From assembly GCA_976226885.1 (NCBI GenBank), contig OZ320313.1, positions 121,334,001 to 121,398,000 on the forward strand: a stretch of DNA of 64,000 bases. The letters are read 5' to 3'. Position 1 is the stretch's first letter. Each line of letters opens with the position of its first letter. Position numbers and translations under genes: made by a program. Source of the stretch: Iphione sp. A-MEVVRFRX5 (Eukaryota). Of this stretch, positions 1-64,000 are shown piece after piece. The notes beneath the pieces are model-generated. The model searched no databases. It saw nothing but the letters and a program-made list of their open reading frames with translations, and had not been told where the DNA came from.

Positions 1-3000
1 GAAAATGGCCAAAACGGTACCATTTCTTTGCAGCTTTGAGGGCATTGCTGGAAAGTCAAACACGTATACATTAGCTTGCATATCTCTAAATATGAGAAAA
101 TACGTAGGGAGAACATTCCTATAATGCTTTAGTGACGACAGATTGATGGGTAGTGACCGAATATATAACACGTATGATATTAAGGTAGCATGCTTTGCCT
201 CTTGCCTCTACTCAACACCAGGGTAAGGACATTTGTGACGATCCTTTGTGTCGGGAAATGCCATTGTTCAAATATCCACACGTCAGTGGCGGTATTTGTG
301 AAACTGGAAATTATATTCTTGCTACCACAGATGGTCCATTCTCAAAATGGACCCATCAATGGTGATCCATTTTGGAGAGAAAAGCAACAACAGCTGGTGC
401 AAAGAGGCCCTTGAATTCATGATGTAGTTAATCTTTGGGGTATATTTTTGTCATGACTTTCGTGTATGGTATTTTTACCAAGAATGTTGAAAAATTATCT
501 GATGTATTATGCATTATGAGCAGGACCTCCGAGGGTTATTTCGATATAATTTAGCATTGGTGATGGTGCTTTTGTTAGCTATCTATGATGAGACACCACT
601 GTGGGAATACACTGAATGGGCTAGAGTCTGTCACTGACTTACCACCCTTCATTATCCTTCAGTCTTATTGGTATTGCCTCACCGAGGGATATGCTGCTTA
701 TGCTCCTAGGGGTGGGATAGAGAGGTCAGGTTAAGAAGAAGGCAATGTCCAAAATTTATGAAAAAAATCACATTTCTCAATAAAAATTAAATAATAGCAA
801 GAACCTCAGTGGTTTGGTCATAACCTCTTTACATTCAATGCGAGTCGATGGCATGATCCATATCAATCTCAAGTAGCTGGACGAAGCCAGGAGCTGGATT
901 TGTCCCACTGTGTCACTGATTATTTACAAGCTTAGCAACCTTAGTATGCATTTTGATGATCATTTGATTCATCCTATTGACCTGAATAAAACGTAGCTAT
1001 TTTTATAATAAATTATGGGACCGGAGTCATGGCAATAAGGCTATACTAGGTTCAATTCTTTAGGCAGTTGTTTTTGGTTTGATGTTGCAAACTAAGTTAT
1101 TGTATCTTCTTACAGTGTGTCGGCATTTTACACCAGACTGATTCTCCCTTAAGTCTGATCGGCAGCGATTTTTTTGTATTTTAGATTCATGACATGATTT
1201 CTTACTTTTAATCATATATAATTCTAATTTGAAACCTTCATAAATCAATTCTACCAGTTACAACACTAAAAATAGGTATAATTTGTTACTGGCAATTAGT
1301 TTTTGTTGCTTCTCTTCCAATCTAAAGTTAGTCGCCCTAGCCGAAACCTATGTCTAAACAGCTTTTGTATCAATGTCGATGATTCTTTAAAATTTTAAAG
1401 TCTATTTCCATCTCCAGAAGGTGAATAGATAGATCTGGGCACAATGCCAAAATGATTTAGACACTTGGTGATTTGTGGATTTTAGATATGTTCATTTCAG
1501 GAAATATTTAATACAATGACAGGAATCTCACATCTAAGGATGTTCACTTGACCTATGTATTTGACTTGTTTATTAAGTGTAATCCTAACATCTCTACTTA
1601 GTTTTTCACTGTAACCTTTAGTAATAAATGTAATTTACATTGTGTAGTCTCCATCATGTAATCACATTATATCCAACACTGAACATTCATTAAATCATAC
1701 TAATCTTGGCATTTTTACATTGTACTATCCCTGACATAACTTTAGGAACAGTGTTGCCTGATATATGAATGAAATAAATATATACAAGAATCAACAGAAG
1801 GTAGATTACATGTCCCCCCAGAAGTATAGGGCTTTTCTTCATTAGTCTCTGCTTCTTATTTGTTTCCTGAGTGCCAGCTTTTTAAAATTAGTGCCTCTAT
1901 ACATATAGATTTTCATGATTCTAAATTTCAATTAATGATGATGATGTTTAAGTGGCATTTTTAATGTTGATTGGCCACACCAGCCACCTGAAAACTAGGA
2001 AAAGGAGTGTTTTATGAGAATAGGCACACTGTCATAGTAAGAACAGATTTAACTTTAGAATGGAAACGAGTAGGGGGAATATTGTGAAAAATAGATACAC
2101 TTGAATATCGAATAGAGATTTCAATTCTATAGCGCAAAGATCAGAGGAGAGTTAGCAGATAGCAGGAGACTCCTGTTGTAAGAGTAAATTTCAATTCTTT
2201 GTGACATGTGGCCTTTAACTCGAAAAGCCGGCTTTCGTATTAATACCATAATGAATTTCGAAATTCTTGCGGTCGTGGTTAGACAACACATGCAGCTAAA
2301 GGGACTAAATCAATTTACTCCCTGCACACACGATCCCCTGCCCAGAGCCTCCTTTCAATATAACATTTTATATAATTTCACATCTACAACTACTTTCTTT
2401 TGCCATCTTAACATCTTGCCAGTGCGTGCCGATTGTGTGCAGGCATATTTTATCTGTCTGAAAAGATGTAGATGGTGGAAAAGATAGCACAATCTGATAG
2501 GGATTACAACAAGCCTCTTAGCCATGTTGTCGCAACGGCTCTGATCAACAGAATGAGACTTTTCTACCATAGTGGTCTTCAGAGCCAGCGTAATGATGTA
2601 AACTTAGCTAGAAGAGACGTCATCTTTTACTCCTCTTTATTTTCGTAATGAAAGACATGGGACTGGGCCAATGTACAACAGGTTATTGTAGCGAGGCATG
2701 TTGCCTTTAAATTAAATGCTGATCGCGATCATATTTTGATCGGATTATCAATTTTACAAACATCAAGCATCAAAGAAACAAAGTATCTGTTCAATGGGCA
2801 CCTAGAATGGAGTCATCCCGAAGGAGATCAATATTTTCAATCACAACCTGATAATATTGGCTTTTGTCGTATGAAATCTGGATCATCAGTTTTAGCAAAC
2901 AAAAAAAATGAACAAAAGCGTTTTTTTATCCCGATAGATACCAGTCGAAATGGTAGCTGGATTGGGATTGAAATTAGACGATGGCGTTTGGGGCATGCAA

Positions 3001-6000
3001 TGCAATTTTGAAAACATGATATGTATATGGCCTTCATGAATTCTGCATAACAAACCTATTGCTGCATACAGAAAGTACTTTGACGCACCGCTTTGGGAAT
3101 ACCGCAGCCCATACCCGGGAGAGAGGTATGGCATGGCGAGTAGATAACATTGGAGGAGGTGTCTCCATCTGGTAGTCACATACCCACGGGCTTACGCCAA
3201 CCAACCGCCCAGCCCTGGCCACGCCAGGTCGTACAGAAGCCTTGCAGGCTTGCATCAACTTCTTGCCGCCGCTTACAGCGACACCAGCGGTTATCAGACT
3301 TCAATCACCAACCAATCATACTTCACAGCTATGCGGTATTCTCATGACGTGTCGGTCACGTGGAGACGCCAACTACTTCTTGTAACTAATGTGACTGTGA
3401 TCCTTGCCCAGTGCACGCGATTTCGTTTTTCCCCCATGCATTCTACCGATACAGAATCCATGAATTTATTATAAACGTCATGAAAACATACCACTCCTTC
3501 TCCCAGTACAGATATTACATGTAAATCTAATACAGTAGAGACCCTTCAATGAAACCAAGCTTAGAACTGGCCAATTTTTGGCCTGTCCTCATGGTGGTCT
3601 CCATGGGGGCCTGGTAATGCAATGGAAACGTACATTCATGAGGTACGTTCTTGAAGAGCTCGGTCTATGTCAAGGTTGTGTTTCTATGTAGGTTGGTCTT
3701 AAAGTCTTGTATTTATCCATGGTTCCGGTAACTCTTTACTCTATACGCAGATTATATATATGAATTACACAATATCATGGAACTCTGCTAACAGTAATGC
3801 GATACGATGTTTTCTTCTTAGCCATGTGCTATTATTGTAAAACGACGCTCTTTGTATGCGAATTACGAAAGCAACGGTTCGCATACGTGTAAGGACAGAG
3901 CACTCATTTTTATTTCTCTTCTGAAAATTTAAATAAAAGTAGTGGTATGGTATCATGAGAACTTTGACTATCACAATCATAGTTCAAATTTCATCTACAA
4001 TGGAAAGGGATGAGACTGAGATTCCTTTTTCCTTTTCAGCTGTATTTGCGTCACGAGAACCTAACGCCTTTAATCTGTGGATGGCGTAGAAGGCTTTGCC
4101 ATGCTTATTATTTGCTTCATTCCTTTCAACATGTCTAGCTGCTGTAAAATAAATTTTATGGGGACATTGGTATTCAAAATGCGTAACTACATCCAGATTG
4201 GACTAAGAATATAAGGGAGTAAATCACCGGTCATGTCTGTTTGTGAAATGCAACTCATGAAGGTAAATTCATTACAAATTGTGTGTGCATGAACAGGAAG
4301 TTCAAAATCAATGCGCACAGAAATGTACTGATCTCAGTGTGTTTCCAGCACATTTCTTTGCGTTGTTGATTCCTGATGTCAAAAATAAACAATCTCCTCA
4401 GTATCGGAGAAGTGTCTCCCCACATTCCATGGATCGCGGTATATTTCCGATGTTTACTCTGACGGTTCTGTGAATATTTATTTGTTCTAATAGTTTTCCT
4501 TCCTAATTCATTCATCTTTTTACAATTTCAGTTACCTGATTAACACTTTTTATATTTATACTTTGATGTTTTTTTAAATCTTTATTTATCTCACAAGTCT
4601 TTTTCCATGGTTCTTTATCGGATGAGTGTCGTCTTTTTATAGACTTTATTATTTCATTGGTGCAGGTCCCTTTCTAAACAATATTCATCAGCTAAGAGGC
4701 ATCCATTCGATCTGGTGGTAGTCAGTTCATCAAAAGTAATTGTGCAACATTTCAATAATCGATACATATCATGCAGATTTACGAACAGATGGATGGTCTA
4801 AACACAAGTGCTATCTGATTGCTTACCTCTAAGGAAGAAAAATTATTGGCAGAATCGCATGCTCTTATTTTGATGGATATGCACGAATGCACATACGGAT
4901 TCTCTGACATAGACAACTGTGTTTACTTTTGTCTTAAAAATTCATACTCAATTTGATGGACATATAATTTCCCCCAAAACGTAGTAAACCAATAGTGCCA
5001 TTGTCACAAATAGTATAATCAGTGTAATACCAATCAAATGTATATATATATGCTGGGGTGTGATTTAGTGTTTTTACTGGTATTGAAAATACAGTTTTAT
5101 GCAAACAATATTTCAGATGCAGTCCTCACTACACCTGAACACCATCCATGCAGACATTCATGAAGAACAAAGGTTGTGCCTAGAAGGAACACCTCAGATA
5201 TTGCAGACAGAAAGGCAGAATCCCATAGGGCATCAGCCTTGACATAAGCTTGAAGGTGATTTTCACAACGTGTCTGGTAAGGTAACCAGACAGTGCTCTT
5301 CTGGCGTAAATGGCAATGGCGTATTGCACAAGAACAGGTGTGCCGAGAGGCGTACGTAGCAACATGCTACGCCGCAAAGAGTAAACATACTTCGCGTTGG
5401 CCGCATTAGATCTAGGTACAGCATGCAGGCCAGATACAGCTACACGGACTCTAGTCACTATATACTCCAGAAAAAGGTGCAAAAATTAACATGTAATACA
5501 TCAAATGAATAGCATGCCTATAGAAGGAAACGCTTGACGTCTAGTTAAGGATTCTCGATTGCAAGCTCCTCTTGAGATAATTGTATCGAGAAAATAATGG
5601 CATTAACAATGCAGCAATCCTGTCATGCACGGTTCCTAACAAATTAACTTTAGGTGATCGTTTTAGTTCTTTTGTGCAAATCAAATCGATGGTATAGTGC
5701 CATGAGAAACTGAGAGCAACAGCAACGAGCTACGGCATAGTACTCCATCACTAAGACGACAAAACCATAGGCGTAGATTATTGCTAACGTACTGCAGTGT
5801 AAACAAAGGACGAGTAATTGCTGTGAGCTTGTACAAAGTGACCATCGTTGGAGACATACAAGCGATAATCAATACGCCGAACAATTGCATAGATACTACC
5901 TACATAGATACAAGGTCAGGTGCGGTGCAACAGAACGCAACTAGCCTATCGATTAGCGGAACGGCGAATGCCTCTTACCAAGTTCTGTGAACCAAGCTTC

Positions 6001-8341
6001 AATGAAGGAAGGAAAGCACAAGCACATCATGTTAAAATCATTCCAGATCTCTGATCAACGAGTAGCAAAGCAAGGAGCGTATGATTTATGGCGTGAGAAA
6101 TAGGATAAAATGCTCAAATTCTGTATCATCCAAGGGAATCAAAATTGGATGAGGCCACTGTACAGTCCACAGAAGCTGAAAACTATTACTGTATGCTGTA
6201 GTTTAGAAATAGAAACAACACATGGAGTGGATGCAAGATATACAAGAGAAAAACTATACGGTATAAGACTCGCTTCTATTACTAACAAATTGTATTAGTG
6301 TTATTGCGACAATATGACTGAAAATCTGAATATACTGCAAAAAATATCGTAAAATTCCTCAAATGAGAGCAGGCTGGGAACTGAGCAGTTTTCTGTTCTC
6401 CACGTTTGTTTTATAATAGAAGGTTGGTAATATATTGAAATGCATATGTACGGATCTTCAAGAGTTTGGTCATTATCAAGGCATTTACAGAAGTCGGCAT
6501 GTAAATGGGTTTTTACTGTATTTTTGTATTAATTTACTACAAATAACGTGTGCAGGTCATGGTCTAAGAAGTGGCAGCCAAAACCACGACGTCACTTCAT
6601 CAAAAGCATAAATGTGGGGCACACTGTACCGAAAAAATATCATTAAAGGTAATCTTTAAAAATAGTAAGAATGGTTAAGTAGCACAAAATACGGATCTCT
6701 AAATGCAAGCATTTTTATTGCTGACAGCGGGAAAGACGAAATGGCTACGGAGCGGGAGGTTTCGTACTGGATGGTGATTGGTTTTCGAGATCAAAACCTA
6801 ACAAGAAATCATATACTCTATTTTCACGTAGAGAGGGTACTCCGCACGGTGTCTCAGCATCAATAATCTACGATGAGGCTGCGACTATTCGGGAGTTTCT
6901 CATTCAAATGGTAAACGGTTATTCCAGCCCCACAGAACTCGTTTTTTCCCTTTGATCTTGAACACTGAACAGGACTTTGTGATATAAAATGCCAAGTTTT
7001 CAGTGACTGTAATTTGAAAGATTCGTCAAAATAAAACCATCCAAAGTTGTTGTGTATTAAATGGTGTTTTGCCACCATTCTGTTATTTAATTGATCCATT
7101 CTGTAGATGGTAAAAAATTGGTTTGGATTGAGTGGATAATATGTAGGCAGAAAGCTTTTGTAGTTAAGGTTCACAAGCCGTTAGTAAACAACGCGTGTTT
7201 GAAATACAAAAGGTGTCAGCAAACAAAGTTCAAACCAGAATCGATGGTGGTCAACATGGCTTTCTTTGGTCCTTGACACAGGTCAACCAGAGGTCATTTT
7301 TGATCAACACATTTGTCAGATATTTGTGCTACCAAAACGGAATTATTTCAGCCATCTCTACCCAGACACCTATAAGTTTTCTCTGATTGTCATTCTCTGC
7401 CGTAGGGTCGTGTAGTTTGGTTTGGTTCGCCACAATGAAGAGAAGGCCGAGTTCTTTTCTGCCGAAGCAAACAGGCTTGCGCGGAGCGCAGCCAGCGAGG
7501 CCGATTTGGTTAACAGAGAGAAGCCATCATCATGTTCAGACGGCTGGGCTAACTGACTTGGTTACCACCGTCTAAATGCACCCCACGACTGTATTACGTT
7601 ACAAAATAGAAAATAGTCCAGAGTGTCCTGTTTCTTTCTATAATAGACAAAGCCTGGAGCCAAAGACGACTGGTAGGTAGGGTTTTTCGTCGTCTGGCTC
7701 AAATTCTGTTGTGTTCAAGTGCAGGCAGATACATGTATAGGCTTCTTGTACTAATAAATTAGACTGGGCAACACAAAGATTCATTATCGCGATAGAAAGA
7801 TAAAATCAGACTCCACCGGGTTTATGAGGTGTACAATCAATAATGATTCTGGTCTAATCCCCTGTGTACCATTATCCTCTAATAAATATTTCATTCTTAA
7901 TGATGCGTCTCAATTTCGTTCCCATTCTACGTTTATATTGATATATTTTGCTCGTTTCGTGGCTTTGACAATAGGCCGTTAGTTAAGATGTTAATAGATT
8001 CAAAGTTGTCAAATCATTTTCTTCCTGCCTCAAAATATAAAGATGTCTTCCGTAAAACGGCTCCAATAGCTTTATTTTGATTGTCTTGGTCACCCAGTTA
8101 GATTAGTAATCAAACTTAAACTCGGAGGTAAGCTCGAGTCCTTTCTGGTAACTGCAATTAAGTGAAAGATATTCTACCCCTACTGCCATATAGAGTATAG
8201 CCTCAGCACTACGTAATAGAGGTATAATATTCTTCAATGCATGTGGATGTTTTTCCTCCAATGCGACGGCCGTCATACAAAGAGGCGACAAGGTGTAAGT
8301 AAACAGCCTTGTGTAAAAGCTTATGAAACCAATAGCCCCAC

Positions 8342-8521
8342 CTATTGAGCAAGTCTGTCGACTCCTCCTTCTCTTCGCCCGCTCCGGATGAGTTCACCCG
8401 ACGAGCCACCGAGTGTCGACCGGGCATCGGAGACGGAGACGATCCCCCGCCGGAACGGTCGCGCCGGCGGGTCGACAGACGCGACATGAACGACGAGTTG
8501 TGCTTGAACTTCTCTCGCTCA
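8342..8521 (-). CDS. KCNQ: KCNQ helix A-B linker exon
   Basis: ctctcgttgcag|T GAG...AAT AG|gtgggg; 180 bp, phase 2-2 matching exon 7; EREKFKHNSSFMSRLSTRRRDRSGGGSSPSPMPGRHSVARRVNSSGAGEEKEESTDLLN; the FKHNSSF..RL.T.RR segment resembles the linker I recall from insect KCNQ; GC-rich coding-like composition. Confidence 0.8.
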
Positions 8522-10617
8522 CTGCAACGAGAGGTGATCAACATTTGAGACGTTGGATCTGGATTGCATTGTCTCTGAGCAGTAGAGCGCCTTCAGGATG
8601 ATGTTTCGTTGACTGGACTGAAAGTATCATTGTATACTTGTCATTGAGATCTAGTTACTTGTTTTCGTTTCTATTCAAGATAAAGCAAATGCTTACAAGA
8701 CTAATGCTTTGATATGCAGAGTAAACGCAGTGTGAATACTAACAGTAATGGCCATTCTAAACACTGCGAGGGAATAAATTCCGAATGTATGACGTAAAAT
8801 TATATTTAGTCTTCGATAATTATCTCCACAGAATTAATTTCTATTGATTATCGGTCTATTATTTTGCTCAACGACTTGCAAGAAACTTAGAGGAGACCTC
8901 AATAGTTTGACAGCAATAATTTCTACGCCATAGAAAATAATCATTCTTACTGAACTAAAATGAGAACTCCAATTAAATCTTGACGTACTAGTTAATTATT
9001 CTAATCACTTACAACCATGCGAGAGAAAATGAAAGATGAAGAAAACATATACATATCCTGTAAAGAAAAGAGAAGAAAGTTTACAACAAAGCAAACTCTG
9101 CCTTAAGTATCAGTTTCAAACACATGCAGTGTGTGCATGAAGAAAGTATCAGCTGAAAATGGGGCAGACACCCCAAAGTTGAATGCAAATACAGTTGGCA
9201 GAATTTCAGAAGAAATTTATGCAACTAATGAAGGATGCATAATGAAATAGTATGCTGCGGTCTGGTCTATGCACTGTGTACCTTTGATTGGCTCCATTTA
9301 TTATTTGCTATAAAGATAATTTAGAGTGTATCCTTCATCCACGCAGAATTCAACATTCTAAAGTTTATGATTAGGAATAAGGCTCAGAATATCAATAATC
9401 GTGAATGGTGCACATAGTATCATTTATGGAAAACTTATCATGCCAGCCAAAACGTTATGATATTTGATTCCTGTATACTTGCAGCATCACATATACAATG
9501 AGACTAAGCACAGGGCTCATAATGCCAGGTTTGTTTATCACCTGCCGACAATGATCAATATATTACAAATAGGCGAGCACATGCTGCCAGCAACGATAAA
9601 TACAACAGTGCTAAAAGAAGCCTTCTTCAAAGGATTCTAGTCGGCAGTACTGTTGTGTGTGTGATTTATGATACCACAGATTATTCATCGTACGCCCGAA
9701 CGTGGTAGAGATAGTCGCATGAAAGTTGCCTAAGATAACAAAAGCCTTTCAGGTAGTAAGAAGGGTAAATGCATTCTTTTTGCTGCTGTCAGACCGTTTG
9801 AGATCTCCGGCCAAAGGGTCTGTAATTCGTGTCGTAGGGTTTTAAGCCTCCTAGAGAAAGCTATTTCTAGTGCTTTAATGAAACGGAGGGATGATGGCAA
9901 AGTCAATAACATGTATTAGCTGAAAAGAAAACGTTCCGCCCGAACAGGTCATTCCTACAAACAAGATAATACTATAAAAGTGGTAATCTCACGCATGAAA
10001 ACGTATAGACCGTCGTGTCCCACACGTCACATCAATTAATGGCAAATGTGTCCTTCGAACACTTTAAAACTCCGATGAATTACCAACAAGATACGGCATT
10101 GATATAAGAATTCTTGTTTCAACAGGACAGCCTTCGTTATTAAGGCGTCAGGGTATTACGTCGTTTTCTGTCGATGCTGCATATTCATTTTTGGAAGAAA
10201 TGTTGGATTAATTCATCCTGATGTCAAGTTTATGTCGATGTTGACGCTGATGAGTTCTGAGCACGAGGCAGGTATAATTGGTAGACTAATGGCAGTGTCA
10301 GAGAGGGCTTGATGTGACGGGCGGGCTCGCACAGGAGAAAATGGTGCATTTATAGTACAATGTAGAAGACAATGCTCAAGAGAATGGCCACGCTGAATAC
10401 GATAAACATGTAACAAGGCTGTAACATCAAGTGCACAGGCAAAGCAGCGGCCAACAGATGTCGACACCAGTGAACACATGGGAGAGCTAGAGCATAGAGT
10501 GTACAGGATCGATGTGGCAGTAAATGTTGAAGGCAATGGCAGTAAGTAGTAGAAGTGGTGGGGGGTGGCAGGTTGGATGTGACTTCAGGAGTCGTTCGGA
10601 GCAAACGACAAAGACGC

Positions 10618-10732
10618 CTACTCCTCGTGTTCGGAGCCGGAGTCCTCGTCGTCACTGGACGCAGTGAAGGACCATTTAAAGACTTCTTTCATTTTGTACC
10701 AGGCTGCCGGACTCCGCGTGCGGTGAATGGTG
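10618..10732 (-). CDS. Candidate alternative terminal exon of KCNQ (short isoform)
   Basis: gaatttcag|C ACC ATT...GAG GAG TAG; phase-2 acceptor compatible with exon 7; TIHRTRSPAAWYKMKEVFKWSFTASSDDEDSGSEHEE*; AATAAA on minus strand at about 9297-9302. Confidence 0.45.
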
Positions 10733-12228
10733 CTGAAATTCACGAATTCCATAAAAAAAACTGCCGATTGAATATTATTGGTATTTTTGAAACTATGCTT
10801 CGCATGGTGACGAGCTGAAACATAAGATCGCGCGATAGCTTATTGGTAAATGTAAGGGGGGAAAAACTCTACAAAACCAGGTGGGCACTGCTGTGTGCAA
10901 AATGATGTAACGGCCATACATGCCCTGAAAAGTGATAACTGAAGAAGACGCCACCTATCGGATTCTGCATGATTTACAAATCTCATTAACCAGATCTTTA
11001 ATGGAATTACTTTTACAGACGTTAATGTAATGCATGGTCAAATAAAATATTTCTGGTGATTTTACACACATGAAAATACATTTGCGTCGGCTTGTTGGAA
11101 AGAAAAACTGAAACGAATTAACCATAGTCAAAAACAGCTCTTTGAGTCACATGTCAAAATCCAAACAATATGGCTTCAAATGGCAAGAAAAATCCTCATT
11201 CGGTGCAGATACATACAAGCAGGGACACCAGTTTGGCCCTCAGGATCTTTTAGTTCCGCCTAAAAATTTGCTGAAGCAACTTAGCCCTGAAGATTAATTT
11301 CGCTTAATTCAGGTGCGGTAATACAACACGAGCAGTTGCGCGGTTTCCGAAACCGCTCCAATTTTGACCTGTCGTTATCACTGGGGGTTCGCGGAAGTCA
11401 AACTTAATCATATATGAAGCTGCGCCATTGTGATGCATTCCCTCATCATCATTGGCTGAATTATTACAGGACCTTTGCAACCTGGCGTCACATCCATGAA
11501 TCACATGTGTGATTTATGAGAAATTCCAAAGGAAATTGAATAAGTTTACGAAATAGCCTGCATCGTGTTACGGTACACCCTGCTGAGGAAAACGAAAAGA
11601 GCCATCAAGAGAAGCTCTGTTGTTTTTATGGGACTGTTGAAACAGGTTTGTTTTCTGTTTTTCAAGCTTAGGTTTGCAGCCATGCGCCCCCTGTCCGTCA
11701 TTATAGACATGGAGTAGAGCGATCAATAATGAAAGAAAATTAACTTGTGGGAGCGGGCAGCTACCGGTCACTTTATAATGTGCTTCTCACTACAAGGATA
11801 TCATGCATAATGTGGGGTGAGCCGACAAGAGGATGGGCTGTCTAATGCGGGTTACCGCCAGGAGGTGCCTCCGTCGTTCGGCGTAATTACCACTCAGTGG
11901 ACGAGTGACCGTGTTAGAGGTGTAGGTCAACGGGGAAGGAAGACCGGTGAGAAAAGCCGGGAATATACGCACATGTGTGTATACTAGAGAAAAGGAGTAA
12001 TGGACACAAAGCGAAAACAAGAGAGAGCCGATATTGTGCAGTACCGCTGCAGTGAAGGCCCAGTTGCACTGGAAGCGACGAGTATAGCATAAATACCGTA
12101 TAGTATGATAAACAGCAACATGCAAAAAGTCCATCTTCCGTCTCGTGCGTATAGGCTTTGTGGCCTGCTTTCGCGTATGTCTGTCCTGAGGCATTTAGTG
12201 GTTATTGGAGTTCTAATGTTCTTATCCA

Positions 12229-12257
12229 TTAATCCCGATGGGGCAGAGATTCACCAT
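12229..12257 (-). CDS. Candidate second alternative terminal exon (coding part DGESLPHRD*)
   Basis: attttctgtacag|AT GGT GAA...GAT TAA; phase-1 acceptor. Confidence 0.25.
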
Positions 12258-12539
12258 CTGTACAGAAAATTAGCCTATCGGGAAGTATAGTCCACTGTTT
12301 AAAAACCGTCTTATATGTATATATATATATGTATATGAGACTAACAAGGGGTCCTCTCTCGCAGCGCCACACGATCACCTAAAATGTCCTCGTCTATACA
12401 CTGTCTGGTGCATTAATAAAGCTAACGTGAACATCTCAGCCATCAGTGTCTGTCTTCAGCAATGTCACAACCAAAGCTGTCAGTTTATATTCATTATGCA
12501 TGCCGGTTGATACAGCATCTACGTAATTAGATTGCGAGA

Positions 12540-12579
12540 TTCATACATATAGCAAAAAATTCATACATATAGCAATAAA
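12540..12579. repeat. 20-bp tandem duplication
   Basis: ttcatacatatagcaaaaaa ttcatacatatagcaataaa. Confidence 0.85.
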
Positions 12580-14281
12580 GGTTAATATTTGCAATAAAGA
12601 TGGGTACGTAAGATGATTGCACCAGTTAACTCTGATAACGGGAACTGATCGATATTCACTCCGATCCATATTCCCGCCACCCCGTACCATGTGAAGCATG
12701 AACCAGAAGGGCTAAAGCCATATCCGAACGACTCGCATGTTGATGGCTTGTGTTCCAGGACAGAAGAAGAGACGGGCAGATGCACAGCCCTTTACACCCC
12801 ATGCACTCGGACCATCACTGAACAAGCTGTTTATAGGAACTTCTGCAAGGCCTTGTTCCCTACAGAGCATTTGGTTAGTTGTAATATTTTATGGTCTGTT
12901 GATCTTAGATGCTTCAAAACGTATTCAGGGAGCGGTTCTAGTCAAGATTAAATAGTGTCCCTACAGGGCTCCAAATAGCCTTTCTACAAGGAATAATTCT
13001 TGTGGTGGAACTTAACCCAAGCTAAGGTTCAGCTCTCTAAAGGGTGCTGCCGACCCTACCGAGTAATTAGTTCAACTATGTGACGCAACAGTAAGTGCTA
13101 AATGATGTATATAAAGGTTCACACGTCTTTATAGACTCTTTATTACTGTCGTCTAGTTGGAATTCGATTATTTCTGTGGAGGCGGGAGAGGGGGGAGGGG
13201 GGTTGGATGGATGCCCTGATCCTCCTCACAGGCTCGCATATTGAAGGTTTCAATAGAAAAAGTACTATAAAATCTGCCAAGCAGAAAAGTGTTTACGAGA
13301 GCGGCATTGCGTTTTCCTCATATGTAGCAGTGGCAGGTTTGTATGTTCGACTAAACAAATGAATAGATTGAGGAATTTAATTTCGACAAAACAAATTCTG
13401 AAGTATGGAGGAGAGCAAATATATAGCAGGGATCTCGAGATAGGGGAGGGAAGCAAAAACACTACTAGAGCGTAATCAAATTCTGGGATGTAGAGAAGCC
13501 AGATGTAAATCTGACAGGAGAAGGATCCGGAGACAGTCACTCCAGTCATCGTAGTCTCTATATGGATATATGTTAACAGATGCCCTTCAAGTATCTGAGT
13601 AGCTTTTGTTAGAAACAATTGGTCTAATGCTGCTTGAAAAAGCATCCCGTATTAGGTGCTGTCCATCACGAAGAAATTAAATAAGCAGCAATTACTTTTG
13701 ACAAACTGGGTTGGGCGAGCCATGGTGGATTTTAATCATATCCTACCTGCAAATATAGAAGTCCAATCAAGAATGACGCGGTACTGCAATAAGCTCTCAA
13801 GTTTCAATGCAGGCAGCAGGTGCACGATTTATACACGCTCAAAGGAAAACTCCGTGGATATAAATCCACCTGTAGAGCTGCACTGTATAGCTTTTCTGAT
13901 GGCCTTTAAATTTACAGTCACAGTTTGTACCCTGCTAACCGTCGGCTCTCCTCACCTGTTACCTGTCAAGAGTAGGCAAGAGACTTTAAACAGATTTTCT
14001 CTTATATATAAATGTAATGTCGTCTCATGAATATGATGCTGGTTCATTAGTCATAGTTCGAGTTCTATTCATTTCTCTTTTCTGTTCTATTCATGCTCGG
14101 CCTACACTAAGTTGACCTCAACACTATTCCACCGTTTAATACATATATAATTTTTGTAGTTCAAGAGCAAGAAAGCGATGAAATAAAGAGATCTGAGTGA
14201 GGATTTCATGATGCCAAGGTCTTCACACCCATTACTTCGTCTTATCAGCCGCTTGCGAATGCCGCTGTGATGGTCTCTTAC

Positions 14282-14293
14282 CTTTTTTATGAC
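14282..14293 (-). CDS. Candidate 12-nt microexon
   Basis: gatgcaaacag|GTCATAAAAAAG|gtaaga; strong donor, weak polypyrimidine tract; open in phases 0 and 1. Confidence 0.25.
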
Positions 14294-14389
14294 CTGTTTG
14301 CATCATTTTAGATGACATCTTTGATAAGCCCGTGCATGACACTCCACATCCATACATGTACACGAGCAGATTTAATTAGTTCACCATAC

Positions 14390-14407
14390 CGTCCCCTGCC
14401 TTCCTGG
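14390..14407 (-). CDS. Candidate 18-nt frame-preserving microexon (SQEGRGR)
   Basis: atccacag|CCAGGAAGGCAGGGGACG|gtatgg; phase 2-2 and open, so it fits between exon 7 and the linker exon. Confidence 0.3.
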
Positions 14408-15333
14408 CTGTGGATATACGAATGGCTTCCATTGGTTTCTTCTTTCAACATAGCGTGACAGATGAGAATTAAACTGAAGCTGACAGAGAAAGTGATCTGA
14501 TGCACACCAGTACTGTGAAGAGTCATTAAACACTGGCAAGTGAGCTACGTGTCCAAATGTAAGAGAGAGGCCAGAGGAAGAGAGCAAAAGAGCTAGGCAA
14601 ACGGAAGTCGATAGACAGACAGACAGAAATCCTGTCTGCATGGGAGAAGGTGGTTAACCCTGAGTCTCTGACTCAGCATAGGTGACATTCACACTTCAGA
14701 GGGATGCAGGTGACAGTTTAAAAAGTATTATTACATACAATCTATCCCATTAACTCGCGAGGGAATTTTTGTGGAAGAGACAGTAGTCAATAGATCATAT
14801 AACACAAGCTTCCGACTGCCCTTCGTGTATCTAACTGGCCTTCATATATCTATTCCTGTAATGCAGGGGAGAACTTTAAGGAGGCGGGCCCAGGTTGCCA
14901 TGACCCTTGGTGTTATATTTGAGAGCTATCACCTGAAGGTGTATAAAGACGAGTAGGAAGAATAGTGAGCATTTAGCAATGTGAATACATGTGGAACCCC
15001 TAGTTTCGCTCGGATGATCGCCTCATCTATAACGACCGCAGTCTCAAAACTGAAGAAAACCACTGATAAATGGTCCCTCTGTATTCTATCGACATACAGA
15101 CACAGATATTGTGCTCAATATAAACTAGGCCCCCCCCCCAATACATTCCTTGCAGGAGGCCAAGGTATCTGATTCTGAATCATGCATGGGTGCTGATAAT
15201 TACATTCTAGTCCTGCGTTCATGTACCCTTTTGGGCGTTATGTTGGAACATTGTATTCCAGCTGGAATGCTCTCATAGCCAATAACATAATTCCAAGTGT
15301 AACTCTGAGTATGGCGGCAGTAAGTTGACTCAC

Positions 15334-15372
15334 GTGGGTTGTTAGCACAACAGACATTTCCAAGAATGCTCT
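15334..15372 (-). CDS. Candidate 39-nt cassette exon in KCNQ intron 7
   Basis: ttcttattctatttccgatttgcag|AGAGCATT...AACCCAC|gtgagt; strong acceptor and donor; open in phases 0 and 1, TAA stop in phase 2. Confidence 0.4.
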
Positions 15373-16623
15373 CTGCAAATCGGAAATAGAATAAGAAGGA
15401 GTGGTTTTTCCCAGTTGCTGGTCGATACTTTATGAATAAGCATCTACAATTAGACATTCTGTGGGTTCTGTCAAGAACGCTCCCCATCTCCGGATTAGAG
15501 TTAACAGCATTAAAGAAATATATGATAACAATGGCGCCTTCCTTGACTAGAGTGAGACATAAATCAGCCGAGGAACTGTTAGAGATTGGCACATATTCTG
15601 GTGCTTAAAATACACCTGGTTGTGGTAAATAGCTTTTGGTGTGAAGCCGTCACTCGGAGAGCCAGCCAGTAACGGCCGCCAGAAGCTCCTTCAAGGCTAC
15701 TGCTGCTGCAGGGAGGAAGGCCCAAACCGGCAATCAAGAGTCCGCATCGACATGGAAATAGCTGGCGATGGATAGTTGGGGGCCATTTCCCGTAAAGCGC
15801 CAGCAGGAGTGGGCCAGAATCACTCCATCATTGACCCGGAGGAGAATTAGCTGCTTGTGAATAGTAGACTGTTTATAGGGAGGGATAAAGGCTTTTATCT
15901 TCTAAAGACTACTTTTCCCCATCAGGACACTTACCTATGTTGACTGAACGGATGGATACCCATGCGTCAGAATTTCGCGAAGCCAACATGTACACACAGT
16001 TTTACAAACTGTATTGGCTTTCCAGTAAAAGAAATAGTCAGAAACTATCAAAAGCTATTACAAATGATGTAGAAAAAGACTGTGTTAGTTTTCGTTGGCT
16101 AACCTATACGAATTTACTACTCTGTTTAAAAATTTAACCATACAAGTCCATTCGGTCTACCGCGTTCAGTTGTGCTCACCAAAAGAATTACCAGTACTAC
16201 GAAAAATTTAAGAGGTATTACTCCCTTGCTGACGTACATATTAGGAGATAATATTTACCAACAGGCCCTATATAAGCAATTCTAAGCCATAGATTTGCTT
16301 TAGAAATAGGGATGGTGGATAGAGGGCACCTTTAATACATTGAGAAGCCGGTCAGGTTCGCCCTGCGTGCTACCAAGCTGAGCAAACCTAAGTACCGTCT
16401 AGATAGCAGTCAGTTGCTGGCTCGCAGGTAGAGATGTGTCCCGATGTGCTATGTTAGGGACGCTGCGGGATGTTCTGGTGCCACAGGATGAGATGATATT
16501 GCTATATATGCTTGTCCCTTGCGGCGCCACCTCAGAGGTAGAATATGAGTTGCCACACATTGAACGACATCCTTGGGTGTCATTTACCACGAAAAAAAAG
16601 GACGGCGACGGGTATGGTCTTAC

Positions 16624-16664
16624 TTCCTCTGCGACTCCGTGTTTGCATCTTCTCCCTCCGCACT
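16624..16664 (-). CDS. Candidate 41-nt cassette exon in KCNQ intron 7
   Basis: gctattttag|AGTGCGG...AGAGGAA|gtaaga; purine-rich; open in all three frames. Confidence 0.4.
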
Positions 16665-17273
16665 CTAAAATAGCATTTGCCATCGGTCCTATGCCACATC
16701 AGTCACCGTTTGATCAACCGTGCTAAAAGATATGCATACGCTCCTTTCGAACATAAGACCCACCGGCACAGGCCGTGTAACGTAGCCTACAAAGCTTAAT
16801 AATGTGGCGAGAGACCGGGGAATGATAAGCTTAAAACATGTGATAATGTCAGCAGGATTATTAGCGCCCTCTTGTTCTAGTAGGGTATAACCGAATGAAA
16901 AAGGGCTATAATATAGTGATGACAACTTCATCTTATGGAAATTAGTTTAAATTTGACCTACATACATACATTACGGTCGTCCTGCTGGTTGCGTTGTGCT
17001 ACACCCATTTTTGTGTCATGTTCTTTTTTCTGTTATTGTCTAAAATATTGAGTTCTTGCTCTTGATGGGGGGACTGCATTGGATTTGTGTTTATTCAACA
17101 CAACTATAGAACCTCTTAACGGTAGTCGAGAGAAATGGGGTACATACTACTCGTCACCCTACCGTATACCGGAGCGGCTAGCCTAAGAACGTGCAAGCCC
17201 ACTGGACCTGCGATAGGTCCATATGGCTGGGATCGGTGCCTCTTAAAGCTGCTGCCCAGGCTATTATGAAATG

Positions 17274-17390
17274 CGTAGGCAGGTGTCCGCGTCCACCTTA
17301 TTGGCCATTTCCAGCATCTTGATGACATACCGCTGGCCGGCAATGTAGCTGACAGGTGCAGAGTCCTGGTCTAATAACGAAAACAATGAG
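17274..17390 (-). mobile_element. Possible P-element/THAP9-like transposase C-terminal fragment
   Basis: SYIAGQRYVIKMLEMANKVDADTCLRI loosely resembles the YIAGYV.KKL...C..C motif; short and degenerate. Confidence 0.2.
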
Positions 17391-18452
17391 CTTGACAGTC
17401 TGTGCTCCTTGGAACGTTGCAAGAGTGTTCAGCGCCCGTGGTGTGTGGCGCTCATTCTGGACCGGGTTATGCCCCCGGGGCAGTCGTCTCCGAGGAATTA
17501 ATTGTTACGGAATGACGTAGGAACGGCCACATGGCCCTGTTGCATGCAGTCTTGCAGTAATATCTGAATATCTGATATCCTCTACTCCAAAGGGGTAAGG
17601 GGTATGTACATTTCTGGATCCAGGATCCCCAAGATGCAACTTAATATGGCGACGATTGTCATAACACGCTGTACATATTAAATGATCAAGATGCCCCCGT
17701 CCTTTCCCCAACACACAACGCCACCTACTTACCCAGCAACGAACCTTGGTGGCAACAGGGGAACGCTAAGGAATGCACAAAGGGCTGTGTAAAGGTGCTT
17801 CTTCAGGCCGTGCGAAAGTAAAAGACGCTAGCTAAGTATTCCGAAGATCTAGAACCTTCTGCGATGCGCGCGCAAGGTAGAACTCCCTCAGTTGGGCTAC
17901 TATGGTAATCCTTCAAGAAGTAAGAGCCTCTGAGGTCTCTTGCGAGTCAGACCTACCGCTCTGTGTCGAGGGAGAAGGTTTCTATTCCGACCAACGGTCT
18001 ACCTAAAACGTGGTGTCTCGTGGTCTTGTAAAAAAACTTTCCAGCCGGTTACGTTCCGGGTAATGCTTTGTCTCTGGGAGCGCTGCTAAATTCAGATGAA
18101 CCGAATGATCTTTGCACCACTAAGTACAATGCTAGGCCACATACATGTGTACCATGTCGTATATCAGACTGATGGACGACCTCACGCGATGCTTGGGACA
18201 CTATGCGCTAGGAAAAGAAGACAGACGTACAAACACATGCCGTTCTCGTATAGCTGCATATACATGCATTCCCTTACTTTCAGAGAGCGGATAGTCGCTT
18301 TGCAAAATTTATTATTACCTAAAAGGCCATCATCAACTTCAGCATTCTGGGAATATACGTATATATAAAATGTATTTGTATATGTATGTATATATGCCCG
18401 CGCGGTGTCTATAGACACAAAGTGAAGCAATTCTCTCCATGCGCACTCGTAC

Positions 18453-18545
18453 TTCACTGACTGGTGCCCCGGTGGTCGGCAGGAGACCATTGTTCGTCAC
18501 GCCTGTCTTGACATCCTGTCCCTTGGGTTGAAGGTCTTTTGGCAT
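18453..18545 (-). CDS. Candidate internal alternative first exon (coding part MPKDLQPKGQDVKTGVTNNGLLPTTGAPVSE)
   Basis: ATG with a purine at -3; GC-rich upstream region 18560-18740 with a GC box; no polypyrimidine tract; phase-0 donors at 18461 (gtcagt) or 18452 (gtacga). Confidence 0.25.
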
Positions 18546-20428
18546 TGCTACTGGTCAACTCTCTTTCCCCCTCCACCATCACCAACCACCACTTCGACCT
18601 CAGTGCTGCTTTCCTGTAACTCGCACCGCCTCACCCCCTACCCCCCGCCCCTCTCCCCACGAAAGTCGAACAGCCCACCCGCGGCCGACCTCCTCTCCCT
18701 ACCGCATCAACAGCAGAGCGAGCCTCGACCGCAAGCAAACGATAGTTTCCCGTAATGTATTAAAATTATGTTTAATATATTGGCAATACCTTACACTAGC
18801 AAAGGATTTTCATCGGTGACTATGGCAACTGAGCAAAAATGGTGTTGACTTTAGTAATATTGAAGGTACTGTTGCTGATACTGCGACTAGGCTGGGCTGC
18901 AGTGATTTACCGATTTCGTCCTCATTTTAACTCATACTTTAAAGGCAGACAGCAAGCAAACGTAGCTCTTTCACAATCGACTTGCTTACATTGCCTGCTG
19001 AGAAATATAAATCATACAAGTATTCGTTTTTTGTACATGGCACAGAAAGACTGTCTCTGAAAGGAACCATGGATAGGCCTATACTGAAGATTAGTACGAG
19101 TATTTTAACATTTGAGCTATATTTATAGAGTCTTCTTGAGAGTCGGGTAATAAGGGCAAGAATTGTAAATAAGGTGCAGGCTAATTGTACTTCATTCTCT
19201 TTTCAGCAAAAGCTCTATTCCCTGAGAAGTAATTGTTTTCTGAGGCCATTAATGCTGACCTCAGCGCAAATTGTCCTCGAGTCCTAGAGAGAGAAATGAT
19301 CAGTGAAAGTCGTGGTCCTTCGAGGATCTAAGTTCGACATCCGGAATGCCTTAACTCAGCAATGTTACCTGCATTCCTTCCATATTTTCCTGGCGGTCAT
19401 GCACTGAAAACCCTTCCGGTGATGCTTAAATGTCTTGGAACTGCATTACTCTAAGTAGAAGCATCTCCTCTTTCTGCCGTTAATGTTCCTTCTTCTCTTT
19501 CTGCACTTAATGTAGTGTATAATAATTGCACCCTCGAACACCAGCTTGCTGTTATACTAAGATATAGGCACGCCTATAAATGGGTGTGTCTGCCGACTAC
19601 TGTTTGAAGCACGTGAACTGGTGCCCTACAGAAGCCTTGTCAATAAACCACAGAAGCAAATCGAAGGGTAGCGTGAAACCTCGCGCTTTTACATGGAGCG
19701 ATTGTCACATATATGACAGTAAGACGATGCCAGGAGGTTCCCCTCCTCTTAAAAACACGGTGGATACTACTGCAGACTTGAGATGACTTTTTATTCTACA
19801 TGGCCGGATGATATCGTGAAAAAAATGAACACTATTGTAGCAAACTTTCGATGTGTGCTGGTCACTCATTAGGAAAGACTTGGCTATAAGGTCTTTACCT
19901 TGAACGAATCTGCCAATAATAGCACATGGGCCCCAGATGGGGCCCAGCTGAGCATCGCATATGGGATTGACCACAAGCTTTAGCAGAGTCTCACATAGTT
20001 AAGGTACTGCCTATAAAGTCTCCGTAATTATACATCTATCTTTAAACATGTGTTGTAAAGTTGTTTTTCTGAGATTCAAGAATGTTCACTTGCTTAAATA
20101 ACACAGAGCACCTTTTCACATTTGGGCTTGCCCACTGAGCTGAAGCCCATGGACAAACCCTGCATGAGCCGGGGCTCAGATTACAATGCTGACAGACAGG
20201 TTTTTCACAGGTATCTGTGGCGAGATCGCGACTTCAGTTTTGGGAAAAAATAGAGAAGATAACACGTGTAGTTCCCACTGACTTTTAATATCCTAAGGTT
20301 ACCGGTATATTTAATGATGAATATACCATGACATTTAATAAAACGGAGTACAAAGAAGTAAATATGTCCTGAAAGCCTCGATGTAGGGTTTAACTACCTG
20401 TGGACGGTATCTAAGCTGGTTCTCTTCA

Positions 20429-21755
20429 AATAGATAGATAGATACCTTTATTTCATATTCTCATGTTTACAACTGAGATGTTCCAGTGAAAGTGAAACAG
20501 CAGACGAATAACTGTACATATAACACAACACACAAACAAGCGATTGGGTAGGACAGGATTTGATTCTTTCAGTGAGTCTTGGATAGATAGTTTTTAATGG
20601 GCTGGGTCTGTTTGCTCAATTGTAGTGGTCCCGGCAATTCGTTCCATTTACTTAGACCTTGATACCAAAAGCTTCTCATGTAACTGCCTGCATTAGATTT
20701 GCTCATCAGTAGAACAGCCCCTGTACATGATTTAGTGTGAATGCGCTGTTTTCAATTTACACAATTCCAAACATTTCATCATGTGAATCAGAAGGACTGT
20801 TTGCACCATGCCTTGATATGTTGGAGGTTCTCCAGGTGCAGTAACTGCTGTAACAACTTTGCTGGCCTGTCAGAACATTGAGAACCCAGCATGACTGTCG
20901 TTAACAGTCTGTTATACTCTATTTGAAGATCATCAAGGAACTTATTGCTCTTGTGCACTAGGAAGCATAAGCCATATTCAACCTCTGGAGCCAAATAGGC
21001 TGTGGCTCTCACTGAGAACTCGAGATTATCTGAGACCTTAGCCAGTGCAAGTGCACACTGCCTTGCTTTCCTCTTTATTACATTGGTCAGGGGTCTCCAG
21101 GTGAGCCCTTCATCAAGGTGATAGCCCAGCAGAACAGCCTCTCGAACCTTCTTAATCGGACTGCCACACAGGGTCAAGTTGAGGTCCAACACTTTTGACT
21201 TCCTAAAGGACATGTACATACATTTACTAGTGTTCAGGACAAGCCCATTTTCTGAGCACCAGGATGCTACATCCTTCAGGCTTCTTTGCATTTTGACCCT
21301 AGGTGCTACCAAGTTGGATGCCCAGCAGTATACCGTAATGGTGTCTGCATACATGATTAAATTAGCAATTACTAAAGACTTTGGTAGTGTCCTCATGATG
21401 ACTGTAAATAGCAGGAGCCCCATCAGTCTTCCCTGAGAGATCCCTTGATTTGCATCTAGAATTTGAGAGTTTTGTCTAGCATGGCAACTGCCACATGCCT
21501 ATATGCATTCAGAGCTTCATAGGCAACACTTACGATCGTAGCAATGGCAGTTTCGGTTCCTCGGCCCGCTTGGAGCCCATACTGTTGTGGGCACAACTTA
21601 CAAGAACTCTCCAGATAGGCTACAAAATAAGTGTGGACCACCTTTTCTACAGTTTTACCTATGTTGGATAAAACAGCAATGGAGCAGTAGTTCTCTACTG
21701 AGAGGAATGGCTATTTTTTGAGTAGCGGACTTACTCTTGCACACTTCCAAGACTG
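20429..21755 (-). mobile_element. 5'-truncated, decayed non-LTR retrotransposon (CR1/L2-group, Crack/Daphne-like)
   Basis: RT motifs WKCARVSPLLKK, QYGLQAGRGTETA, LIMYADT, WCSENGLVLNTSKC, with stops and frameshifts; 3' end has AATAAA followed by a (TATC)n tail at 20429-20445. Confidence 0.9.
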
Positions 21756-22996
21756 AAGAAAGAAACCTTTTAAAAGTGTAATGTTAATCAACCTGTATAC
21801 TACCTCAATGCAGACAAGCAAAGCGTCCCGCAGGGTTATTATTAGAATGATAATTACTTTTCAAGATGGAGGAAGATCTGCACTTAATACATAAGCTACC
21901 AATCGCTGCCAGACAGCACGGCTTTCAACAATGACAACTGGGAGTTTGCGCCATTAACTACTACAGACAAAATCTCCCAGCCTTCGTCAACGAAAGTGCC
22001 GATTAATAATGGATAGGAAAGTAGTCTGTCCACAGCGAGAGAAAGGATAGCTCTAACTGTGTGCCGACACATGACAGACGTCCAGCAGCTATTAAGATCA
22101 GAGGAGATTCTTTGCTCAGATGACGAACGATGCCTTAGGGAGAGGAGCGCCGCATCAGGAAATATCTATGGCCTGCGAAAGAATACTGCCAGCGAGAAGA
22201 CATTCCCCTAATAGGGGTTTAATGAGTCTTCATTTGTCGACTCCTGATAATATCTTTCACTGTTGCACTGTGAATTTTGAGTTACTAAGCCACCATGGGA
22301 ATTTTGTGAATACTAACAGAATTATCGGAATTTTGTTTGTGGATAACCAAAAGGAATTATGAGAATTCTGCTTTTGAGTAACCAAGGAACAATAGGAATT
22401 TTTTCTGTGAATTGTGCCTGGAGAGACCCCGTTGCATTCGAAGTCTCAGGACACTTGCATGTTTAACCATTAACGGTTCTCATGCTAGCTCCGAGCAGAA
22501 AACAGTGCATGTACATCACTATAAAAACTACGCATATGGGAACACAATCAAATAACAATGAAAGCTGAATATGAAATCATTACTTTCTGTCAATTATTGT
22601 TTTCGGTGGCGTATAGGATGTATGATGAAATGCGTCACAACGAATCCTGAAATATACCGGGACCAGCTTGAACTATTGCCTTCTTAAACGCCCAGATCTA
22701 CGCACGTTATGCAGCGATTGTCTTTACGATAATGTCGGCAGCAAAACAGACATGCATGTATTATGTGCCTATGACAAATTGTCAGCGCCGATAGAAGTCA
22801 AGATAGTTTAAAAGATGCCTTGCATTTCAGTAGTATGATGTTTGCGATTGAGGAGATTAGCATAACAGAATAAATTCATTTTCCGTTTACCTTTTCAAGC
22901 AAGTTCATTGATAGTTTATACCATATCTAGATTGTAAAAGTGCCTTGAATAGCTCATACTTTCAAATGCTCCTGATGGATCGTTTTCAATTCGCAC

Positions 22997-23018
22997 ATAT
23001 ACATATATATATATATAT
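22997..23018. repeat. (TA)n microsatellite
   Basis: catatacatatatatatatatatgt; similar short runs near 5040 and 12316-12336. Confidence 0.85.
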
Positions 23019-23589
23019 GTACAACAGGGATACTGAAGATTAATCTGTTCACAACGAAGTGGTACTATCGAATCCAAACATAGAAACAGAAATGTGAGGG
23101 CTTAAACTCTGGCTATGGTGTGAGTCAGCAATGGTGAAATTTGACTGAGGTGTGAATCAGCAATCGTTCAAGGTGGTTATGGCATAGATCACCAATCAGG
23201 CATTTCAACATGTATTACTCTATAACTGTATGTAGAGCCTGGTCATACGGGAAGATAACTGAGGTAATGCCACAGTCGCTAAGCAGTATCAAATCAAACG
23301 TTGCCTGTTAACACATGCACAATCACTCAGCAGAGGCATGGTGGATCTCAGTTGTTTTGGTCATTGTTGACATGGAGGGTAAACAGAAGCTACTGCTAGC
23401 AATAAAACAGCAAGATGCAGTACAGCCCAACATAGCCGCCGACAATGACCTGTATCTTCCAAGCGCTGGGAGACAGGTGTTAAAGGAGTAACCGGACCGA
23501 CTGGAGTAAGCGGTTTAGGATTGAGGCAGTCGTTGTCAGTCTCCCCAACCCCAATGCTGTGAGGATATAGATCTCTTGGTAATACTCAC

Positions 23590-23774
23590 GATGACGGACT
23601 CCTGCAGGGTTTAGTGTGTGGCTTCCAGGTGGCCACCGAGAGCGAGTTCTCGTCTGCCGCGTAACACCGCCACAGACTCTGGATCAGCGTTGCCGCGGGC
23701 ACCCGCCGCCGAATGAGATGTTTTTGTCGCTGTTGCTGTTGCACCTTCAGGGCGAACCCTGAACCGAGTATACC
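23590..23774 (-). CDS. KCNQ: KCNQ exon 7 (S6 end and calmodulin-binding helix A)
   Basis: ttctcttag|GGT ATA...TCA TC|gtgagt; 185 bp; [61 protein letters not shown]. Confidence 0.96.
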
Positions 23775-24157
23775 CTAAGAGAATTGATGATAAAATATCC
23801 AAATAAACGCATGTAGATTGGAAGGAAATGTACCTGGATATTGATATATCATGCTTTAGGTCGAGTATGGTAGATTAAAGTGAAATGCATTGCACAGTGG
23901 AGAGGCCTTTCTTGGGAGAATGTAGACGCTTCGTCAGCTGGCATTATACAGAAACAAATGATATGATCATATGAAGATCAGTGATACGTACATGTATCAT
24001 GCCTCGTGCGTCACTGAACAATACACCAGCAACCCTATTCCTTATCCTGTGTAACGCTGCATGGCACGTACGGTAGCATACAGGTCATATTTTGTCAGCA
24101 GAAATAGTACTAAAAACTATAAATTAATGCCAAAATGTCGGATGTATGTATACGTAC

Positions 24158-24268
24158 AGCAGGAAGCGCGAAGAATGAGATTCCCAGGACGGCACAGAAG
24201 GCAGCGATGAGCTTTCCAGCCCATGTTATTGGTACCGTGTCACCATAACCCACTGTACATAAGGTTAT
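24158..24268 (-). CDS. KCNQ: KCNQ exon 6 (selectivity filter TVGYGD and S6)
   Basis: ttgttccag|ATA ACC...CCT GCT|gtacgt; 111 bp; [37 protein letters not shown]. Confidence 0.97.
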
Positions 24269-24582
24269 CTGGAACAAAGACGTCGTTCATTTTTTTATGG
24301 ATACACACGTCTTAACGTATTAATATGAATAATATATGTATATTCGTTCATTGGTACTGTGAGAAGATTTCACTATAAAGGACCTTATGAAAAATGTTGG
24401 AAATGAAATATCAAATACTTAAAACACTTCAGACTTATTTTGATTTCAGTATATAACTACACAATGTAAGTTGCTTTTCCTTAGGACGAAAGATAGACTG
24501 TTAATTAATATGGAGCAGTCGCTACTATTATTAAAGGAACCACAAATATCTCCTAGGATAATGTCAATCTAAAAGTACTTAC

Positions 24583-24711
24583 TACCCCCCACCACAGAGC
24601 ATCAGCGTAGGTACCGAATCTTTTTGGATTTTTCTCTTTCTCGGCGAGAAAAACCAAAAACGATGAGAATATAAGGCCTAAGAAACCGATGTACAATGTT
24701 GTGAACAGCTC
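24583..24711 (-). CDS. KCNQ: KCNQ exon 5 (S5, turret, pore helix start)
   Basis: tttattcag|GAG CTG...GGG GTA|gtaagt; 129 bp; [43 protein letters not shown]. Confidence 0.97.
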
Positions 24712-25858
24712 CTGAATAAAGAAAGGAGAAAAAGATCACTGGCTAGAGTACAGGTCCAACGTATTGCAACACTCATTTGCGTTAGATGTATGTACAATTC
24801 CGAATACGATGCAGCACTCAGGAATACCAGAGCTACGTTCGGCGGGGCTAATTTAAGGCCTTGCGCATGCGTTCTTAATCATTAGCTGATAATAGGTTTC
24901 ACTGGGCCACTGACTTCCGTTGCAGGTTGCCGCAACCACAGTATTTCCTGAAGGCCAGCTGCAAGTCCGCATTCACACACCCTCCGTTGGTTTATTCTGC
25001 ACGCAAAGGTCATGCGGACCAATAGAAATACTGACCTCCAAAAAAGTCTAGGTTTATTCCTCCTTTAATTAGAAATAATGGTTTCAGTATACATCCGCCT
25101 TACTGTATGGGGGGCGTTATACCTAAAATATCCGCATACACACTTCAATGAAACGTTTGTATAATTATGCATGCTGTTTTTTTTTCGGAAACATGTGGGA
25201 ATAAATGGACGTTTATTGTTCTTTGTAGTAAGAATATTTTCTGCTTTCTCCAGAATTCAGGAAGGTCTTGTTATGCAGGCATGTCTTTACACAGGTGCTT
25301 TCTGCATGGATCCTTCGCTTCTGCAGTTTGTATCTTACCAACCGCAACATGATAATAATGCCTATATCCATCGCTGTTATAATTCCTTACTTCTGGCATC
25401 GATTAATACCCCTCGACTGGATTTCTTACGGTGGCTACATACCCACAGCCTTTAGCTTTGGCGAATCTGGTTAAGACGTCATACAGCTTTAAGATGATGA
25501 AAGCCCATGGACGATGTGCTAAGGCGCGAGTCTCTAGGATCCCATCTAGCCAATATAATAGGAGTCTGCAGCAGTGTTTAAGGAGATTAATGCCTGAGAC
25601 ATCCATTGGCGCGTTGCTTCTAGTGTAGGTCTTTCTCCTATGGTAAGATGTATACTGCACCGTGCATACTTGCCCATGGATAAGTCTCGGACACATGTAG
25701 ACATTCTATACCATCGTCCAGACATTGCAAAAACAAAGCCACTATGCGCGATATTTTTCTCGTTTTTAAATGCGCCTACTTGTCATTTTGTCGCAAGGGA
25801 ACCTACGTTTTTGATGATTATTCTTAAATTATGTTAAATAAGGTATGCATACTATACC

Positions 25859-25960
25859 AGAGAGAAAAAGACAGACAGACAGACAGACATGACAGAGACA
25901 GGGAATTGGAGAGAGAGAGACTGACAGACAGCGAGAGGCAGAGACCCACGGAGAGAGACA
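25859..25960. repeat. Compound (GACA)n/(GA)n microsatellite
   Basis: agacagacagacagacagac...gagagagaga. Confidence 0.85.
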
Positions 25961-26027
25961 ACGATTATCTGAGGGAGGGAGGGAGCTACGCAACGAACCA
26001 GTATGCCATATAGAGGGTTCTCCTTAC

Positions 26028-26203
26028 CTGTCGGTGCGCCCAAACAACGGAGCCGAGCAGTTTCCATGATCCTCCCCGCCGATCAACGCGAACCATACGC
26101 AAGATTTGGAAGAAGCGGAGACCCCGCAGCGCTGAAGTGGCAAACACCTGCCCGCTGCTCCCCAGGCAGAGTATAACAATACTAGCAGAGATGACGACGA
26201 TAT
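26028..26203 (-). CDS. KCNQ: KCNQ exon 4 (S3, S4 voltage sensor, S4-S5 linker)
   Basis: ttttgcag|AT ATC...CGA CAG|gtaagg; 176 bp; [59 protein letters not shown]. Confidence 0.97.
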
Positions 26204-26220
26204 CTGCAAAAAGCAGCCCA

Positions 26221-26260
26221 GGGGAGGGAGGGAGGGAGGGAGGGAGGGAGGAAAGGAAGA
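26221..26260. repeat. (GGGA)n repeat forming an extended pyrimidine tract upstream of the KCNQ exon 4 acceptor
   Basis: ggggagggagggagggagggagggagggag on + strand, which is (TCCC)n in the pre-mRNA. Confidence 0.9.
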
Positions 26261-28404
26261 GTGAGAAAGGAGGGGCAGGGGGGAAACAAGGAGGAGAAGG
26301 GTGTTGGGAGTGGCAACGAGGACGAGAAGGGAATATATGTTAGTTTGCAGTACAATCGGTGTTAAACCTTTGGGGTCGTACAGGTAGACCGATACATGGC
26401 AGCGACAAATGTTACAAACGGGAAGCTCCATACGTCGAATAAGTCAATAAAGTTATTCATAGAAGATCGTGTACGCTGAATAAATTTGTATTTGAATTGG
26501 TAAGAATTACATGCGTCCAATTCTCGCGAAATGCGTTACAGTTAGAGTCTTTATGAATTGAAATCTGTAAATTGCAAATGGAGCGACTGTTGTCAGCATC
26601 TTTTTATGACTAAATTACATATCAAAATCAGCAGACACTGCGGGGCAATACAACATTCCCTTTATGAAGCATGTGTACCAGTATATACGATGTTTTAGAC
26701 ATCACCGTAAAATTTTCCTGTACTTTTGGCAATGCCGATAAGTCACTCTCAAAGCGTACCTGTAATATTTGCCCCTTCCCTTTTTCAAGTCTACAGTTTA
26801 AAGGTAAAGGATTACGAATTCCATTTTCCTGCATTTTATAACCACACATATATAAAAGGAACTCATTCTGGGCATCGTTTGACCAACCTGGTGCGCAGCA
26901 AAGCGACAAACAGAAATCGTTTACTTGAAGTGTGGTGTGTGGAATAACCACAGAATATAATGATTATATTGGCATGATATGTTTTTCCACTAAACATTTT
27001 ATACAAATTGAAAGGACATTGCAAATACAGTGAACAAGTAATGAAAAAAATAGATATTTCGCGACATGTATTTACATGTATTTTAAATCTGAAATAATTG
27101 TTCAGTATTTCACAATAACAATGGACGATCATAAAGTTAAAGGTTGCAAAATATCTCACAAAATCTCATTAAAAAATCTTTAACAAAGTATCAAAACAAT
27201 AATTCTCAGATTCCATTGAAAAAAGGTTCATTTATTGCCTTCTTGATAATTATGTCAACTCAACGAAAGTCAAACGTTAAATAGCTCATGCTGCACTGGT
27301 TTAAAGCAACAACATTCAAAAGTGAAGAAGAATAAAATATTGCAGCTGTGATAAACGTGAACTGGTGGTTTGCAGTGCTCTGGCGAATGGTTTCTTGTGT
27401 TGGTAAGTAACGCATTGTGTGCATACAGTGAAGGTGCAAGATGGTCGATTGATATGTCTCAAAGTAGACTCTAGCTCAATCGGCAAAATTTTATTTTACT
27501 GGGGACAAAAACCACCCAATCAGCTGCAGCCAGGTACGTCAGTTGAATATTGTGATTATGCAGTTCCAACTCAACTTTCTATAAGTTGACCTGCTGGGCC
27601 ACAAACCCTCGAATTGCTCTAGCCCATACAACCTTTTATCAAACCATAACACCTATTTGGATTTTTAAACAAAATTATTTCCAGAGTCAAATCATTACAG
27701 TTGATACCAAAAAGCTGATCCATACCCAACAGAAATGACCAAAGGGTTCATGATATAACATTCCAAACGATTATCTTTTACACGCCCTATGCACAGTGCT
27801 AGCATCATTGAAAGTAGTTTACCCAGGGCCTTATTGTCGGCATTGGAATGTTATTTTTCATTTCCTTAAGACGAAGATAAATTATGCAAATGGCCTCCCA
27901 CCTCTGTATGTACGTCTTAAACCTAATAATTGTCATTACTTTGGGAAGTATTCCGCCATACGTATTTCATCTGTTTGTGCATAGATGGCAGCCATGGTGC
28001 GCCCCTAGCAAGGAGAGAAATTACAACGAGTTTGACCACGAACTCAAAAGTGACAGCACCGTACACATATTAAAAAAAACAATGTGCAGTTGACGAATAA
28101 TTGTCACTCTGGAAGTACACCTGTTATCATGAAGGTGTTCTTGCCCTCTCATTTAATATATGCATCCAGCACCCGCGGCACCAAGAAGAAGGCCCTGAAA
28201 ACGGTGCGCTTTTGCTACGTAATGATTGTCGATTTGTTACATAGAAATGTTGGATTACTACCAGATTGCTTCTGATGTAACTACTAGGCTTGGTTACACC
28301 CAGATGACGTCAGGAGTACTGCTGTTGAACTAGTGGTGCCAGACGAGTACGACGACAGGCCGACAGTATAGTGGGGGGTGGTGGGTAGGTGGGGGGCCAC
28401 GTAC

Positions 28405-28531
28405 CTACAACACATAGTGGCTTTCGAGCAAATCGGAACCGTCCGGCCATATCTTGATACCTAAAGCGGCAGCCAGCTGACCACAGCCTCATTACATACT
28501 CTACGGCAAACCACATAACCATAATAATCTC
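28405..28531 (-). CDS. KCNQ: KCNQ exon 3b (S2 and S2-S3 linker), second copy of duplicated exon
   Basis: ctatttcag|GAG...GTA G|gtacgt; 127 bp; EIIMVMWFAVEYVMRLWSAGCRFRYQDMAGRFRFARKPLCVV; CTAAC branch-point consensus about 24 nt upstream. Confidence 0.93.
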
Positions 28532-28968
28532 CTGAAATAGAGCAGGCAGAGCCGTTAGCGCTGTCGAGTGCTGAAGGTTTTTTTTCTATGTAATTTCTTG
28601 CTGGCCCACTGCACACACACAGTGGAACGAGGAGGAAGAGGAGGTGGTGGCGGTGGTGCGGTGACTCATTTTGCGCTATGGTGGAAAGGGGTGAGGCGCA
28701 TTGGGGAGCTTGGTGGTGGCTGTCAGTAGTTCCAGTAGCAGCTGTTTCCACACGAGAGCTGCCTTAAGATGTGTCGACAGCTTCTTTACCCTTGTGTAAT
28801 GTAAAAAAAGCAGGGCATATTCCTCTCTCCTCCTTTCGGCAGACCTGCGCACAGCAGACGGCTGCAGACATCCAACACCTGTTCTACCTGCACTGCACCA
28901 CACCTGAAAGGCCAAGTGAGGGGGATTTCTAGAGGATGAGTACAACGCAAAACACGTATAATACCTAC

Positions 28969-29095
28969 CTACAATACACAAAGGCCGCTTAATAAATTGC
29001 AACCGTCCCGAGAGTTCCTGGTAGCGGGATCGACAGCCGGCCGACCACACTCTCAGCAAAAATTCGGTCATAAACCAAACAACCATGATCAGTTC
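28969..29095 (-). CDS. KCNQ: KCNQ exon 3a (S2 and S2-S3 linker), first copy of duplicated exon
   Basis: tttcag|GAA...GTA G|gtaggt; 127 bp; ELIMVVWFMTEFLLRVWSAGCRSRYQELSGRLQFIKRPLCIV; contains KCNQ RVWSAGC motif. Confidence 0.93.
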
Positions 29096-31252
29096 CTGAA
29101 ACAACGAGACGAGGGAACAGTTGGAAGGCAGTATATCAGTAGGTAGCTACCCCTACAGACTAATGGGAGATGGAGGAGGAGGAGGAGAAGACTGGGAGGG
29201 CGGCAGTCATTTGTGTGACGACCCTATACGACACTCGCTAAGTACTGGAAATCCTACCAAATAATACACGTTTGTGCGGCATACCGAATGAAGGTGACTG
29301 GTGTAATGCGGGTATGACATTTATACATGAAGACGTAAACATGGATCCATCCTGAAGTGCTACGTAATAAACTACTCCTGGTTGATTTGTTCTTGACACA
29401 AACGCACACATTAGGGTTTTATACCGTTCAAACTAGCTAAACTTAATTTTAACATTGAAGTATTATTTTAACATTAAAGTTTGTTCCCACTTATTGCTAG
29501 CTCATATAGGGTATAGAAGATTAAGAATCTTAGATGGAAATGGAATATACTGTGTATACGCATCTATCGGGTCAATAGCAAGGCTCTACCGTGAAGACAG
29601 GATATATACTAGATATTACACCACAGAGCCAGTCATGTGCACACACTGTATGCAGCTACATACACTGCAAAACATATTCATATCAGATTTCAGAATTTTG
29701 CAGTAGCAGTATCTGTTAGATTGTCTCTCAGTCCATAAGTCAAAATATATGCATAGAATTATTTCCACTTTGTCTTGTGTCTATTAACAGCCATCTGCAA
29801 GAAAATAACATTAATCTTTGGTTAAGTGAAATACACCATTCATATGCAATTTTCAATATCAATTCTGTTTCAATGGTATTCATAACATGCACAAATATTT
29901 TGCTTTCAGTTTCATTACAAAGGCTTTATAAAAATGACTTTAAAAAAAATCAGTATGTTGAAATGTATCCAATGTGCGTTTTAAAAAGAAAAAAGACACA
30001 ACATATACATTGTCAGATTTCTAAACATCATATATTAAGCATGCAGTGCACAGTTACAATTACGTGTGTAAACAAAGAGGACGCGAATTATGGACTGATG
30101 GAAACTAGAGAATATACTCAGCTCAAACTAAAGAAACTATTTAGCTAAAATTTACAAAATGATATGTACATGTATATTAATTGTGTTCCGGTAATGGTCA
30201 TTGTATTCGTTGCACTTTGTAAACATAGGGTTGGATAGCTATGGATGATTCATCGATTACACTAACATGTTTCTGTGATATTTGAACTTCTTTATCGACC
30301 GATTATTGTGTGTGTAAAGCCGGGTGTGACAGAAAGGAGGCGCATGAAAGTGCATGAGCCATCTTATGAGACTAGAACATTAATATCAATAATCCTAAAA
30401 TACTGTGCAATAAATGAGAGGCTTACTCACCAAATGATACAACACATTACTGGACACTTCTTCAAGTTGTGGAACAGTAGAAAATATACTTAAAAGCAGA
30501 CACAGGAAGACCATCAGGAATCTGGAATAGTATAGGGCCAAGATAACTCATCAGGACAAGTACCCACAAGGTCAAAGACTAAAGACCAATTGACTAGTCC
30601 CAGTCAGAAGGTATGCTTTATGACAGGTAACGCGGGTTAGCTCAGAGCTTTGCTGACATCTTTCCAGACCACCGTACATCAACTTAATTTGTCTGAGAAC
30701 CAGTGATGTGCTACATCCTGAATGGGACCATGTCTAGAGTGGCAGGCATTGAACGATCTCATCATCTCTCCCACCAGCCAATCGCATCCTCCTCGGAAAT
30801 TGGTAGCATTTATATACACATACAATATATAGATATATGTATATATATGCATATACCTAGTGCCTGCTCACTAATTGAAAAATAACCATACTTCTAACAT
30901 TTTTCGATTTGCTACCTTAAATTGTCAAGATTACACTATAAATGGCTTTTCCCTGTATGTCCTTCTTCCAAGATATACAAGTGGCGCAAGATGATATATC
31001 GGGAGCTCTAGTGGTCTTGTGGTGATAGCTCTCCCGAAAAAATTGAATCAATATGTGATTTGGATCCATTTTTATAAAGACATTTTGCCAAATGCACCCT
31101 GGTCTGAGGTCACGAGAAGCATTGTCGATTGGCTGGGGACGGTGGTTGATGACATGTTGAAGAGACGAACGGCCCTAGCCAACACAAGGGGTGAACAGTC
31201 GGCTCATCGATGGCACAGCCAAGCCAGTAGAGGCGGAAGCTTCGACACTCAC

Positions 31253-31343
31253 CATGTAATACAGCACCTTGCCAGTAACATCCTCAAAAATGGGGATGGT
31301 GGAAAACACACTCAATACTAAACAGAGAAAGACCATCATAAAT
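31253..31343 (-). CDS. KCNQ: KCNQ potassium channel exon (S1 and S1-S2 loop; equivalent to vertebrate KCNQ exon 2)
   Basis: tttccag|A TTT ATG...TAC ATG|gtgagt; 91 bp; encodes FMMVFLCLVLSVFSTIPIFEDVTGKVLYYM, matching the KCNQ S1 motif (CLxLSVFSTI); same length as vertebrate KCNQ exon 2. Confidence 0.95.
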
Positions 31344-32691
31344 CTGGAAATAGATAATAATACCACACACTAAATGAAGATTGGGTTGCCATGGTAATGT
31401 ACTTATCGGTGGCCAACGATCTTACTCAACATTATATGTAAATGTGATAACTGCACACCACTTTGTTCTGCTTTGTGTCTATTTGAAGCTTAAGTAACGT
31501 TCATGATGGCCGTATGGGCTTTGACAAAATGGTACTCTTACGTTAAAAAAGTAATCTTTGTCAATTTTAAAATGATCTCCATGGGGTATAATAAAATGGT
31601 CATATGGTTAGAACTGAGTTTAGTCAATACGACACAACTCACAAATGGTTTGAGAGTACATATCAGTTCATCGATTATCGATTCAATACGTATACAAAAT
31701 GGCATGCTTGCATACAAACACCGAACGGTTATTGTCTCATTCATCCACATAGTTTTACCGTATAGTAAAGATGGTTTTATAAGGCTTTAATATGTATTTT
31801 ACGTTGCTCTCCTGTGTTGTCAGTGCCAGAGCAAAATACCTATGTCTCCTTGCAAAAATAGACTTTAAGTATCATTCTTGCCAGCAAACATAGCTATTTT
31901 ATTCTAACCTTCTTCGGTTTGAAGGAGAGTGGATAGATATCCCCTGCTGGAAATGTTGCAATATTCTTGAATTGTAAAAACGATCAAGAAAAGTCCCCTT
32001 CACACCTGCTGTACATCGCAAAAACTGTATGAATTTACATTGGTAAATATTGCGAAGCATATTACTCCCAAACAGCGAGAGAGGACTCATCTAATTAAAA
32101 GGACATTACATTTTCCGAAGGATTTATACCATTTACAGCCTGAACAGATACATTTCCGACCAAACCATGCCTTTCGACTATTCTTTAGATGATTTCTCAC
32201 TGCCTAATGATTCGCGGTCTTCAATGCATAGTTACAGGTAGCTCAGAGCATTGTTGTTGTATTCGTATACTGCCTCCAGACTTGATGAGTATAGGAAAAC
32301 TAAAAACCTACTCACGTTACCCGGGGAGAATGAAGGTACTTACCTGCAACAGAAAAGAAAATGACACTGTAATCCTGCACTTTGGAATTAGCATGGGGTA
32401 TTTTCAGCAATAAGAAATGACCAGGGATGTATTCAGCCAAAGTTGAAAAAAATGAAAACAAAAATTAAAGAGATGTTACAATAGAAATCTGAGATTGAGT
32501 ATATAAAGAATGCTTGCATTTTCAAACATCACCAGAGACAGGTGGACGAAGGTAAATGCCGCAAGTGTGCATCTGCAGAGTATAGCTATCACAGAAGTAT
32601 AAGCAAGCCTGACAGACCAAACAAATCTTGCATAGTCCAACTGGCTGCACAGGTATCATAGCAAAACACTGGTTTGTCCCAACCATAAGTA

Positions 32692-33740
32692 CCTTAAAGT
32701 GGGGTTACTTGAGACGGTGGGGTAACTTGAGACACTGCCCTACTTTCTGACTGTAAAGTGCTCCTTAATATATAATATTAATTATAGCAAAATCATATAC
32801 TTATCAAGATGTAGCTGCTATTAATACCAATCATTTGAGTATGAATGATATTTCTTACTACTTAGGAAAACCTTTGTTAAAATGGAATAAATGTATAATA
32901 AAATAGTCATATAAAAATAGAATTGTGTATAACTTTGGCCACACAGAATTAAGTTATATACTTTTTGGTTTAAAGTTATATTTTGTGAGAAACTCCATTT
33001 GTTTTTAAATAGATGTGATAATTCAATTCATCCTACATGCATTTTCCACTATTTTATCACATATTTCACAAAAAAAATGAGAAATTGGGGTAACTTGAGA
33101 CACTTTTTCAAATTACTCTAGGTAAGGGGTATGTTCGAATATTTCATTCCTATGGCTACCAATTGTGAAATACTATACACAACTACGATATAGAAGTCAA
33201 AAAACACTCCTGTGAAGATTTGTTACATAAGCTCTTTAAGGTGCAGATCATTCCAATTAATTAATGTCTCAAATAACCCCGAAGCTGTCTCAAGTAACCC
33301 CATCGTGGGGTAACTTGAGACGCTTGGGCTTACATGAGACAGCCTTTAACTTTTAGGTGAAAAATTGAATCCAGTTAATATTGAAACATCTGATAAATAT
33401 ATTGTTATATCAGAGTGAACATGTTATTCAAGAAACAGTGATAATGGTGTTTGGAAAGTCAATTTAACTAAGGTTTTTTAGATCTAGACCATTGTTAATA
33501 GTAACTGTCTCAAGTTACCCCAAGCTGTCTCAAGTTACCCCAAAGCTGGGGTAACTTGAGACAGCTGTTTTGTAAAAAAATGATACACTTAAAATATATA
33601 TTTTTCAAAGCTTTAGCAATATTTCAATTTACATTAGGCCCATCTATCATATTCAATTAAAACCTCAACCTTTTTATGTTAAATATTTTTGATAATTCAA
33701 AAAAACCTCCAAAACTGTCTCAAGTAACCCCACTTTACGG
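32692..33740. mobile_element. Non-autonomous Tc1/mariner/pogo-type DNA transposon (MITE), 1049 bp
   Basis: Terminal inverted repeats CC(T/G)TAAAGTGGGGTTACTTGAGAC, TA dinucleotide on both flanks, about 10 copies of GGGGTAACTTGAGAC in both orientations, AT-rich non-coding interior. Confidence 0.9.
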
Positions 33741-34199
33741 TATGTAACAATAAGTGTAAGGTACTAAACGTACCTGACCAGTCATTGAATAGACCTATGA
33801 ACATCAATGGTCACAGGCGATCACCTATAAACATCTAGAGATTCAACCGCATTCAACCGGCACGTATCAACAGCCTGCTTGCAGCACAGGTAATAGATAT
33901 GCTGATGCCTATTACTGAAAAGTCATCCATAATAAGTTCAATTCTCCGAGCACTGGTGTGATATGCAACAATATGTGTCAATGGAAACCCAGTTCAGAAG
34001 CTCAACCAATGGCCAACTCATAGTAGAACAGTATGTGGCACTCGCTATCTCGTGTAGTTCTCATTTTCTTAACCCACATGCACTTTTTCAGTACATAGAT
34101 AAGCACAAGTCACACTTGAACTTTATTGCACATATTTGTCCATATGAACACCATAAGTGCAGTGTAGTTTTGTTCCTTAATCAAGTACACCACTAAGGG

Positions 34200-34630
34200 G
34201 GTTGCTGAATGAGAGTGGGCAGAATATGTGCCACTGATAGATTTGACACTGCCCTCAGTGCTGCAGGTAACCTGTTCCATGCACATAACCCAGTTGAAGC
34301 TGAGAAATGCCAGACTGTTCTTAAAGTGAGAATCCTTGTCCCTTGTTTTATTCCCAAGATGTGTCTTCAATCTGTCGAACATCATCTGCATACCCAAGTG
34401 AACTTGATGATGTACAGCTTGAATTCCCTTTTTCTTAATCAACTGCTCAACTCATACCAATCCACATGGATTCCGCAGCTACATTGCCAATAGAGATGTC
34501 TTTGATTGCAGTATGATACAATCTGATATTGTTGGCCTGGCTCAGACTATACAGTACTACCACATTGTCGTTTAGGTACAGTAGCAGAGGAGACCTGGAA
34601 AGCATTGGTTGAGCTCGCAATGGCAGCACC
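34200..34630 (-). mobile_element. Highly decayed LINE reverse transcriptase fragment
   Basis: SPLLLYLND...NIRLY...WIGMS resembles the RT domain 4-6 region of CR1/L2/RTE LINEs; many stops. Confidence 0.35.
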
Positions 34631-37600
34631 GTCTTGGCTCCGCCAAGTCATCGGGCAATAGACTAAGTTGTCCTAATCAGGATTTTTAGGCACACTTTTA
34701 ATCTAAGTCTGCTATTTATTGTGTACCATAGCAGTTTGATTGTGTTTTTCGTTTTGAGATTCTCTCCTAAAGGGCTCAAGTCGAAGGGGATGTTAGACAC
34801 TCTCCCTACAGGAAGAAATTATTCAGATGAAACGTAAAGAAACTGTCATGTAATATTAAGTCGACAATGCATTAAATAGGAATTAAATGCATTCTATAGG
34901 AACCACTTCAATTTAGATCACTTATTTCAGTTTCCCTTATCCGAATAAACATCTTCCTTGAATTGGTCTATTGGAAATAGCCTGAATTTGGATAGCAAGG
35001 GCCGACTATGTATTTTTCCGATTAGAAAACTGAAGCTATTGGTAAAAACAATGGGAAAAACAGAAAACATCTTTTTTTCAGAATGTTTCCACAATTTCAC
35101 CCCAAAAATCCAACTCTTAACATAACAGGTTCTCATGCACAGTTTATCTTGGAATCTATCATTTAAAATATCAGTATTATTTTTGCCTTAATACTGAAGG
35201 CAGAACCGTTATAGAAGATACAAGTACATAATTATATGATTTGGTACATTATATAGAAACTTAATGTACATCGGCATATCGGCTTCTGGAGCAAACAGAA
35301 ATTGGACATGACAGTGGATACATTGAGCTCAGAACCATCCTATTTTATCTTAATTAATAGTAGATCACTATGAGGACATAACCGCATTGGGGTTAATTCT
35401 CAAGGAGGCCAAGGAACCTATTTTTTTATTTTGTACGTCAAGCATGTGTCTATAGTACGTGTCTCGTACTTGTCCGTCCGCTTCTGGTCTCAAAACTAAT
35501 TAGGAGCATTCCTTGGAATATTGAGACCATCAGCCAATCATATAACGTTTCTCATATGTTCTAGGTGTTCAGTTCTTGAATAAATATCTGCACAAATAAG
35601 CTCGAAGAACGGGTGATAATAGTCATTTCCAGATGATTACTATATACAGCTGGTGAGTATGCGGCTATAACGGATTGCTGACCTTCCGAATACAAATTAC
35701 AAGTATTAGTAGGAGGATTATATATGAGATCAATCATTTAAAGATATAATACTGTGAAAATTTCTTTAGTTTGTTTGGCACATAAAATGTTAATCCACTT
35801 AGTGACTTGAAGTTCCTGGCGTTATGTATTTTTTTTGTAATTCATAGACTTGAAGTTTCAAACTATTCATAATCCTTACACTTTATTGGCCTGAGGTTGC
35901 AAGCAGTATTAACACTTTGTATGGCTTTTAGTGTTTTTTTATATTTCGGAAGTGTGAAGTACTGCTGATAAAGCAACATACAAGTTGGAGGCTATAATCG
36001 TACGAGCGTGGGTGTATTATACAGATATGCTGATGCCTATTACTGTTACTATTATTGTTTCTATTCGCGTTTTAATCGTTAATCTTTCTCTTTACGTCAA
36101 CCGTGTATCATATATGTACATTGTACAATCTCACGACTGGGAATAGCAAAGGTACCGGCCAAATTACTTAAACATGGATTTACGGGTTGTCTAAAGGTGA
36201 GACTATTTCTAAATGTGAGACGCCCTGATTACAAGGATTTCTACTGCATATACGTGTGTGTGTACTTTTCTTCAGTTTGTTTTCTTGCCTCCTCAACGAG
36301 ATCTATTACACAGCAGGTAACCATCACTGACGATGACTGCTCCTCATTGACCTTCTAATATAAGTTTTGAACCCCGGTTTATATCATCTGGTCTTACTAT
36401 AGCATGATTTATATCATATTTACGTTCTTTTTTGGTGTGGGTACACTGAAACCTTGCTGTTCCAATACTCACCATTCCAGTAATTTCAGGGTTTTTAAGA
36501 AATCATTTGGAAACAGAATGGTCAACTTTCAGTATTAAAACTCTTCATCATACCAACACGTATCTATTCCACATATAATCACTTGGACAAAAGCAACTTT
36601 GCACTAGCGAGGAGCTACTGTAGTTCATGTGCTGTATTTACGTTTCAAATCAAGTTAATATGGAAATGAGTCACTTTTTCTATGGTCTATATCAAGGAAA
36701 TGTGTAGAAGGTTTGCTCACTTTGTAATAACATTCAAATGCCATCAATCATGAGCTGATGTTATACATGCAAATACCAGGATGTTTGCCTTTATCCTTCA
36801 TAAATGTATACATTTTGATTGTTCTTCGAGTTGAAAATACGGTTTGTAAATATGGGAGCATGACATTGTGGCATGTTCTTCACCTAGATGAGCACAACCT
36901 ATTCAGTCAAATATATGAGCTGCAGCAGGTATGTATCTCAAACCATGTTTCACCTTGGTAGAGCAAATATTTAGATTTCCCTCCGCCAAATGAGCTCAAA
37001 CAACTCCTGTGATAACATAAATGTCTAAATACCCACATCAACTTCTTACCGGGGGCTATTTGGTTGAACAATGAGTGAATGTTTACTTCAATCATTAGCA
37101 TCATCTCAACACGATCGCTATTCAAACCCAAATAGGAAGCAGTGAGACACCTGAAAGATTTCGAGAGGTACTGGGACAGATTTGGGCAGCAGATGCGAGA
37201 ACTATTGCTAGAGGTAAAACGAATGACATGAAGAAGTAGGAAAAGGACAAAAGTAGGCAGGAGGAAGAATATCTATATAATGTATACATCTATACATTCA
37301 AAGCTTTGTGGCTATCGTCGTAACCATGTGACTCGAATCCTTTGACTGCCTCCCCTAACTGGGAGAAACAAATCAAGTTTTAGTGAGCAGGGGTGAATGT
37401 AATTTGATATCTTATTTTATTATGTAATCGTGCGTGCGCTGAGTGAGATTCTCTGGTCAATACGTTCTGACTTGGAGGTAGATTATGTACGCAGGTCAAG
37501 GTTCCCAGATATGATAGTGTGCACGTTGCAGGGCACATATTGAATGATTTCATGTCAATGGCTTCAACCTTGAGAATCAACAAGCTGTATCTTTTGCTTC

Positions 37601-38619
37601 GTGTAGAAGAATTATTAAGACATCTAACTACTGTTCACATGACGCCCGAAATCGTATTGATCAAAGTATTTCCAATTACAATTTAACACGAATCATTGTT
37701 CATCCTAATAGAAAATCTCGCAATCCATCCGCGACATGATTGATGCGTTTGGTCAGTAAATCAATAATGCAATGTCTTACAAGTTTGATAAATTCTAAGC
37801 ATCGCGCCGATGTCTAGAACTGTACGGTTCCTCTGCTAATGTTTGTCTGTTCATTCCCCCATACACTCACAGGACTGTTTCACATTCCTGTCAAAGCAAC
37901 TCTACTACTATGCAATATACAATTCATTTATGTAGGTATCTATCCAATTTACAAAGCGACGGCGACATAACCGTAATGGAATGGCATCATTTTACGTCAA
38001 TCCCCATTAATGAAATGCCTTACCCCGCTGTAACTAACACCTAGGATAGTGGTGTCTCCATGGCTTTCGTCAGCGTGCCGGCCTGTGGCAAAGGGCGACA
38101 GGTCGTGGAACTACAAGTAAAAATGTGACGCTGACTGCCCATCAAACCCCGCTGGCTTCGCTCTGGCTGCAAAATAGATGGTGCCATGGAAAGGTCCTTC
38201 TAGTGGAAATAGATCTCTATCAGGTTTTGGTAGACACTTTCATTGGCACAGCAAGTAGTGCTGTTTAACTCTATCATTTCAAGTAATTCTCCATTGGACC
38301 TGTACATTCTGCCACTATTTTCCGTTGGCACTGTAGAAATCAGTAAATTGCTATTTCATGTTTTCGGGTTTTTATTTTCATCTTCATTGTGTCTTTAACC
38401 AGGAACTCGATATTCAGCAATCATTTCAGCTATTCTTCCATATGCTCTCAGAGTAGCATACTTCCATCTATTATTGAGAACTGAGAGAGGAAAATACCCA
38501 AGGTTGTACCCTACTCATATTTTGAATAGGTTTCTGAGGTCTTCTTGTACATAAGGGACAGATCCCTATACAACCATGACCTTCGTTATAGACCATTCTG
38601 TGTTGGGGCTACTGTAAAT

Positions 38620-38685
38620 TTGTCTGGTCATGATCAAGAGTCCCAGGCCTAGTCAGCACTCTTATTGACTGAGCTAACTCCAAAC
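38620..38685 (-). mobile_element. Possible degenerate tRNA-derived SINE head
   Basis: A-box-like TTAGCTCAGTCAATAAGAGTGCTGACT; B box poorly conserved. Confidence 0.25.
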
Positions 38686-41600
38686 CCCATATATGGTAAG
38701 TTCTTGATTATCTTGGTCTAATGTATGTTCATCAATTGAAAACATGAACAATAAGTCCTTTTAGGAAAAGTGGATTGAACCGCAACGAAGTGAGAAGTAC
38801 GAGGATTTAAATGTACGTATTTCTAGGAGGAGAGGCATAGTAAGGTATCTGAGAGGTTTTCAGATACACCTCAAACAAGATCTCCTTTAGGAGACGTGCA
38901 ACTACATATACAAAAGAAATTATTTCTGGCCATGATAGGTTTGATTGAAATCTAACGCTGACAAAATAGGAGAAATGAAACAAAGTAAGATGTTCGAAGG
39001 AAATGCAACGCTTGCATGATGCGGCTGATCCTGACATCCTCCTTCTCTCTCGATTCATGACACCACAATACATGGAATATGTTCATCAGTTAGGGCCATG
39101 AGTGTCACTGGAGGTTATTGATAGAAAAAGAAACGATGTACATGTATTTTTCTTTTGCAAGGAAGGGTCTTTAGTGAGAATCACCACCATTGTATTCGTC
39201 ATGTTCGTTGGTCCGCTAAGTGTTTATTTATGAATGTATTAAAATGAATTAAAATGAAATGATTTGTTTTAGTCCAAATCCATCATGTAAATCCTCATAC
39301 GGCGTCGATGTTGGTTCCTCTAACAACTCTACTTTCTTTCGTTCAGCTGTTTCGCAGTCTTGTGTTTGTGAGAACCTGTGTCGCGATTACCGTCATCCAC
39401 ATCACGATTTACTTTCTTCCAATATAACCCCAAATTATCCTAGCTTTCACGTACGTTGCCTTTTAAACTTGCCTTAGCAGAGTCCAAATGTGCGTATCCC
39501 TTCTTGCCAGGGTGATTAAATGAAGAGTCATATCAGTAGGTCCAGTTTCCGTATCTGCAATGGTATCTGGATACAAGAAGATAGAATTCGTGCTTTAACT
39601 ATTCATTAGAATTCCTCCGCACACTCATGCCCAGGGTTGTAGTTTTAGCCGGCAGCTGCGAGCGTTGTATAACATTGTGTAGCATTGCATGAGTGTGCTG
39701 TTAGAGGTAAGAATGTGTGTAAGCACTCACCCTATTCTATAAATATGCACCCCAATGCACAGACAACACACTGGACACCAATGCAGATATGGAAACCAGG
39801 CCTTACTTACTCCTACGCTCTCCAGATATGTACACTGTTCAACTTGCACGCAAAATTCAACCTTGCGAAAATTATAGAAACAGCCATTTCACATGTCTAA
39901 TATTTCACAGGGATAACCTGAAGAATATACAAATATCACCATCCCTAAAACGTAACCTTGGCCCTGAGCCTGAACTTGCTATAATATTTACAGGGTGGTT
40001 TTGGGGGTATGAGTTCAGTAGAGTTTGTAAAGGTATGACTGACCGACTCTGATGACTTCTCTTATGATACATTCTGAAGGTGGTCAGTGTAATAGGACCT
40101 GAATTCATAAACTAACTGGTTATAATCATGTTATTGAGGTCGAAAAATGACTCATTGGTCGTTATGAATTTGTTCCTATCAAATATCTTGCTGACTGTGC
40201 TATAAAAATAGGAATCTAATGTCATCAAAACGGAAGGGAATAGTTGCAGCATGAGCGGGTGTATGGGTTGATGGAACGGGGTCGCACTATAAATCAATCC
40301 GTTTTTTTGTGGCTGCGCCAATCGACAAGAATCATAGCAAGAGGACATGGGCCAACTGTGTGATGAAGTGTCCTGCCTGGCATGCAAGGACCGGCGGCAG
40401 CATGAGAGCCATGACCGGGAGTGCTTGACAATGGCAGCGAGGGCGACCTTGTCGTGATGACCTTTACGTTACCGCCTGATCCGAGAGCCATGAGACACCT
40501 GCAGCCTATGGCCAAGAGGAGGTAGCGCCCCCATGCGACGAAAGGTCAAGTGCAAGGTGCGCGCGCCGGCCGCCAGGCGGGGTCATAAACCACTCCAAAA
40601 TGCCCCCATGTAAACACAGCGCTGCTGCTGCTGCCGCCGCCGCCACCGCCGGACATTGATATTGCAATTGTTCGTCCGCGTACGGTTCTTCTCTCACTTT
40701 CTCCGCTGACTTCACTGCCAGGCTAATGTTTTTACGTGCGCATCTAGGAGTAACAGCAGCCAACACTAACAAAGTACTTCTAGATGCAAAATTCATCGGC
40801 CGTAATAATACCCACTCTAGTCATGCTCTCTGTATGCAAGCGACAGGTGGCTACTTTATCTGTGTCAGGAAATGTATATCTTACAAGCGATAAACCTGAA
40901 TTGCTTAGCATTATTTCAACAGACAGTAGAACCTTGCCAATGGGACCACTCTAGGTTCTTTGCAAAAGTGGTCCATCTTAGGGAGTGGTCCCATTCTTCT
41001 ATATTTAGGTTAAAATAATACCCATAACTATAGTTTCAAGGTGATATGGGATGATATGAAAAGGAAACATGAGCAAGTAGAATTAGATATGAGCTATTCA
41101 GTCACTGCCTCTTTACCCTCTTACAGGTGTTTCTTAAGGTGCTAATCCTTTCTTAGTGACACTTTCTTCACATCCTGCCATACATCCTACTGTACCCATA
41201 GGAGTCCACCAGTGGTCACTTGAGCAATTTCACCAAATGTATTTCATACTTCTGAACCTCTTTGAGGATTATTTCACCTCCATAACAGTGGTCCCATTTG
41301 TGAGACTTCATGATCTTTTCACAAGTGGTCCAAGGTGATGTGGTTCCCTTAAGGGGATGGCCCCTCTATTGAGACCTATGAAAATACTTAAAAAAACTAC
41401 CATGAAGTGACAGTCAATGGGTCTGCATGAGTTTTCGCATGCCGCATGAAGCCACAGGCTGAGTGCAGTGTGCGAAAAGGAATGTGGTGTCTTGTTTTTA
41501 TTCCCCACCTTTTTGTATGCATTTTCTGTCAAAACATCCCCATTTTGGGGTGAAATTCGTAGTTAATTCTACTCAGAGACAGCATGTACGCTGCAAAAGC

Positions 41601-44600
41601 ATCATGATAAATGAGCATTATGCACATGTTTGACCTAAAACATATTTGAGTTTAGCATGTGCATTGGTCAAAAATCTTTTTCTTCCAGTCTCCAGTGAGC
41701 ATGATGCACTCAAAGCGATCATACAAACTGAAATATAAGTCTAAATGACTTGGGAATATGTGAGAAATGTGCAGTATGATATATTTATATAATTTTTATC
41801 TTGGTTGCATTACAAATCCATAGTTCCATGAAGGAAAACCAAGTTGATATGAGTCCGCCATTTTAATTTGGTTGAATTGGAACGTAGTACTATTATGATG
41901 TCTTATTTTTAACCTTTGACCTCATACAACAGGTTTGTTGGGGATTCATATACAGAAAATGCACACTCCGAGACTGTGATCTTGTCAAAGAATAATGGAC
42001 AAGTGGGGAATAAAGGCTGTTCTGCTGTCACCTAAGGAAATTCTCCGGTGGTTGTTGTGTTAACATTTTTATTACAGTACGTTATCCTTGATGATATAAC
42101 CCATTTCAATCATGCTCCTAATGCATCAGTGACGGATGTCAGCCGGGTAAGTTCAATCTCGGAAAACGTAAGTTTTAGGCAAAGAATCTATATCTCTTTC
42201 TAAACACATCCTTCTGAATCTGCACCATCTCTGCACTCCATAACACTTCAATCAAGTTAAGATGTGTCTAGGGCATCACCGTTTATCTTGGAGAGGTAGG
42301 CGCCGCAAACCTGAATAAGTAAATCGTGGGCAATGATGCACCTTCATTAACAATACATTTATCAGAGGAAAATCAGGATCTGAACAATAATTCCCGAGGG
42401 AGAGGCAAAGCTGCGTGTGTTCATATATAATCAGTCCATCATTCCTTTGTTAACTGGAGAGATAACGTGAACAATGAGGATTTGGTCGGAAATCAACGAT
42501 TAGAATTCAATGCAGAAGGACGTTTCTCCTTTCGCTTGGCTGAATACAGGTAGCAGATTAATGTCATTTGGATTCCTTCAGGGGGACAGTCATTCGACAA
42601 CAGCAGTTTGCAATTTGTCCTTGAATCCTAGATCATGACTTAAAACAATGATTCGGGTTCCACCGTGTCTGCACACGTATATTACGATGAGATATAAGTC
42701 CACGGTATTGCCAAGTATTGCATTGTGGACAAAATGCTCTGGTACACCGCCATTGTGGCAATTTTGATGGTTAATAGTGTTTAACAATGCATATAGTGGA
42801 TTTTGACATAATCAGAAGAAGATATACAGCTGCGGGTTAGGTGTTGGCTAAATAATCAATGAACGTCAAAAGCTGTGATGAGAAATTACACTGGGAAATT
42901 AGTTGCCAGGGGAATCAAACACTATATCCAAATTAGGGGTAATTCGACTCAGCCATGTGGCGGAAAATAATATTTACTATCAGACAGCGCAAGAATGTGA
43001 ACTGAAAATCTTTTCGGAATACAAGCACAGCATTGGTATGGAATCGTAATGACTATAATTATGCGTGAAGCTTGATTTTTAAAGCTTTTGTGAATAATCT
43101 TTGCAGAATACATTCTAGAGAGAAAAGGATGGAATTGGTCAACAATAATAGCACTGTTCTATTCCGCTCTATGTCCATAACTAGGTCGTCGAGTGACAGA
43201 GGAATCTCTTTTGAAGTTTAAATATCTTATGAATTGTTAAAAGGAACTTATTGCAAATAATGGAAATAACATATTCATTCATTATCATTGTCGGGCAATA
43301 CAAGTTATATCGTTTTTACAAAGAGTTGCTGAAATGTCCATTGTTTATTATATTTTGCAGCTACAACAAACCACTTTGTGATGAAGTGCCAGCCTGCTCC
43401 TTTATGGAATCATTGATATGACAGTAATAAAATAGAAACGATTGGGCGAAGAATCAACGCATGTGTACTACACAGTACTGATGAAGATTTTGGTCTCAAA
43501 TGCATATGTAACAACATAGACCAAGCGCCCACCAGCAAATACAAAATGTCCTTCCAAAATATGTTCAATGGTGTAACATTGCATGTAATATATGCAATAG
43601 TGTTTTACCTACATTTATAAAGGTAAAGCAGGCACAAAACAGAGTTTCCGATCGAAAGTACCCGGAAACTGAGCAGGCCAAACTATGTAGAATGATACAA
43701 TCTGTTAACAGTTTTCATAACCATCAGCAACAAAAGCTAACCTGTCTTCCCCCCCCCCTCCTTTGATCGGTAACATAATTCACACATCGTGTGGTGTGGT
43801 AATACACCATCTCGACAAACTAAGAAAGAGCTACGATACTGCAAACTACATTAATGATTCTTAATTAGTAAATAATTAAACATAGCAGCCGAGTTTAAAG
43901 CAAACAATATTCACCCAATTATATTAGAAAAGAGCCAATCACACGCCGATCTTTGAGGAAGAGGATCCCTGATATCAATTTGAGTCAACCAGCAATATAA
44001 GTTAAATTTAATGCCAAGAAATGGTGAGTTATTTGACTAAATGACATTTGCGTCTTTGTCCATCTGGTAAATCATTCGATTCAAACAGGCGCGGTACCTA
44101 AATGAAAAAGAAACTTTCATAATGGTAATGTGGTTGCATCAGTTCAAGTATCAGAAGGCTTTCAAATGTGTGAACCATGCGAATATATTTTACAAAGCAC
44201 GAGCAAGTAGTGTCAATGATACAAAGTGGTTTGAAAATTATCTGTCAAAGCAGTCAGCTAGTAGTGTGCAATGGTTATAAATCTGATAATGCTTCCTCTA
44301 ATGCGATGTAACACAAGGATCTGTCCTCAAACATCCCTTTGTACTAGTGCTATCTGAGCCATGGTTAAATGTGTCGAAATCATACTGCATGCTGATGCTA
44401 TGATCTTAAAAACAGTTAAGAATTATATGAGTAATGTAATGAAATGTTGTGATGAACGTAAGATTAAAGTCAACGTATTGCAGAGAGGGATAACTTTTAT
44501 GTGTGGGGTACCCTGAGTTAGTTAGGATAAGGCTACTTGACAAAATGTACTCACTCACCCCTGGGAGGGTTTAGGTTGGGGCACCCCAGGCTCAAAGGAA

Positions 44601-47600
44601 TTTTAGGTGTACTGGCTGAACCCCAGATATAAGAGTTGTTGGGGTACCCGGAGCTAGTTAGAGTTAGAGGTGACCTTAGCCCCTGGATTCCCAGGTGCTG
44701 GCCAGGTTACTAGTAGTTGATTGGTGTAGAATGACAACACAAGAGACATTGTATACATTTTATTCCAAAGCGAGATATATGGTTGCTACTTTTTGTGATC
44801 ACATGACTTGTTGGAGAAGTAAAAATGTGGGTCCTGTGGGACCAATAAACCAGTTTGCACTTGGACTACCTTTGTGGCACTTGTTCTTCCGGGGAACCTT
44901 ACCAGCACATAACCACTTGGAACTACCTTCTGGGAGGATACGTGGGCTAGCCTCAGTGGATTATACTAAGCCAGGACAATAGTAACAATAGCTGGATACA
45001 ACCAAGTGGAGAGTTAACCACGCAGATTACAGTATAGAAAACCAAATGTATAACATATGCCTAATCACAGCATTCTAAATACTCAAACAATAAACTGCAC
45101 ATATTACTTGATGGTGTATTATCTTGAACAGATGCAGATTGTGGATCTAAGTGTATGTATTGACAGGAACTCAAGCTAATGAAAAACATCAACATGCAAT
45201 CAAAAGTAATCACGAAACTCCACAAAAATTAAGGATGCTTCTCACTAAAACCACTGCACGGTTGCTTCTAAAGATTAGATTTCTCCCCTGCGGTGAATAT
45301 ACTGGTATTGTCCTGAATGATACGAAGAGCGCTAACTTCAACAGGCCGGTGGTTCATCTGAATTAATGCTGTTGTGTTGCTCTGGGGTATAATGAAACAT
45401 GATATAATTCGACTGCGAATGTGTATAGGTCACTGAACCAGGTTTCGCTGACACTGCGACTCATATTCCAGCTGTGCCTTGAAAAACTCAGAGAAAATAA
45501 TGAACAAGACGCAGGAATGATTGAGCGACGACATATCCGACTGGACTCACTGTAGCCATCTACGGCGAACCGTGAGCATTCCTGCGACTGTACCAGGTGT
45601 GCTGCGCTCATGTGTTGGATATACACTAATGCTGTAAATACACATGCCATTATTACATGCTCATCTTATCACAATTAGTATATAAAAAGTTACCAAGACC
45701 AGGAACAATTTTATGTTTTGCGGGTCAATTTTCTGAACAAAGAAAATAAATGAAAAACGGTGTTGGGTGTCTTCGCGCACCTTCGAAACCCCACTTCAGT
45801 GCCTCTGGTAATGGGCATCGTTTGTTCGGGGGAGCTTGCTTGAATCCTCCCTTGTTGACATCGTTATAGGCTGCCGTCAATCTGGGAAGAGTACTATTCA
45901 TCACTGCCACGCTACTTGAAAAATTCCACAAACATTGATAAATATCTCGTTCATCATTTTCTTGTGCAAATGAGATCTTCGTGGCGTTACTCTTTGAATA
46001 CTTAACGACGACATTGTGTGAAAAGGTTCAAATACGATTTGTGACGGTGCCTGGACTACAAGAGCAACAACTCGTCCAGCTGTATTTAAATTCATGTGAT
46101 TAATTTGAGCGCCGGAGATTCGGGGATTATTAACATTTCATCTTTATTGTCTTTTATCGTGTCCAAAACGAGGGATATCAGTCGTACAATGTTTCCAAGG
46201 TGTTCCCATTGAAGACGTGGATAAAATACAGAGTCGTGATGCATCTTGGGACTGTTTCATTTAAAGAGGTACGGCGCTTGCAACCTGCCTGGATGTACAA
46301 TGTGCCTATGATTAATTCCTTTATACATGCCTTTGTCTTACACTTCGGTGCTATAGACGCGTGGGGTATCTCTTGGCTATAGCGATCAACCTTCCAAAAT
46401 AACATCGATCAATTTTTTTTCGACGATTTTCGAAAGTCCGTCACCCACTTCCCAAACTTAAACTCAATTGCCACCACTGTACCTAACGATTTTTGGGTGT
46501 CAGCCCATTTACGCATACAGCCGATGTTAATATCTTGATCGAACCAGGTGTCATATACATCTCAGGGGACAAGGAGAGCAGGACTCTTTCAGTCACACGG
46601 AGGACACATCAGCGACGTGATCCCTCCCTCCCCTTCCCCCCCAAACGTTGATCCAATGATGAGCCCACATCGATGCTGACCATTAAGGACGCCTTTCACA
46701 ATGTCCCAGGAACAGCCTCCAGGGCTTTTGTCGCCATTGCTGAGATAATCACGAACATCAGAGAGATGATGACAGCATCCGCGAGCGTTCATTCTTTGTT
46801 GGCACATTTTGCTATCGGCCTCCAGAGCCCAGGTGTGATTGCTGTTCTAGTGAGTCTTCTGTCCTTGTCAATAACATGTTCACTTTAACCGGTCAAGACG
46901 GAAATATGACACTCTGGGCAAATGGACAAAATAATGAATGTTGTATTTAACACTAAGTAGAGGGTTAATTCTCTCTGGAGTTCTTTTCAGATGTATCACG
47001 TACCCAAACCATAAGTATTTCAACAGTGTCTCGCCTATACATTTTACCGCATAAAGTTGTATGAGGTCCTCGTTTGAATCGTTTCTGTAAATCATGATCG
47101 ATGTTAGTTGAAATATTGTCGGATTATATTAAACCCTGTGAGGTGAATGCATTATCCTTCGGGATTGAAATCCTCGAGGGTACAGAACCTAACACCATTA
47201 ACACCATTAACGGAAACAAGATTTAAATTGAAAAGAATGAGGCTTCCCCAAAGTGACCTCAGTCTAGAAGAAAAGAAGGCCAGCGCTGTGCAGCCTGTCT
47301 CCTCAGACTTAAATCATCTCGAATGTAACCTCCTGCGTTCTTTAACTCCTCCTGCATAACAGAGTGCGGTTGAGTGTACCATTGAAACGTGTGGCTAGGT
47401 GTATAAAACCCCCTGTGTATACCAGAGCTCTGTAGCACTTCAAAGTCCTTCCAAGCAGTGAGTACTACATGAACCTTAAAGCTATGTAGGTGTGGCTTCA
47501 AACCTTGCTCAGGCATCAATGATAGGGCTGACGTGCTTCATGAGTAGGCTTCATTTTGTCAGTCACAAATTCGTGATATTCCTGCAGGAGTCCCAGATTA

Positions 47601-50600
47601 ACAGTGCAGTTTCCAGTTTTAACCAATTAGAGGTAATGAGTTCAGGGGAGAGTGGGGTTGGAAATGTCAGTTTTCATCCATCATACTTGATGAACACCTG
47701 CGGAGAAGAGTGGCAGTTGGCAGTCCTTTCGATGGGGTTAGGGGGAACCGCGTGTCTCCTTCAATTGTGGCAAAACATATGCTGAAAGCTCGCTCCCTTT
47801 ATGCTTCTAGGAAATCATAATGTGGAAGGCATTCGGCTGCTCACAATGCACATTGTCGTAATTAAAGATTAATGTGGTTGATGGTCCCTGTTAAACTTTA
47901 AGGGCAAACGTTTGTTGGTTCCCTTTAAATAGTCATCATAGTCCTGGAGGTCTGGATAAAACCTTCACCCGCTGAACAGTTTCTAAGTCATTTATCTTCG
48001 TCCATTTTATCGGGGCATGTGACGAACTAACACCACTACTATTGAAGAGGGTCATCGAGGAGATTGCAATCTCCTCTTACTTTAGAGGTATCGATTCAAA
48101 TAGTTCTCCTAGACCTAGGATTATTACAAATAACAAAAGCTACAGCTCCTCTTTGCAGGTGACACATTAAGCTGTTATAGACAAATGATATACAATGTAT
48201 AACGATGTAGAAACGTAAATATTCCAAGAGAGCAAAAGTCAAATAATAAAAATGTTATACGGCACTCGAGGAATTTGAAGAGCTTTTAAATGCCACAACT
48301 TAAAATCTATGTGGGGTCATCACACAGAAAATGTATTTTACAAAACAAAACAATTCCACCTGTTCATAATCACACAAAAATTGATGACTAAAGTTGATCA
48401 GGGTGAAGTTGGCTCGTGCCACTGGTTTTAAAAAGCCACCATTGAAATACGTGTACGATAGTATGGGGCGCCTGACAATCCGTCGCTCATAAATTATTAA
48501 ACGATTCCTGAAGCATGACACCGTTTTCGCTGCCCCCATTGAAGCGAGTGGAACAGAATATTGGAAGCTATTTTCATGGCAATCGGAAACGGTCAAGATT
48601 AAAATTTCAAATTGAATCATGGTCCGTCCTTTTCTCAAAATAACAGGTAACTGCTGATTCAACTAACCCTGTTGTGCCGCATCGATTCCCCCAATTCCTA
48701 TACTACTACGACATTAGTTTTGAGGCTAACACTTCCATTTAGGTGACAAAATAAGTTGTAAAAGATATGGAATATTTACACTAACTCTTTCAGAATGACA
48801 GATATTTGCGAATATACAGCCTTTGATTATGTGAGTTTTTTCTCTGTGACTGACTGCGTAGTACATATCCTGCAATGTAGAAAAGGTTCGCATTCGTCGT
48901 CATAGCAATTTCAACGGCATTCAAATGCCACTGCGTATGAGGTTCTCCGCATTGTGAATTATTTATCTGACAATAGCCGTGCGAGGTGACAAAACCACTG
49001 ACATCAATCGAGCGATGTAAAATGCATGCGAATATCGGCTGTTTGCTAGAAGAATGAGAACAGGAATTGTTCATTTTAGTGACCTGCTTTGCCAGCACAT
49101 CACTCAGGCCAAAGGGACACCTAGGGATACAACCATGTATTATACCCATCGACAAGTAGTGTATTATTTACCTGGTCATTAGTGTGGTAAACTTAGACAG
49201 GTACACTCGCCTTTTCCCGAGTCGTTTCCTACATTTCCATCTTCTGGGGACGAGTTGTAAATTCTTAAAGATTGAAACAGTCTGGACAAAAGAGGCTCTT
49301 TCCCGTTTCACGAGGTGGTTTTCGGAGCTGCCCCTTTTTGCTTAGAGTTGCTCACCTAAGGCTGAACGCTCCTTTTCAAAGGCCACAGCTCTCGACGCTT
49401 AACATTGGGGCACGCAAAGGCGGAAAACGGGTGTATTCTTTTTTCGCTCCAACCACGGTTGAATTGAACTCCAACGACTAACTGTGAGTGAAGTCCAGTT
49501 CGGTTTTCAGTCCGCTGCATCCCCGCCGCCGTGCGATATCCCCAGTAGCCAAGCATCTAGGCACCACTTCCTGGGCAACTCACCCCCTAAGGCGGCTACT
49601 CAATAAAAGGAATCAACTGCAAGACCTGTTTCTGCCCATTCTCGGGAGCGGAGACTATCCAGACAGCGGTCGTAAATGTTGCACTAAGGCGTCCAATATG
49701 TTGCAAGGCATTCCTCAGTATAGTTTTACTACGTGCAAGTGTCACTCGAGTCTGAATTGTATGCATCCTCTGGCCATTTCGGGCGAAAATTGCAGCTCTG
49801 CACCACAACCATTCCGATTGTTTATGGATGCATCTGGTATATATTTAGTATCTTAAAATAGTGTTACCGAACTGCTCGTCTGTTTTCACTCCCAAAATGC
49901 AGTCCATAGATTGTAAATAGATATATCCACACTACACAAAATGTAAATCATATTTTAGATAAAACATTCCTTTTCCTTGTGAAGGGAAATACTTTTCCTA
50001 TGAACCAATGATAACTTTGCTTTTGTGCAAAGACGGTTGCATCAAAATCGGAACTCTTCCTAAATATTCCTCATGGAATAAGAGGAGGAATAGGAGGCGT
50101 ATAGAAGCGCCTGATCTATGTCTTATTGCATGTCTGAAGCACAATATCATCTATCAGTCTGGTGCAATGTATATAAAACTGCTATCAGAAATGAAATTGA
50201 TATTCCCTAAGTAAGATGAGCATTGGTAGAAAGCTATCCATGCATCGATTTAAGTAATCTGTAGGAATAGAATGTTGATGCATCTAAATATCAAAATGTG
50301 CAATATATTTTACTTCAATTTAACAAAAATGGGTGTGGGGCAGCTTACATCAACCACTTGGGCTTCATATCATTGGCCAACCGACAATGAGGCCCATTCA
50401 TGAATTGTCGCCCTCCTTCCAAAAAAGTATACCTATTGATACCAAACCATGGGACAGACCAAAATAGGCCAGTCCAAAGCTTGGTCTCCCATGTAGGTCT
50501 CCACTGTGTTTTCTACTTGTCGGGACAATAAACTCAGTTTATTTCTCTTATGGTGGAAGCATGCAATATGCACACCATGACAAACTCATGCCCGACTCGT

Positions 50601-52611
50601 TCATACTGGGAGTTACTCACACCATGGCCAACTCATATCACCACCTTCATTGGCTGACACTCTCCATTATTTTTCAAAACATTTGATAAAGCGGTTAGTA
50701 GCTTCATTAATTTTGTCAGCGATGATCTAGGATGTTGATGACATGCATGATGAGGGTATAATCGTATCAGAGTCAGGTTTCCCATGATGTAAAGTAAATC
50801 GTCTTGCTAATATCCAGTCTATAATCAATAATTTGTGTTGTTGAATATGGGTTAACTCCAATGCAATAACCATATTACTGCACGAATGCTGGAGTGATCC
50901 CTGATTGTGAATATCAAACTCAAACCCATTATTCCATGCCTGTGTAGGGATACCGTGAGCTTACTGCATGCTAGAGAGGGGTATGGTAAATGCGTGTGCC
51001 TGAACAAATGCATTTGGCTGTCCCAAAACAAAATGAAGTACATTGTCGACTCAAACCTTCCAGGGAGCATATGAGACTAAACAGAATGTTTTTCTGAAGA
51101 AAAATGATTCTATCTGATATATTTTAAATGGATAAACTCCCCTAGTTCTATTCATTAATGGATGTCTCAGTTTTCTGTTATATTTCAATTTTGGTGTGGG
51201 CAGTTGAGAAGGGGTTTTCCAAAATGACCTTGACCTCTGTAGTTACCTCCTACAGATAAGGATTTTGTCCATATCTTTCCAGTGATAAATTTATAATTAC
51301 ACATGAAAACACATTAATTACATCATTTCTTCTTTAAGATCATTAATAGCCACTTAAAAAGGACTAGGACGTGATTATAAGGAGTAAAATCTCCAATCAA
51401 GTATATGTTCCCAGAGGCAAACAAACAGAATGGCACCAAGCAGACGTTTTTCTACACAGGTAGGGACAGGTTTAAGAAAGGTCTTCTATCATTATTTAGG
51501 CATGGAATAAAGACAGAACCAATATAGTGAAATGGGGAAAACGCCAAAGACAAGGTCAGGTGCCAAAAATACCAAACGAAGCTGTAAGGGTGAGTTTGGT
51601 ATGAAATTGGTACCTGACCGGGTCTTTGGCTTCATCCCATGATGCTTTACCCGTTTTTTCTTCTAATTACTGTCTGTTCCATTGCAATCATACTTTTAAG
51701 TTTCAAGACCTCATACAAAGAACTTCACACTTAGCGAGAGGTATTCTTAAAAGCATGCAGTTACCTGTTCGTGTAAAAACTGTATTGACAAAAAACCCAG
51801 CTGATAATCATATTGACACATAGGCATTTAACATGCATTTCAGTCTTAATTTTCTATAATATAGTATATACTGCCAAATGCCACATTAGAGACAGACATA
51901 ATATGTATGTAACTATAAGTAAGTATCTTATAGTAGAGAATGTGATTTGTTATAGTAATATTTGACTACACTGTTGAGATGGTTCCCTTGTGAACAGTTC
52001 AAGTAAAGAAGCAAGGGTCGCCTACGTTGTGATTCTCGGCTTTATCTGGGAAAAATGGATTCCAAAATTGAAATACGCGCCTCTGAGCCCCAACAATATG
52101 TCTATGTGAAGTACTTCAAATAGAAATCTCTGCGCGGTGTCTATAATAAGCACCGTGGCCTTCTTTATTGGCCCGTGCCCCGACATGTCACACAGAGATG
52201 GGTTTTGCTGTGATTGACAGCTGACCACTCCACTATCTCATCTGATTAACTATAAATTGGCCTGCCTGAACTAATCTGAACTAAGAGAGCCTCGCCCCGC
52301 CGGCAGCCCTATAGTCAGACGGGGCCTGCCAGGCATGTAGTGGCTGACGTTTACCGAGATTAGTCTTTGCCATACTTGGCAAATGCATTTCGTGTCTGCT
52401 CCTCCCATTTGCCTCGGTTCTTACACAAGGTTCTCTGCTGAGAGGTCTAAAGTGTAAAGAAACTGACAAATAATATAATATACACTTGCCCTGTTGTACA
52501 ACTATATGGGTGTTATGTAATAAGGAGACGGTATACATCTTTACAATATACAAAAGGGAGACATTTACTATTTATAAAGGAAAGTGTATGTTAGTTGTGT
52601 ATTGCTAATGT

Positions 52612-52613
<2 letters not shown>

Positions 52614-52656
<43 letters not shown>
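52614..52656. repeat. (CT)n microsatellite
   Basis: About 20 perfect CT units. Confidence 0.95.
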
Positions 52657-52659
<3 letters not shown>

Positions 52660-54649
52660 AACCATCCAAACAAGAACCAAGAATGTGTTGATTGAATCTA
52701 CTGCTTTCTGTTCATGATCTATTGTTATTTCAGATAGACAGGAAATTAATGGTGTGTCGTTCTTCTAGGAATGCCCGCGGGTGTTAGCAACATAAAGGGA
52801 TTATATACAAGGCATTGTTCTGTTCCTGAAACAACAAGTCCTTATGTTTGGGTACGAAGGGATAATAGTGGGTCTATAACCTGAAATTTAAAAAAATTAA
52901 AGCAATAAGAACAGACAAAAGAACAGAGAAGCAAAGGAGATGAACGGAGAAGAACTATAAGAACGTCATAGAAAAAGAAACATTGGAGGGAAGAAATGGA
53001 GGAGGAGATGGAGGAAGGAAAGGGGAGAATTGTGAGAAAGCGAAGGATGACAAAACGGAGGTGAAAGAGGGAGGGGAGGATTTTCGAAAGTACAGGGTGA
53101 CAGCGGGGTTTGTCTGAAATAGATTTCTTCAATAATTACATTTTTGAGACCACCTCTTCCCTTGTGTGAAGGTGGAAGAGAAGGTAAAGGGTAGAAATGT
53201 AGGAGACAGTCTGACTGTCTCCTTGTTACCTGTCCAATGATCTCTGGGATCTTCCTGTCTCAGTTGTGGGAGTAAAGGTCCTCTTCTTGTGGGTCCCTAT
53301 CTTGCAATATGTACTGAACTTTGATACCATAATAGAATATTTATGCTGGATGTATCTTCAAGTTTATGGTGAATAAGAGGAGTTGCTACTGATGTTAAAT
53401 CTCTCTTCATATAACTGGTCTAACTAAAGTCTAAGTAATTCTGTAAGTATTCAATACATATAAAGCGATAGAGGAGTCAGTATGTTTTACATATTGAAAT
53501 CGTACATTTATTGCAGAGTAGCACATAAAGGGTGACTACCTTCCTTCTAACAGCATTCTTAAAAAGTATGGTAAAGGCTTGATTATCTGCTATGTAGTTC
53601 ACAACAGTTCAATCACTTTGAAGTCTGGCAGCAATGTATACTATTGATATTGGGACCACTATATCCAGTAGATCCATACATATAATTACAGTCAAATAAT
53701 AGCAGTGATATACAGTTCCACAAATAAAATGGCAAATGTAAAGTTGTGGTGGTCTGTCTGGTCTGGCTCCCTTGAGTTGGCTGATTTGATTGGGGAACTG
53801 GACTGCTTATATTTCCTCCTGGTATCCAGGGTCCCTGGGATATGTTTGTCTTCATAGCCAAAGTGGTTAAGGATCTCAGTTGTGCTTGGGAGCTGACAGA
53901 AGGTAGAAGGACTGGAGGCGAGTGTTGTGTACTACCTAAATTGTATTAAATATGTGTCTATAACTTAAGGCCTACCACTTAGTGAGAGATCAGCATAGTG
54001 AGACCTACAGGACTTGGTCGCCTCAGCACCAAACAACATGTGTATACATAACATGTGTAAACATGTGTATATATAAGGAAGAAACAAAGGGCTGGCCCAG
54101 TCACAACTCGGTAGCATAACCACTAGAACAGAGCATTGCAACTTCAAACCCAACTAAATTGTATTGCTGTACTTTTAAAAAAATCTTATCAGTAGTATAC
54201 CACAATTCTGGAAGAACAGGTTTAGTAAGGTTGTTTTTAGTGGAGATTCTAATCCCAACGTCTCGTCTTGTGGTTGACTTCTTTGATACAGGGATACAAT
54301 GTTTTTAAGGGGTCTAGCAGGTACGTGTTAGTCCAGCTTTGGTCAGTCAAGGGTCCCAGGTACCTGTGCAGGAAGTGCACATGTGTATATGTATGTGTTT
54401 GTACTGTCAGTGTAGTGTCTAGTCCTGGTGTACAGATTTGTGCATGTGTTACAATCGATGAAACTTGCGTACACAACTACTGAATGTAACCTTGGGGTAA
54501 CATTGACGTATTGCAAGTAAATTAGCTGATAATTATTTTTTAATGTATGTAAACAGTTTGATAATCATTTGCATGTAAACAGTGTGATAATCATTTAACT
54601 GTGTTCTAATTCTTTCTGATCGGACGGATGTCCCCCTCATGGACTAGAG

Positions 54650-55759
54650 ACCTCTTCATATCATTGCCAACATGTTGGTTGATTTCATCTAATATAGTCC
54701 AAATCAAATAATATTTTGTTCGCTCGTCTGTTGCTTCAGTTAAGAATATGTCTTGATTGAATGGGGTACATAGGGTTTGTCGTTGCTGGGGTCTGGCATT
54801 ATTCTTCTGGCTGGAGATGTGTTGTCAGGATTGTGCCAGATGGGGTCGTGTTTTCGTTCTCGTCTGGGATCACTAGAGTTTCTTCATCTTCATCATTGGT
54901 CGAGTGGCTTGAGTCTTCATCTGATGAGTCTTAAATCTCTTCTTCTACGGTGTCACCTAAAGATAGTCTCAGCTCTTCTTCGAAGTTGATGTTTTGGCAT
55001 GTTTTTTTCAGAGGTCGGCTTGTGGAGATGTTCAGTGATTTGCCAGGGGATGTCAGGCATTTCAGCGCACCTGGTTTTGGTGAACATGATGTGGTCTTTG
55101 TGTGGGCAATAGCTGATGGAAAGACATGCCTGTTGTTTTTGCGGATTGTTGGATCCACAACCCTTGGTAGTTTAGGGCTCATCTGGATGATTCTTCTCGT
55201 GCTTGCTTCATGTTGTTTTATTTTTTCATAATTGTTAGAATCCTTTCAGCTCTGATGATTGGTTTATTACTGATGTAGTTTCAGCTAACGTGGTAGCTGC
55301 TGCAGTCGTTCTGGGGCTGGGCGTTATCTCTGGTTTGTCGATTGGCAGTTTTCCTGTTTGTCCCTTCAAAGGCTGTTTCACCATTGGTCTTTCTCCTGGA
55401 AGGGACGTCAAGTTTGTCTGGAGTAATTGTACTATTTCGCCAACATAGTTTAGTTGGTTTGCAGTGTTGTTGTAATTTCTCTAGGATAGCTCTATGTTCA
55501 GATGTTAGTATTGATGTAGATTCATGGCATGTCGTTTTAGGGAGCTTTATCAATTGAAAGACTTGGGGCATCTGTAACATGGGTACTTACCCACCACATT
55601 GTCGTTCCTTTTCGTGTCAGCATGTTTTTCATTCAGATGGTGTGGTAATGCTCTATTGCTGGCAACCCATGTACCGCAGAAACCACATTCTAGGTTGTTG
55701 TTTGGTGTTTTATCAGCCATATTTATGTTCATATTATCAGTCGTAGCACCCGAGGGCAT
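54650..55759 (-). pseudogene. Decayed ORF with two C2H2 zinc fingers followed by a low-complexity/acidic region (probably TE-derived)
   Basis: CGFCGTWVASNRALPHHLNEKH and YPCYRCPKSFN**SSLKRHAMNLH; downstream EEEI*DSSDEDSSHSTNDEDEE; multiple stops. Confidence 0.6.
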
Positions 55760-56000
55760 CTGATTGCCAGTCAGTTCCTTGAGGTAGCGCTAAGTGCAGC
55801 TACGGCACTGTTTGGTGTGACGCAATGCGGTTATGTCTTAACGTAGTCATAACGTAGCGGTTAAGTTCATTTGTGGCTGTGATACTTAGGTTTAACCACT
55901 GAGGTCGAGGGCCGACAACCATTGTGCTGTGGTAGTTTTGTATTTAGAATGATATGCAATTATTGTGTCTAAAACAAAAAATTGAATACTAATTATTATT

Positions 56001-56484
56001 CTCATTGTTAGAACGGTGGTTAAGTGTGTTTTTTGATTGTTGTCATCAGGACTAAACCCCTCTGCCTCGGGCCTACCGGCTCTCGACATCGGGGTTTAGT
56101 TCTGATGACGACAATAAAAAAAATGCACTTAACTGCTATGTTCTAACACTCCCATCGTGATGTTCTTTATAGAGCGCAGTGGACCAAAGGAGGGCTTTGG
56201 TCTCGAGACCAACAAATGTTCCATGATAGCAGAATTGTAAATATAGTGGTTACTTGTATATTTCCATCTATTTTAATCTTAAAATGGTCACATTCTTTTA
56301 GGATATTCTTTAGATAATATCTAAATCAGGAATAACATTAACTTGCCCAGACTAATGCCAAGCTGTAGTTTCGTATTTACCTTGAAATTTGTTTTTACCG
56401 TATCCAAGTTTCTAAATTTGATACAGAATATTATGCTCATTGTTAGAACTGTGGTTAAGTGCGTTTTTTGATTGTTGTCATTAG
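56001..56484. repeat. Three copies of a ~50-60 bp unit: two direct (56001-56060, 56436-56484) and one inverted (56091-56148)
   Basis: Unit TGTTAGAAC.GTGGTTAAGTG.GTTTTTTGATTGTTGTCAT.AG; the inverted copy forms an imperfect hairpin with copy 1 across a 30-nt spacer. Confidence 0.85.
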
Positions 56485-56504
56485 TAACGCACATAATTGC
56501 TTCA

Positions 56505-57300
56505 ATAATCTGAGCTTGTCAGTACATCACGTAAGTTGCCACTTCTACTGTAGGCTATCAACATGTTTGTCTGAGAAATAGTTCCTTGCTGTTTGCAGGA
56601 GGATACATGTCCTATTATTAAAGGGGTTGTATTGTTTTATGAACTGGAGGATTTTCTTTACTGGATGGGATTTCTCTTTTAGCAGTTCTTCTCAATTTAA
56701 TAACCTGGATTTTGCTATTTGTGCTTTAACATGACGATGTGGGTGGCCCCGAAGGGTAAGATGTTTGAGCAGCTGTTGTGATGCTTTGTCATATTCAAGT
56801 AATTCACTGCATATCATGCATAATCTCAGGGCTTGTGAGTAGGCTATGCTGTCCATTTGATGTTTTGATGGTATGAGGAGTACTGTAGATATTGGTGTGA
56901 GTCAGTTGGTTTATAAAATGTTCATGATATCTAACCACAAGTGGTGTTGGGGGATTCCAGGTGAGCGGAGTAAATGTTTTTTGTTCACTAGACTGTGTAT
57001 TTATAACTGATTCTAGATGTAGGATTGGTTGTATTGTGGTGATGTATATCTGGGCCTACCCTGGGATTATATTATGCTAGGGTGAACATTTTGCCGAATC
57101 TTCCAAAATGTTTTTTTTATGTTGGGTTTTAGAGTAAAGATGAGTTTCTGTTTGTGTATGGCTGGCCAAAGGGAAATCCAGTTGGTTTAAGTGCTAAATA
57201 GATATTAATATGTTCCTTCCTATTTCAGTTTTTACTGCATTGATTTGTTGCCATATATTCTTAATTATATTTAGTATATAGGTAGGCAAGGTTTTGTTTT
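56505..57300 (-). mobile_element. Penelope-like retroelement RT C-terminal remnant
   Basis: Conceptual translation across frameshifts gives KPTDSHQYLQYSSYH, SIAYSQALRLCMICS, LRGHP and IAYSRSGNLRDVL, all PLE RT thumb/linker motifs; no GIY-YIG domain seen; the upper boundary beyond about 56950 is approximate. Confidence 0.8.
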
Positions 57301-60300
57301 GGTACATACAAAACGTCATGTGACAGGAAGTCACTACAAGGTAAGGGAGTCCGTGAGACTGGCAAGCTGTGGCCAATCACAGAGGGTTTTACTTGGGCAA
57401 GGCTCCTGGGCTGGAGGCTAGGGGTCTGTCTAGAGTCAGTCAGGTATAGAGGGTGCCTTTCATTAATCCTACTATACTCTGGGAATGTGCCTACTGGGCC
57501 TTCCAGCTGGCTCCACTCAGGTAAGCTTCTTAGCTGGTTGCAAAGGGTTCCACAATAGAAGCAGCTTAAGAAAGGACCCTGCAGCCAGCTCTGTTGAGGC
57601 AAGCTCTTCAACTGGCTGCTCTCTATACTGAAGTCTTAAGGTTTTGTTCATTTTACATCTTTTGCCATTGATATGTATATTAAATACATATAACATACAT
57701 ATTCTTATTGATACTTAGTCTGTGTTGCCACTATAATAGTTTATGCATGTTTGAAAACATTATCTATATATGACAGATGAAAGGTTAATTATTCAGATAT
57801 TTCTGGAAGTCCCTAATATAACACATTCATTACGGTGCAGGGTCTCTTCTTACCAATCAGTCCTCTAAAACAAAAGGAGTAACTCGAGAGTACCTCTCGT
57901 GTTTACGTCAGAGAAATAGAAATGACGATTTGGTGGCTTCACATGCCCAGTCCATGTGATTATTTTCATTCTGGTTAGTTATGAGCCATCTACATTTATA
58001 GTAACTGTATCTAGCGGCCTGACACACGTTTAGCTAATTCCAACTTCACTGCGTGTATTAAGACAATACTACTCTTTGGAAATCTAAAATCCATAATCTT
58101 CCCGAGCGGTAGCCAAGATTCTGGTTACCAACAGCCTGGTAAATGTTTTAGGTAATGTTTAACTTTCTCGTAGACATTAATCAAGGAGAGTGCATCACAG
58201 AGACAGGCTTCCTGCCAGGTGCGCGGTCATGCTTAATTTGGTTTGTGAGATTAGATATTGGCGATGCGACAAGACATGGCACCACTACAAGAGCTACATG
58301 ACTGCGGCTGCTGCAAGAGATAGTAAGATAGTAGCCCCTGGGCTTGTTGAGTGGGTAGAAGTCGCTCACTTTATTTGTGCAACGAAAGAGGATACTGTTT
58401 CTCCCACATTAGTTATCCCACCGATATAGGTACCTCCTTGATATGAATCTGATATGAATCTGGAATTATTAATGCTGCTTTAGCAACAAACGAAATGTCT
58501 ATAGAATTCGAGTAATGATGGCTAATAAATGCAGGAATTTAAATACTCATGCAGTATTATGAACCAGGTCATTCTGCCGCTGCAATTAACAACATAAGGC
58601 ATATATAAAGCATTTGCAGAGATAACAGAATGATGGAGATTTGGGTAAAAGTACACTGCCCAAAGTCCGTAAATTTTAATGAACCCATCACAGCAAACGT
58701 GTTGCTCGATATCATGAAATTTCTTGCCTGGAGTTTCTTCTACCAGGTCGCGTCCATGCTATGTTTTTTATTCCTTGCCTACAGCAGCTTGATGGCGGCG
58801 CTGAGACTGGCGCTGTCAGCCTCCGCTCTGCGGGCAGTGGATGCTCATGAGGCTCCCCGGGTCAGACGTGCCTCGGTGGAGCCTTCCCCGCTTCTACCCA
58901 TACGGGCCTCCTCCTATGTCCATATGTAAGGGAGATGTAACAGGAAGGGAGAGGGGATCATATGAAAACTGAAATATTATATATGTATATCCTTGCGTCA
59001 TTTTAAGGCAGGTACGGCCGACCAGATTTGGTCCTAACCTGTTCACTTTGAAAGTGTGTCCCTGTCGTGGTGAGCGATTCTGGCCTGCGGGTCGATGGAT
59101 TGTACACAATCTGATGTTCGTGGCCATGGCCTTTGTTTACCGCCTGGACCACACCTGATGATAGTATTACCGGCATTCAAACTGAGGCGGTGTCTAGATT
59201 CATACAGGCCAGTCCGCTATCTAATGTTGGACAAATGCAACGATTTGGTTATGGAACCATGTCTCGGGGTATTTGTCTAATGGTTGAGCAATAGTTATAA
59301 CACCTACACAGAACAGATTCCTTTAGGAAATTATACCAATGCTGGGGTTCGGTCAGAAAAGCAATGCCCCCAAGGCATTAGTCGCGATGGTGAGCCTTGG
59401 GGCATCGGTCTTGCGGTCGAGCTATATCTAGTCTGCTTTTTGTTAGAGAATTTCACATATTACTTCAAGTATGCCTTGTTCGCTCGAGATAAATTGCAAT
59501 CTAAAAAATATAATATGAACTTATAGAACTACAGTTAACTGTATTTTCTGCGTTTGACATGTAGAATTAACCACTTTGGCTTGCAACTAAATGGGACTCA
59601 CAATATGTTGTTAATCCAACTGGCCAAATCGGGAAAACCCTGGGTATGGGTAAGGAAGTAGCTAGGGAAGAGGCGGTAGATATCGGAGAGTGCCTGTAAG
59701 CAGCGAGAGCAAAGGGGAGAGCGAGGCCACACGCCTAGGGGGGGCTCCCCAAGACAGCCAACCTGTTGGCGCTAGTTTTGATGGTTGGCAGTGATAGCTT
59801 GGCATATATGCCTTGACAGGTAGCATCCCAACTATCGCTGGCAGGCGTCAGCCGCCAAGCCCCTGGCTAGTTCTTCCCAACCTATGCATCACTTTCTAGG
59901 GCGACATCAGGGGTATCATATTGGCCGAGCATTGATCCCACTGCGTCATCTACACCTCTCAGTCGGCATGCATCGTTAGCGAAAAGGCTCCCCAAATGCG
60001 GTTATAGAGCTGTGTCAGCACAGGTACATAAACAGATTGAAACTGTTTACAGGGAAATCGACAACCTTAACGACTGCGTTGATTTGGAGGTTTCGTGGTT
60101 CATATAATGCGCAGGTAGAGATAAACACCTGTTGTTTCAATCAAAACTGTCAACAGTGAACGGTTAATTTAGAAATTATATTCCTTCCTATGTATGTCCA
60201 CAGAGAATATGAAGTTAGAATTGTGTGTTCGTGTTTGTAATTGTCTACATTTTTTTGTGGATATGTCTGTGTTTTGTGCGTGATTAAAGACCAGTCCCTA

Positions 60301-62100
60301 TAATTATAGGGTCTTCATTCCCATCTCCACCACATCTGGAGACAGAAGCTGGGTTGCCTGGAGGAGCCCTTTTTATACATATAAAAAGCAAAGAATCTTA
60401 TTAAAAATATTTTGATTATACCTGCTTTTTTCCTATGGAAAAAGACTCAAGTAAAGATGAGATCTCGACGAATATTTCACGTGCATACATGCACAACTAT
60501 TTCAGTTTTTTTCCCCTACGGCGATGCCATCGATTCGTGGCAATACTCAGATTCTGATCATGTGGCTCCTGAGAAACTATCAATAAAAGCCTCAGCTGTT
60601 GAACCTTCAGTGCATAGTGATAGAATGTACTACTGTGAGGCGGTAATTGCAACCAGAGCACGGACAATACTGACCTGTTGCCTCTACAACCTCGAAGACA
60701 CAATGCCATTGGGGGCTCTCTATGAACTATGGCTGACCTTACTGTAGGTAGCGACTTTTGTTTGCATTGTTCCGCACCAAATGGTACCGATTAATGACAC
60801 TCGGATAGGGAACTATTTTCTCTCTCGAGCGCACATTGCAATACGGGTAGCGGCACTACAAATCGATCGAAGCTCCTGAGTATTATTAATGACGTATCGA
60901 TCTAAGTGGCGAGTTACCATCCGGCGGTCTTGGTGAATACACGTGTGATCACAGATTGCAGGAATAATGACAACGGGAGGTGGCTTGGTGTACATTACCT
61001 CAGACTGTTTGATCAATCTCAATTTAAATCTATTTTTTCAGGTCCGTGCTTTTCAGATCCAAGTCTAAAACCGTTGGAATCAGAAAGAAGGAAACTTATT
61101 GTCTTATGCTGTGGATATTTCTCCTTATAATTATTTTCTCCATTTACCAGACCTGCTTGGTACAAAATCCTGTTGAGTCAAGGGCATTAACAGGACGACT
61201 CGGTAATTTCCGGTGCTCCATTTTCTGAGCCTCTGCGATTTGCGACCCGAGGATGGAATCAATAAGGAAATCTGAACTACATACAAGGGATATCTAATCC
61301 CTCATTCTTTTGTTTACAATTCGCCCGAAGTTCCAATCAATAGGAAGGCATGGATAAATCCGGCGCATGTTGTGCATTTGGATATCGCTTCAACGTGCGG
61401 TCGACGTATAAATTGAAAGGTGGTCTGGTTTTCTATTGTTATCATTCATTTCAGCTCAAAAGTGGAACTGAACCTATAGCTTCATGTATTAGCAGAATGT
61501 TGCAGTAATCCTGGATGTCAATCATGCCCCTACAATCATTTCCTGAGAGTGTTGTTCTACCATCGCCGGCCGTGCGGATCTTTTACTAATACCAAAGGAG
61601 TGCATTGGTCAATACCAAAGCGACCATGGACTCTTCTTTTTAATCTAATTTTATTTTTTTTTGTTGTCTGACGTTGTCCATTGTTAAAAAATTCGAAGTA
61701 GAAGGAAACAAAATGGAGGAGGTCTGCTTGACTCGGGGGTTTATCAATGAATTACAACGAAAATAGTTTGTTTGTATTATGAGTAGAATGTCGAACTGTT
61801 AACATAAACACACCTTCTAGTTGTCTTTTGAAGCCATTGTAAAGGATATTCTTATTTAAATCAAAGGTTTTTGTACAGAGCATCTTGTTAAAGCAAAAGG
61901 AATCAATACACCTTTAGACTGGTATCCTATCCTCAAGTCCGTCTATAAACTCTATCAGGTTTAGGCATGGGTACCAGTGATTGAAGGAGAGTTGTTTACT
62001 TTCTGTTTGAAATATTCATTAAAAAATATCCATTGAAAACACTTCATCAAGGTAACAAATGGTCAAATTATGATTGTAAACCATTTGAGAGCACACCGGA

Positions 62101-62203
62101 AGTATGTTTACTCGCCCATGGTCAGTCTACTCACACTCTGTGTCTCGACCTGCGGTCTCAGCATCGAGCGTTGGTAGACTAACCACACTCTCGCAAACAT
62201 ACT
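62101..62203. repeat. Short imperfect inverted repeat (MITE-like hairpin)
   Basis: Outer arms AGTATGTTT/AAACATACT, inner arms TGGTCAGTCTAC/GTAGACTAACCA. Confidence 0.55.
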
Positions 62204-62958
62204 TAAATGGGGGGGGGGGCATGAATATATAACTTCCGTTTAAAAGGAAATCCTCTCTTACTTTATGGTTCAGGGCTTCGAAATATTACTTATTTCCTTC
62301 AAATCTTTTTGTAGAAAAGTCAAAATGCGTAAGATGTTCCTACTATGAGACTTTGCTGAAACCTGACCTGCTTTATTGTTTATTATCGTTTTTAAACTCT
62401 TATGCCCTCCTGGGCAGACAGCTGATCACCGTCGAGGGAAAGATCACGGCAACATCCAAGATGGCAAACATAACATAATTATCTATTATATCATTCTAGA
62501 ACCACATCACACTATGGATTCTCTTGCTGTCGAGCTCGGCTTACTCACTCACAAATCCCATCCCTCGGTTTTGATGATCCATCACCCTGTGCCATGATTT
62601 TTCTGAGGACTGAATTTGTCGTCTTAAACACATGTAAAGAAAAGAGTATGAACAGATACCTTGCATGTGCCCATGAGATATATTATTCATTTTCATCTAG
62701 TTCCATTCCTATCTTGTCGTGAATGATTAAACTCAAGTATTATTGAACATTAGCTTTACAGTGAGTCATTCACAGTCACACTGCCAAACGTATTGCCAGT
62801 AGTAACATGGTACCGTATTGATACCAAATGGGAATTTCAAATATTTTTCACATTCAATATGCTCATATCAACTGTGGTAGCTGCATAAACCTATACACTT
62901 AGCTGTCTAAACCATTCATCTGTTCCTGCAAACGCTATTAAAAGTTTAATATGCTTAA

Positions 62959-64000
62959 TCCTTTAACAGCGCCTCGTGCACTGATGCATTCCGGTGGTCT
63001 GGGTGGGTAAGTGTGTCAACACATTCCCTTGCATGTATTTCATTCAAGCATTATGTTATTTCTAATATTATGTGAAGTGCTCAAAAGTAAAGAATAGACA
63101 TTAATTAATACTGGGACAAGTGTGTTTCTAAGGGTAACCATGTAAAACATTCCAAATGACGTAATCTACATGATATATCATGTCACACAAGTATCTTGAC
63201 ATATTTGTATATGTTAAAATGGAAGAGGCAGCAGATAATGATCTTTGGGGAAATGACAACAAATATACCTCTAGACCAGATCTTGAGGAGGAGAACCTAC
63301 CAATTTCTGTACTGACATTGCTGGAAAATGGCATTGGCGATGGAGAAAGCTTTTCTGATGAGTTCGATTGCGAGGGCAATCTACAACTCAAGAAGTCAAC
63401 ATGTCATCATGACAACAGCAGTAGTGGAGATGACAGTGAAAACAAACATTCAGATGACGACAACGAGAATGGATGGGAAAAGATAAAGGAAGGCATCAAG
63501 TCAGAAGAAATACCATACAATGGTGATGATTCAGGGCTACAGGAACCTACACACCTTGGAAGGGAGAGCAAACCAGTTGAGTTCCTTAGGTTGTTTCTAC
63601 CCCTATCCCTTCTCAATATGATTGTGGACATGACCAAGAGAAAATGAACCAGAGAAGCATAAAATCAGATGGTGGAATATTACAGTGGAGGAGATCCAAT
63701 CCTTTTTTGGTTTGGTCTTCCTCATGGGTTTGTTGGAAAAGCAAATGGTTAAGGACTACTGGATGACAGTTGAGTTAATGTTAATGCCATTCTACCCAAA
63801 AGTGATGCATAGAGACAGATCTTGTCAGATCATGAGGTAAATGGAGTGTTTCTACCTTCATTACTGTTCCCACATTGAAAACTATTAAAAAATGACAAAA
63901 GAATGTTATAATATCTGTTTTGGTGGTTCCTGAAATTATATGTGTACTTATATGTGCCAAGGACCGCCATGCTCAGACGGACAAGGATTATTCTCCAACA
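62959..64000 (+). mobile_element. piggyBac-like transposon, 5' part with frameshifted transposase
   Basis: TTAA at 62955-62958 followed by TCCTTTAAC; acidic N-terminus, PVEFLRLFLPLSLLNMIVDMT, then after a +1 frameshift WWNITVEEIQSFFGLVFLMG...DYW...PFYPKVMHRDR (DDE_Tnp_1_7/PGBD motifs); runs off the window end. Confidence 0.85.

What the first reader, a model, noticed from the sequence alone, without database searches (positions are those of the whole stretch)
28405..29095. Tandem-duplicated, apparently mutually exclusive KCNQ exon pair giving two versions of S2 and the S2-S3 linker
Seen in sequence: two 127-bp exons 437 bp apart, both with canonical splice sites and no stops, 24/42 aa identical, with mostly conservative changes and diverged synonymous sites. 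Including both shifts the frame to a TAG inside 3b, and skipping both also frameshifts (phase 0 to phase 1), so exactly one must be used. Established: the KCNQ S2-S3 loop contacts PIP2 and calmodulin, and S2 carries voltage-sensor countercharges. Inference: the gene encodes two voltage-sensor variants (SRYQELSGRLQFIKRP versus FRYQDMAGRFRFARKP) differing in basic-residue pattern, a splice switch that could tune PIP2/CaM sensitivity and gating. I do not recall mutually exclusive splicing at this exon in vertebrate or fly KCNQs, but I cannot search the literature.
Basis: partly seen in the sequence, partly recalled or inferred. Interest (0 to 1): 0.88.

Follow-up and report, generated by a model that had tools for sequence, protein, structure and literature searches.

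The report
Alternative voltage-sensor exons in worm KCNQ
An annelid worm's KCNQ (Kv7) potassium-channel gene has two adjacent pairs of duplicated exons of which only one per pair can be used, so one gene can encode up to four voltage-sensor versions; the pairs are old and under selection, but no RNA data could be obtained.

Summary
On the minus strand, exon 3a (29095-28969) and exon 3b (28531-28405) are each 127 bp with AG/GT splice sites. They lie 437 bp apart and are 24/42 aa identical. Using both or neither shifts the frame into stop codons.

The same 2a-2b-3a-3b-4 layout, with identical exon lengths and splice sites, occurs in Capitella, Paralvinella and a close relative. The 3a-3b pair also occurs in two further annelid contigs. 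Two leech paralogues, Lamellibrachia and the brachiopod Lingula have single copies.

Each copy is closer to its counterpart in other species than to its neighbour, and AU tests reject lineage-specific duplication. dN/dS against the close relative is 0.03-0.13 for all four exons, while the introns cannot be aligned. Pseudo-exon, poison-exon, artefact and separate-paralogue readings are therefore very unlikely.

Fixed a/b differences fall on the equivalents of human KCNQ1 S182 (the calmodulin contact; Phe in 3b) and R192 (Gln in 3a).

No RNA run was listed and no 3b-containing spliced product was found, so actual use, exclusivity and any gating effect remain inferred. This is a new, lineage-specific case of a known mechanism.

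The parts
31253..31343 (-). Exon 2a, 91 bp: rest of S1, the S1-S2 loop and the start of S2 (equivalent to human KCNQ1 130-159). This is the derived 'TIPIFE' type.
   Evidence: Acceptor ttccag and donor gtgagt. Orthologues of exactly 91 bp in L004, Paralvinella and Capitella. dN/dS 0.13 against L004.
30431..30521 (-). Exon 2b, 91 bp, the alternative copy of exon 2. It is the ancestral-looking type, closest to the single exon of leeches and other phyla.
   Evidence: Acceptor ttccag and donor gtgagt. 18/30 aa identical to 2a. Orthologues found. dN/dS 0.09.
28969..29095 (-). Exon 3a, 127 bp: S2 from the first countercharge Glu, the S2-S3 linker and the start of S3 (equivalent to KCNQ1 160-201). 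Ser at the 182 position, Gln at the 192 position.
   Evidence: Orthologues in six annelid genomes. dN/dS 0.028.
28405..28531 (-). Exon 3b, 127 bp, the alternative copy of exon 3. Phe at the 182 position, Arg at the 192 position.
   Evidence: Orthologues in six annelid genomes. dN/dS 0.053.
26028..26203 (-). Constitutive exon 4, 176 bp: S3 and S4. It completes the split Asp codon left open by either exon 3 copy.
   Evidence: Matches Pfam Ion_trans positions 74-122.
24583..24711 (-). Constitutive exon 5, 129 bp: S4-S5 linker and S5. Single copy.
   Evidence: tblastn with Capitella KCNQ, 93% identity. Boundaries read.
24158..24268 (-). Constitutive exon 6, 111 bp: pore helix, TVGYGD selectivity filter and the start of S6. 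Single copy.
   Evidence: 97% identity. Pfam Ion_trans_2, E = 1.4e-10. Boundaries read.
23590..23774 (-). Constitutive exon 7, 185 bp: end of S6 and proximal C-terminal helix A. Single copy in this window.
8386..8521 (-). Start of the next coding exon (the 'KFKHNSSFMSRLSTRR' region) after an intron of about 15 kb. Its 3' end was not determined.
31833..31897 (-). 65-nt non-coding block about 490 nt upstream of exon 2a. It is the only intronic stretch conserved with the close relative (89% identity). Its function is unknown and it may not belong to the splice switch.
   Evidence: Absent from the more distant annelid loci. No Rfam match. No consistent pairing partner.

Best explanation
The window holds the 5' two-thirds of the core of a KCNQ2-subfamily (Kv7) potassium-channel gene of an annelid, on the minus strand. 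Two neighbouring exons of the voltage-sensor domain were each tandemly duplicated in an annelid ancestor, giving the order 2a-2b-3a-3b.

The exon lengths, 91 and 127 nt, are not multiples of three. Any mRNA with none or both exons of a pair therefore runs into premature stops and would be degraded or give a truncated protein. Productive mRNAs carry exactly one exon 2 and one exon 3, which allows up to four voltage-sensor versions.

The exon 3 choice swaps S2 and the S2-S3 linker. 3a keeps the universal Ser at the calmodulin-contact position (KCNQ1 S182) but has Gln where other KCNQs have a basic residue (R192). 3b keeps the basic residue in most species but has Phe at the calmodulin-contact position. 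The exon 2 choice swaps the outer S1 and the S1-S2 loop.

Shown here: the anatomy, the frame logic, the age of the pairs, and purifying selection on all four exons. Inferred: that both copies are spliced in vivo, that the choice is regulated by cell type, probably by trans-acting factors since no conserved RNA pairing elements were found, and that the isoforms differ in calmodulin/PIP2 coupling and gating.
For: Anatomy and frame logic.

The same five-exon layout, with exact 91/91/127/127 lengths and AG/GT sites, occurs in Paralvinella, Capitella and the close relative L004. The 3a/3b pair also occurs in L005 and L008.

Orthology of the copies: a-a identity between species is 30-39/42 and b-b is 26-37/42, against 24-28/42 for a-b. 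Six columns are fixed differences across six genomes.

Phylogeny: all six 3b exons form one clade. AU tests reject a window-lineage-specific duplication (p = 0.0013) and a Capitella-specific one (p = 0.0165).

Selection: dN/dS is 0.13, 0.09, 0.028 and 0.053 for 2a, 2b, 3a and 3b, with dS up to about 1.2 and introns about 50% identical, which is random.

Gene identity: the exons match Capitella KCNQ at 85-97% identity, human KCNQ1-5 structures and Pfam Ion_trans and Ion_trans_2.

Residue mapping: exon 3 equals KCNQ1 160-201. S182 contacts calmodulin Y100, and S182K shifts V1/2 by about +20 mV (PMC7732179). R192 is a predicted PIP2 contact of the S2-S3 linker (PMC13627702).

Outgroups: every other KCNQ sampled has Ser at 182 and, with one exception, a basic residue at 192.
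Against: There is no transcript evidence. No RNA run was listed for this stretch.

Every annotated or transcript-derived annelid protein found uses a 3a-type exon: Capitella, two Helobdella genes, Hirudo and Lamellibrachia. No protein with 3b spliced to exon 4 was found. A degenerate junction scan of metagenome contigs was also empty.

3b is seen only in genomic DNA and in one evidently mis-predicted Paralvinella model that strings 2a, 2b and 3b together.

Three annelid lineages, the two leech genes and Lamellibrachia, do without the second copies.

In human KCNQ1 the R192Q change had little effect (PMC13627702), so the Gln in 3a may matter less than its position suggests.

No conserved regulatory element that could enforce the choice was detected.
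Confidence: 0.78

Rival explanations
1. The pairs are used in a coupled or otherwise restricted way, for example only 2b+3a and 2a+3b, or one copy tied to an alternative promoter. The gene would then make two isoforms rather than four freely combined ones.
For: Both leech paralogues kept exactly the ancestral-looking pair 2b+3a and lost 2a and 3b together. S1 and S2 pack against each other in the voltage sensor (established knowledge). Exon 1 lies outside the window, so alternative first exons cannot be excluded.
Against: Lamellibrachia keeps a 2a-type exon together with a 3a-type exon (Ser at position 23, Gln at 33). This shows 2a works with 3a. The two duplications are separate tandem events, in the order 2a-2b-3a-3b rather than 2-3-2-3.
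Confidence: 0.12
2. The second copy of each pair acts mainly as a poison exon. Its inclusion together with the first copy creates a premature stop and lowers channel expression, rather than encoding an alternative protein segment.
For: Double inclusion does give premature stops. No 3b-containing protein product is on record.
Against: A poison exon is constrained at the RNA level, not the protein level. Here synonymous sites are saturated (dS about 1.2) while amino acids are kept (dN/dS 0.03-0.13). The reading frame, exact length and channel-typical residues (both S2 Glu countercharges, the WSAGCR motif, Pro before S3) are preserved in six genomes over a deep divergence.
Confidence: 0.05
3. One copy of each pair is a decaying pseudo-exon that is never spliced.
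For: Annotated annelid proteins use only 3a-type exons. Some lineages lost the second copies.
Against: Strong purifying selection acts on all four exons. All have intact frames and consensus splice sites in every genome that has them. Type-specific residues are conserved across species.
Confidence: 0.03
4. The duplication is an assembly artefact or belongs to a separate paralogous gene.
For: None found.
Against: The copies are only 57-60% identical at the protein level and differ at most synonymous sites. The arrangement recurs in independent assemblies of five other annelids. Exons 4-7 are single copy and colinear.
Confidence: 0.01

Closest known systems
Mutually exclusive voltage-sensor exons of other voltage-gated channels: vertebrate Nav exon 5N/5A (domain I S3-S4), CaV1.2 exons 21/22 (IIIS2) and 31/32 (IVS3), and the alternative exons of insect para (from established knowledge; CaV1.2 exon 8/8a is cited in PMC4165533)
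   Same: Tandemly duplicated exons of equal length and phase that replace one transmembrane segment or linker of a voltage sensor. One is used per transcript and tunes gating.
   Different: A different channel family (KCNQ/Kv7) and a different site (S1 to the S2-S3 linker). There are two adjacent clusters. It is restricted to part of the annelids. Its use has not been seen in RNA.
Other alternative exon pairs within invertebrate KCNQ genes, seen here in annotated isoforms: helix B in moths (Cydia) and the S6-helix A exon in the brachiopod Lingula
   Same: The same gene subfamily and the same principle, with homologous equal-length segments swapped between isoforms. These also affect calmodulin-binding parts of the channel.
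   Different: Those pairs lie in the cytoplasmic C-terminus, not in the voltage sensor. The window has only one copy of those exons, and moths and Lingula have only one exon 2 and one exon 3.
Vertebrate KCNQ2-5 paralogues and the two leech KCNQ2-subfamily genes
   Same: Diversification of the same channel core, including S2-S3 linker residues that set PIP2 and calmodulin behaviour. Most invertebrates have one gene per KCNQ subfamily (bioRxiv 10.1101/2025.09.21.677649).
   Different: There the diversity comes from whole-gene duplication. Here it comes from exon duplication inside a single gene. The leeches, which lack the exon pairs, have two genes instead.

Membership tests
KCNQ/Kv7 channel, KCNQ2 subfamily | Six-TM voltage-gated K+ channel core with a TxGYGD filter and an Arg-rich S4 | tested here: met
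   Exons 4-7 encode S3-S6, including the '[13 protein letters not shown]' S4 motif and TVGYGD. They are 85-97% identical to Capitella KCNQ and match Pfam Ion_trans and Ion_trans_2.
KCNQ/Kv7 channel, KCNQ2 subfamily | Closest solved relatives are KCNQ channels, and the S2-S3 linker has the subfamily motif (CRSRYQ rather than the CRSKY of KCNQ1) | tested here: met
   All 26 PDB hits for either exon 3 copy are KCNQ1-5. 3a has CRSRYQ and 3b has CRFRYQ, whereas KCNQ1-type sequences have CRSKY.
KCNQ/Kv7 channel, KCNQ2 subfamily | C-terminal KCNQ_channel domain (PF03520: helices A-D, calmodulin binding, tetramerisation) | tested here: inconclusive
   Only helix A (exon 7) and the following exon lie in the window. 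Orthologues carry PF03520. The rest of the gene lies beyond the window.
Mutually exclusive exon cluster | Adjacent exons in one gene, on the same strand, homologous in sequence | tested here: met
   The order is 2a-2b-3a-3b, with 18/30 and 24/42 aa identical.
Mutually exclusive exon cluster | Equal length and equal splice phase, with canonical splice sites on every copy | tested here: met
   Lengths are 91/91 and 127/127 nt, with AG/GT sites throughout, in the window and in five other genomes.
Mutually exclusive exon cluster | Inclusion of both or neither is incompatible with a productive mRNA | tested here: met
   All 12 non-canonical combinations hit stops or shift the frame.
Mutually exclusive exon cluster | Transcripts contain exactly one copy, and each copy is used in some transcripts | not testable with these tools
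   No RNA run was listed. No spliced 3b product is in the protein collections. The junction scan was empty. Use of 2b+3a is seen in Capitella, Helobdella and Hirudo products, and of a 2a-type exon in a Lamellibrachia model.
Mutually exclusive exon cluster | A known enforcing mechanism other than frame/NMD: steric hindrance, U2/U12 incompatibility, or competing RNA pairing | tested here: not met
   Introns between copies are 127-4037 nt, which is too long for steric hindrance. All donors are U2-type. No conserved docking or selector elements were found. This feature is not required for membership.

The most novel reading that the evidence does not exclude
Part of the annelids evolved a 2 x 2 combinatorial voltage-sensor cassette in their single KCNQ2-type gene. 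Its exon 3 switch exchanges the calmodulin-contact Ser (KCNQ1 S182) for Phe in one isoform, while the other isoform lacks the linker's basic residue (R192). This would be a natural, cell-specifically deployed switch between calmodulin-coupled and PIP2-coupled gating modes. It would do by splicing what vertebrates and leeches do by gene duplication.
Probability: 0.4. Interest if true: 0.65.

Novelty: new member of a known kind. Interest (0 to 1): 0.55.

Why it matters
KCNQ/Kv7 channels set neuronal and muscle excitability. How calmodulin and PIP2 act on the voltage sensor through the S2-S3 linker is an active structural question.

Here evolution has kept two versions of exactly that linker, and two of the S1-S2 loop, in one gene across the deep split between Capitella and Paralvinella. 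The versions differ at only a handful of fixed positions, and these include the mapped calmodulin contact. That gives a ready-made, naturally validated pair of constructs for testing voltage-sensor-to-pore coupling.

It is also a clean example of exon duplication and gene duplication serving as interchangeable routes to channel diversity. Lineages with the exon pairs have one gene, and leeches without them have two.

It does not reveal a new mechanism of splicing or gating.

Tried and rejected
- RNA evidence: the look-up of sequencing runs listed no run for 25900-31500, so read laying could not be used.
- Spliced 3b or 2a products: a search with the Paralvinella model over its S1-S4 part and with a 3b exon alone found only genomic read-through ORFs. 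Every 3b hit is followed by Gly from the GT donor, not by the Asp of exon 4.
- Junction scan: a degenerate 3b-to-exon-4 junction pattern found nothing in metagenome contigs.
- Competing RNA structures: duplex scans of the conserved upstream block against the pre-mRNA gave different best partners in the window and in L004. No intronic 12-mers were shared beyond chance inside the clusters.
- Rfam: only a sub-threshold mir-297-like hit in an AT/TG-rich stretch, read as chance.
- Rbfox-type UGCAUG: 11 sites in 23.2 kb around the alternative exons of six genomes, against my rough uniform-composition expectation of about 6. Several sit in or just after the 3a-3b region, but there is no positional conservation and none near exon 3 in the window. 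This is a weak lead only.
- Exon 1: not found in the window.
- Species identity: could not be determined for the window, L004, L005 or L008.
- Literature: no report of alternative S1-S3 exons in any KCNQ.
- Moth KCNQ isoforms: checked for an exon 3 pair; they differ elsewhere.

Full report
**1. What is in the sequence**

The gene runs on the minus strand. Reading the reverse complement gives exon 3a at 29095-28969 and exon 3b at 28531-28405.
- Each is 127 bp. Each is preceded by a pyrimidine tract ending in tttcag, and followed by gtaggt (3a) or gtacgt (3b).
- A 437-bp intron separates them.
- The two 42-codon reading frames are 24/42 identical.
- At the DNA level similarity is confined to the exons and their splice sites.
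- tblastn of one copy against the other gives E about 2e-17.

Translating all combinations with the downstream S3-S4 exon (26203-26028) shows two things. 3a+3b runs into a TAG inside 3b. Skipping both shifts the frame of exon 4.

**2.

Scanning the minus-strand frames upstream and reading the DNA shows that the preceding exon is also doubled.
- 2a lies at 31343-31253 and 2b at 30521-30431.
- Both are 91 bp with ccag acceptors and gtgagt donors, and they are 18/30 aa identical.
- This exon encodes most of S1, the S1-S2 loop and the first residues of S2.
- 91 is also not a multiple of three. Of the 16 combinations of exon 2 and exon 3 usage, only the four with one of each stay open.

Downstream exons for S4-S5/S5, the pore, S6-helix A and the next C-terminal exon are single copy and colinear with Capitella KCNQ at 85-97% identity. 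Pfam places them in order along Ion_trans and Ion_trans_2. Exon 1 is not in the window.

**3. Which gene and which organism**

A profile of the two exon 3 peptides, searched against 1.8 billion representative proteins, returned only KCNQ-like sequences.
- The named nearest relatives are annelid: Helobdella, Capitella, Hirudo, Paralvinella and Lamellibrachia.
- Earlier notes of this scan also call this genome annelid-like. I did not determine the species.
- The S2-S3 motif is CRSRYQ-like, as in the KCNQ2 subfamily, not the CRSKY of KCNQ1.
- A recent survey states that most invertebrates have one gene per KCNQ subfamily (bioRxiv 10.1101/2025.09.21.677649).

**4. Conservation in other genomes**

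I fetched the genomic loci of relatives and located every copy by tblastn, then read the splice sites.

| Locus | Organism or source | Exon 2 and exon 3 copies found |
|---|---|---|
| L001 | Paralvinella palmiformis | 2a-2b-3a-3b-4, exact 91/91/127/127 lengths, AG/GT at every boundary |
| L002 | Capitella teleta | same full layout |
| L004 | Logan contig from a close relative | same layout for 2a-2b-3a-3b; the contig ends before exon 4 |
| L005 | shorter contig, unnamed species | 3a-3b pair (only that part is covered) |
| L008 | shorter contig, unnamed species | 3a-3b pair (only that part is covered) |
| L003, L009 | two Helobdella paralogues | single 2b-type plus single 3a-type exon |
| L006 | Lamellibrachia | single 2a-type plus single 3a-type exon |
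| L007 | Lingula (brachiopod) | one exon of each |

The single-copy results held when all variants were used as queries at E < 0.05.

**5. Age of the duplication**

- Between species, a-a identity is 30-39/42 and b-b is 26-37/42. Any a-b pair is 24-28/42.
- For exon 2 the figures are 20-27 and 22-29 against 11-19 of 30.
- In maximum-likelihood trees the a/b labels need only one change. This holds in 96% of bootstrap trees, although branch support is a modest 82/50 because there are only 42 columns.
- All six 3b exons form one clade.
- AU tests reject a duplication specific to the window lineage (p = 0.0013) or to Capitella (p = 0.0165).

Both pairs therefore predate the split of Capitella, Paralvinella and the window's lineage. 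They were lost in leeches and, in part, in Lamellibrachia. Whether they predate all annelids is open. Lingula's single copies are consistent with an origin inside annelids but do not establish it.

**6. Selection**

Against the close relative L004, dN/dS values are as follows.

| Exon | dN | dS | dN/dS |
|---|---|---|---|
| 2a | 0.043 | 0.32 | 0.13 |
| 2b | 0.015 | 0.16 | 0.09 |
| 3a | 0.032 | 1.13 | 0.028 |
| 3b | 0.063 | 1.19 | 0.053 |

- The introns between the exons are about 50% identical in alignable columns, which is random.
- blastn finds only the four exons plus one 65-nt block.
- Saturated synonymous sites with preserved amino acids mean protein-level constraint on all four exons.

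This removes the pseudo-exon reading. It also argues against a pure poison-exon role, which would constrain the RNA rather than the codons.

**7. What differs between the versions**

Both exon 3 copies align without gaps to residues 160-201 of full-length human KCNQ1 chains. Both keep the two S2 Glu countercharges (positions 1 and 11), the Arg after them, the WSAGCR motif and the Pro before S3.

Six columns are fixed differences in all six genomes.

| Column | KCNQ1 residue | 3a | 3b |
|---|---|---|---|
| 12 | 171 | Phe | Tyr |
| 16 | 175 | Ile/Val | Leu |
| 23 | 182 | Ser | Phe |
| 27 | 186 | Glu/Gln/Arg | Asp/Ser |
| 33 | 192 | Gln | Arg/Lys/His/Cys |
| 35 | 194 | Ile/Met | Ala |

- In every other KCNQ sampled, from either subfamily, position 182 is Ser. 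Position 192 is Arg or Lys, except for one Asn. Each copy therefore carries one derived change.
- In KCNQ1, S182 contacts calmodulin Y100. S182K shifts V1/2 by about +20 mV and slows activation by altering sensor-pore coupling. The neighbouring R181 acts through PIP2 (PMC7732179).
- R192 and R195 are computed PIP2 contacts of the linker, but R192Q had little effect in KCNQ1 (PMC13627702).

The best-grounded functional guess is that 3b changes the calmodulin-sensor contact. 3a may slightly lower the linker's positive charge. This is inference, since nothing was measured.

Exon 2 differs mainly in the S1-S2 loop: 'TIPIFE' in 2a against a 'TV.Q(Y/L)E' form in 2b that resembles other phyla. By these comparisons 2b and 3a are the ancestral-looking versions.

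**8. How exclusivity is likely enforced**

- All sites are U2-type GT-AG.
- The introns between copies are 127-4037 nt, which is too long for steric hindrance.
- No conserved docking or selector sequences were detectable between the window and its close relative.
- The one mechanism actually shown is the reading frame: wrong combinations carry premature stops. The choice itself would then be set by trans-acting regulators.
- UGCAUG motifs are about twice as frequent as my rough uniform-composition expectation around the alternative exons, but they are not positionally conserved. This is only a lead.

**9. What is missing**

- No RNA run was listed for this stretch.
- All annotated or transcript-derived annelid proteins use 3a-type exons, with 2b in Capitella, Helobdella and Hirudo, and a 2a-type exon in Lamellibrachia.
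- 3b was seen only in genomic ORFs and in one mis-predicted Paralvinella model that concatenates 2a, 2b and 3b.
- The junction scan was empty.

Use of 3b, strict exclusivity, tissue patterns and any coupling between the two choices are therefore untested. Lamellibrachia's 2a-type plus 3a-type gene argues against obligatory 2a-3b coupling. The leeches' joint loss of 2a and 3b is compatible with some coupling.

**10. Comparison with what is known, and novelty**

- Mutually exclusive exons that swap parts of voltage sensors are well known in Nav and CaV channels and in insect para (established knowledge).
- Annotated isoforms seen here show other alternative exon pairs in invertebrate KCNQ C-termini: helix B in moths and the S6-helix A exon in Lingula.
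- I found no report of alternative S1-S3 exons in any KCNQ. Absence from this open-access library is not proof.
- The same genome has other candidate exon pairs according to earlier notes of this scan, which I did not check.

I classify this as a new member of a known kind. It is a lineage-specific, double mutually exclusive exon system at a new and functionally interesting site of a well-studied channel. It is well supported by comparative genomics and still awaits RNA and electrophysiology.

Noticed in passing
window 31833-31897 (minus strand), matching L004 3002-3066: A 65-nt non-coding block about 490 nt upstream of exon 2a is 89% identical between the window and its close relative, although the surrounding intron cannot be aligned. 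A 27-nt core is identical and contains an AG|GT juxtaposition. There are stops in all frames, no Rfam match, no copy in the more distant annelids and no consistent pairing partner.
   Followed up: partly
window 20791-21498 (minus strand): A reverse-transcriptase fragment (Pfam RVT_1, E = 6e-10) sits inside the roughly 15-kb intron between the S6-helix A exon and the next coding exon. It is a retrotransposon remnant on the same strand as the gene.
   Followed up: partly
proteins P0231/P0255 versus P0232 (Cydia fagiglandana KCNQ isoforms): Annotated moth KCNQ isoforms differ by a homologous, equal-length swap of the helix B region of the C-terminus. This indicates a mutually exclusive exon pair at a different site of insect KCNQ.
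   Followed up: no
proteins P0020 versus P0153/P0154 (Lingula anatina KCNQ isoforms); locus L007: Lingula isoforms differ by a homologous swap of the segment after S6, including helix A with its IQ-like motif. This suggests another alternative exon pair in a brachiopod KCNQ. Lingula has single exons 2 and 3.
   Followed up: no
proteins P0001 and P0002: Two predicted KCNQ1-type proteins from other organisms contain the exon 3 segment twice. The two copies are identical in P0002 and identical up to the point where the first copy breaks off in P0001. This could be recent tandem exon duplication or a mis-assembly or mis-annotation.
   Followed up: no
loci L003 and L009 (Helobdella robusta): The leech has two KCNQ2-subfamily genes on different scaffolds, each with single 2b-type and 3a-type exons. 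Annelids with the exon pairs show one gene, a possible trade-off between gene and exon duplication.
   Followed up: partly
window 30801-30869 (minus strand): A weak mir-297-like Rfam hit (27 bits against a gathering score of 90, E = 0.11) lies in a TA/TG-rich low-complexity stretch of the 2a-2b intron. It is most likely chance.
   Followed up: no
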